64,000 nt of DNA from Callorhinchus milii. Lineage: Eukaryota. Under the pieces are notes generated by a model that was not told the DNA's origin, ran no database searches, and saw only the letters and a program-made list of their open reading frames with translations. A program made the position numbers and the translations under genes. This document shows positions 1 to 64,000 of this stretch, one piece after another. Every line of letters starts with the position of its first letter. Within the stretch, counting starts at the first letter, position 1. The DNA is taken from positions 113,400,001 to 113,464,000 of the forward strand of contig NW_024704742.1 in assembly GCF_018977255.1 (NCBI RefSeq), given 5' to 3'.

Positions 1-696
1 GCAACCTACATCCCACGCTGATCGTTGGCACCAATATATCTCATTTGTCATAATATGTTAGCTACTGCAGTAAAAAAACACAACATGATTACAATGTAAT
101 CGGGAAGAGAAAGTAAGGAGCTAACCTTGTAAGTGATAACATTAAAATCAAAACCTTGTAAGTGCAATAAAATGTATCTTTTATTTGGAAGATATTAACT
201 AGGCAACCAGCATGTACACTGGTAAAACAAACATAACCAGAAGTAAGCATTTCTGGTAAATCTGGGATTCTGTTTTCTGCGAATCCAAAGGTCGAGCACT
301 GAATTTAAGCCCGTACCAAAAAGGATGAGTTCTGTTTGGCTTTGAATGTCACCCATGAAAATTTTCAAACCATTATGTTTTTGTGCATGTCAAACATGAT
401 TGATTCCTGTGAAGCAGTGTGCTTCTGCAATGATGACGTCTCAACAGCCTCTCAGATGTCAAATCAGTGTCGTCTCAGGAACTGATGCTACTTGATGAAG
501 TGCCTTGGACGATGATATACATAATGGGCTGATCTGATAGCTCGCAAGTGAACTAACTTGTAATACCCAAGTTATATTATTTAAATTGGGAACCATGATT
601 GTAGCAGGGTATAAATCTGCCAGTGGATCAACCACTGGCTAACATCTGGAAGGAAGGGGAGGAATACAACAGAACCCAAGTAATTTTAGAAGATAC

Positions 697-942
697 AAAA
701 GGCAAAATACGACAGATGCTGGAAATCTGAAATAAAAAAAAAGTCGCTGGGAACACTCAGCAGGTCAGGCAGCATCTATGGAGAGAGGAAAGTGAATTAA
801 CATTTGAGATCGATGACCTTTCGTCAGAACTCAAAAGGTCTGTTCTGACGAAGGGTCATTGACCTGAAACGTTAACTCATTTTTCTCTCTCCATAGATAC
901 GCCTGACCTGCTGTGTGTTCCCAGCGACTTCTGTTTTTATTT
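697..942. mobile_element. Penelope-like-element-derived fold-back (imperfect inverted repeat; arms ~730-830 and 842-942, 11-nt spacer)
   Basis: The arms are reverse complements, e.g. GTCGCTGGGAACAC..CAGCAGGTCAGGC vs GCCTGACCTGCTG..GTGTTCCCAGCGAC, and TTCGTCAGAAC vs GTTCTGACGAA. A single-arm relative lies at 29296-29420. The family assignment is inferred from the hammerhead-like core. Confidence 0.7.
842..876 (+). ncRNA. Minimal type-I hammerhead ribozyme-like motif (PLE-associated)
   Basis: GTT-CTGACGA-A-GGGTC-ATT-GACCT-GAAA-CGT-T-AAC: CUGANGA and GAAA cores, 5-bp stem II, palindromic ACGT in place of stem III, and a short stem I (GTT/AAC). Confidence 0.55.
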
Positions 943-2859
943 TTAATCTTAGAATAGTTTAGCAGCAGAATTGATCTTGTGGACATATATTGACTGCACT
1001 ATCTGTTGGCAAGAGATTATTTCTATTCCTCTACATATAACCTGCATGGACACATTGATGTTTTTGAGACTCATCGGAGATTTTCTGTATACATCAATCA
1101 ATTTGGGCATCGGGCAGATTCTGATCTCTCATCATGCACCACTTTATTTTGTGCTCAGTGCCGTATCTGGAGACTGATTAACTGTTTGCTTATGGACCTG
1201 GCTTTCAGAGAGAAACTACCATCAGATCTAGGGAAATATGCCTTATTTTTACTTTGGGACAAGACGGTGGAAAAATGGTATCTTGCCATCCTGTGCTTAC
1301 TTATACAATAATAACAATTCCAGCATTGCAGGAGGCTATCTGATTCATCAAGCAAATCTAAGCAGGTGGTAGTTCCTTCAACAAACCTCTGATTTAAAAA
1401 AATATATATAACCTCCCCTTAATTCTTCCAATCATAAACCTGAGCTCATGTACCCTAATATTCTTATAACTGTGAATAACAATTAATGGTGAATCGGGAA
1501 GATATTGAGAGATAAAATCTATCATTGGCATCTGGAGCAGATCATGTCATGGGTCACTGCAATGTCACAAATCTTTCCCAGTCAATAGATATGAATCTAA
1601 GTTAATACTTTAATAAAATTGTTCCATGGAGGAAGGAACCCTTCAATGATGCGTGGTTCTCTCCTAGGGAATATGAATGCTCTGGAAATTAATGTGCTGC
1701 TCAGGCTAGTTATACAGTAGTTTTTCATTTGCACTGGTTTAAAGCCAATAATTTTAAGGATAATAGTTTTAAGGGGATGTTTGAGAGTGTCCTATTCTAA
1801 TTTGTTTGCTTGAGCTTCCCGAGTGAAAACCTAGCAAGGTGGGTCTACCACCAAGGGATAAGATAGGCTGGCTGCAATTGGAAGGGGAGTTGGTGCAGGT
1901 ATGCAAATTGCTGCAGAACTTGCTTTTTGCTCTGATCACTGGGCTGTAGTTCAAAAAATAATGTTCTGCATCAAGCCAGTACTTGAGATCAGGAAATCAA
2001 GACAACTTGAGATCAGGAACAATGGCAACAACGGATAATTAATTGGCTTTACTCTTATTTCTCAGTATAAACTGGCTCAATATAAGTTTTTAGAACAGTA
2101 AATGTGTTCCTGGCTACTGTCAACTTCTCTTGTTATGTGGGTTACATTCACAGCCCTCATTGTGTGCCCCATATAACAGGAGATGTGTGTGTTTCAACCT
2201 AGAACATTGAGTACATTCAAAATGATTACATTATATTGAGTACATTAACTCCTAGTGCAAGTGCTTACAAGTATTTTCACCAAGTAAAACCAAGTTTAAA
2301 TGAAACAGTGCTTTTCAGCTGGGTTTGGAAACTACCATTGTTCAGAAGTTAAAAAAAGAAAATATTTCAAACCCATGTGTCTTAAAACAATATTTTACCC
2401 CCTTTCCTTAAATAAGAATTGCAATGTGTTTAGGAATACAACAGTTTTAACCCAAAAATTATAAATAGCTGCAGTTGTCCAATTCCTCAATACCTTAGTA
2501 CAAATTGTTCATAAAAGACTCTAATCGTTGGTGTAAAAAATTGTTAACTAATTGAATTGTATTGTTTTGATATTGTTTGAAATAATGTACACTAATAAAC
2601 AAAAACCGGGATCATAGTAATGCATTTGATTAACTTGGAATTTTATTCATCTAACATACATAATATTTTGATCTCTATACTAATCCTAACTATACTAACA
2701 CAACAGTTGTTATTTCACCCATGTTACAAGGGCTTGATGCCAGATGAGTAATTCTGTTCATGAGTTCACTTAATGAGTACAGTTTTATCAAACTTTCAGC
2801 CCTTTAAACCATTGCTGTACTGCCTCCACTGCTACAGTTATCTGCTCACTTCCAAATGT

Positions 2860-3060
2860 GAGGGTGTTGACCCAAGGTATGGCCAAAGAGGCGAATTAAT
2901 AAGTGATTTTTGAAGGCAGGAAGAGCAGGAGCAAGGTGGCTGGATAGTTGGAGAGAGTCCAGAGAGGAGGGGCAGACCAGGTGAAGGCTTGACCGCCAAT
3001 TATGAGTAAGAAATGAACAGTAGACCAGACCAGGAAGAATAGAGAGCACAGGCATGAGAA
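2860..3060 (-). mobile_element. Degenerate L2-clade LINE 3' fragment
   Basis: The reverse strand resembles the GGRAF..SAPxLWNSLP..L..FK..LK region seen intact at 25380-25510. Confidence 0.55.
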
Positions 3061-3914
3061 TAGGACCAAAGGAGATTGCAAAGAAAAGGAGGGTTTTTAC
3101 GCTGTAATCTCAACATAAGATTCTTGGTCTTCACAGCTAATGCTATTCTGTGACCTTCTCAAATTAGATTACTGTTTTGCACTCACCCCAGGCATCCTCT
3201 GTTAGTCTTTCCCAGTTCAGCCTATTCCCCGTTGTTCCATTATCACATCAGTTAATATTGATACAGTATGTTAAACTCAAAAAAACAAGGATTTTTTATT
3301 GTAACTCAGAAAAACTTCCACCACTAGATGAATCTCAGAACATCTGTAACTATTCTGTTTCACTTACATTTCTGCTTAATTACCTCTGACAATCCTCCCA
3401 TTTACCCTGTGTTCATTTCTACTCAGGGTTAGCATATGTATTGGCATTTTGCTTAAAATCAATAGGTAGATGATCAGGAGGTTAGAAGTTCTTAATGGCT
3501 TGTTAGCACTTCTTGGCTTGTATTCTATCAGTTCCGATTTGAGAAAGTCTCAGCAAATCTCTATTTTCTATCATGAGCTTATGAGCAGAGAAACATGGTG
3601 AAGTTGCCAGTTTGGACCATTACTGATCAGGAATTGTGCCGTCTGTAAGCACGGCTCCAGATTATACTCTCAAATAGCTGCTTTGCTCATGTAGTTAATG
3701 ACCACCAAATAGATCTAAGGTACACTGGAGCTAAATTAGAAAGCAGGAATGATTTTGTACTCTCTGCCTCTATTTCTGAATGATTCTTCTAAATATTTCA
3801 GTTTGCTTTTCACATTTTCTGAAGCAATACGCTTCCAACTGATGAAGTTTCTGCAGCATTCTTGCACAAAATATACAGTCACTATACTTTACAGTAAATT
3901 CTGTGAAGTGTTTT

Positions 3915-4228
3915 GAGATTGGTGAAATGGGTAAGCACATGGCAGATGAAATTTAATGCAGAAAAGTGTGAAGTGACGCATTTTGGGAGGAAGAATGAGG
4001 AAAGGCAAAATAAACTAAATGGTACAGAAGAGAGAGACATGGCAGTTGACATACACAAATCTTTGAAGGTGGCAGGACGGATTGATAAAGCTGTTAAAAA
4101 CAATGTGTTTGGGATCCTTAGCTTTATAAATAGAGGCATAGAGTACGAAAGCAAGGAAGTCATGCTAAAACGATATAAATCACTGGTAAGGCCCAATTCC
4201 GGGCACCACGCTTTCAGAAGGCTTTGGA
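3915..4228 (+). mobile_element. CR1-type LINE ORF2 fragment
   Basis: Translates to WQMKFNAEKCEVTHFGRKN...ILSFINRGIEYESKEVML..YKSLVRP, typical of the CR1 ORF2 C-terminal region; homologous to 36840-36925. Confidence 0.85.
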
Positions 4229-4265
4229 TGTCTGTTTACAGTAATCATTATTCTTATTCCTGTAG

Positions 4266-4634
4266 ATACTGGATCACTGTTGAAGGTACAGACAGAACAG
4301 CCTAAAGTAGTCTCTTACCGGGGTGGAAATGCCACTCTGCCCTGTAAATTCCACCATGAACATGTGGGTGTTGTTCCGACTCCTTCTAAAATCCGGATCA
4401 AGTGGACCAAACTCACCTCTGATTACCTTAAAGAGATTGATGTATTTGTAGTCATGGGACACAACAGAAAAAGTTTCGGAAACTACCAGGGAAGGATTTT
4501 CCTGGAAGAAACCGATGATAATGATGCCTCTATCACAATAACAGACTTAACTTTGGAGGACTACGGTAAATATAAGTGTGAAGTCATTGAAGGACTGGAA
4601 GATGACACCGGTATTGTGTTGCTTGATCTACAAG
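4266..4634 (+). CDS. HAPLN1: Hyaluronan and proteoglycan link protein 1, Ig V-set exon (internal, phase 1-1, 369 nt)
   Basis: Acceptor ttcctgtag|AT and donor CAAG|gtaaga. Encodes ..TGSLLKVQTEQPKVVSYRGGNATLPCKF..IRIKWTKLTSDYLKEIDVFV..DYGKYKCEVIEGLEDDTG..LDLQ; KWTKLTSDYLKE is characteristic of HAPLN1. Confidence 0.96.
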
Positions 4635-5514
4635 GTAAGAAAAAGGCATTCTTTTCAGGTACAAAAAAGAAGTGATGATGGAAACATCTCCTAGTCTTTG
4701 TTTATTTCCTATTTACTTCCTTCATTGCTTTCAGATTATTTTCACCTCTCTTTCAATGCACATCCTTTCCCCATTTACTGCATGGTAGGGTTGTAAAACA
4801 TTCTCCTGGGCTGTTCCAAACTACTGCCTAGTGTCCCGAGGATTGTGAAGGTCTTTTTTCCTTTCTGGCAACTTTCCCACTGCTTGTCCAGATAAGACTA
4901 TCTTGCACATTGGGCTTTGGTTTGCAGAGTTAACAGAAACTGGGTGGCAAGAATCTCCAAGTATCTTCCATTCTAAGTCCTGCTGATGAGCTCGGCTGGC
5001 TGTTCTGTCATCAGTAGTGCCCTGATGACTGTGGACCTGCCTGACTTGAAAACTAGATTTCTAAGCGCGCCACTCAATTCTGACAATCCATTGCCAAGCA
5101 TGTCACCTTGCAGCCAGTTCACTAGGTGGATGACAGGTACCATGAAATGTGTGAGAGCATTGCCACCGTCTTCCTGTCATAAAATATTTACCTTTTTTGT
5201 TCAAAATCTGATATTTTGATTAATTTCACTGCGATTGGTGTTTATATAGAAATTAAATCAGTTGGAGTTCACAACTCTAACTGTGTTCAGACCACTTACA
5301 GTGAAGACATCAGGACATGCTGTAATGCTGGAAAGAGAAATGGCGTAAATTGTTGAGAGTTTAATTTGAAAATGTTTTTCCTGTAATGTGACAAAACCAC
5401 ATCAAGCAACATTAGGCATAAGAAAAGACAGCAAAATTTCTGTACAACATTGACACCAAAGGTGAAGTAGATTTGATTCACTCCTGTAGTTAATATGGTT
5501 CACACTCATTTTAT

Positions 5515-5625
5515 AATAATAATCCTTGCGTTCGATATAGCATCGTATCACGTCATTGAGACGTCTCAAAGTGCTTCACAGAATGTACTGTAAAGTGTAG
5601 TTAACTGTATGCTTTGTGGCAAATT
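5515..5625 (-). mobile_element. SINE 3' tail fragment
   Basis: Reverse complement of the GTGAAGC.CTTTG.GACGTC...CTATATC.AA.GCAAGGATTATTAT tail. Confidence 0.7.
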
Positions 5626-6074
5626 TTGTATCAGTAAGGGGTTAAGAAGCAAGTCTTTGAAAGCAATTAAAATTAGGTCAAGTTCAAGCCAATTTTGTTT
5701 CTGGTTGTGAGAAGCTGCATTAAGAATAATTGGATTTTTGCTTTGTTATTCTTTTGGTGATGAGAACTTGATCATCTAATTGTGAATAAAAAATTTTTAG
5801 TTTCTCTCATATTTGGTGGAATGCTAAACTGAGCAACCACCAGTGGAACAGCTAAAAAATAGGAGAATGTTGGTGTTGAATAGGACAAGAAGTAACTTGA
5901 GGTTCAATGGGTGAGTTGCTTTAAGGGTCACCCAGTGACCATGGGCGAGCCAGGGTGCCCTATCACCTGATGACTGTTTCCTAGTTGTGATTTCTCCATA
6001 TGGACATGGTAACTTGGGCAGAGCACTCCCTGTAGAAAGTAGAAAAATCACTTGATGTAAGAGAGAAACTAGAA

Positions 6075-6412
6075 TTGCCCAAACCTGTCCGTTCCCTCCA
6101 CTCAATGGGCACTGACCTGCTGCATGTCCCCCGCCCTGCCCACCCCACCATTGGCAATCAGCTTCAGCTTTTCTGTCCCCACCCTCTGGAACTCCATCCC
6201 GGAATCCGCCTCATGCCCTCTCTTGCTTCTTTCAAAGCCCATCTCAAGATACCTCTGAAACTGTGCTTTGGCCACCCTCCCACCCTAACCCCTCCTACCA
6301 TCTACCCTCTTGATTCCAACCCCAGCTCGGATGCAAAAGCTTTGACTATCCAGTGTCTTGCGGCATCCTTTTGATGTGAAAAGTGCTTTATAAATGTAAT
6401 TTGTTGTTGTTG
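6075..6412 (+). mobile_element. L2-clade LINE 3' end
   Basis: LLHVPRP..PTIG similarity, followed by a 3' stem-loop and a (TTG)n tail. Confidence 0.8.
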
Positions 6413-6510
6413 TGCCACTATATCTACTTAGCCTGGTGGCAAAATGACCAATGTGAGTAGGATAGACTGACCAAGTATGCATCAGACTAAGTGTGCATAA
6501 AGTGGCAATA

Positions 6511-6542
6511 TAGACAGACAGACAGACAGATAGATAGATAGA
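6511..6542. repeat. (GACA)n(GATA)n microsatellite
   Basis: tagacagacagacagacagatagatagataga. Confidence 0.9.
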
Positions 6543-6989
6543 ATGGTGCATGAGTGCAATTGCATGAGCAAGGCTAAATCTGGAGTGGATAACGCTCCAC
6601 ATAAGATATCCCCCCTACCTGGAAACCAGACAGTGAGATGCTTGGACCTTCTCTGAGATGCAGACAAGTGCAGGCCTGTCGCAGAAGTCCTGAAATTTTC
6701 ATGGAATTTAAGATCTGCCAAAAGACCTAGAACCACGAGAATCATGCAAGGGCTTGTTGGGTCGCTGGGCTTTGGAATCCCATTCTGGATTGCCTTAAAT
6801 CACTTCTAAAGGAAAAAGAATTCATAAGAAGTAAAACATTTTGACCAGGCAGAATTGCAATGAATGTAACATTTGTGAAATGTTCAGGACATTATATTCC
6901 TGACAGTTTTGCTTGATCTGGAGGGTTGATGGGCTGAGTGACCTTTTCCAATTCTGAGCTTTCTTCAGTTCTTTGGCTTTACAAATGAT

Positions 6990-7186
6990 AATAATCCCTC
7001 AAAAAAATAATATTAATTTGGTCACTCAATCCACGACTGTTTGTGGGACACTGCTGTACGCAATTGGCTGACCCCACAAATATACAGTCAATTCACTTTA
7101 CAGTATGTTCTGTGAAGCGTTTTGAGGCGTTTAGAAGACGTGAAAAGCACTATATCAAATGCAAGGATTATTATTTATATTATTAT
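6990..7186 (+). mobile_element. 5'-truncated tRNA-Ala-type SINE
   Basis: Matches the 3' part of the full copy at 8938-9270 and ends in (ATT)n. Confidence 0.85.
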
Positions 7187-7221
7187 GAATGTGATGTCAT
7201 TCTGTGCAGGTCACATTCACC

Positions 7222-7380
7222 GCACATTGTACATCCATATACCCACAATGTATCTCCATTTACAGCACATTGTATATCCATATACCCACAGTGTATCTCT
7301 ATTTACAGCACATTGTATATCCATATACCCACAGTGTATCTCCATTTACAGCACGTTGTATATCCATATACCCACAGTAT
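7222..7380 (+). repeat. 43-bp minisatellite, ~3.7 copies
   Basis: Unit GCACATTGTATATCCATATACCCACAGTGTATCTCCATTTACA starts at 7222, 7265, 7308 and 7351. Confidence 0.95.
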
Positions 7381-8937
7381 ATGGATATACTATATCCATA
7401 TATCGTATCCATATCCATTCTGCTGGCTGCATTTCTACTCACTGCACTTCTGCTCCCAGGACGATAGTAACTGCATGCCTGCTTGCTGCTCATCTCACTG
7501 CACAGTTGGAATGTGAGCAAGCAACTGCTGTTTGCAGCTGGACAAGCAACACAACAAAAAGAAGAGAGATTTTATTCAGCAGTATTAAAATCTGCCCAAC
7601 ATCTGTTTTTCTTTATTTCTGCGCTCCATTTCAGAGTGAAAAACGAGTGCAGCACAGACTTCATGCAGAATAAATCTCCCTGTGTAAACAATGTGCTGTA
7701 ACCCCCATCCTCAGCAATATGCCCTCCAATGCATCAATGTGACATTTCCATTTCCCTGCGTCCTTGTGTTTTATCTGAGTGACATTGCTGGTTCAGAGTT
7801 GATTGGTGTTGAATTGTACCAGCTTGATGCTTAGTCAATTTGCACTGATTTTGAATGCCTCAATGTGCTCCTTTTGTTCTTGTGATACTCACCGCAGCCT
7901 TTATCTCCCTTCGCTGCATTGTGAACCAATCCCATGGGATCATGTGACCGATACCGATTTAGCAAAGGCTAGAAGGATTTCCATTTTGCACATTTCCTGC
8001 AATGCAGTGTGACTTGTTTGTTCAGCAGGACAATTCCAAAACCTACATAAATGTCCCAGTCCTGCATTTCAAAATCCAGCGTGCTGTTAGAGTGAGCTGA
8101 TTTTTACATGTTCTGTCTAAACAGAGCTCCAGCTTGCCCTACATTTGCTGGCTTCTTTGTACCCGTGTTGTGGCTGTCCTACATTTCTCATGAATAAATT
8201 GTTCAGGATAATAAATTCCAGTAGAGTAGCTCGGAGGTTTCATCCAGAACTGCTTAATTAAAATACAAGTTCAGAGGTGGTTTAATTGCACTGCTTGTTA
8301 CAGTGCAGTTTGTATTGTGTCACAAGGTTCTTGGTTTTAGGGAGTAGGGATGGGGTTGGTCTCTCCACACTGAGCCCCTGATCACTGTCTGGGGAGATAT
8401 TTCTTCCCGTAGAAAGGTCAGAGGCAAACCATCTCCACACTCTAGATGGGCATTTTAGCAACTAGCAACTAGAGAGGCAGAGCCAGACAGTCATGTCAGA
8501 GAAGGAATGAAACGCGCTTCAGAGAGGGAAGAGGAGGCTGAGACAAAAATAATAAGTGATTGTGGGAAGAGGGGAGTGAATCGCATAATTTAGGGAATTA
8601 AATTATTCATACAAAGGCTTTTCACCTTGAAATCTGAAAAAAATAGTTGGGAGTGAAAAATGTAAAATTTCATAACAGATTTGATATGATAATTATGAAA
8701 CATCAATTTTCCCCACTGTATTAGTTTTTAGCATAATTTAGATGTAGGTGCGATCCATTAACTTATCCATGCATCGTTTTGCATGATACCATATGGTGTG
8801 TTACGTAGTGTGTGATGTGATAATTATTTTTTACCTCGGTATATATTGTGTTTGTATCTTTTATGTATATCTATCAAGTATATTTTAATTCAGATTAAAA
8901 ACAGTACGGTTGTAGACCGATATAGAAACATTATTTT

Positions 8938-9270
8938 GGAGTCCTGTAGCTCAGTGGTTAGAGCACTCGCTTTGCAAGCGAGAGACCCGAGTTCAATTCC
9001 AGGCAGGGCGAAACCTTGGGCAAGTTTCCTTACTCCACACGCCTAATAATAATCCCTCCAAAACCAAAAACAATAATAAATTGGTCATTTTCAATCTACA
9101 ACTGTTTGTGGGACATTGCTGTGCGCAATTGGCTGCCGCGTTCGCCCACAAATATACAGTCAATTCACTTTACAGTGTGTTCTGTGAAGCACTTTGGGAC
9201 GTCCTCCCGACGTGAAAAGTGCTATATCAAATGCAAGGATTATTATTATTATTATTATTATTATTATTTT
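8938..9270 (+). mobile_element. Full-length young tRNA(Ala)-derived SINE
   Basis: Head has an A-box (TAGCTCAGTGG), an anticodon arm (CTCGC-TTTGCAA-GCGAG) and a B-box (GAGTTCAATTCC). It continues with CCTTGGGCAAGT, a 3' stem-loop and an (ATT)n tail, and is flanked by an ATTATTTT direct repeat. Near-identical copies occur elsewhere in the window. Confidence 0.93.
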
Positions 9271-9573
9271 GACAGCATGCTAAGATTCAGCTTCATCTTG
9301 AACAGAATAGTGTGTGAATTAGGTGGTTGAATATTACAGGCGTTCATTATGATAATGCCAGAAAATGGAGAACTGTGGAGCAAAGCCAAAGAAATTGACC
9401 GACTGAAATCCATAGTCATTAAAAATGAATAATTGCTTATTCACATGATAAAATCACCCATAGGTCCCCACGAATATATGTGAATGGTGTTAAATGAACA
9501 CATATTTGATTGGAGGTACTTAATTATATACCTGACATCTGTACACATTTGTGTATCTAGTTACTTATTATAT

Positions 9574-9900
9574 GAATCCTGTAGCTCAGTGGTTAGAGCA
9601 CTTGCCTCGTAAGAGAGAGAACTGGGTTTGATTCCTGGCAGGGTGAAACACGCTTCTGTTTACCTAGCAGTAAGTAGGAACCAGGTTGTTAGTCGATTGA
9701 CGTATCACTTTTCTGGGGGTAATAATTTCTTCAAAAAATAATAATAATAAATTGTCCACTCAATCCACGACTGCTCGTGGGACACTACTGTGCGCAATTG
9801 GCTGCCGCATCTCGCCCACAAAATATGCAGTCAATTCACTTGACAGTATATTTTCTAAAGCGCTTTGAGACCTCTCGAAGATGTGATACGGTTCTATATC
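9574..9900 (+). mobile_element. Older, longer subfamily of the same SINE
   Basis: Same head and tail plus an extra internal segment TTCTGTTTACCTAGCAGTAAGTAGGAACCAGG..., also present on the minus strand at ~57275-57335. Confidence 0.8.
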
Positions 9901-10111
9901 AATAATAATCCCTCCAAAAACCTAAAACAATAATAAATTGGTCATTTTCAATCTACGACTGTTTGTGAGACATTGCTGTGCGCAATTGGCTGCCGTGTTC
10001 GCCCACAAATATACAGTCAATTCACTTTACAGTGTGTTCTGTGAAGCGCTTTGGGACGTCCTCCCGACGTGAAAAGCGCTATATCAAATGCAAGGATTAT
10101 TATTATTATTA
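9901..10111 (+). mobile_element. 5'-truncated young SINE joined to the tail of the older SINE
   Basis: Nearly identical to 9045-9270. Confidence 0.88.
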
Positions 10112-10128
10112 TATACATTTGCTTAACA

Positions 10129-11405
10129 GTCCGCAAACTCAAACCCACCAGCTGCTCCCTCGATCCCATCCTCACCTCTCTCCTCATCTCCCAGCTCCAC
10201 CTTCTGGCCCCTCTCCTGTCCGGCAGCTGGAAAGGAGGGATGGGTCCAGGGAAGGTTTTTTCAACATGGGGGTGATGACGGTTGTTTTTAGGGAGATGGG
10301 AACTGACCCCGTGGACAAAGAGAGGTTGATGACGTCGGCCAGAAGAGGGACCAGAAGGTGGAGCTGGGAGATAAGGAGAAAGGTGGGGATTGGATCGAGA
10401 GTGGTGGGTTTGAGTTTGCGGACAGCCATGGTGAGGGAGAAGGGAGAGATGGGGTCGAAGGAGTATAGCGGGGGATGGGTAGGGGATGGGTCATGAGGGA
10501 GAGGTGATGTGGGGGTGGCTGTGGACGGGGCAGAGAACGTATCCCCTTGATTTTGGATTTGAATTTCCTACAGTTGAATGTGAACAAGACTGAGGTCCTC
10601 TTGATTGACTCGCGCCAGCGCCTCTGCACCTCAGGCTCTGGCAGCATCAACCTCCATGGTTGCACACTACAACTCACCAAATCAGTCAGGAACCTAGGTG
10701 TCTTGTTCGACCCTCAACTGTCTTTTCTTCCCCACATCCAAGCCATGACCCCCTCTGCCTTCACCTCTGTAACACTGCCCGACTCTGCCATTACCTCACC
10801 CCTCAGGCCCTGAAACTCTTGTTCATGCCTTCATCACCTCCAGGCTCGACTATGCAAATCCCCTGCTTGTCAACCTTCCCAACTCCTTCCTCCACAGGCT
10901 GCAGATAATCCAGGACGCTGAGCCTGGGTCCTCTCCCGCACCAAACTCCGTGACCCCGTCTCCCCCTCTCGCTCGACTCCACTGGCTCCCTATCCTTCAG
11001 AGGATCTGGTTCAAGATCCTGGTCCTCACCTACAAAGCCCTCCATGGCCTCACCCCACCCTACCTCTGTGACCTCCTAATCCCCTACCAACCCGCCAGCT
11101 CCCTCCGCTCAGGCGGCTCCGGCCTGCTCCACGTCCCCCGCCCCACCCGCTCCACCATTCAGCCACTCTGCCCCCAACCTCTGGAATTCCATCCCCCAAT
11201 CATTCCGCCTCGCCCCCTCCTTAGCCTCCTTCAAGTCCCAGCCTCAAGATCCTCCTCTTCGACCATGCCATCGGCCACCCCCCTTCCCCTCCCTTCTTCC
11301 CCCCTGACCCCAGCTCGGGTTTAAATGCTGTAGCTGTCCAGCGCCTTGGGACATCCTCTCAACCTGAAAGGCACTATACAAATGTAATCTTGTTGTTATT
11401 GTTGT
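10129..11405. mobile_element. Rearranged L2 LINE fragments (+ 10129-10222, - 10223-10520, + 10545-11405)
   Basis: LDPIPT..LL..INLSLSTG.VP..LK..VITP.LKKPSLDP on the minus strand; NFLQLNVNKTEVLLI..VRNLGVLFD..LHWLPILQRI.FKILVLTYKALHGL on the plus strand; 3' stem-loop and TTG tail. Confidence 0.88.
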
Positions 11406-11407
11406 GA

Positions 11408-11776
<369 letters not shown>

Positions 11777-12109
11777 TAATTGCATTGGCTCATCCTGTAC
11801 CAATGGTGTGGGGTTTTACCTCCTTTTTTAAAAAGAGCAAATTAAGAAATAAAAGGGAGCAATGGCACAGACTGAATTATCTCTGTGATGCTGAAAATTG
11901 CTGTTTCTATGTATATGGAAATGCATACACTGAGAGTCTTACACGGTCCTATACACTTAGGTAATATTACTCAATGACAGATGCGGATATTGCCTTGTAG
12001 CAAGAATCATTCATAAGAGGATACATTTATGATAAATACATTCATCAATTTGTTTTTGTTGTTGCTGCTGTGGAGTTTGTGAAATTTGAGCCTGTAAACT
12101 CACTTCTTG

Positions 12110-12700
12110 ATCAGCTTGTTTCAGTTGGTAGCACGCTATAGGACAGAAGGTAATGGGTTTGAGGTCCGAACCAGAATGGGATTAGATGGAGGCCTGTAGC
12201 TCAGTGGTTAGAGCACTTGCTTTGCAAGCGAGAGACCTGAGTTCAGTTCCAGGCAGGGCGAAACCTTGGGCAAGTTTCCTTACCCCACACGCCTAATAAT
12301 AATCCCTCCAAAAAAAAACAATAATAAATTGGTCATTTTCAATCTACGACTGTTTGTGGGACATTGCTGTGCGCAATTGGCTGCCGCGTTCGCCCACAAA
12401 TATACAGTCAATTCACTTTACAGTGTGTTCTGTGAAGCGCTTTGGGACGTCCTCCCGACATGAAAAGCACTATATCAAAATGCAAGGATTATTATTATTA
12501 TTATAGATAGCACGCAGTGTAGGACTGAGGACCTGCTATATTGTTCAAGGTGCCAACTGAAGTTGAGACTTCGTACCGAGGTCCCAGCTGCGGTTCTGCT
12601 GGATCATGTGGACAATGAAGATCTTGGCAATATTTTGAAGATGAGCAGAGTTCTCCTAGTGTCCTGGCCTGTATTCTTCGATAATCTGGGGGTCACCAAA
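12110..12700 (+). mobile_element. Old Deu-domain SINE (SacSINE1/AmnSINE1-like), interrupted by a younger SINE
   Basis: A tRNA-like head at 12110-12187 (TCAGTTGGTAGCAC..CAGAAGGT..GGGTTTGAG) resumes at ~12509 with AGGTGCC..GAGAC..ACCGAGGTCC..GTTCTCC..GTGTCCTGGCC, collinear with the copy at 52898-53338. Confidence 0.7.
12188..12503 (+). mobile_element. Full-length young tRNA(Ala)-derived SINE
   Basis: Near-identical to 8938-9270; TAGAT direct repeats at 12183-12187 and 12504-12508. Confidence 0.93.
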
Positions 12701-13196
12701 AAAAAGTTTAATTTGTAAACTGTGCGAATTTATTAACTGAGAGAACTGTTAACAGAACCTTTCAATTTCATGGCTGCTGTGAAATCTACCATAAGGAGTT
12801 TAGGGCGGGTGGGGAATGGGGCTTGTGGGGGGTAATGTTGCGTATCCATTGTCGGCTGTGATCTCAAAGCTGGACGTATGACTCTCCAGTCGTTATTGCA
12901 CTATACTGAAAAGTAATTCACTATTAATTCATGGAAAACACTACCACCAATAGGTCATATATTATAGTGTATTAGCAGTGATTTACAAGGTATTAATGCA
13001 ATAAAAAATCCTCATGATATCCCAGCCAGCGAGAGCTGAACTCAGGAACTTTATCAATATCAGCATAATTGCAGGATTGAGTTACAGTACTGCTTAAACA
13101 TGCCGCCAGGCATTTGTTCATGATATAACATAGCGGATGTGTCGTGTGCGAAAAACCAGTCCAGTTTTCATTAGTTTTTATAAAGAGATCAGCAAT

Positions 13197-13772
13197 TAAA
13201 ACAATAACTTGGACTTATATAGTGGCTTCCACACAGGACAGCATCTCGGAGCGCTTAACAGTGGCGGAGCCTGACTCTGAGCCGGTGGGGTGGGGGGATG
13301 TGACCATAAGCATGGTCGAAAGGGAAGATCTTAAAGCAGGACTTGAAAAAGGGGAGCGAGGGGGCAAGGCAGAGGGATTGAGGGAGAGTTTTCCAAAGTT
13401 TCAGGGCATTGTGGAGTCCTGTAGCTCAGTGGTTAAAGCACTCGCTTTGCAAGTGAGAGATCTGGGTTCGATTCCCGGCAGGGCGAAACCTTGGGCAAGT
13501 TTCCTTACTTCACACAGAGCCTAATAATAATCCCTCTAAAAAAACAAAACAATAATAAATTGGTCATTTTCAATCCATGACTGTTTGTGGGACATTGCTG
13601 TGCACAATTGGCTGCCGCGTTCGCCCACAAATATACAGTCAATTCACTTTACAGTGTGTTCTGTGAAGCGCTTTGGGACGTCCTCCCGACGTGAAAAGCG
13701 CTATATCAAATGCAAGGATTATTATTATTATTATAGTGGCTGAAAGCGCGACCTCCAATTGTGGAGCAGAGG
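13197..13772 (-). mobile_element. L2 LINE 3' fragment interrupted by a SINE
   Basis: GAGGGAGAGT.TTCCA.AGTTTCAGGGC|..AGTGGCTGAAAGC is continuous in the L2 copy at 37820-37862 but split here. Confidence 0.8.
13413..13733 (+). mobile_element. Full-length young tRNA(Ala)-derived SINE
   Basis: Near-identical to 8938-9270. Confidence 0.93.
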
Positions 13773-13816
13773 GTAAGTGACTTGTTTCCAGGTTTTAGCA
13801 CCACCATGTTTAGGTC

Positions 13817-14170
13817 TCAGCCTGGCTCGTTTGATAGCATTTGTGCCTCTAAATCCGTAGGTTGTGATTTACGACTTTAATATTAAGACAATAGACCAAG
13901 GTCCTGGCGGCCTGTTCAGGTGGATATTAAAGATCCCATGGTGCTACTGTATTTGAAAAGAGGAGTTTCTCCCCTTGTCCTAACCAGCAAATAAAACTGA
14001 TGGCTCACTCCATGGCTGTTTGTGGGACATTGTTATTGCAATTTGGCTTCAGATTCAACTACAGAAATCACAGTGACTGCATGTTAGAGTAAATCCTGTG
14101 AAACGCTCTGAGATGTTTCACCAAAGTGATGAGCCGTTATATCAAATGCAAAGATTAAAAGATTATTATT
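13817..14170 (+). mobile_element. Old Deu-domain SINE
   Basis: CAGCCTGGCTC head, ACCAAGGTCCTG..CAGGTGGA..TAAAGATCCCATGG core and the shared tail. Confidence 0.72.
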
Positions 14171-14539
14171 TTATTATTGTTGAATCCTCAGATGAATACT
14201 TTTTATTTTAGGCGCTGCTTTAGGCTCTCGAAGTTATATTCTCTGTGCAGTAGTAAATTTCCCTGTGCAGTAGTACATTTCCCTGAATTGAGTACTGAAA
14301 TCTGAGCAATACACCCCCTATGTAATATCAAGAATTTTGTGAAAGCTTTGGGGCAATTCATTGAGATAAATGTTATTATCTTAATGGAATGTCTCAAAGC
14401 CTTCACAAGATTCACTATATAGTAAAATGACTATGGGATGTGCAGTGACCTAAATAGCAGTATTTGTAAAATAAATGGAAAACAGTAAAGAATGGCCGAT
14501 AACATCAGTAACTTAGTTCTGATGTTCTCTTTCTTCTGG

Positions 14540-15020
14540 TTAGAAGGAATTTCTTCACTCAGAGTAATGTTGGGGTATGGTATTCATTACTAAATTGTTA
14601 TTGAGGTTGGATCATTCAAAGCATTCAAAAGAGAGCTGCTGAGAAGTAAAAACTTGAAGAAAGGAGGGGTTAATAAAAAAAGTAACTTAGAATAAAAGAT
14701 AGCAGGACCACAGACTCAATGGGCTGAACGTCTTTTTTCAGTGCTGAAAATGTCACCTTACATGTCACCTTACATGTTTTCAGAACTGCTTCTTGGGTTG
14801 TTGATTCGCTCGACCCCTCCCTTGCCTCCTTCAAAGCCCATCTCAAGATCCTCCTCTTCAACCACACTTTTGGTCACCTTTTACCCATATCCTCCCTGCT
14901 GTCCACCCTTCCTGATCCCGACCTCCAGCTCAGGTCCAAATCCTTGACTGTCCAGCTCCTTGGGACGGACGTACTCCTGACGGGAAAGGCGCTATCCAAA
15001 TGTAATTTGTTGTTGTTGAT
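14540..15020 (+). mobile_element. Degenerate CR1 3' end (~14540-14745) followed by an L2 3' end (~14805-15020)
   Basis: AGGAATTTCTTCACTCAGAG..ATGGGCTGAA (CR1-like), then CCTCCTTCAAAGCCCATCTCAAGA..GGCGCTAT..TTGTTGTTG (L2-like). Confidence 0.65.
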
Positions 15021-16967
15021 TTGCACCTCACCAGCAGTTATAGTCCTTGGAAGGCAATAATAATCATTGCATTTGGTGTAGCATCTTTTCACACCATCGA
15101 AACATCTCAAAGCACTTCACATTACTTACTGTGAAATGTAGTGACTGTATATTTGTAGGTGAATGATGTGTTTTCCTTGCAGTGACACAATCAATAACCA
15201 ACATTCACAGGAAGAGAGAAGGGATGAACATTGATTTAACTGTACAGTGTGCTTAAAATTCAAGCTTTGTTATCATCAATCCATGAATGTGTATAATAAT
15301 GCCAGTGTAGGGGCAGGAGGATAGTCTACCTGGGACTACAGTATGCAACACACTTTTTGTGGTAGGAGTACCAGGCACATGTGTAATCATTTATCTTCCA
15401 AACATACTGCTGGATCAGAATGCCAGGACTCATACCCACTCCCCACCCACTGTAACTGTACACTACGGAGATCAAAAAAAAGTATTTGGATATATTCTTA
15501 CCATTAGACTGCAAAGAAAATGATGCTCACCTGGTAAAGGTTTGTAGTTCATAAATGTGTGTCATTAAATCATTATAAGCAAAGAGAAATAACAAACTTC
15601 ATTAAATATTGAAGAATCACTGGCTTTTTGCTTCAAATTTAAGACGTTGCATCAAATTTGGACATAAAAACAAAGTAGTATCATGAAGAGGTACTCAGAC
15701 TCTGCCCATACCGAACCCAAAATTACTCAACTAAGGACCTGCAATCATTCCAAGCAAACACAAAGTAGTGTAATTTTGGTGTTTAGTTTTTATTCTGGCC
15801 TGCTCGCTGTATGTCCCAGCTCCAATTTATACAAACTGAAGGCCATCCAGAGCTCTGCAAACCATGTCCTAGCCCCATAATATATTGAAAAGACAAGCCA
15901 GACAAGTCAGCCCTCTATCAAATAGAAACTTTGACCGTTTTCCGCAGTGTTTTTAGTGGATATATAGATTCCTTATATTGCTATGAATAGTCTCCTTGAA
16001 CAATTAACAGCGATTGAATTGTTTAAGTTGGGAGAATAGGTTCCAAATTAAAATGTGTACATCTGTCCCGTACCTAACTTTTAGTACTGGCTAAATTTTC
16101 TCTGAAGAACATCCAAACATCGAAATGATTCTCCCAGATTTAAGCAAATAAACATTTTAGTTAATTCTTGAATAAAACAACATTTAATTCATAGATGTCT
16201 TTTATAAAAAATAATATTAGACAAAGAGACTTGTTTCATTTTGCCCCAGGTTTAATGATTTTGAAGTAAAATCGACAAATGGAGAATTCTAGTTCCACAG
16301 TTCTGGCATGCTATAGACCTTTTCTAGTGGGTAGTGGCAGTCACTTTAGTTTGGCAAAGATCATTTCCTTTGAGTCCTGGGATTGCAATTTCATACAATC
16401 TTGTTTGCTTTGCTTGGCAAAATGTTTAAATTACACAACCTATGACGCATTGGGCTCTGTCTCTGGGTTACGTTTTAATAATTGGAACAAAACAAAATCA
16501 GAGCATTGAACATTCTAATTGCTATTTTCTGCATAAAGCACAATCAGATATGTTTAATAATTGTTTGTACTGGACTCTTGCTTATTAGTTCAGCCATTTC
16601 GGAGGTTGCCAACTTTATTGTCCTTTCCGTAAAAGTTTTAAAAAAAATTCTCAATAAATTTTCGCAGGAGACTTTTGTTAGAACAAACCTTTTTTTAAAA
16701 TTCATGAAATGAAATTATTTAATAAATGATGCCAATAATCTGTACACAGACATAAGGGTATAATCTCCTGTCAAATATATAATCTTGCTGAGGGAGGATG
16801 GGTGGGAGAAGATAAATGGGGTCTCATTGGAGTTGACAAGGTCACTTGCTTGGCAACAAAATGTCAGAATCAAGTCAACCCTCTGTGGTAGTCTCAGTAG
16901 TCCATTTTCTGAGCCAGGTGGGTCTGCAGTACTCCAGGGCATTCCTGTTGATACCCCAGCCATTTTT

Positions 16968-17215
16968 GCTCATTAGTAGAACTTACTATTGGACCAGACT
17001 AGCCACTGGGGGCAGGGATTCTTCCCATTCAGTTGCTGTTAACCCTGCAAGCCAAAGGAAGGACTGGTCTGGTGGTCCTGTCTGGACAAGCAGAAGGAAT
17101 CTTGCCAGACAGTGCTTTCAATTGCAAATTGATTAATTGGTTAAGCTCCAACAGTACCCCAACACACAGTCTGGGATCCCTAAGCCTTGATTCTTGCCAA
17201 GCTGTACTAATACTC
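16968..17215 (+). repeat. Unclassified old repeat, copy 1
   Basis: Reverse-complement homologue of 19205-19465 (shared CACTGGGGGCAGGGA, CCCTGCAAGCCA, TTGCCAGACAGTG, AAGCCTTG, CTAATACTC). Confidence 0.8.
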
Positions 17216-17334
17216 CCTCGCTATGGTTCTAATGGAGCTGGTAGCCGTGGGGAACGAAGTTAGATCAACAGCTCAGTGTGTGTAACAGTAAAGTTAAAGA
17301 TGAAGTTTGTGGCATTCAACAATGCCTTCCCCAC

Positions 17335-17790
17335 TCAATATGAAACCTAGAGTGCTGCTTATAGTTCTGGTCAATGCAATATAAGAAGCCCAAGCCCTAG
17401 AATGGAGAAATGATAGAAGCAACCAGGATGATCCTTAGTGTTAGAGGAATGAGCTATGAGCAATGAAATAAGCTAAGGTTCAGACTTGAGAAAAGTCCAG
17501 GAGCACCTTATACAGGGTATATACCATTTTAATTGGGATTGAATGAGTAAACTCATAACAATATTTTAGGATGCACCACAACAGTAGAACAAGAGGACAT
17601 AGGTTTAGATTGCAAAGGACAGTTTCAGGACAGACATCAAGAAGCAGTTTTTTCTTTAAACAGAGGGTATTTAACAACTGGAACAAATTGCTAGGAAGCA
17701 TGGTTGAGGCTTGAACACTGGATTAGGTTATAAAACATCTAATGCTATGATAGGGTGGTATTCCAAAAGGATGAGATTAGGTGGGCCAAA
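17335..17790 (+). mobile_element. Degenerate CR1 LINE 3' region
   Basis: CCTAGAGTGCTG..GTTCTGGTC..GCAACCAGGATGAT..GAGCTATGAG..AGAACAAGAGGACAT..TTCTTTAAACAGAGGGT. Confidence 0.7.
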
Positions 17791-19204
17791 GGGAACGCAA
17801 ACTTTACCCAAATGTCTATTTACAACCAAATTTGCAACCTGAAGCACAATAAATGTCAGACACTAAACAAAGCAATATATAAAGTACATTACATAAGAAA
17901 TTCCGCACTGGGTCAAAATACCCTTTAGTTGGAACATTTCCACATATATTTTGTCCCAATTCAATGTTTTACAAAGTTATCAATGCAGCTAATTTAGATT
18001 GTGTTCACTCTCCTATTCGCAATCTTTTCCTCCCATCTTGTAAGAATGACATGAGCTCAGCATCATTCATATAACAGTTTGTGGTAGAGTGCATGATTGT
18101 TTCAAAGTCCTCTGATTTAACCATTTAAATGCCAAAGCTATCACCTCTGCAATCTCTTTCAAGTAGATGTAGTTTCCTTACTAAATTTTCTTTGGCATGA
18201 AATCAAAGCAACCAACCACAGAAGGGCAAGTGCAAGCAAGAACCATATCTCAACATACTTATTCAGAACAAAGCAATAATTGAATTCAGCATAAAGTGTT
18301 TGATGCATCTAGATAAATACCAAAAAAGGGAGGCAACTACAGGAGTATGGGGAAAGGGCACGTAAATAGAACTGAAAGGATTGCTCTTAAAGGAGCTAGC
18401 ACAGACACAGTGCATTGAATGGCCTTATTCTGTGCTGTAAGCGCTCTGAGATGCGTTCCAGTGTGGAGGCGCTCTACAAATCCAAGTTGTTGTTGTTGTA
18501 AATTTCTATTGTTCTACACTTCTGGGTGCAGCTTATCTGAATAAATGTTTGAACTTACCACATCTTTCAGAATTTTATGCTGACAGAATTTTAAAATGTT
18601 CAATCTGGTGTGGATTCTGGTTTGCTGGTATAAATTTAGCGCTGGTCTAAATATAACTTTGAGCTCCAGTGGAGTATGCTGCATATCTATTAGTAATGTA
18701 ATTTGTATCATGGTTGAAATTAATTGGATTTCCTCCCCACCCCATAATTGGCAAAATTGCTAGATTTGCTTCACTAACAAAAGAATTGCTGCTCTTTTAA
18801 ACCCATACAGTAATGGATATATCAGGACAGACTCTCAGCGAAAGCATGACAGTGGGGTCTATTTTATGGCATTCCTTAATAGATTTCTGAAACCAATTTT
18901 CTAAAAGATTCAGTGTGCAGAAGAATACATTATCAAATTGCTAAACCATCGAATGTCCTCAAAAATACATCGTTCATGTTTTAAACTTTTGAATTTACTG
19001 AAGAATGCAATTTTCAGCATATTACTTGCTTTAGAAATATGATAATTACCATTTTCTGTTAATTTTTCTTGGTCAGCTAGGTGTCTGATCCAGACCAAAC
19101 TGTTCCATGCATCTCACCTATACATGGGAATTCCAGAGATATTTATTGGAATGGAATCTGTGATCCCTCCCTGTTGGGATGCATACTGCTTACCCAATTC
19201 CAGA

Positions 19205-19465
19205 GAGTATTAGGCTCAGGTTGGCAAAAGCCAAGGCTTGGGGACTCTAGAGTCTGTGTTGGAGTACTGCTGGATTCTACCCAGCTAAAATCGCATAGCT
19301 TGCCATTCCAAACTTGCTACACTGTCTGGCAAACTTTTCTGCTGCTTTGTCCAGCTAGGACCACCCTATCTGTTAGGGCTCTGGCTTGCAGGGCTAACCG
19401 TAGCTGAGAGGGAAGAGTCCCTGCCCCCAGTGACTGGTCTGCCCTTCCAAGTCCTGCCAATGAGC
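19205..19465 (-). repeat. Unclassified old repeat, copy 2 (inverted relative to copy 1)
   Basis: Shares the collinear blocks listed for 16968-17215. Confidence 0.8.
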
Positions 19466-20596
19466 CTTTTTCATTAAGAAATATTGCAAATTGGACCCAA
19501 TGGACAGCAACTTAAATAACAAAACAGGTATTTATGTAATGCATTTCATGCAGGATAGCATCTCGGAACACTGAAACCAGTTGCATTTGAGGATGGATAG
19601 TGTGACCCAATATCTGCTTTTTGCTACCTTTAGCAAAATATGCTTTTCCTTTATTTATAATAGGAATTTCTACAATAAGTGAATTCCCTATTGCAAGAGA
19701 AGAGACTTGCTAAACTCTGTTGTGGAGCTTAATTCAAATGTTTTCAGTTCAGGGTGATATTTTACAGGATTTTTCTCAGTTAGTTAAATAAAAGAATAAT
19801 CGTTGCATTTGATAAAGTGCCTTTCACGTTGGGGAGATGTCTCAAGTGCTTCACAGGATTTACTGTAATATGTAGTAACTTTGTATTTGGTTGGCAAATA
19901 AGTTGTCCATGATAAAGAAGATTGCACATGTTCTGTAGAAGGAATTAGTGATAACCTCAACTGTTTTTGCTTGTTCCATTCTTTCATATTTTTATATCTA
20001 AAAATGTTCAATACTGATCGATGCATTTCTCTGTCAGGATATAAAAACAGTGCATATAAAGGTGTGAGCTATCTGCCAGCTTTTACAGCTGGCATCGATC
20101 ATAATGATTTGCTTCACTCACGAGTAATGAATAATAATATTTTTAGCTTGATCTTTAGTGTTTGGTAGGATAGCTCAGCGAGGGAGCTGAAAGAGCAGTG
20201 GAAATACTGTGCAGGGATTTAAGCTAATTGGCAGTGAGAATGATGGAGAGGAGTGCACTGCAGTCTAATCCAACTGGGATCATCTGTTTTTTGGTGATAA
20301 TGTTTTTTTCTGGCCGAGTTCTACTGAGTCCATTTCAGAATGTGATTATTGTGTTCTGATCTATCTGTTCTATGTTCTATTTATTTATGATCGCCAATGC
20401 TGTAGTTACTTTAATATTTACTAAACGCTAAAAGATTATTTCAACCCAAAATAAACGATCACCAAACTTTGCACTTTGAGACCACGGTGACTTAGAAATA
20501 TTCTGTGCATTTTTTCTAATTCTAAGGTTCAGAGAAATAAACTTACACACAAACATGTACTTGTTTGCAAACAATGCACAGGTACTTAAAGGATTA

Positions 20597-20996
20597 ATAA
20601 TAATAATCCTTATATTTGATACCTTTCGTATCAACAGAATATCTCAAAGCACGTCACAGGATATATATTAAAATTTAGTTACTTTTTGGGGAAACATAGC
20701 GTATATATAATTAGCGTATAGCATTGTCCCAAAAACAGCCAGGAAGGGAAAGACCAATTTTATCTGAAGAAATGTTGGTCAGTCCACCAGGAGAAACTCC
20801 CTTCTCTTTTTGAGTAGTGCCATGGGATTGCTACCATCCAGATGGGTCCTTGTATAACAACTGATCTGAAGGGTGGCACCACCAACAGTGCAGCACTCCC
20901 CTACAGACTATATTGGAGGATTATCCTAGTCTGTGAGATGGGCTTGAACCCACAACCTTCTGAAATAGAGAGGAGAGTGCTACCAACTGAGCCAGA
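20597..20996 (-). mobile_element. Old Deu-domain SINE, near full length
   Basis: The reverse strand begins TGGCTCAGTTGGTAGCACTCTC..CAGAAGGTTGTGGGTTCAAGCCC, carries GGAGTGCTGCACTGTTGG.GGTGCC and ATCCCATGGCACTA, and ends in the shared tail. Confidence 0.8.
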
Positions 20997-21073
20997 CTGA
21001 CATTTAATGGTCTTATAATTGTTGGATTTCAACATTAAAATTTGTGTAACCAAATTTTTAAATTCTTTTCCAG

Positions 21074-21360
21074 GTCAGTTCTACTACTTGATCCACCCTA
21101 GGAAGCTGACCTATGTTGAAGCTGTGCAAGCCTGCGTTAAGAACGGGGCAAAGATTGCTAAAGTTGGGCAGATGTATGCTGCCTGGAAGTTGCTGGGCTA
21201 TGACCGCTGTGATGCCGGCTGGCTGGCCGACGGCAGTGTCCGATACCCGATCTCCAAACCCCGCTTCCGATGCAGCGAGAGTGAAGCAGCTGTGCGCTTT
21301 GTGGGTTTCCCAGACAAGAAGCACCGGTTATATGGGGTCTACTGTTTCAAGAGCAATTGA
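21074..21360 (+). CDS. HAPLN1: HAPLN1 second Link module, last coding exon to the TGA stop
   Basis: Acceptor ttttccag|GT. Encodes GQFYYLIHPRKLTYVEAVQAC..WKLLGYDRCDAGWLADGSVRYPISKPRFRCS..FVGFPDKKHRLYGVYCFKSN*. Confidence 0.97.
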
Positions 21361-23714
21361 TGATACACATAAAAGCTAAGATGGAGACGAGTGTTACTCT
21401 AATTCTGCACATGTGAAGGATGTACTCAATGAGATGAACTTAAAGTGTTACCAAAACTGTGATAAGACTATTTTTACTTAATGTAAAATGCCATTTTCAT
21501 ACATGCCAAATCCATTTTTTTCCTTTATTGTAATGTACCGTACAATCATTGAAATATTAAAAATAATATAATTTTTTTTATAGGCAGCTGCACCTAGATA
21601 TAGCACAGTTTTTATTAAAAAGAGAGAGAAATTGTATAGCAAAAAGCTACCCTAAACATTGGCCTGAGAATGTTTAACATATGGTGCATTCAGGTATGAG
21701 ATGGGCATGCCATAGCTAGACCTAAATAATCAATTGTAAAATGTATGTTTCTTGGACAATCTCTGCCTTCTATGGGGCATAAAAACATTCAAATCGCATC
21801 TTATTTTCTATGCATTGTAAATTTTAGTGGTTCCCTGGCCTTCAGAGTTCGTCAGTAAAGAGAGATCTGAATTGTTTTCTGGATTTAGCCTTAGGATTCT
21901 AAGATAACACAGAATTTTCAAAAGCTCTTCAATGTAAAAGTCATTTCAAAAACCCATCTGAGCAAAACCAACTTCCAAATTAAGATTCGATTTAAGAAGT
22001 TTACCAAGATTAGACACAATCTTATATTTTAACTGCTTTGTCTATGCAGGATTTTCATCTTCTGTGTCTGAGTGAATCAGCAAATTAAGAGTTTGCTAAA
22101 TTCTGGAGTAAATCGAGACCCAGGTGGAATTTCTCCCAACAAGTGTCTCGTACGGCATTTGGCTTTCGTGTCAGTAACCATACATATATATATGCTGTCA
22201 AACCACTGGATTTTGCCATTTTTAATAAAATAGTTTTAACTGCTATTTTAGTTGGCTAGACTTGGCAAATTGATCCAACCAAGAAATACTGTTTCAAATC
22301 AAATCAGTGAACTTTATTTCTAAACTTTGGTCAGCAATTACTGGTTATAGTTAAGTCTGGTTCAAGAAAAGTAAAACCAATCTTACCTTGTAATTATGTT
22401 TTGCTACAAAACTCAGTTCTGATCATGCTGGAACACACAGCCAGCAAAGTGACGTTGTACCACTTTTAGTAATAAATTCAAAACTACACCACATTAATGA
22501 GGGTATGATTTTTAGCTGTTTTATTGCCGTGGACAAGATTCCAGAAGAAACTGTCTGGTATTTCATTTTTTTTAATACTTCTCCAATTTTCTTTGTGTGA
22601 TCATACTTTGGGACAAGTCATTTTGCCTCGAGTATTTTAAAAAAAGGAAATTTTTTGGGGGAGGGGGAACATATAATAGATTGTATCATTTAAAAACAAA
22701 ATGACAAGAACTTACAATCTTCACTGTAACCACAACCAAAAGCTTACTGAAGCTACAAATTTTAAAAAATCACTGTTTTATTCACATTTGGGTAAAAGAA
22801 GTGTGTGCCACAGACTTCAAGACTAAGGCAAACAATATTAAATCAGCCCAAAATGTGTTGTCCTTGGCTTAGATGTCTTTTCCAATTAATTATTGCAGAT
22901 TATTTACCACATTTTGATTGTTAAGCATTTCTGGTTGACTTCATTGTGAGTTTTTTTAACACTGAGTGAATTGTGGTCAGATTGTGGTTAACATGCTGAA
23001 TAATGAGTTGCCTGAGAAATGTGACACCTTCTTTAATCTCCTCAAATTCAGCTGAAGGTCGACTATGTTTTTAAAAGGGAGAAGCTTGCCTTCGTAGAGA
23101 TGCTTTATTCTTGGGCAAAGGGGACTGTTCCACATTTCCTCCCTTCCCTGCTCCAGAACACAGCGGCTAAGCAGCATTACACAGAATAAATAGGAAATAA
23201 ATAGTGGTGTATTTTGAGAGTTCTGCAATCTAATCTGCCATTCAGGGGGTTAATGGGTCATTAGACCTTGTGGAAAAACCCAATAATAACACTTCACTGG
23301 TATTATGTACCGTATCTCTAGTTACTGTATATGGTTAAAAAGATTTGATTCATTTGGTCTTTTACACACCCTTCAGAAATTTCATTTTATTTCACTCCCA
23401 TAACTAAAGGTATAGCTGCCTTTATTCTGCTTTATTTCATTTAATAGTCAAAGTTGCCATGGATGTATTCTTTTATAGTCTTTGAGTTTTATCCATTCCC
23501 CAGTTGGATAAGATTACTGGCTAACCAACACGTGCACAGTGTGCTACAGGCAACAGTCACATCCTGTACAGGTCAGAGGTTCTGAACAGAATGCTTCTCA
23601 CCAGGAATCATCTGTGAGGAGAACCATTGTCCAAATATGTTTTCAATCCCAATATCCTAGCAACTAAGAACACATAAAATTAAAAGGTTTGTTTATGCCT
23701 GACAGGCGAATAAA
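21361..23714 (+). other. HAPLN1: HAPLN1 3' UTR (extent uncertain); candidate poly(A) signals ATTAAA 21556 and AATAAA 22224, 22471, 23709
   Basis: AT-rich sequence after the stop with no recognisable repeats; hexamers read directly. The true cleavage site cannot be determined from sequence alone. Confidence 0.5.
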
Positions 23715-25014
23715 ACTTTATTTAATACCTGCTGGCTGTGCCATTCGCCACATTATGATGTCCATGTGGAATTTACAACTGTGCAAACTTTCTTAGTTTA
23801 AAGCTCCTGTTTGTGTTGGATTATATTCATTCTTGGTGTATTTACGTCATTTTCTGCTGTTTTGTGACCTTGGATTAATAGGTATCTTCTCCATCTATGG
23901 CATTGTGCACCTGTCACTGTCCTTGACAATGAAGCGGTGAAATATGCCACTAAATACATCATGATAATCTATAGTCAACCTCTGTACACTAGATTTCTAA
24001 ACTGGAGAAGACTGTCCAGTCGTGAAAGCCACAAGATCATCTCTTAGGTTGGACAGGCTCTATGGTCTATTCTCTGGAACAGCTGGACTCGATGTGATCA
24101 TGATTAATGAAAATCCTAGTATATGAATGGGATGCTTAATCATATTGTAATTTGTGTAAATTACAATATAATTAGACATCCATTCATATACTAGGGTCCA
24201 AACCTTGGCATGAATTTCTATGCTTAAACTGTTGACACAAACTTACATCTGATAAAGATGGGAATACACTGCCTCACAGACAGTGAGGAATAAAATGGTA
24301 TTGAACTGACCACCATTATGAGACCAAGATGTACTGTTACATGGTGGTTTCCTGTTGGATGTGATTTATGTATAGATGAACCTGGTGAGCAATTGGGAGT
24401 GAGTTAAAATGTTTGGTTTGTGACTGTTGTATTCCAATGGAAACATGCCATGTGCCAGTTTACCATGGTGATTTTGTGTTTTTTGACTTTAGAAATATTT
24501 CAATCCATTTTGAAGGGCTTTTGGGGGGAGCCCAGTGAATTGTTGTCTGATTTTGCTTAGTAATGTGGTCGCAGTCAAGATCTGTTCCTAATTTCAGGTC
24601 ATCTCAGTATTGATCATATTAGCACCATGATCCTAAAGGCTGATCTGGGTTAGTGTGAGAATCTTTATTAGGATAAAAAGTGCAACTGTGGAGGTAGAGT
24701 GCACAAATTGGCAGGAAGACTCTGCTGACACAGGGAGCAAGAGTGTGCTGGAGAAAAATAAATATTCTACAGGTCTTGGGCAGGGGATTGATGGAATTAA
24801 GAGGAGAGACTAGATTGATGCTTAGGTGTAAGACTGTGGCAACTGAGAATGTTGTCCTCTGTTGAGTGACACTTTGCTGGATGGGAAGTCAGACTCACTA
24901 GATTGGAGATTGAGTTGGGAGAGAGACTCTATCGAGCTGGAGTGGGGAGAAAAGATTTTCATTAGGTGTCTGAAATTATATATGGTGGCCTGTGTACGAG
25001 AATGTTGTGGCAGT

Positions 25015-25682
25015 TCACTACCTCACCCCTCACGCTGCTAAAACCCTGGTCCACGCCTTTGTCACCTCAAGGCTGGACTATGGGAACTCTCTCCTCGCCG
25101 GCCTTCCCGCCACCTCCCTCCACAAGCTGCAGGTCATTCAGAACTCTGCAGCTCGTGTACTGTCCCGCACCAGGCTTCGCGACCACATCACTCCCACCCT
25201 CGCTCGCCTCCACTGGCTCCCCATCCCCCAGAGGATTGATTTCAAGATCCTCATCCTCACCTATAAGGCCATCCACGGCCTTGCTCCCTCCTACCTCTCT
25301 GACCTACTATCCCCCTACCTACCTGCCCGTACCCTCCGTTCCTCCGACTCCGGTCTGCTCCACGTCCCCCGCCCCAATCGCCCTACCATCGGTGGTCGGG
25401 CCTTCAGCCTCTCAGCCCCCAGGCTCTGGAACTCCATCCCCCAGTGCCTTCGCCTTGCTTCCTCCCTCTCCTCCTTCAAGGCCAGTCTCAAAACCTTTCT
25501 CTTTGACAGAGCCTTCAGCTCCCCTCTCGACTCTCTTCCCCCTCCTCGCTCCCTCCCTTCCCTCCCCTCACCCTGACCATTTCCCCAATGCTCGGGTCCT
25601 GACCCAACTGTGCAGCGCCTTGGGACGTCCTCCTGACGTGAAAGGCGCTTTATAAATAGAATCTTGTTGTTGTTGTTGTTTT
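25015..25682 (+). mobile_element. 5'-truncated L2 LINE with an uninterrupted ORF2 C-terminus
   Basis: YLTPHAAKTLVHAFVTSRLDYGNSLLAGLP..LQVIQNSAARVL..LHWLPIPQRIDFKIL..GGRAFS..APRLWNSIP..FKASLKTFLF, then a 3' stem-loop and (TTG)n. Confidence 0.93.
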
Positions 25683-26684
25683 AATGGATTTATTTACTAA
25701 TGGACTTTTGCTACTATTCAATGCTTATTGTGCAAGTATACACATAAGATGTATCCTGTGAATAGTATCACATGGTAGAAAGATCCTAAAATAATACACT
25801 TGAGCTTCCATTATGCTTAGATGTTTCTATGATATCTTCCAATTATGCTTCTGTAATTTGGATTTAAATATCTTACGATCGTATATTTTCGAGTGTGTAT
25901 ACAACAATTTGGCATAATGTTATTATTTTGGCAATATGTTCATTGTAAAACTGTGTATGCTTCAGACAAATCTTTCAGTGTGACAATGTGAAACATTTTT
26001 GTACTAAATTCGGTTGCCTCTGAAGTGCACAAAGTACAGTCAATCATATGGCTTCAGTTATATTTCTGTTAACTCTCAGATTTCCTGTATAATAATACAG
26101 GAAAATTATCTGACAAAACTGCAGGGCAGAGGAACTATATGACCAGCTACAGTACATTCAATGTATGTAGATCACTTTGACACTCAAAACATGGAATGTT
26201 TATTCACCCTCAGGTGCATGCACAACAGAGATTGTAGATTTAGACTTAGCGTAGATAGCTCTGGTTGAGGAGCTAGCACCAGCACAGGCAGGAAGGGCTA
26301 ATTGGCCTCCTTCTGTGCTATGATTCATGACTTAATAAAAAGTAACCTGAAAAATTACTGATATGAACTGTTCTCAAATACATAAAGCCAATAAGCTGGC
26401 TCACATATCAAAAAAGATGAAGAGGCCTCCTTTATAAGCATGCAGGATATTAAAATTGACATAAACAGTTCCCTTTATAGTTTGCCAAAAAGAACATCAT
26501 ATCTAAATTTATAACGTAAGAAAGTAGGGGACAAAATCCTAAAATGAATCAGTTTGCTTTTACCTAGATAATTTCATTCCTTTGCTTGCAAAATGAACGC
26601 TCAAAAGGCAGCTTGGAATATTGGAGTATTTTAGTCAGTATTAAGCCCTCTTTCCCCAGCTCTGTTAGATACTGTGGAACTTAA

Positions 26685-26719
26685 CCCCACCCCCCCATCC
26701 ACCCCCCCCCCCACCCCCA
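26685..26719. repeat. C-rich low-complexity tract (G-runs on the minus strand)
   Basis: ccccacccccccatccacccccccccccacccccc. Confidence 0.8.
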
Positions 26720-27069
26720 CACACACCACAAGTTTTTCACTTGTTAAGAGGGTTATATGGCACAATGTCATACTCCAGGCTAACACCCCGACTAACAATT
26801 TTAGATAAAGTGCGGGTAAGCAGGAATTGCATGCTTGTATACAGTTCAGAATTATTCTTTCTTCACAACTTTAAAACACAATTTCAAAATAGTTTGGAAT
26901 TTGGAACAGCAGGGAAATGTAATAATTTCCCCCAGTCCCCCCGTTTCAAAAAAACATATTAACAACGTATTTAAGATAAATTCTGGAAGTGAGAAGGAAA
27001 AAGTACTGTATCCCTCAACCTGATTATACATATCAATGCTTTGAATATTCACCTAATGTTTACCAAGAA

Positions 27070-27193
27070 AAAATATACAATCAATCCACTTTACAATATA
27101 TTCTGTGACACGCTTTGAGACATCTCAACGACGTGATAAGGTACTATATCAAATGCAAGGATTATTATTATATAATTATATAATAATAATAAT
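27070..27193 (+). mobile_element. SINE 3' tail fragment
   Basis: CACTTTACA..TTCTGTGA..CGCTTTGAGA..CTATATCAAATGCAAGGATTATTAT. Confidence 0.8.
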
Positions 27194-29295
27194 ATGATGC
27201 ATCATGACAAATGTGGATGGTTGCACTTGTGCTTCTTATTGGTAATAATGCTCCCTTTATATCCTTTTACATTTAACTTTGAACCGCTTTGAATATTTTT
27301 CTCACGGTCAATGTTAATTCAAGTAGATTGGCGTCCTCTTAGGAATCCTCATATGTATATAGTTCACAGGCCAGTAATTGGGTCAAGATTCTGAAGTCTT
27401 CAAGCAGAGCTCCTCATTAGCATGCATCTTCTGCTTTCAGCTAGTGAAGCAATGATAGAGTAAAAGTTTGTTGCTGACTGTAATCTATATAAAGCTGAGG
27501 TCTGCTGCAATGCTCTTGCCCAAGGGAAACATGCTGGTGCTGTTTTTTTTTGCTGACTCCATTTTTTCCTGCTCTTACCCACTGCAGTGTTTTGTCACAT
27601 TGTATTCTTATTTTAAGCCGCTGAGTACATTCCCTCCACTTGCAGCAATCGGTTTCATCTCCCACCAGTCCATTTATTACTAAAAAAAAGTAATGAAGGC
27701 AAGAAAATGATTTCAAAAATGTTGTTAACACAAAAGCACATAGACCAATTTGCTTTAACCACAGTATGCATTCGATATTGTGCTACTGGGAGAAGGCTAT
27801 ATTTCAGGATTCAGTGGGCCGAGTGCTACCTTTATATGTAAATAGAATTTATAATATGCTTCTATGTTTGTATGCTGTTCTTGCATCTATTTGCACTGTA
27901 CCGCATTAGTACTATTAAAGTGTCTTCTAGATGATTACTTGGAGTACACTAACAAAATGAAACAGATTTATGAAAGTGTATAATGTAAATTGTAGTATAC
28001 ATGTGGAAAGTTAGGTAAAACTTTAATGCCCAAAGATCAATATTCGAAGGAAATCATTTCAAATATAAAACTTGTTTTTTTTTGCATTTTGTGACAGGAG
28101 CACAGCAATGCTAATAAAATATGAAAATAATTACCATTTTTATGACTGCTTTATCCAGACAGAAAGAAGAAAAGATTTGCAGCAGCAATGTATTTTGTAT
28201 TATTTCTGTAGATGCTTTAATGCAGTATTTCTGCCTGTGTCCTGTTTGCAATCATTCATTTGATGCAAAGCATTATTACATTTTCACCTGTAATTGTCTC
28301 ACAATTGATCCTGTAAATAGAGTTTCTTGAGCCCAGTAGTAAACAAAGCAAAATGCCCTATACTTCTATACTCTTACCTTTTATTCTTGGCCAGTTCATT
28401 GGATGAACTGTGGGAAAACAACTTTCAGATTAATACTCAATTTAGATAATTTCCACAATTGTCCACAATCTTAAATGTAAATAAAAAATAGAATTACAGG
28501 CTCTATATCAAATGCCAGGACTATTATTATTATGATATAACTTACAAGGTAGTCGTATTTGAAATGATGAAATGATTTTAAAATGTGAAATTGTATTTTA
28601 TCCACTAATTTTTTGGGGGGAGGAGGGGAAAGAAGTGGGTGGGGAAGCGGATCAAGGAAAACAATTGACTTCCACGGTGTGTTCCCATTGCAGCAGGAAA
28701 ATAGCTCCAGAGTTTAGAATGTGAAGCCTCATCCTCCTGCTGCAGTTCAGCTCTGCTGCATTGACTTGCTTGACAACTGCGTCATTTACATTTCATTTGC
28801 ATTTAACACGTTATTGGTTGGGTGCTGCATCACACTATCCTGAAAAGGAGCAGCACTGCCCGAAAACACAGGTTTCTGCATACAGCACCAGCTGGATTTA
28901 ACACACACTAAAGGGCTGACAAGTGCTTCAACTTCATCCTCAGGGTCCAGTTTCATTTTTGTGTCACAGATTAATCTTCCAATTAATCTGAATTACTGCT
29001 GAGGCTCGGCAGGTCCGTTGAAGAACTACGGGTTGGGATTTATACAGTGAGGTCGCAATAGAATACAATTTATATTTATATCAACACTTTTCACATCAGA
29101 AGGACATCCTAAAGCACTTAACACTGTTGGCTGGGTTCCTGAGGTGAGGGTGGGAGCTGAAAGGCGTAGGGATGGGAAAGATGACCGAAAGCACAATCAA
29201 AAGAGGTATATCTTGAGACAGACAAGAGCTTTTGGATTGTTCAGGTTTAGAAAGTTCATTGGCGCTGGTTAAACCATCGCTTGGTCACATTAATG

Positions 29296-29420
29296 AAAAC
29301 AGAAGTCACTGGGACCACGCAGCAGGTTAGGCTGCATCTATTGAGAGAGGAAAGTGAGTTAACATTTCAGATCCATGACCTTTCATCAGAACAGCATCTG
29401 CAGTATTTTGCAGTATTTTT
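29296..29420 (-). mobile_element. Single-arm Penelope-like remnant with a hammerhead-like core
   Basis: Homologous to 735-830; the minus strand reads GTT-CTGATGA-A-AGGTC-ATG-GATCT-GAAA-TGT-T-AAC. Confidence 0.65.
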
Positions 29421-29639
29421 TTACTTGGTCTCATCGTGTTATCTCTCCAGCAGTGTAAAATCACTCCATCTCTGCAATTTCAACACATTTTCCATACACC
29501 TATAGAACGATCATTTTTGTCATCTGTAATTTTTGTCAAATACATTGAACTATTGGATTTTGTTGTTTTTGTGGAGGTAGGGGAAATAGGAGGATTTCTT
29601 CCTTAGCTTTCATAACAAATGCATAGGGTACATGCAGAG

Positions 29640-29895
29640 AGAGTCCTGTAGCTCAGTAGTTAGAGCATTCGCCACACAAGTGAGAGACCTGGATTTGATT
29701 CCCGGCAGGGTGAAACCTTGGGCAAGTTTTGTTACTCCACACGCCTGATAATAATCCCTCAAAATAAAAATTGTCACATCAACCCACATCTGTTTGTGGG
29801 ACACTGCTGTGCACAATTGGCTGCCGCGTTTCGCCCACAAATATACAATTCACTTTACAGTCTATTCTGTGAAGCGCTTTGAGATGTCTAGAAGA
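29640..29895 (+). mobile_element. tRNA-derived SINE, 3'-truncated and more diverged
   Basis: GAGTCCTGTAGCTCAGT head and a body collinear with the 8938 copy. Confidence 0.85.
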
Positions 29896-29994
29896 CAGTA
29901 TGGCTGGAGTCCTGTGCCACGAAGGGCAATGCTCCAACCTTAGAGCATAGTGGCACACAAAGCAATGCTGGGATAAAGATAAAGATCGGCCTCC

Positions 29995-30900
29995 AACAAG
30001 TTGCACTTATATAGCGCCCTTCATGCAGGATAGCATCTCGGAGCACAGCACAGTGATGGTTTCGACGTTGACCAATGGAAAAGGCAGAGGAGCGGTGACA
30101 ACAGCAATTTGCATTTATATGGCACCTTTCATGTGGGGTAGCGTCCCGGAGCGCTTGCCAGTGGTGGAGTGTGACCCCAGGCCAGGGGGAGAGAGAGGGG
30201 CCAGTCACCATAAGCACAATCAAAAAGGAAGGTCTTTATGTGGAATTTAAAAGTGGTGAGAGAGGGGGCAAGGTGGATGGATTGAGGGAGGGAGTTCCAG
30301 AGCTTCGGGGCATAGTGGCTGAAAGCAAGGCCGCCGATGGTGGAGTGGAGGGGATGAGGGCCGAACAGGAGGCTGGAGCCAGCCGAGATGAGACAGAGGG
30401 AGGTGGAGTGTGGGGTAAGCAACTCAGATAGGTAGAGAAGTGCAAAAGTATGAAGGGATTTGAAAATGAGTGAGATAATCTTGAAGTCGATCCGTTCGGC
30501 AATTGATAGCCAGTGCAGCCTGGTATGGACTGGTGTGATGGCGGTCTGGAGTATTTTGTGGGTTTGTATCCGGGTTGTGGAAATCTGAATTAATTGTATT
30601 TTGTGTATGGTGGAACTGGGGAGACTAGCGAGGAGGGCATTTGAAAAGTCCAGCCGGGAAATGACAAAGGCGTGGATGCGGGTTTCAGCTGCTGTGAGTG
30701 TGAGGAATGGATGGAGGTGGGCAATGTGGCAGAAGGGAATAAAAGCGGTCCTGGTCAGGGAATGGGTTTGTGGGAGAAAGGAATGCTGTGGATTGAACCT
30801 GATGCTTAAATTTCACATGGATTCAGTGAGTTTGAGGGAGAGCCCAGCGAGGTTGAGGAGTTTGAACCTGCAGGAAAGAAGAGTTCGAATGTGCGGTTGA
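29995..30900 (-). mobile_element. L2 LINE 3' fragments (two adjacent tails)
   Basis: IGGLAFSHYAPKLWNSLPQSI..FKFHIKTFLFDCA on the minus strand; tails near 30000-30060 and 30095-30160. Confidence 0.85.
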
Positions 30901-32686
30901 AGAGGTAGGTCTTAAGGTGGAATTTAAAATCCATCACTTGTCATTAACTAACAGTAAAATTGGAACATTGAATTGCATTACATATGATTTCAGAAATTAT
31001 GAACTGTCCATCCCTTCCAAAAGTCCCTATGGAAACTCTCTACTCTTGGCATACAAGAGAGGAAACAATCTGAATCTGCCATGTTTTGCCCACAAAATAT
31101 ACATCAATTTATTTTACAGTATATTCTGTGAAGTGCTTTGAGATGTCTCGAAGACATGATAAGGCCCTTTATCAAATGCAAGGATTATTATCATAGAATT
31201 ACATTCAACCAATTAGTCTGTGCCTCCACCCATTCTAATTGCCCCCTCACTAGTCTCCCTCCATACTCTTCTATTCCTTTCTCTCATGATGCATGAAGTT
31301 TCCTCTTAAGTCTGTTGATGCTTTCTGCTTTAACAACGACCTCCGGCAATGAGCTCCACCTTATCACTCTCTATGTATAGAAAGTCCTCCTAAGCATTCT
31401 ATTAGATTTTCCTACAAATACAGTCACTATACTTGATAGGTATTACTTGTGAAGTAAAGCACTTTGAGACATTTCAACATTAAAGGCACTCTATGAAATG
31501 CAAGAGTTATTATTACTATTAATTTTAATAATAAAGCACTCTCTGTGCAGTGCTATCCACCAGCTTGAGTACATTTGCACCATTCTCTTTCTAATTATGT
31601 GTCCTGCCAACAGCACTTTCAGCCACTTTCAACTGAATATACTTGGGGGGAAAATTGATCTGTCATGATGTTTGCTTTCAAACACCAAGACTGATTGTCA
31701 GGTTCCTCAGAGACTGGCGTAGTATGATGCAAGTAATTGGCACTTCAGATCTGAAATCTCATTTCAAACAATGTATGGCAGGTTTGCAAAATCTTACAAT
31801 AATAATCCTTGCATTTGATATGACGCCTTATCGCGTCATTAAAAAGTCTCAAAGGGCTTCACAGAATATATTGTAAAGTGATTTGAATCTTCTATTCGGC
31901 ATAATCCTTTCCATAGTATAGAGTGTTTGGTATTCAAAATCTGTTTATGGTTTGATTCTTATCTCAGTCTTTGTGACAAAATTAGCACAACCTCTGTTAA
32001 TTATCGACACTTTCATTCTTCAAAATACTTCAAGTCTCATATGTATGAATATAACTGCATGATATTAATGCAAATAGAATAACAGGGAATTCTGGCCCAC
32101 AATGCTCCAGACTAATATTGTACAATTTACATTTATATAGCCCTTTCACGTCAGGAGGATTTCTCAAAGCACTATGCACAGCTGTTTGTGGGACCTTGCT
32201 AGCATATTTGTCTAATGATGGTCTAAAAACAGTCACTTCGCTTGGCAAGAAATGCCCATGAAACTTTAAGACATGTTAAAATAATAAGATGCTATAAAAA
32301 TGCAAATTCTTTTTTACAAAGTAATTGGCTTTCGAAAGTTCAATTAAACTGAAGAAAACATGATTTATCTGCAATAAAGTAAGGTTGTGCCCTTCATGTG
32401 GAGTAGTATTTCAAAACTTTTAACAAAATGGCCAACAAACACCCAAATAAATTGGTCATTCACTTCATAGCTATTGTGGGATATTATTCGATGCAAATTG
32501 GCTGCTGAGTTTGCCTACAAAATAGATAGTCATGATACTCTAGAGCAATTACCTGTGAAGTCTTTCGAACTTATGTTAAATGCATGAATTATTATTATTT
32601 AACAGTTATCATAGTTGAGGGTTTGCATCCATTGGGGGACATTGCTTGTGTAGCGATATGTCAAAAAGGACCAAACGTTCAATGAA

Positions 32687-33006
32687 TAATAATAATAATA
32701 ATAATCCTTGCATTTGATATAGCGCTTTTCATGTCGGGAGGACGTCCCAAAGCGCTTCACGGAACACACCGTAAAGTGAATTGACTGTATATTTGTGGGC
32801 GAACGTGGCAGCCAATTGCGCACAGCAATGTCCCACAAACAGTCGTAGATTGAAAATGACCAATTTATTATTGTTTTGGGTTTTGGAGGGATTATTATTA
32901 GGCGTGTGGAGTAAGGAAACTTGCCCAAGGTTTCGCCCTGCCTGGAATTGAACTCAGGTCTCTCGCTTGCAAAGCGAGTGCTCTAACCACTGAGCTACAA
33001 GACTCC
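32687..33006 (-). mobile_element. Full-length young tRNA(Ala)-derived SINE
   Basis: Reverse complement of the 8938 copy; ATGAA direct repeats at 32682-32686 and 33007-33011. Confidence 0.93.
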
Positions 33007-36000
33007 ATGAAGTTGAGACATCTCACTCTATAGAGACAAAAAGAACTTTGGCTCTGACATCTAGGCGGGGCATTAAATGCAGTCAGAAGCCTAAAGATTT
33101 CAGAACAGCAGATTTGATCAGCTAAAAACACAAGCCTGTCTTAACTCAGCCAGTCATCTGGAATTCATGTTGAATATTCTATGTAGATATATATATATAT
33201 GCTGCATTGAAATTCTCTGCCTGCTTTCAAAACCTCCCTAAGACCCATTGCCTCAACCATTTAGTCACCTCTAAATTCTTCCCACTTCTTGCTCTATGTC
33301 CCTTTGACATGTTTATGTGAAAGACACAAAAGAAATCAAGTAGATCATGGATATGTTGCACAATATCAGTACCACAGCCATCAGATGATTTTGAATAGGT
33401 TCATTGTTTTACCAAGTTCAGAGGAAGTTTAATAAAAAAAAGGCCAAATTACGTATGTTTCTTGGATGCCAGAGGTTGTTTTGCCCTCCGCGCAACATGA
33501 TTTATCGCAGCTTTGTCTGTTTTTCTGGCTCTAACAGATGTTATAAAATATGAAACACTCCAGATTATCAGTGGCTCCCAGTGCCCTACTTCATCCCACA
33601 ACTGGGCACTGTATATAATCCTTTCTGGCATGAGCAGTATGCCAAAAGCAATAGGCCTGATTACAAGTCCATGACTTCAGTTCAAGAAAAAGCCCCATGA
33701 AAACTAAATGTGCAGCATTGCAAAATGAAAGTGTTTTCTATTATAACCTGGAGCTACAAACATACTGCAGTCAAGAAACTGGAGGATAATAAGTATATCT
33801 AGATATTGATATTATATCACTGCTATTATGTACATGGAACATACTGAAGCTATTATCCACTCTGTTTCACTGCCTCCAGGGTGGAGGGTAGGGGGAGGGG
33901 AAGAGGTTTTACTCCATCACTCATTTCAGATGCCGGCATTTTCAAAAATCTAAACATCTACCAGTATGAGATTTTACATTCACATATCTGAATACTTCTC
34001 AGATTCATGTTTCATGCTAACAGCTTAGCTTTTTGTTATAAGCAGACATGCTTCCTGTAAAAGTTCCATCTGCCAGAAAAACTTTCCCAGCTATTTACAA
34101 ATACAATTCCCTCCTGCACACCTAATTTAACTAACCACACATTATCCTATTCATTCTTTCCATGCTCCTAGATAATACAGGAAGAAAACCCAATGCAGTA
34201 CCACCACCTTTGTAATCTTTCCCTTCAACCTAGCCAAAAAAACTCTACATTTGTCTTTTAGTTCCTCTAAATATAGTTGGCCCCATATTCCAGTGCCTTG
34301 GGACATCCTCCTGACGGGAAAGCCGCTATATAAATGTAATGTGTTGTAATATTACCTTGGATTGATGGGTAGAAGCCTTAAGTATCCTGTCAGGGTCTAA
34401 ATTGTAGTATTGCTAAATAAGGGCAGTTACTGCCTACAGATACGGTGCTTGAAGTTTTAAGTGACCTTATTTGATTTTTTGGATCTCAGGTTGGGGTTCT
34501 TTACAAACTAACAATTTAATTAAATTGATATAGAGTTGCCCTGACTTCACACCACCAGCTTTGAAAACAGCCATCCCACACCCACAAGGCAGGGCTCCAA
34601 GACAATGCCTCGCACGATTTTTCCGGCTGCATTTTGGTGCTACAATTACTCGGCAAAAGAAAGAGAAATGATAATATCACATATCACATATTGTATTTTC
34701 CCTTCTGGTGTAGCATTATCAAGGTGCTGTCTTTTCTAGTGTGACGCTAAACCAAAGTCCTGTCTGCCTGTATCATGCAATCACATTTTCAAATTGTGAT
34801 ACTCATGACAATATGTGAAAAAAGTAGTTTATTGCAGGCAAATTGGTCATTCACTTCATGGCTGTTTGTGAGACATTGCTGTGCGCAAATTGGCCACTGC
34901 ATATGCCTACAATACAGAAGACCTCTATCAAGTCATCCCTAAACCTTCTTTGCTCCAGCGGAACAAGTCCCAGTTCTTCCTGTCTTCTTAAAACAAACCA
35001 CACATCCCCGGGATTATCTTAGTAAATCTCCTCTGCACCCTTCTATTGTCTTAACATCAGAGTTGTACTCTGGAATCTATAGAATTATAACATAAATCTT
35101 TGCTACCAAGTACAACAATAACAAAAAATCCTTACATTTGATACAGAACCTTTACTGTACCTTTACCTTAATGGATGTACTCTAAAGTGGAATAACTATT
35201 TTGTGGGCGAAGGTCAAATATAATAGTCTAAAGGTTCCCTTGAAACTAGTACAGGGAGTGGAATCCTCGGTTGATCGCTGTAATGACTATTGTTAAGTAC
35301 TGTAGTAATGTACTGTATGGATTAAGAATTTATTATGATGGTATAACACAGGTAAATAAAAACATTCACACACAATAGCCACTAGATGGAGACAATGTGA
35401 CATTTTCCATATGCCTGGGGATTAAATTTTTTTAAAAAAACTAAATTTGTGAATATTATTGAAATAACACATGATGGCAGGTGATCATCTCTGGCTAATG
35501 CAGCGTGCATAATGGCCAACTGATAACTTTGACACATGTGGAAACCCATCACCATGTCTAACAGCATGCAGAGCAGACTGAGAGTACCACATACTTTATG
35601 CCGTCTACACATAAAAATTTCCTGTGTCTGGATTGGAGCATGCAACCTGTTTAACTAATTCCGAAGAGTACCAGGCGCAGATCAACAAAACCCAGTAGAT
35701 CATTTAATGCTAATGCACCATGCACGATAGAAGTGTTTGGATTCCCTCATCAAAGCCAGTGGATGTCTGAGATTAATAGCCACGATTGCCTGGAAGAACG
35801 TTAGCAATGTGGTGCACATCGGGGCACATTCCGAAAGTGGCAAGTGCGCCTTATCAGGGTGTGTGCGGGTGCGCTCATAGATGTGGTGTACACAGGGGCA
35901 ACTCCCAACTATTTTAAGCGGAGCCTCCCAAAAAATGTGTGCACAACCTATGTGCGGTGAAGGAATGTACTCTAAACAACGGAATTTTTTTCGTATCAGG

Positions 36001-36364
36001 AGAAAAGGGAAAAATTGTAGAAGATGTTATGTTTGTTTTGGATTTCTGTTAAATAAATATATATTTTCCAAAAAAAGCTGATGGTGGAGCGGAGGGAATG
36101 AGGAATGTGCAGAAGTCTGGAACCAGCTGAGTGAAAGGGGTGGAGAGGAATATGAATTAAAAATGACTACCAAGTTTGTCCTAAGTGAATTTAGAGCTCT
36201 CATATCACTACTTTGAGTGTGTTTAGAAGTATAACTGCAATATTCACCCACAAAATACATGGTTACTACTTTACAATAAATCTTGTGATGTGCTTTGAGA
36301 CATCCTCCTGATGCGAAAGGCGCTAGATCCGATATTATTATTATATGTATAAAATATATTTTCA

Positions 36365-37335
36365 CTTAGCAAAATATGGATTAATAAAGGACAGCCAACA
36401 CAGATGTGTTCAAGGCAAATTACGTCTGACAAACCTCATAGAGTTTTTTGATGAAGTAACAGAGAGGGTGGATGAAGATAGTGCAGTTGATGTAGTTTAT
36501 ATGGATTTTCAAAAGGCATTTGATGCCACATAAGAGACTTGACTTGTAAGCAAAATAGAAGCCCACGATATTAAAGGGACACTGGTAGCATGGATACTGG
36601 CTGGGAGACAGAAAACAGGGTTGTGGTGAACGATTAGTTTTTCTGACTGGAGGGAAGTGTGCAGTGGTGTCCCCCAGGGGTCGGTATTGGGACCATTGCT
36701 GTTTTTCATTTATATAAATGACCTGGACTTGGGTATAGAGAGTACAATTTCCAAGTTTGCAGATGCTACTAAGCTAGGAAAAGTAGTAAATAGTGAGCAG
36801 GATAGTAGCAGGCTGCAAATGGACAGAGACAGACTGGTAAAATGGGCAGACATGTGGCAGATGAAGTTTAACGCGGAGAAATGCAAAATGATGCATTTTG
36901 GGAGGAAGAATCAGGAAAGGCAATAGAAGCTGATGGTACAATAGCTGAGACGGTTAAGAGGAAACTTAATAGAAGTTTTAAAAATTATGAGGGGATTCGA
37001 TAGGGTGGACAAAGAGAAACTATTTCCACTGGCGGGTGGGTCGGTAACCCAAGGACACTGATTTAAAATGGTTGTTAAAAGAAATAAGAGAGGTGAGGAG
37101 AAATTTTTTCACACAGTGAGTTGTTTGGATCTGGAATGCATTGCCTGAAAGGGTGGTGAAAGCCGATTTGATAACAACTTTTAAGAGATAATTATTTGGG
37201 GAGAACAAGTTTGCAGGGCTTTGAGGAGAGCGCGGGAGAGTGGGATTGATTTGGATAACTGTTTTAAAAGAGCAGGCACAGACATGATGCGCCAAATGGC
37301 CTCCTTCTATGCTGACTAATTCTATGATTCTATGA
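36365..37335 (+). mobile_element. CR1 LINE reverse-transcriptase fragment and 3' end (disrupted)
   Basis: LTNLIEFFDEVT..VDVVYMDFQKAFD, SGVPQGSVLGPLLF.IYINDLD, ISKFADATKLG and WQMKFN; ends in TTCTATGATTCTATGA. Confidence 0.92.
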
Positions 37336-37744
37336 TATTGGAGGACGAATTTAGATAGTAGAGAAATTCGTTTGTTCCCCAAAAAATGCAAAATGCTTTC
37401 TGTCTGATGTATTTCAGAGCTTGGTAAATGCTTTGATGACTTTATTTTACAATGATCCGGAGAGTTTCAATCTATTCACTGAATGATCCTTTTCGGTCAT
37501 ACCACTCCCTTCCAACACCTATGAACACTACTCCTCTTAGGCATATGTATAGATATTAGGTGACCAAGTAGTCAGTTTTGATGTTCCTCAAGTCAATTGA
37601 CCAGAACTCACTGTCTCAGCTCACTTAGATCCAAGGTTGCTTGTGGAATTATACACCTGTATAGGTCAAGGCTTTGGGGCTTATGCTGTCAGATCTTGGG
37701 AACGTGGTTGATTATTATGTGAGGTTTTGTCTCGTGTGGATATA

Positions 37745-39600
37745 TAACAACGCTTATATAGCGCCCTCCATGAGCTAAGGAAGGATGAAAAGGGGAGAGA
37801 GGGGCAAGTTAGAAGGATTGAGGGAGAGTGTTCCAGAGTTTCAGGGCGTAGTGGCTGAAAGCATGACCACTGATGGTGGGGCGGAGGCCGAGTAGGAGGC
37901 TAGTGCCAGTCGAGCGGAGGCACTGGGTGGTGGATTGGGGAGTGAGGAGGTCGGAGAGGTAGGGAGGTGCCAGAGAGTGAAGGGATTTGAACACATGTAT
38001 AAGGATCTTGAAGTCAACCGTTCGGTGATGGGGAGCCAGCGGAGTCTGGCCAGAACTAGTGAGATGTGGGTATGGAGTTTGGTCCAGGTCAGTATACAGG
38101 TGGCAGAGTTCTGAATGAGCTGGATCTTTTGAATAGTGGAACTGGGGAGATCGGCGACGAGTGCATTTGAGTAATCCAGGTGGGAGGTGACAAACTTATG
38201 CACGAGGGTTTCGGCTGCATTTGGGGTAAGGTACGGTCAGAGACGGGCAATGTGGCTGAGGTGGAATAAGGCAGTCCTGGTCAGGGACTAGATGTGGGGG
38301 AGGAAGGACAGCTGAGGGACGAACTGGATGCCTAGGTTGCGCACTGGTTCAGTGAGTCTGAAGGAGAGCCCCAGGGAGGTTGAGGAGTTCAGATCCGCAG
38401 GAGTGAAGACGTTGATGGGAACCAAGGAGTATGGCTTCCATCTTGTCCACATTCAGTTGCAGGAAGTTTACACTCATCCAGGCCTTGACATCTGCCAGAC
38501 AAGTTGATAGAATATCGGCGGACCTGGAGTTGGTACTGAAGAAGGCAAAGTAGGTTTGTGTGTCATGTGGAACTTCATGCCATGTCTGCGGATGACATTG
38601 CCCAGAGGGAGCATATGAATAAGGAAAAGTAGAGGGCCAAGGATGGAGCTCTGGGATAATAATAATAATAATAATAATAATCCTTGCATTTGATATAGCG
38701 CTTTTCACGTCGGGAGGACGTCCCAAAGCGCTTCACAGAACACACTGTAAAGTGAATTGACTGTATATTTGTGGGCGAACGCGGCAGCCAATTGCGCACA
38801 GCAATGTCCCACAAACAGTCGTAGATTGAAAATGACCAATTTAATTATTGTTTTTAGTTTTGGAGGGATTATTATTAGGCGTGTGGAGTAAGGAAACTTG
38901 CCCAAGGTTTCGCCCTGCCTGGAATTGAACTCAGGTCTCTCACTTGCAAAGCGAGTGCTCTAACCACTGAGCTACAGGACTCCATGGATACCCCATGTGG
39001 ATACCCCACAGGTGGCCAGATGGGGACGGGTGGAGAAATCTGTCAAGATGAAATTGATGCGATGTGACGAGAGAAATTTGTTGAGATGAAATGGAGACGG
39101 TTGGTTAAATAGGACTCGAACCATGCGAGTCCCGTTCCACTAAGGTGGATGAGGCAGGAGAAGCGGTGGAGGAGGATGGCATGGTCGACTGTGTCAAATG
39201 AGGTAGAGAAATCTACGAGGATGAGGAGGCAAAGGGAGCCTTGGTCACAGATAACCAGAAAACCAGACTGCAGGGGCTCGAGGAGGGAGAGGTGTGACTG
39301 AAGTTGATCTGTAACAATGTGTTCCAGGACTTTGGCAAGGTAGGGTAGGTTGGAAATGGGATGTAGTATGAGAGACGGTGGTATGGATAGTCTGGATGAG
39401 CTGGAAGGGGTCATAGGTGGGGGAGTGGGGGGTGGACAATGCAGCCAAGCGTATGTTTTCAATCTTTGAGGCGAAGAAGTCTAGGACCTTTTTTGCACTT
39501 GGTGTTTGATGTGAGGATAGGTGGGGCTTGAGGGGATGCACGGTGATGGACGGTGGAAAATAGGGTGTTTGGATTGTTGTTGGCCTCCAGGATGACTTTG
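37745..39600 (-). mobile_element. L2 LINE ORF2 fragment (disrupted), interrupted by a SINE
   Basis: PISNLPYLAKVLEH, LILVDFSTSFDTVDH.ILL, QSSILGPLLF, WMSVNFLQLN..K.E and FVTSHLDYSNAL motifs on the minus strand. Confidence 0.9.
38656..38983 (-). mobile_element. Full-length young tRNA(Ala)-derived SINE
   Basis: Reverse complement of the 8938 copy; it splits the GVPQGS-equivalent codons of the host L2. Confidence 0.93.
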
Positions 39601-40127
39601 GAGCAAAATATATATAAATTATGTTTGCTTCTGTGTTTATGAAACAGCAAGGAAATTATTTCTATCCTAGTGCACAATCAGGTATATCCATATGTAAGCA
39701 TGTATGAAAAGTATTCGAACAGCATGCACATCATCTTATGTGATCTAGTATTGCACCACACACCGCATATGTAATATAAAATATTTGTATATGAAGCATT
39801 TCGTTCAAGTTATGGCTAAATAGTGATGATAACCCTTTCCGTGACACTTTGAAGTGGGGATTTATCCCCTTGCACTTTGTATCAAAGTTACGAAGATACA
39901 TAGAACTATTCCTGGTTAAAGGAGTATAGAGGTACTGAGGATCAGGAAATCATTGCAAAATAAGTGAAGGTGCCTGAAATCTTTGTGGAATAAGCTTTTG
40001 CCCTATTTCATGTATGAAAATGATCCGCATGTGCTGTTGCTGTATTTCAGATGCATGGAAATGTTTTTGTGTAAGTGTCAAACATATGTGGAAGTCTCAG
40101 TCTGCATTGGATACTCTTAAGCATGGT

Positions 40128-40452
40128 ATCTCACCACCTAATGCTTCCGAAACACTCATTCATATTTTTGTTACATCCCACTTAAGACTTTTCAACGCAT
40201 TCCTTTCTTGTCTCCATATCTCTACCATTCCCAAACTGCAAATTATCCGAAACGCCTTCATCCTCACTCGCACCAAACACTGTATGCCCATCACCACAAT
40301 CTTTACTAGTCTCCACGATCCCTGTGGATTGATGTGAAGATCCTCATCTTACCCACAAATCCATCCAACTCCCTGGCACCTCCTTATCTTTCTAGTCTTC
40401 TCCTACCCTACTACTCCACTTGTCCCCTCTGCTCAGCTAACTCCAGCTTCCT
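40128..40452 (+). mobile_element. Degenerate L2 fragment
   Basis: ETLIHIFVTSHL..NAFL..KLQII.NA..LTRTK similarity to the 25015 copy. Confidence 0.7.
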
Positions 40453-40464
40453 GCAATGTCTGTT

Positions 40465-41521
40465 TGTCTGTGTGTCAGTGTATCTGACAATCATGCAATA
40501 ACCGATTGATGTACAGACATGATTTATACCTCATCGGAAAGATCTTGCATCTGGCTATGTAATGGGCATATGTTTTGGGGAGATCTCCTATCGTTGATGA
40601 GCAGCTTCACTTGCAACCAAAGGATTCAATACGGAATGTAGACTGGCACACAGACATACATCTCATTTAGACATTATACTCAGGTGGGAGGACTTCAGTG
40701 GGAGGACTCAGTGGGGCGGACTCCTTTAATATATTTTCTCTCTCAATCTTTCTGTCTCTCTCTCTCAGTCTCTCTGTCTATCTTTCTCTCTCCCTCTCAT
40801 TCTCCCCCCCTCACCCCCCCCCACCCACCCACCCCAGTCTCCCTCTCTCCGTCTACCTCTCTCTCTCTTTCTCTCTCTCGTGTGTTTTTTCTCTCAGTCT
40901 CTCTCACTATCTCAAGTCTCCCTCTCAGGCTACCTCTCCCACAAAACAGTCACTACACTTTATTGTATATTCTAACTCAGTCTCTCTCTCTGGCTCTCTC
41001 ACTATCTCAGTTTCTCTCGTGTCTCTCATTATCCCAATCTCTCACCGTCTGTCCCACATGGGAGGACTCTAGCTCCCATGACAACCAGAAAAAGGTGCCA
41101 TAGATTTGTTGCAGAATAGAAGATGTATCTCTCTGAATAGTGTGTGCTTTCCTCTGTCACTACGTAGTTGCAGAATACAATGCCTACCTCATGTTTTGCG
41201 GCTTAATTAAAGCATTTTTTAGTATAGTTCATCACCGACAGGAGATTCTCCTACCAAAAAAATATGCCCATGACACTGCCAGATCAAGACCTTTCCGATG
41301 AGTTATAAATCATGTCTTTACATCAATTGGTTATTGTGTGATTATACAATTATTATACAATTGGTTATTGTGTCCTATACACTGACAACAGACAGTCGCT
41401 TTATTAGTATAGACTGTATATGACGATGGGACATGATTTAGGATACTCCATACTTTTGGAAAGTATGCCTGGGTGTCAATCTACATTCCTGATTGGATTC
41501 TTTGGTTGCAAGTGCAGCTGC
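40465..41521. repeat. Unclassified element with permuted inverted repeats around a CT-rich core
   Basis: 40465-40600 is complementary to 41229-41394, and 40601-40659 is complementary to 41463-41521; a (CT)n-rich tract spans 40737-41045. Confidence 0.7.
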
Positions 41522-41904
41522 AACGGGTACAGCTAGTTCCATATAAATTACCTTGTTTTAATTGGAAATAGATCCTGTACTTTACAACTGTAGCCAGTGG
41601 GGGAGAGTTAGGGTTAAAGAAGTGACAAAGTAATCCTGATAGCACTTGCATTAGTGACTTCAGCCCGCAGCTCGAGAAATCAATTACCTCAGGAATAATT
41701 TAATGCAGAGCACAGTAAATGATCATTATTCCCATGAATAGATATCCGTAAAGTATTAGTAAGTGATATTGCAGAGATGCTGAGGTGAGGCAGAGTTTGC
41801 TGATTACCATATCCAACTCACCAGCAAGATTCAAAATGTTAACATCATCACAGATAAGCTGAATTGCTTTGACATGTGGAAGGCCAACAATACCCAAAAT
41901 GAAA

Positions 41905-42075
41905 TTGGCCAATCATTTCATTGGGTGTCTGTGAGACATTGCTGTGCGTGAATCAGCTAAGTGTGCCCACAAAATACATAGTCACTCCACTTTACAGTAA
42001 AAACCTATGAAGGACTTTGTCCTCTCGTAAGTGAAAGGTGCTGTACCAAATGCAAGGATTATTATTATTATTTTA
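41905..42075 (+). mobile_element. SINE 3' fragment
   Basis: TGTGAGACATTGCTGTGCG..CCCACAAAATAC..CAAATGCAAGGATTATTATT. Confidence 0.78.
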
Positions 42076-43804
42076 TTAATGGAAGGGGTAAACAAGTAAT
42101 GGAAAAGGAGCAAACCAGGTTCACATCCTGGACTTGCTGAATGTGTTCTAGGTTGGAGGAGAGTGTGAATGAGAAGTTAAAGCAGTCTACGGCATATCGT
42201 AAATGGAATATGGAATAAATATGAAAAGAAATGTGTTTTTCTTTAAACTCATGTCATCAAGCAGATCAAAACACAAAACTGCATGGAAATAAATGAGCTC
42301 CACTGTATCTGCAACATTTAGTATAGCCGGCGGCCGAACTATTTTAATAATAAAGCTTGTCAAGCCAGTTCTATCAGTAGGACTAATGAATGAAAATAAA
42401 AACAGCATGACCAAGTTTTTTTTTGGTTTCTTTGGTGAACCAGAGCATTGTAAAAAAGTAACAAAGTTTTTTTTTCAGTATTTCATTCACAAAAAAACCC
42501 AAAACATTCACATTATACACTATACAAGTTATAATATAAATACAGAATTGTTCTATGTGCATTGTAATGAAAAAAATAAATCATACACGTCAGCACAGTG
42601 ATTTTTCGTTGCCGTTTATAAAAAAAGAAAGACAAGACATAATTGGGTGCAGCAACCAGCACATTTCCTTTTTAGAAAAAAAATTGACAGCAACAACAAA
42701 TGTGTTACTGAGTCAAAGCAGTCTTACGTTCTGAATATTGTTTTCTGCCATTACTGCTTTAATCCTTGGATTTTTAGTTCACCATTTCTTTAACGTTTCT
42801 CTTTTTTTCTGAGCAAATCTCAATTGACCAAATTTGTCTCCCTCACTCCCATCATAATAGTTTCTAAAATGTTTCTTTGTGCAATTTAACTGTCTGTAAT
42901 CATGGCCTTAAATATCATGCCAGAAAGTTTGTGGTAGAATGATATCATTAAGTTTCCCCTGCAGTGCATGTTGTAGAAGACTGCAATTGTTTGTAGATCG
43001 GCCCAATGATCCAAGGGTTAACAGCAGGAATCTTACAAAAATATAGTTTAATTCTCTCCTGTACCTTACTTTTAAAGCAAATGAGCATTATCCTTTGAAT
43101 TAAAGTGAAATGGCCAAACATCATCAGCATATGCTATACAGTTGCCACATTCAAACATAAACATTCATTTAAAAAAAGGACAAGATGGTTATATATACAA
43201 AAATTAATTTATTTTTTTGTTGTTTTTTTACAAAAAAAAGGAGGCTTATAATCACCTTAGAAAAATGCAGCTTCATATCGTAGTGTGGTTAGTGAGGGCT
43301 GCAGAAAGCTGCCTTATCTGAGAACGTTAATATATTAGCAATTTGACCTTAGAAAGTACCAATGGGCTTTTGGAAAGGCCAGGTAGCATCCTCCTTCCAC
43401 TTGCTATTCTGATTGCTTGGATCCAGGTAAGTTAAAGAGCAGCGTCGTAATGCAGTCTCTGTCTGGGCTTGATCCCATCTTGAATCCTTGGAATTACAAT
43501 ACATGGGGGAGGGATATCTCGCAGCTGTAGAAGTGAAAGACTGGTTGAGGAAAAAGAGTTGTCCAATGTTTTGCATCCAATTATATCTAATCGCCTAGGT
43601 TTGTGCAAAATCACTTTTATGTACATTATGCAGGTTAACCCTTTCCAGCCTATGCTCCCCTCAAGTTGTTTTATGGAATACCAGACTTAAAATGTCAATC
43701 AAAATGCCTCGACTATACAGCCACCAATTTACTCCCATCAAAGTGGCACTTTTTAACAGCTTAATTTTGCTTTATGTTTGTGACATAAAGACAAGCTAAA
43801 ACAA

Positions 43805-43818
43805 CCACGAGGGGGCAG
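43805..43818 (+). promoter_or_regulatory. Candidate CTCF site
   Basis: CCACGAGGGGGCAG matches CCASYAGRKGGCRS at 13 of 14 positions. Confidence 0.35.
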
Positions 43819-44608
43819 TAAAAGCACAGTTTGGCATTTTGTCATGCAGCAGCAATCAATGCAATAAATAGTGAAATGCATTAAACGTTTGATATATTTT
43901 TAATTTAACATTATGGGGGAAAATGTGCAAACGTATGAATAAAATGCCGATTTATAGTGCAGAACCCAATGTGTGACAGTTATTACTAAAATTAGAGAAC
44001 GCCAGTAGAGGTAAATAACTTCAACTTGCCTTTTTTTAAAAGGCAGGGAGAGGGTTGTTGGCACAAACAATTACACACTAGTATATAGCAATTACAGCAA
44101 AATTGCTGAACCATTGAAGGATACTTTTGACACTTTTACTTCTTAAGAAAAAAAACAATTTTACGACACAAACATGATTGCGTGGGCTTTCCTTCCTCAA
44201 ACAATTATTTAAAATTTATGAAGTGAAATATTCTGCAAGCCCAGGGCAAACAAAACGTTCAATCGTCTCAGGAAAAAGTGTGACAATGCTAGCGTAGGCC
44301 CGAAAAAGATTAAAGAGAGCTCACCCAAAAGAAGTATGAATGTAAGACTTTATATCCAGTACCTACACAGCAGTATTGTTGAATTATGCCACAATGAATC
44401 ATTTAATAGTCTGCTGCAGTATTCAAACAATGAGGTGGATCCAAATAAAGCTATAGGCTGGAAAGGGTTTTCGTTCCTTTTTAAACTATATTTATTCAAA
44501 TAATTTTGCATAGAATGATTCTCAATTACAAATAGCTATCACATTGGAGGCTATTTCACTTCCAGACATATATTTTTGTTAAAAAATTCATTTGTCTCAC
44601 TTCTCCCA

Positions 44609-44652
44609 AACACACATCCAACACACACATACACACACACTGATACACACAC
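44609..44652. repeat. Imperfect (CA)n microsatellite (GU repeat in the VCAN mRNA)
   Basis: aacacacatccaacacacacatacacacacactgatacacacac. Confidence 0.85.
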
Positions 44653-44729
44653 GCGGATACAGGCACACAACTAAGAAACAGCTTTGGCTGTAATTGTGAG
44701 AATGGATTTCACACCGTTCAGTGATCTGG

Positions 44730-44860
44730 TCAACGCCCTGAACCATGCAATCTCCTGATCCAACGATGACGGTGTCTGACAGGCTCTGACAGAGAGTCCC
44801 TCATCCCTTTTCTGTACAATACTTGACGGTTCCTCGAGGAATCCCGTTGATATGTAGAAG
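44730..44860 (-). CDS. VCAN: Versican terminal coding exon (basic C-terminal tail); missed by the ORF track
   Basis: Acceptor ttttacttccag|CT. Encodes (P)STYQRDSSRNRQVLYRKGMRDSLSEPVRHRHRWIRRLHGSGR* with TGA at 44732-44730; resembles the versican PSAYQR...HRWSRR tail. Confidence 0.9.
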
Positions 44861-46835
44861 CTGGAAGTAAAAGAAATTCACAATTAAACAAACAAACACG
44901 CAATAGACAAAGGAATACTACATTTTTCCAAATGTACCAAGAGTTAAGGTTAAAATTAAAATCAGTTTTTTAAACTATTTCCATATGATTTAATTTACCA
45001 AAAAGGGGCTAACTGATAATCCATGATTTTTAAGCACTTTCAGGAAACATAATGATCAATAATAATCCTTGCATTTGATATAGCACCTTTCACATCAGCA
45101 GGACGTTTCATAGGATTTAATGTAAAGTGGAGTGACTATTTTGTGGACAAATGTGGCAACAGAATTATCCCCAAAACAGCTGTGAGGTGAACACCCAATT
45201 TTATCTGGGGAACTTTGGCCAGGACACCAGATGAAACTTCTCTTTTCACATCGTGCTAAGGGATAGTCTATCAGTGCCAGTTTGAGATCAGGAATTTTAA
45301 TATAAGAGCATGATAATTAGTCTCACAGAAGTGCAAATAAACTGTATATTTAAACCTGAAGAATTTCAAAAAAGCTTTTGTCAACTGAACGTAGAAAATA
45401 TTCTAAAAAGGCAATTATGTGAACATTTTAAGCTATCATGATGCCAGGACTTTAGTTGTACTTTTAATTATGTGAATAAGAGTTGGATTACTTTGGCTCT
45501 GCTGTGTTAGATTGAATCAACAGTGGTTCCTACTCAACACAGATTCTTCCTGTCAAAGCTTGACAAATCCGCTGAGAGAAATGTTCAGCCACGTATGTAC
45601 TCTTACTGTTCCACTTCCAAACCGAGATGTCCATTTATTTCCAATTATTTTTATAAAAGTACTGTAATTAAAATGAGCAACATAAAAGGAAGCTTCAGGT
45701 CAATGTAACTGACCTGCTCTTTTGTAAGTCATGAGCACTTCAATAGCATGTGGGTTTTAAAAAGAATCAACATTCTCTTAAGCAATCATTTCTTTACGAC
45801 CCACTCAGGCCAAAGGGCACCTTTTGTGAACTAACAAAGCATGAAAGAATAAAATGTCTATGAATTATATCATTTAATGGTTCGGGACAACTGACAATTC
45901 CAGACACTTGAATAATGTTTAAATCTGGTATCTGGGTGGCCTACTATCTATGTAACAGTGAATCACTACATTTCCAGTCCAGGTTCCTGAGAATTAATCC
46001 CAAATTCAATCTCAAAAACATCACCACAGAAATATGGGCATAGTTATTCTCAGCCTGTGTGTTTCACTGGATCTGGGCTGCTAAATATACTACCTTGGTG
46101 ATAAAAAAGCACTTCATACAGAATAAAAACACCACACTATCTACTCCATGCTTTAAAAGCCTATCTCTATCAGATAATTATACTGAAAAACTAATAACCC
46201 GACTCTCTCACTTTCCTCACTGAAAAATAATTACATAGAATCACAGCACTAAATAGGCCATTCAGTTTCGGCAGTCTTTGTTGGTGTTAATTCTCCAAAT
46301 GAGCCTTCAACCATCCTAAATCTAGCCTCTTTCCATGCCCCTCTATTCCTCTAGTGTCCTGGTCAGGAACCACCTAAATTAAATTGGCCATTGACTTTCT
46401 GGCTACTTGTGGGACATTGCTGTGTGCAAATGGGCTGCCGTGTTTGCTTACAAATTCACAGTCACTACTCTTTACAGTAAATCCTATGAAGCACTTTGAG
46501 ACATCCTCCCTAAATCAAATGCAAGGATTATTATTATGTTTCTTTCTCATTTATGTTTCCTCTTAAATACACTGATGCTTCAGCCATGTCTGACAGTGAG
46601 TTCCACATTCATCCCCTGTGTAAAAAAAGTTCCTCTTAAACTCTCTTTTAGATCTGTTAGTGGCTATCTTATATTAATGCCGCTTCTTATGGACTCAACC
46701 CAAGAAGCAGAAAGTTATCCCAGTCAATCATATCACACTTCATAAAAATGTAAAATGTCCTGGAGCATACTATTGCATACTATTAATACACTGAGCCCTT
46801 CTCTAACTTGCCCCCAAAATACTGGAAAAACTTAC

Positions 46836-47018
46836 GTATTAAGCAGCTGACCCTTGGTTCATCCCAGTGTCCATTGGATCGACATTTGATGATTGGAATG
46901 TGGCGCTGGATGAAGCCAGATCTGCAGTGGTACCTGACCAGCGAGTTTATTTCATATCGAGGCTTCATCTTGCCAAATGTTCTGGCATTTTGCACAACAG
47001 GAGGCTGACCACAGGCGA
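46836..47018 (-). CDS. VCAN: Versican G3 CCP/Sushi exon (183 nt, phase 1-1)
   Basis: Acceptor gctttag|TC and donor ATAC|gtaagt. Encodes [61 protein letters not shown]. Confidence 0.96.
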
Positions 47019-47222
47019 CTAAAGCAGATAAAACAAAAATCAGGGTGTCTTTATGAAGAAGGATCAATGAAAAACACCCAATGGTGTAAATACTTCTGAA
47101 CAATTCCACTTCACCCTGTGCAAAATACAGGTCATACTTTTTATTCATAGCCTGTGAAAACTGTGACAATGAGCATTGCTACTGTACTTTTTGTCAAAAT
47201 ATTAGTTACCATAATTTTGTTA

Positions 47223-47480
<258 letters not shown>

Positions 47481-48434
47481 TTAAAAAGAATTCAAAGCAG
47501 ACTTCCTCAGTTGCTCAGCCTGAAAATGAACTATATGAAAATGAACCCAGGATTCAGATTCAATAACTGAGATGAGCCAAGTTTGCTGATCTCAATAGCG
47601 ATAGCGAAAAGGAAGCTGCAAATGGCTCAAGTGTCACTGAGCGCAGAGGAGAAAAAAATCAGACGGGGTTACTGCATCTGATTTCAAGCCTGTGATTCCC
47701 ACTGGAAGGTTCAATCCTATTGATATCAGACTCTGATGCCCCCCTACAATTGCATAATCTCCTAACTGACTACTTACAGACTGTCCAAATACAATTAAGA
47801 AGAGGACCTCTTGGGAGCGAGGTTCCGGAGAACGAACATGACTTCAGCATATGAGGAAAGGAAACCGGACGTGGAAAAGGGAATTGGAACTAGTAAAACT
47901 GTTATCATATTTTTCTATCATTGTGTTTATCTCTGAAACACAACAATATACATCTGAGTTTTAAGAAGCGAGGGAACATGGTGAACATTCCATATGGTAC
48001 AAAATGCTTCAAATCTGAAATGTTCTGGCCAAGTGAGCATAATTAGGCAGATGCTATCGTTTTACTAACATAATTATTGTGGTGTTGATGCTGGCATCAC
48101 ATGCGTGCTCAGTGGCTCAGTATAATTACATGCAAATTACAACAAACTGCCGCACTCAATGCAGGAAGTTATGAGTACTACTAGATAAATGCTTGCCCAC
48201 TGGACTTTCATTTTAAAAGAGACTAATTATTATTTGGAATTATAATTCAGAGAGTATTTCAGTGTTTATGTTACGGGGTAGGAAATGTTTGATAAATCTT
48301 TAATATTTCACTGTTATGCCTCTGGTTCTTCTCACAGATTAAATCTCTAGACTTCCCTATATTCCTCTGTTATGAGGATTCATTCAGTATTTAACTGGCT
48401 CACATTCCTCCGCTATACAATATATTTTTTATGT

Positions 48435-48655
48435 AATAATAACCCTTGCATTTGATAGAAAACCTTATCATGCCGTCGAGATGCCTCAAAGTGTTGCACA
48501 AGATCTCACTGTGAAGTGTAGTGACTGTATTTGTGGAAAAACGGCGCAACCAATTTGTGTACAGCAGTGTTTCACAAATAGCCATGAAGTGAGTTACAAT
48601 TTTATTGGGAGAAACTGGGAGAAACCCCCTTCTCTTTTCGAATAGTGTTGTGGGA
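48435..48655 (-). mobile_element. Deu-type SINE 3' fragment
   Basis: Reverse complement of the shared tail plus a GGAGAAAC.CCC.TCTCTTTTCGAATAGTG segment. Confidence 0.7.
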
Positions 48656-50847
48656 CTTACAGCCCTTACAACCCATACACTAACAGCCCTTGCTGAGTAT
48701 GTACCAGCACGATTAAAAATTATTCCAAAACCAATCATTCAGCACACTAGATTTTATGTCATCCAATCTACCAACTTCTCTCTGAATAGTCAATATTAGC
48801 AGACAGAAATGAGCCTTAAAGGCAAGACACTAACTTACATTAAAATATAACAATGCTATCAACTTCAGAAATAGGCAAACACCTTTAACAAGTCATTTAT
48901 CTATATACACCAGCCAAATTGTTTTATAGATATTAGGTTGAAAGTCATTTTAAACAGCATAGAATTGTAAAGTTTTCTCTTTGACTTGGAGCTTTGTTGG
49001 AGTTTACATCCCTGACACAAGAAAAATAATAAATCACAATCTCTGCATTTGGTATACCACCTCATCGCAACATTAAACCATCTCAAAGCTCTTCACAAGA
49101 TTTACTGTAAATTGGCAGTGACTGCGTATTTGTATGCAAACACGCAGACAAATTTTGTACACACCAATATCTCGCAAACAACCATAAAGAAAGGATTTGC
49201 AATTATAAAGCTCCATATCATGTCAAAATACTTCACAATAAATGACTATTAAGTGTAGTGATCGCCCTTACTAGTCAAACACAGCATTTACACCAGCAAG
49301 GTCTACGAACAGCTTGAGGTGAATGACAAATTCATTTGAACTCCTTTCTTTTGTGAATAGTAGTACAGAATCCTTAACGTGCACCTGAACAGGAATACAA
49401 TATACTGCTTTAATATCTCATCTGATAGACAGCACATCTGACAATGAAGTAACCCTCCCCATACACACCATACAGCGTTTATATTGTCAACCTTGACTAG
49501 GAGTTTTAATGTGGGGTGTTGAACTCACAGTTTTTCAACATAAGAGATGTCACCAACTATGCCAGAATGACACACAGACAGAATGCTACTGTCCTGCATG
49601 AGCTTGCGTGATGAGAGAGAAATAGCAAGTAAAATCAGATTTTGTTCCTTAGGGACTGTGATATTTATGCCAAAATTAATTAACAATAAGGCTTCTCTTT
49701 GAGGAATGACCTTTAATTTGGTTCTTAACTAGTTTCCTGGTTTGAATACTTAATAGTATTACATTAGCCATATTGCTTAGCTCAATAACCTAATTATACA
49801 TCACTGCTGCATAAATCAGAGTAGTCAGTGTTAATTTTCTACTCACGTCATACTGTAATTAGCAATTCATAACACTGCATCAACTGAGCACCTCTTTCAT
49901 CTTGAAATGTGTCAAAACCATCTACTTGATTGTTGGGCTCAATGCACATAAAGATTCATTCCTGACTTTCCCCATAGTCCTGTGCAATATGCATCCAGCT
50001 CCTGACTACCCTACAGTCGTGTGTTATGAGGAATATATTGCTGCCCATAATTTTTAAAAAAATTAAATGTCATAAAGTACATTAACTTAGCACTTGGTTT
50101 TGTCCTTCCTATATGGATATGGAGATCCACACAAAAACTTTTCACAGAAAAAAAAAGAAGCTGAATGTATGTAGCACAGGACTGTCAGGACAGTTGACGT
50201 GAAGTCTTTTATGTATTGAGCCAATCAAGGTCAAATTATTTTTTTTATGCAATGCAAAACAAATAAGGTTTTGCTTTCCGTTGGTTCCTTATTCAGCTCC
50301 AACTTCCGGAGTTTCAGTGTCAAATTAGGATATCTTGCATTTGGTCAGAATGAATGGTAATTTGTTGTTTTAAAGAAATTCCCACAATATTTTTAAAGTA
50401 GTTCATTATTTTAATGACTATCCTGAGAATTAAAAAATACACATTGTGTAGTTACACATCCTTTATGATGACTTACATACTGCTGTAACATATTGCGGGA
50501 TTGATTCGATTTTTTTAAACCTGGGATCTGAATGGTCTTGGCAATGGTTTATTAATGTGGCCCTTGGTAAGACTGAGCAAAACGCCAGGACACTGAATCA
50601 GATTATAATGCCTTGTCAAAACTGAACCAAATCTGATAAGTGAACGTCATTAAAACACTCTTCTGGCCAAGTTGCTTAAATTTAACAAAATTATGCTGTT
50701 CGATGACTTTCATGGAGAACATTTTAGGATTCCATATACTAGTAACTTCACTTAACAGATTTTTCCTTTTCCTTATTCCATTTCTGTATAGTGTACATTA
50801 CATTTCATCTAATCCGTGCTAATTTCTATAAATGGAAAGCACTCTAA

Positions 50848-51152
50848 ATGGAGCTCAGTGATTAGAGCACTCGCCTCGCAAGTGAGAGACCTGGGTTCGG
50901 CAGGGAGATACCTTGGGCAAGTTTCCTAACTCCACATGCCTAATAATAATCTCTCAAGAAAAAAACACAATAACAATTTAGTCACTCAATCCACGACTGT
51001 TTGTGGGACACTGCTGTGTGCAATTGGCTGCCGCATTTCACCCAAATTTACAGTCAATTTAGTTTACAGTATATTTTGTGAATCACTTTGAGACATTTCA
51101 AAGATGTAAAAAAGCGCAAAATCAAATGGAAGGATTATTATATTATTATTAT
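50848..51152 (+). mobile_element. tRNA-derived SINE, moderately diverged
   Basis: AGCTCAGTGATTAGAGCACTCGCCTCGCAAGTGAGAGACCTGGGTTCG..CCTTGGGCAAGT..(ATT)n. Confidence 0.85.
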
Positions 51153-52039
51153 AAATCAAACCATTCCCCTGCAATGCAAATCCAGAGAACATTATCTGGA
51201 ATGAAAGATGCATAATGTAATGCATGTTTCTTGTATCAAAATGGCACAAAATAGTTTTCAACACAAGTAACAAACTTTAGAAATGACCAGAAATGAGGGG
51301 CTTTTGACTGGAGCCAGTCTCAGTGGATCCCATGTAGATTAGGGAAGAGTTAGGACTGTTGAGTCAACCAAAGCAAGTCCTCTGAACAGAATTCCACTTA
51401 CACGTGTAACAATGATGCTTATATTTTGTAATTCATAATCCAGCAAAACCAGATATACTGGTGGCAAACCCCCTCCCCTCCCCCCACCAACATTGTTGTC
51501 AATAACATGGCTAACAAAGCTGACTTATACAGTTGCCTTTGGGTTCATTGGTAGTTAATGGGATCACAGCATTTTACCAAACCAGAACCTCAGAATTAGT
51601 CACTATCTTGGTCAGGAGTCAAACACCATGCTTCACGCTTCCATGGTCTTTGATTCACGGATGTCAACACTGAGATCAGTATCATTCTCGATATTTTATG
51701 AATTACATAATTGAAACCATATGTTAAGACTCCAGAAACAATGAATTGTTATTTATGAGGCCTACCAGCCCAAGTTCGATTTAATACTGTACCTATATTC
51801 CTCCCAGTCCACATGATGAAGCACTGTGAGATGTCCTCTTACTGTGAAAGGGGCTACATAAATGTCAATTGTTTTTGGATAGTGGTTTGGTGGTTCAGAT
51901 TGTTTTTGACAAGATAGCAGGAGAAACACTGAAATATAGATTTGAGTTCAGTTCAGGAGTTCAGCTACTGAGACACTACTGACTTGGCTCTCTCATACTC
52001 TTTGGTTCTCGTCAACGTCTAAAATCTCATGGCTCTCAT

Positions 52040-52799
52040 ATCCTCCACCTACCTGACCTCCACCTAAAACTCTCCGAATCCGTACGCAACCTAGGCATCA
52101 GGTTCAATCCCCAATTATCCTTCCTCCCCCACATCCGGTCCCTCACCAGCACCGCCTTTTTCCACCTCCGATGCATCGCCTGTCTCCTCCAATACCTCTC
52201 CCCAAAAGCCACTGAAACCCTAGTCCATGCCTTTGTCACCTCTCGGCTGGACTACTCCAACGCCCTCCTCGCCGGTCTCCCATCCACTACCATCCATAAA
52301 ATCCAGATCATTCAAAACTCTGCCGTCCGCATTCTCACCCACACCAAACTCCACTCCCCGATCACCCCAGTCCTTGCCAGACTGCACTGGCTGCCTATCC
52401 CAGAGAGGATCGACTTCAAGATCCTCATCCTTGTATTCAAATCTCTCCACTCCTCTGCACCCCCCTACCTCTCTGACCTCCCCTCTCCTCAAAACAGTAC
52501 CTGTTGCCTTCGTTCCTCCGGGTCTAGCCTCCTCCTTGACCCCCGAGTCCTCCGGCCCACCCTCAGCAGCCGTGCCTTCAGCCACTATGCCCCAAGGCTC
52601 TGGAATTCCCTTCCTCACTCCCCTCAACTTGCTCCCTCTTTTCCTATTTTCAGGTCCCTGCTGCAGACCTTTCTCTTCGACTGTGCCTTTGGTCACCTTC
52701 CTCCCCCTCCCTCGCCCCCGGGATCCGTTACTGTGAAGCGCTCTGAGATGCCATCCAGTGTGGAGGGCACTATATAAATCAAAGTTGTTGTTGTTGTTG
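52040..52799 (+). mobile_element. L2 LINE 3' fragment
   Basis: Homologous to 25015-25682 (GTCCATGCCTTTGTCACCTC, CACTGGCTGCCTATC, GACTTCAAGATCCTC); (TTG)n tail. Confidence 0.9.
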
Positions 52800-52897
52800 G
52801 CTTCAAAATATCCTCCATAAGTGAGAACCGATGAACGCTTCTATCAAACAAGCCATTCTGACCATCGTGTCTGTTCAGTGAGTCAGCCTCACTGAGC

Positions 52898-53338
52898 GCC
52901 AGCCTGGCTCATTTAGGCGCAAATAGCCTCTAAATCAGAAGATGCAGGTTCAAGCCCCCCGTGAGCACATGGAACTCAAATAGTGTATGCTGACACTCCA
53001 AATGCCTACTAGGGTTGTGTCCTGCATTGTTGGGAGTTGTCATCTTTTGGATGAAACTTTAAACCAAGGTCCTGTCTTCCTATTCTGGTGGACACTGAAC
53101 ATCCCATGGCATGATTTAAAAAGAAAAGGGGAGTTTTTTTCTCCCTGTATCCTGGCCAACAATCCTCCAAATAAAATAGGTCATTCACCCTGTGGCTGTT
53201 TCTGAACCACTGTTGTGTGCAAATTGGTTGCCATGATCGTCTACAAAGTACAGTCACTCTCCGTTGCAGTATACCTGTGAAGTTTTTGAGACATCCTCCT
53301 TACATGACAGGTACTATATTAAATGTAAGAATTATAAT
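52898..53338 (+). mobile_element. Old Deu-domain SINE, near full length
   Basis: CAGCCTGGCTC..TCAGAAG..GGTTCAAGCCCC head, GGATGAAAC.TTAAACCAAGGTCCTG..ATCCCATGGCA..CCTGGCCAA Deu-like core, and the shared tail. Confidence 0.78.
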
Positions 53339-55282
53339 ACCCATCAATTCCTTTCAATATTTTAAATACCTCAATCAAATCACCTCTTAATCCCCTCTAC
53401 TCTAAGGAATATAACCCCAGTTTACCCAGCCAGCCTCAATATGGAATGAGAAAGGGGGAATGGGGGAAAAGTGTATGTTTCATAATTTACTTTCTTATTT
53501 CCCGTATTTAACCACAACTGAATTGTATAAAGTAGATTTGATTCATAAAAATAAGCGAATCCTGCCTGCAAACCAATCAATAAACCTGTGATTAACTATC
53601 CACTCTGTATATTGGTGCTTCGCAATCCATAGTGAGCTATATTAACATTGAGCAGAATAAATCAGACATGCCTTAGGTAGGTCTATGTGGAATGTGACAG
53701 CTATCAATGTCTTAAATTTCCCCCGTCCACTTCATCAATTATTGTGTTAGACAGAAAATCGCTCAGTTTATTATTTTTCTTTTGGACAGCTGTGTGGCTG
53801 ACAGGTGTGAAAATCCATCATCATGCAATAAGAATATCTAAACCAGAATGAATTTCACATATGAATGCCACTTACAGATGGAAATTTCTGGGATGGAATG
53901 CACACTCACTCCCTTGCTTACCTAATTCCAGACAGTATAAGGTGCAGGTTGGTGAGAGCCAAAGCTTGTGCACCTCACCACATTAGCTGGGGTACTGCTG
54001 GGATTTAACCAGCTGAAACCGCATAGAAAGTCATTGAAAGCACAGTCTGGCAAGCAATCAAAGAATCTGCAAAGTTCCTGATTCTCTCTGCTGGTCATTA
54101 AATTTGCCAATCTTGGCAGTGCGGGTTTATAACAGGATATTCTCACTGTAAGATCTCACTGCCAAGGTCTGTAACCACACTGACCAGAGGAGGACAAAAT
54201 GCGCCCGTAGTTCAGCCAAGATCAGTAATTTATATGATGATCAGAGAATCACAGTATTTTGACATAGTATATGTCACACATGTAAAAGAAGAAAAGCTAA
54301 GTCCAGAAACATTGGTAACAGCCGAGAGCCATGTACAGGGATGAAGCTAACATCCAACATACGAGACTTGCAAAAAACAATTTTTTTTTATCGTGTGCAA
54401 AGGTTTAAGCCCACCAGAGTCTTTGCTTGAAAAGCCTGGCAATTCGTAAACTATTTCTCCTCGGAAGAAGAAAACGTAAAAGTCTAAAAGCCTAGAATTA
54501 ATATTCCCTGCAGCAACTATAAAAAGTATTAACATCAGCTTTTGGAAGTGTATAATTCACAAACGTTTCACATTTTGGAAAAGGACAGAGCCCAGGTACA
54601 CATGGTTCCTGTCACCTCATAGATTGTATATTAAATATCAAATGTATAAATGTCAAAGATACTGGAGTTGCATACATTATGCGTTAGCTGGCTTGGCTGC
54701 CTGTGTCATTTTCAGCCTTGGGAGAGGAAAAAAAATTGGCATGTAGTGTCTGTGTTACTGTGCAATATTTAGGAAGCTATCAAGACAAACGTTGTCTCCT
54801 TCTGAGATCTTTGCTCTTTCCTAAAATGATGTAAGTTTTGAAATGAAAGTTAAGCTAAACCATCTGACTGGGTCATGTTAGGTGACCTGTCCCAGTTGAA
54901 CAACGTTTGACCTCAGTTAAGGACAAACCAAGAGCTGCACTTAGCAAATCAGCCAGTCAGACAGTCTTCAGAGAATGATTTGTAAAGCAAGAGAGCTGCT
55001 GGTTAGGAGTAGTGATTGCTATCTTTGTAACTGCAGTATAGTGTAAGCTCCAGCAGAGATACAGAGATGGCATTCCACAAAACAGCTTCAAAGATGAAAT
55101 AGTGCACCCAACACTTTGTATCATGTAAGGAATGGTGAGATCCATCAGCACAGTATGTTTAAACAGGCACCGATGGATCATCTGCACTATCCTTGAAGCA
55201 CACCGCCACTTTCAACCAGCTTATCTACATCATAGGGTAGATAAGGCACATTGTATACAAAGTGCAGAATTCACTGTTCAAA

Positions 55283-55540
55283 CTTGCATTTATATATAGT
55301 GCACTTTACGCAGCACAGCATCTTGGATCGCTGCATAGTGGTGGGGATAGACACTGTCCAAGGGAGAAAAGGGGGAGGGGAAGATGACCATAGGCAGGTA
55401 GAAAAGATAGGTCTTCAGGTGGGATTTAAAGATAGATAAAGAGGAGGTGAGACAGAGGAACTGAGGCAAGAGGTTTCCAGAGATTAGGGGTGACAATGGC
55501 TAAAGTCACAACCACTGAAGGTGGCACAGAGGAGTCAGGG
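55283..55540 (-). mobile_element. Degenerate L2 3' end
   Basis: SSLSIFKSHLKTYLF on the minus strand plus the tail. Confidence 0.7.
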
Positions 55541-57152
55541 TGTGGAACAGATCTACTTTCCCACTGTAACCCATTCTCAGAGGAGGAAAGGGAAGAAAAA
55601 CTGTGGGAGAACAGAGAAAGATTTTGATTGAAATGAAAGCTTTTGATTAAAGCAGCTGTAGTCGATTCACCCAAGAATGTGAACAGACCACATAAGAGCT
55701 TTGCACACATCTTTTACATGCTGTATTAACTAGTTTGGCACAGCTGAATATATTTTAAGGTTAGAACAAAACTGTGAGAAAATGGATTCTTGTTTAAAGA
55801 TATGGCAAGTAAAAATTCCAATTCCATCTGGTGTCTCCCAAGTTTGGGTTAAGTTAACTTCAGAGACATATACATTAAATCAATTTCTAATTACAACCAA
55901 TGCCAGATCAAATCTAATTTGTAATTTAAAGCTACTCCAGTAATGGAAATTGTTTGATTAATAAATATCACCTTCACTTTTCTCTATTTCTTAAGAGGCC
56001 ATCCATACATTTTCACAATTTGGAAAATATTTTTTAAAGTATGGTGGGGTGGGGGGAGTGAAATGAGTTAATGTTCCATTTTTGTATCCATTACATCCAG
56101 ACAGTAAAACAAGAGGGCTCAAGTTCCAAGCTTTGAAGGGGAAGTTAAATACAGACACCTTTTCCAACCTAGTGCTCTTAGTCCTCTTTCAAATGTGATA
56201 ACAATAGTGGATGCCCTCTCCTTCCTATCATTTTTTTGAAATACATATATTTAATTGTTACATGTAAGCCGAGATGCTATCCCATGTGAAGGGCACAACA
56301 TAAATGCAAGTTGTTGTTGTATATTTCTTTTTGTAATAAGGCACAACACAACAGTAAATGAAATGCATTGTCATCCTGTGAGGAAATGGTTAAAAGAGGT
56401 AACGTATTTGGTGATTTCAAGTTAAGACTTGTCCCCAAATCAACGACAACAACAAAGAAGAGAAGTGTTTTGTTTAAAATGCTTCATTCAGCATTACAAA
56501 GGGACAAGTATATCATGGAGGCTAATGAGGACAATCCCAGCTGTTATTGATAGTTACAAGCCACGAAAACTCTCTTCCATTAATATGTACGTTTGCTTGA
56601 AATGAATCTGAATGTTGACCCTTAGTGGACTCATATTGTGTATGCATTTACACAGAGGGAAAGCAACAGCTAATTCAACAAAGGTTTGGCTTACTTAAGA
56701 AACAAGTAATATGAAGGCGATTGGGCATGTTTTCTGCAAGGATAAAATGGAAGGGGCCAAAGGGTCGCCATCATTAAATGATTATCATCATCACCTCTCT
56801 TGTGATCTCCTCCTTCTGGGAGTATTTATGAGTTATCCACTGGGAGAGTATCACAATGGAACTGCAACTGATGCAATTGGGCTTACCTGCTGTAAGCACA
56901 GTTAATGCACGGACAAAGGACAGTAATTGAGATTGTTGTCAGGAGTCTAAGGTCCTCTCACCCCCCATTAATGGAAAGAAATTGAAATCGAAGTAATGCA
57001 AGAAACCTAACATAGATTTTGCCTGGGTGTGCCAGAAACTCTCCCCCTGCCACTGCCCCTGCCCCCCCCCCCACCCCGTGGAATCATTCTCAATTCCAAT
57101 ATTGGTAGAAATCTGGAATTCTCTCCCCCAAAAGGCGGTCGATGTTGGATCC

Positions 57153-57372
57153 AGAATATAATGTAAAGTGAATTGACTGTATATTTTGTGGGCAAAACGC
57201 AGCAGCCAATTGCACACAGCAGTGTTCCACAAACAGTCGTGGATTGAAGTGACCAATTCTTTTTGAAGCAATTATTACTCCCGGAAATCAGCCAATCGAC
57301 TAATAACCGGGTTCCTACTTACTGCTAGATAAGAGATGTGTGGAATAAAAAAATTTGCCCAATGTTTTGCCC
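57153..57372 (-). mobile_element. Long-subfamily SINE internal fragment
   Basis: The reverse strand reads TTGGGCAAA..TCCACAC..CTAGCAGTAAGTAGGAACCCGG..AGTCGATTG..CCACGACTGTTTGTGG. Confidence 0.8.
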
Positions 57373-59307
57373 AGTGTCGAGAGTGTCTACATTCAATTGG
57401 ATTTTCTTCAACAGTACAGCTTTTTCAGTGAGGCTTTACTTACAGGTTCCACTGGGTGGAGCTTGCACCTTGTGACTGTCAGACCATCTGGTCAGAAACC
57501 ATGTGTTTAACAAGTCTTTCCAATTTGCTGCAAAGCCACTAACTTTTATTATTTGTGAAGAGTGGATGCTCTAGATTTCATGCACCTTGACAGACCGGTA
57601 TATTTCAAACTATGTGATACCTTGTGAATCTACAAATGATTGCTTGCATGTAACAATTAGTTCCATCAAATCAGAAATTTATTGGATCGATTCAATTGCT
57701 GGCAAATAATTTCCTATATCCTAACATAAACCAGACTCACAGAGATAACTGGCTGGCTCAAACAATCCTGAAATTAATAAATAGTTTGTTGGGAAGCGGG
57801 CTGTATTTTAAAGGAATCTTGGCACCATCTGCTTGGGACATTTTCTAAGAGAAGCCCATGTCATTTAATATGCCACTATTTTAAACATCTATTTCATTTC
57901 CTTTTTGAAGAATTTATGGGACTCTGCTTGAACAATGGTTACAGCACTATTTGGCATCAAGGACTGAACCACGCACCTTTGATAGGTTCCACCAACAGAA
58001 GAAAATTAAAATAGCATAGCATTCTTTCACTGAAATACCTTATAAGGTCAAACAACGCTAAAAGGCGTTTCAAAGAGAATAAAATCACACTTTTCTGTAG
58101 CAGTACAAACAAGTTGTAAGGAGAAAAATTGTGTTTTGAACGTATTTTAGTCATTTTTTGACGGTGAGCACTATCTGATGTTTCAGTCAGTGATAAAAGG
58201 GTAGAGGCAGAATCAACCTGTGTAAATCAGACAGACAAATAGCTGGGAATGGTGAAAGGGCAGGGTATTGGGATTAAAAGATCTGCTAAGATCTAATAAA
58301 CTGGGGGGTTGGGGGGGAGGTTAATAGCTCGATGGACTGAATGGCCTGCTCCTGTATTTTCTGTACGAATGTGTAGTAAGTATGCAGATGTATTGTGACT
58401 ATGCCTCCAAGACCAATAGGAAGCTGGAAACGTGGTGTAGGCTTGAAATTGTAGATGACACAAAATCAGATCATCCAAAATACACTCCAAACCTAAAATC
58501 TAATTTAATATGAACTCCCCCATTGGTACTTTGTTGTTTTAAATATGCGTAACCAACATCTGGAAAATGAGAAATTAGAACAGTTTCCTTTGAAGAATTC
58601 ATTGGGATTCATCTTAAACTGATCAATGATAAGGCTTTGTAAAAACGCAAGTTCTTTTCTCAAGCTTACCCAGAGTGCAGTTGGCCGAAGGTAAACAACA
58701 ATGTGCTGTGGACCACTAAACTTCCTCGTGCACATTCAATACTCTGTATCTATAGCCCACATTTAGCAGAAGAACTGGGACAGTGAAGCTGCACATGAAG
58801 TGGGATTTCACCATTCCCCCAGAAGCGGCAATGATAATGGCAACAGGTCAACAGTTCCCTACACCACCCTCCAGCAACATTCCACTTTATTTCTTGCAGT
58901 GAACAGCAATTTGTGATTTGTAAGAAACTGCCTGCAAGAATGTGCATTTGCACAGTTGTTGCCTGTGTTATCCCTGATGCTGTGGATCCATCCCACAAAG
59001 TTAACAGGCCAAATACGCAGCATCAGCAGGCTCAGAGCACTGCCGAGTAACGACTATTTGACCTGGCACTGCAGTACCATAGAACAAAGACACAGCACCA
59101 AAACTAGACCCCAGAAAGTTAAACAAGATGCATTTAAGCTGACATTATCCAGTGGCTTATTTTAGTGGGGAAGTTAAGCTGTGCATTTTTCATAACACTG
59201 AGTTATTTATTGGTGCTAACACTTTGTTGGACCCCTGTGGATTGACCACACTGCCTGCTCACAGGGGGTTTTCCTCTGAAAGATAAATGAATGAACAAAG
59301 TATTTCA

Positions 59308-59457
<150 letters not shown>

Positions 59458-61244
59458 TTAATCTAGGAAAACCAGGTTTAGATTATATGAATCATATTTC
59501 CTGTTCTGCAAATCTCAAATAAAAATCTAAACTATTGGTCTCTTTCATCTAAACTTTGTGGCAATTTAACTTGCTCTTACAGCACCAGGTTTAACAGTCA
59601 GTAACTTTTTGACCTCAGCAAGCTATAGTTACATTTCTGCAATATGGTCAGGACTTTGAGATGTGAAAGGGCGCCACATAAATGTAAATTGTATTGTATT
59701 CAGAAAGACAAATATGCCAATTTGAGCTATTCTCTTAAAACTACTTCTAAATACTGTATACTTAAAACTAAGTATAAATCCTGGATCATTGCTAGAGCTC
59801 GAGTCTAACACACTGGATACTGAGGCTGGTATTCCAGGCTGCCTTATAAAATCTTGGGTCAGCCAAACTTAGTCAGCCGAGCACAGGATTTGACACCAGA
59901 CATTCTGTATTAAGAATTCCCGAGTGTCCACTCAACCCTTCAACCATCCAAGTCTGATAAAATGAGCACCATGAGCCAAAAATATATTTCCCTTAGGGGA
60001 AATAAGTGGGATCCCATTGAAGGTTAAACAGCTCTGAGGAGACCACGGCTGACCAAATATAGGGAGGCTCACAGGAACCCAACAAACTGTTGAAGGTTGT
60101 TTCGCCCACAAAATACAGTCAATTCACTTTACAGTATATTCTGTGAAGCTCTTTGAGACGCCTTGAAGACATGATAAGGCACTATATCAAATGCAAGGAT
60201 CATTTCGGGTACACCCTTAGCCGCGTGACCAAAGTCACAAACAGACCGAGCTGAACAAATCTTGGGAAGTCTACTAGTACTTTGTAATGGTAAATTGTGG
60301 GGTTATTTGTCAGTGCTAGTATTGATACACAGATCACTTGGATGGTGGGAGGCGCAGGGCTTCACGTAATGGTTGTTAAGAGTCTGCAAACTGTTGGGTC
60401 CCCACCTATAAAGCTTACTAAGCTGAGCTAAGCAATCTATTCTCAGTCATTCTGAAGACAAAACACTATTTGTTTCCTAGAGACACTAAAGGGCAATTGA
60501 GAAAGAAATACCCCAGTTACTGACTGGAAAAAACATGTGTACCTTTATTTCACTGGTATCTGGCACCCATCATCCCTGGTCACGTACTACACACATGCAC
60601 AATGTACATAATTTGCTGACTAGGGCTGTTAGGATTGCTGAGAATCAATTATCTTTGATCTTTTCAAACAAATAGTAGGACTGATAAATATTGGGACTGA
60701 TTGATCCCTACAAATAAATCAATCTTACAAGTGTTCCTTTGCACTAATCGATGGTGGCCTGGTAAACACAAGTGGGGGAGAACTTGATCTGAAGCCAACA
60801 GGGACAGGTCAAAGGCTAGAAGTTTTGACCATTCTGGTCTGGTCATTGCTATGATCTCTACCAGGCCACCAGATGGAAAACATGAGGAAGTGTGGTCGCC
60901 GGACGCTCCCACATATACCGTGTTTTTCCTCTTGAGGGGAATAAGTCACCGACACAGAAAAGATGACCGAGTGAGTCACAACACCTGCTGGTTGATAGGA
61001 ACAACAACAACAAAAAAAACAACTTGGATTTATATAGCACCCTCCACGCTGGACGGCGTCTCAGAGAGCTTTACAGTAACGGAATCTAATATAATGTAGC
61101 AGAACTACACCGACAGCAATCTTGAAGAAAACCAGTGACCCAGCCCTAGAGCCTATCTCCCTTCCTCTCTCTGCCGCCCCCGCCCCCCCCCCCCACCCCC
61201 AGCTAATGAGGTCTTGATTTGAGAGTCATTCTTATTTTAAGGTT

Positions 61245-62865
61245 GTTTTAGTTTCTCCAACCAGGGGAAACAATCTCCCACTATCTACTCTATCACACCC
61301 TTTGATGATCTTATAGGTTTCTATAAGATCCCCTCTAATTCTTCTATATTCTAGAGAATATAGGCCCAAATTGGTCAGCCTATCCTCGTAACTCAACCCC
61401 TTCATCCCTGGTACTAACCTAGTAAATCTATGCTGCACCCCCTCCAAGGCAAGTACATCCTTCCTTAAATGCGGAGACCAAAACTGGACACAGAATTCCA
61501 GGTGTGGTCTCATCAGGGCCCTATACAGTTGCAGCAAGACTTCCCTACTCTTATACTCTAATCCTTTCATAATGAATGCTAACATACCGTTCGCCTTCTT
61601 AATTGCTGCTGCACCTGCAGACTAACTTTCTGTGATTAGTGTACAAGGACACCCAAGTCCCTCTGGACGCTAACACATTCCAATCTCTCCCCTTCTAAAA
61701 AATAACACGCTCTGTTTTTGCTACCGAAGTGGATGACTTCGCACTTCCCTACATTATACTTCATCTGCCACCTACCTGCCCAATCACCTAACCTAGCTAT
61801 GTCTCGCTGCATTTTTTTAATGTCGGCTTTGTGTTGACACTTCCTCCTAGTTTTGTGTCATCCGCGAATTTAGATATATTAACTTTGATGTCCTTGTTTA
61901 AATCGTTGATGTAGATGGTAAATAGCTGAGGCCAAGTGGCACTCCACTAGTCACATCCCGCCAATCTGAAAAGGACCCGTTTATCCCTACTCTTTGCTTC
62001 CTACCCGTTAACCATTCCCCAATCCACATTAATATGCTCCCCCCAATTCCATGGGTCCCTATCTTTTGGACTAACCTCTTATGCGGAACCTGATCGAATG
62101 CCTTGTGTAAGTCCAAATAGACCACATCCACTGATTCACCCTTATCTAGTTTACTGGAAATATCCTCAAAAACCTCTATGAGATTTCTCAAACATGACTT
62201 CCCTTTTGTAAAGTCACGTTGACTTGGCCTAATTATAATGTGCTCCCCTAAATACCGCACGACCACATCCTTAATCAACAATTCTAAAATTTTTCCTATC
62301 ACCGATGTGAGACTAACTGGCCTATAGTTCCCCATCTTTTCCTTTCCACCTTTTTTAAATAGTGGTGTGACATTTGCGATCTTCCAATCCATGGGGACTG
62401 TTCCAGAATCCAAGGAATTTTGGAAGATCAGACATAAGGCCTTCATTATCTCATAAGCTACCTCTTTTAAAATTCTGGGATGCAAGCCATCCGAACCAGG
62501 CATTTGTCACTTTTTAGTGCTAATAGTTTCCCTAGCACCAATTCTCTACTAATGAAAATTTCCCTAAGTTGCTCCCTGTCCTTATCCCCTTGGTGCATCT
62601 CTATTGTTGGCAGACTTGTTAGGTCTTCTAGGGTGAAGACAGATGCAAAGTACCCATTTAGGGGCTCTGCTATGTCCTTGTCCCCCATTACAACTTCTCC
62701 CGTCTCTGACTGAAGTGGACCTACATTTACCCTCACTAGCCTATTCCTCTTAAAATATTTGTAAAAACTCTTACAATCAGACTTAATGTTCCTAGCCAGC
62801 TTACCTTCATACTCCTTTTTCTCGCTCTTAATGAGTTTTTTAATTTTATTTTGCTGGATTCTAAA
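61245..62865 (-). mobile_element. CR1 LINE ORF2 (reverse transcriptase) fragment, frameshifted
   Basis: PGSDGLHPRILKE, WKIANVTPLFKKG, NYRPVSLTSV, VDVVYLD..KAFD, SKFADDTKLG and LYRALMRPHLEFCVQFWSP spread over several broken ORFs. Confidence 0.93.
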
Positions 62866-63581
62866 ACTAGTTTTATTTTGCTGGTTTCTAAAAGTTACAC
62901 AAGTGAGATTATTTACACAGGTGTGCATCATATGCCGATCACCAAAGATGGTGATCTTTCTGCTCCTTGTTTAGAATGGGATATGATGTCGTTATAAATT
63001 AGTAATGAAAAGATCAGTGACTTTAGTGATCAGTGATAGATCCCAGTGTCTCACTTCTCAACTCTACCTAAATCTATATACAGAGCAACCCTGGCATAGG
63101 TTTCAACTCGTTTTTATTTCTACAGTGTTATTTTGCTTGGTAAAAAGACTTTGTTCGTGCCTTCATTAGAAACAACTCAGTTAACTTATCTCTCAAATGT
63201 AATGCTTCTGTGCCCAACACTTAAAACCAATTCTTTATACAGTGTACAATTTATTGCACTTTGTGACTTAAATTGCATAAATAGACTAGGGCAGAAGGAG
63301 CTTTGCAAAAGTTCCAAATCCAATTCCCCCTCTTGAATATTTACGTTGACTTTTTGAGGATTTATTCTGTAGTGTGCAAATTTTGCTTGACACTTTTGCT
63401 TGATGCAACCACTCTTCTGAAGGATAAAACTATATAGGTCAGCTTTATATCTGTGAGATGAAGGAAAGTTTATTTGTATAATGTCCCAAACTATAAATTA
63501 ATTCAGTTCCCCAAAGGTGTTCCTTTGGTTAAAGCTGGATGTGGTTGTCTTTGTTGAAAGCATTGTTATTGCAGTACTTAC

Positions 63582-63740
63582 GGTTCACAAAGAGCTGTTC
63601 CTCATAGGAGAGGATGCTGGTCAAGTGAGCACCCTGCAGGCGACATTCCTTTTCCGCATCTTCCCAGGCCCGGCGGTGGCCAAAGTACTTGTAGCAGTGT
63701 CCTTGGAATTTGTGCCACCCAAAATCACAGATCTCCGTAT
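63582..63740 (-). CDS. VCAN: Versican G3 C-type lectin exon 1 (159 nt, phase 1-1)
   Basis: Acceptor tttggcag|AT and donor AACC|gtaagt. Encodes [53 protein letters not shown]. Confidence 0.96.
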
Positions 63741-63789
63741 CTGCCAAACAAATCAATAGACCATCAATCACATTTGCTGATTTTTCCTA

Positions 63790-63965
63790 CAATAATAATC
63801 CTTGCATTTGGCCTAGCGCCTTTCATATCACTACAGGACTGTGTATTTTGTGGGTGAATGCGACCGCTCATTGCAGACATCAATGTCTCACAAAAACAAC
63901 CATGATCCGAATGACCGATTTTATTTAGGGCCATTATTTTATTGTTGTCCAGGACACCGGGAGAA
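63790..63965 (-). mobile_element. Deu-type SINE 3' fragment
   Basis: AATAATAATCCTTGCATTTG..AGCGCCTTT..CCAGGACACCGGGAGAAA. Confidence 0.72.
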
Positions 63966-64000
63966 ATCCATCAAAAGAACATTAGTGTCATACATAGGAT

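Follow-up and report, generated by a model that had tools for sequence, protein, structure and literature searches.

A long-range duplex predicted in the 3' untranslated region of versican in Callorhinchus milii

The versican 3' untranslated region (UTR) of the elephant shark Callorhinchus milii carries two 17-nt arms that are exact reverse complements. Together with their flanks, these arms dominate the predicted folds of the region as a duplex of about 50 bp. We regard this helix as real, probably selected, and apparently undescribed, and it belongs to a kind already known, the long-range 3' UTR duplex. Versican shapes the matrix during heart development, in wound repair, and in tumors. The DNA analyzed is a stretch of 64,000 nucleotides (the window), and all coordinates below are positions in it unless otherwise marked.

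The versican terminal exon and its complementary arms

A lectican gene on the minus strand has its 3' part in the window. Its sushi exon (46837-47019, minus strand) has 100% identity to two UniRef entries of Callorhinchus milii named versican core protein. Among the 120 UniRef matches listed for this exon, the named ones are almost all versicans. The coding part of the last versican exon occupies 44730-44860 (minus strand), starting at 44860 and closing with a stop codon at 44732-44730. The peptide that it encodes shows homology to the C-terminal ends of shark versicans P0003 and P0035. Given this stop codon and the match to a shark C-terminus, the UTR extends from 44729 toward lower coordinates. 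Both arms are downstream of the stop codon, on the same strand and in the terminal exon, which places them in the versican 3' UTR.

Several other features of the locus were seen. The UniRef models of Callorhinchus versican (P0001 and P0002) read on past the sushi exon into intron sequence and omit the true last exon. Tail-to-tail with versican lie three exons of a hyaluronan link protein (4190-4672, 11408-11776, and 21019-21357, plus strand), presumably HAPLN1. Downstream of versican, around a CT-rich tract, there are inverted copies at 40489-40659 and 41251-41521, with arms of 34-59 nt, 82-90% complementarity, and scattered mismatches.

The core helix (H1) joins a 5' arm at 44453-44469 to a 3' arm at 43637-43653 (both minus strand). 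Read along the mRNA, the 5' arm runs from 44469 to 44453 and begins 260 nt past the stop codon. A preliminary description of this DNA had reported the pair, and a check on the sequence bears it out. The arms are exact reverse complements over 17 bp with 799 nt between them, and the bulged A plus two extra G-C pairs beyond the core are present. The UTR is also non-repeat, as had been stated, since a genome BLAST of it returns only itself, save for a TG-rich tract near 44625-44680. In the 991-Mb assembly the exact 17-mer occurs at these two sites only, and 9 further sites match it at one mismatch. An inverted SINE/Alu-type origin was ruled out, the arms being single-copy sequence and not copies of a dispersed repeat. 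A search of 42200-44900 against Rfam gave 6 weak matches, all under the gathering scores and off the core arms. A 10-bp pairing of the outer end of the 3' arm with another partner (43634-43643/43013-43022) is at chance level.

The rarity of the 17-bp core is not enough by itself in a scan of such size. The chance of about 2e-4 originally put on it was too low: when the 2430-nt region is dinucleotide-shuffled, 4 of 3000 sequences reach 17 bp (~1.3e-3), roughly six times that estimate. If the core were all there was, pure chance singled out by a very large scan could account for it, this being a probability per UTR-sized region that a set of thousands of UTRs would reach. The sequence around the core bears on that explanation, as set out below.

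Extent of the duplex and its excess over nulls

A partition-function fold of 2430 nt makes the duplex longer than 17 bp. It consists of about 50 bp in colinear blocks, pairing 44510-44418 with 43682-43604. The core H1 (-29.6 kcal/mol) has a pair probability of 0.99 in this fold and equally in that of a 1545-nt isoform. On its outer side, a 13-bp helix with 2 G-U pairs (H0) joins 44498-44510, directly upstream of the proximal AAUAAA, to 43604-43616 (both minus strand), with a probability of 0.86 in the 2430-nt fold and 0.94 in the 1545-nt isoform. On its inner side, an extension (H2) joins 44418-44451 to 43654-43682 (both minus strand). This extension starts with 2 bp and a U-rich bulge, continues with a weaker stretch of 3 bp, and ends in blocks of 5, 6, and 7 bp. 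Its pair probabilities in the 2430-nt fold are, in this order, 0.98, 0.78, 0.98, 0.94, and 0.90. The blocks of 5, 6, and 7 bp correspond to 44435-44418 with 43682-43659 (0.90-0.98). Inside H2, a UTR segment of ~735 nt (43683-44417, minus strand) is looped out and contains AUUAAA at 44407 and 43904. H0, H1, and H2 all persist in the 1545-nt isoform, which ends past the AAUAAA at 43213. The fold of the 941-nt region is better than that of 20 of 20 shuffles (z -3.6).

The 2430-nt fold also displays a second, distal set of helices (43588-43540/42660-42635 and 43330-43243/42907-42790) nested around the distal AAUAAA. This set was dismissed. It beat shuffles only in post hoc windows, and 17 of 42 control regions hold more confident long-range pairs.

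Because the flanks pair too, the earlier claim that the long-range duplex of the versican 3' UTR is non-random has stronger support than was first offered for it. With the core held fixed, the inner 45-nt flanks reach -55.2 kcal/mol, which is equalled by 2 of 1000 shuffles and by 3 of 1000 real flanks drawn from that UTR. The outer 45-nt flanks are equalled by 10 of 1000 shuffles. When the flanks are lengthened to 65 nt the counts become 8, 3, and 55 of 1000, the outer test weakening to 55/1000. The best long-range duplex of 70x70 nt reaches -56.9 kcal/mol versus -39.4 +/- 3.2, and 0 of 98 block shuffles of the UTR equal it. The position-fixed flank tests (2/1000 and 10/1000) and an energy that none of the 98 whole-UTR shuffles attains argue against pure chance, which we consider very improbable.

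Real sequence was used as a further null. The controls, putative UTRs, were the 2430 nt that follow the stop codon in 40 single-exon GPCR frames and in two lectican paralogs. The 40 GPCR frames were drawn from the best 51 of 150 matches, with clustered near-duplicates, partial matches, and small contigs excluded. Without masking, 11 of 42 controls have a stronger duplex than versican, and a perfect helix of at least 17 bp is found in 5 of 42. Visual inspection assigns four of the five to SINE-like or microsatellite sequence and one to a 62-bp inverted copy. Repeat and low-complexity masking leaves a stronger duplex in 1 of 42, with the masking taking 5-75% of the controls versus 10% of the versican UTR, a bias that favors versican. 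Over the first 1200 nt, versican has 51 confident long-range pairs, a number exceeded by 4 of 42 controls. A permissive alignment score of complementarity does not separate versican (13 of 42 controls score higher). The duplex is clearly non-random for its own sequence and top among single-copy regions, and it is not extreme among raw genomic regions.

Probable selection, poly(A) sites, and a proposed function

When aligned, the two arms give 68 matches, 11 mismatches, and 9 gaps, and they stay colinear over ~100 nt, with an identity of 58%. An old local inverted duplication, arising by template switch or repair and then neutrally decayed, would leave colinearity of this kind and could fold without any selected role. 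Such copies do occur. One of the 42 controls (L047, G000:C19:5663361-5667020) holds a 62-bp perfect inverted copy downstream of its GPCR frame that survives masking, and 59-nt arms at 85-90% lie ~2 kb from the versican UTR itself. A neutral copy would also suit the absence of a G-U bias and of the arm from the 481 nt of teleost UTR described below. The pattern of the pairing argues the other way, with perfect blocks standing between unrelated loops. Simulated neutral decay to equal identity leaves 20-27 mismatches on average versus the 11 observed. The same simulation retains a 17-nt run in at most ~1% of decays (0/1332, 1/1312, and 12/1293 for indel shares of 10, 20, and 30%), the arm limits having been picked after the fold was seen. 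This block pattern, rare in simulated neutral decay, favors selection on the blocks, with the arm limits being post hoc. We hold a neutrally decayed copy to be unlikely, while giving it some weight.

Strand bias is absent. The opposite strand folds equally well (-70.9 versus -71.2 kcal/mol), and G-U and A-C mismatches number 1 to 1. The minus strand was assumed throughout because it is the strand of the mRNA. Complementarity that is strand-symmetric would equally suit a motif that acts in the DNA and is present as two inverted copies, for example a site bound by protein between versican and its tail-to-tail neighbor, or a cruciform, with the RNA helix incidental. The core also contains a short GGAAA-type word that resembles transcription-factor sites. 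However, ~50 colinear pairs in several blocks are more than a binding site, the genome has no further exact copy of the 17-mer, and bulged arms 800 bp apart are poorly suited to a cruciform. We give an origin at the DNA level very little credence.

The position of the duplex relative to poly(A) signals determines which transcripts could form it. As the preliminary description had noted, an AATAAA (44496-44491, minus strand) closely precedes the 5' arm, 21 nt ahead of it. This proximal AAUAAA (44491-44496) sits in the internal loop between H0 and H1, so that the 5' arm covers 21-37 nt past the hexamer. It is a candidate site, and its downstream element is weak (13 U of 40 nt). A 13-bp A/T-rich inverted repeat (44481-44493/43039-43051) overlaps the last 3 nt of the proximal hexamer; its length is attained in 398 of 3000 shuffles.

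Judged from sequence only, the distal AAUAAA (43208-43213, minus strand) is the strongest candidate for the main poly(A) site. Downstream of it there are 21 U in 40 nt, versus 11-16 for five other hexamers (the count for a sixth is partial). A UTR ending after this hexamer (43213-43208), which has the most U-rich downstream region, would be ~1.55 kb long, and the 2.4 kb given earlier is unsupported. The duplex is formable only in transcripts that pass 43600, and those ending at the AAUAAA at 43213 carry the whole of it. Since 43213 has the best poly(A) context, the duplex is probably present in the main isoform, with ~900 of its 1550 UTR nt folded back. The earlier suggestion that short isoforms are without the helix follows from the layout for transcripts ending at the AATAAA at 44496, itself a candidate site.

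The reading we favor, tentatively and with confidence just short of even, is that long isoforms carry a selected long-range duplex, which compacts the UTR and is bound by a Staufen-type double-stranded-RNA-binding protein. The two arms would pair as RNA in versican mRNAs extending past 43600, forming the ~50-bp duplex around the perfect 17-bp core and folding back ~900 nt of the proximal 3' UTR. This pairing would be maintained by selection. In the mature long isoform the duplex could then offer a platform for a protein of the Staufen type, and the protein-bound duplex would compact the UTR, raising message stability or setting localization. Cleavage at the proximal AAUAAA, or at one of the weaker AUUAAA sites in the loop, would yield isoforms without the duplex, which may make it an isoform-specific feature. 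According to PMC10164587, long-range, symmetric duplexes in 3' UTRs are preferred by STAU1, and transcripts that contain them degrade more slowly. Nothing in our analysis points to Staufen in particular as the partner.

A selected duplex might instead act in 3'-end processing. Its 3' arm would flank the proximal AAUAAA by pairing and bury the region 21-37 nt downstream, so that late proximal cleavage would be blocked and the long isoform favored. H0 stops 1 nt before the hexamer and H1 begins 21 nt after it, a bracketing that suggests gating of the proximal site. In addition, the unpaired probability of the 5' arm falls from 0.46 to 0.01 once the 3' arm is present. According to PMC8052449, poly(A) sites are enriched within conserved long-range pairings of human introns. 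However, the duplex opens the very elements that gating would have to close: the unpaired probability rises from 0.27 to 0.77 for the hexamer and from 0.24 to 0.84 for the U-rich tract. The partner arm is transcribed only ~800 nt later, and the proximal site is a candidate site with a weak downstream element. In human, the hexamer is presumably inside the loop and not ahead of the 5' arm, so the geometry may not be conserved. We consider a role in 3'-end processing quite unlikely and keep to a protein-binding duplex of the long isoform as the preferred reading.

Conservation and comparison with known systems

A bolder proposal concerns the age of the core helix. It may be an element of versican mRNA some 450 million years old, preserved from chimaeras to mammals through compensatory changes while the loop length changed severalfold, and it may couple poly(A) choice to a double-stranded-RNA-protein switch of the long isoform. 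We see this as possible and lean somewhat against it. The human VCAN UTR presumably has two complementary arms as well, with a much shorter loop and, as the preliminary description proposed, covariation in the helix.

An ortholog search at the DNA level in metagenome contigs gave 2 loci from 211 candidates, one of them reaching the UTR. No UTR with the arms came from genome contigs (0/156), viral contigs (0/10), or plasmids (no match). Open frames across each arm, taken as pseudo-proteins, gave no match at E 10 in one search and one unrelated tandem-repeat protein in the other. Metagenome contig L010 holds an apparent teleost versican end, with 43 of 60 residues identical to versican versus 37 and 39 for the paralogs. 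Neither arm is present in the 481 nt of UTR after its stop codon, although in the elephant shark the 5' arm starts only 260 nt past the stop, and the similarity of this UTR to the shark UTR is not above that of shuffles (best 38.5; shuffle 95th percentile 39). The teleost piece is partial and possibly from either teleost duplicate, and therefore weakens conservation in all gnathostomes without refuting a link between tetrapods and sharks. A 7-mer common to the teleost UTR and the 3' arm was rejected as chance (594 of 2000 shuffles). The 7-mer is held in a short local hairpin (L010:3378-3405) ~250 nt past the teleost versican stop. The two lectican paralogs have at most 7-9 nt in common with an arm and are without a comparable duplex.

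The meaning of the helix depends on how far it is conserved. If deep conservation is true, it would be a structural control point, so far undescribed, in a matrix and cancer gene that has been studied intensively; if it is restricted to chimaeras, it would be a modest curiosity. A conserved helix would offer two precisely defined arms to target by compensatory mutagenesis and with antisense oligonucleotides. It would also give grounds to re-read the microRNA-sponge fragment experiments, where the available parts of the reports leave fragment folding undiscussed (PMC2638016, PMC2963607).

No description of the helix, and no versican paper with the arm motifs in print, was found in a search that left most subscription papers, figures, and several supplements outside its scope, among them the hiCLIP atlas file, which may already list the duplex. 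Two candidate literature matches for the arm motifs proved to be primers for other genes. The supplements of PMC5859009, PMC11564109, PMC8728028, PMC8052449, and PMC11255127 contain no useful VCAN row, PMC7798263 does not name VCAN, and the accessible parts of PMC2119961 and PMC4608261 hold nothing relevant to the helix.

The versican 3' UTR is itself the subject of earlier work. In the portions available of PMC2638016 and PMC2963607, it is treated as a microRNA-binding (ceRNA) element, of which a conserved human part of ~700 nt was reported functional. That work is on the same gene and concerns microRNA sites, not RNA structure. The 7-mer seed matches for miR-199a-3p and miR-144 are absent from the elephant shark versican UTR.

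Among long-range structures, inverted repeats of the SINE/Alu type form long-range double-stranded RNA in 3' UTRs. The versican duplex is alike in being long-range double-stranded RNA and differs in that its arms are single-copy and not transposon copies. The PCCR (PrePH) catalogue, as laid out in PMC8052449, comprises pairs with both arms intronic, an energy of -15 kcal/mol or lower, and a distance below 10 kb, with conservation as an entry criterion. The versican pair falls within the energy and distance limits (core -29.6 kcal/mol, <10 kb). Both of its arms are in the terminal exon, and it was rejected as a PCCR. This catalogue, the main one of conserved long-range pairs (PMC8052449), excludes all exons, so 3' UTR pairs like that of versican are outside its search. 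The two are alike as long-range complementary pairs with poly(A) signals within or beside the loop. The PCCRs of PMC8052449 are conservation-based, whereas the versican duplex is known here from one species.

Crosslinking has revealed long-range 3' UTR duplexes in bulk, and few single cases are known to combine deep conservation with a genetic test. The original hiCLIP paper reportedly gave XBP1 as an example of a STAU1-bound long-range 3' UTR duplex. The STAU1-bound duplexes of PMC10164587 resemble the versican pair in being intramolecular within a 3' UTR, with a span far above 100 nt and non-repeat arms, and the bulge-free symmetric core of versican may be a further likeness. The versican duplex would likewise compact most of its UTR. 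Its loop of 799 nt exceeds the span set for STAU1 duplexes (>100 nt within one 3' UTR). Its stem is a 17-bp perfect core with bulged or asymmetric extensions, and STAU1 stems, long, symmetric, and poor in bulges, have a median of 20 paired bases (PMC10164587). The main text of PMC10164587 does not name VCAN. The flanking blocks of versican have large asymmetric loops, unlike the STAU1-bound duplexes. The latter were found by crosslinking in human cells (PMC10164587), whereas the versican duplex is predicted and in a chimaera. At best, then, the duplex would resemble a long-range 3' UTR duplex of the hiCLIP type.
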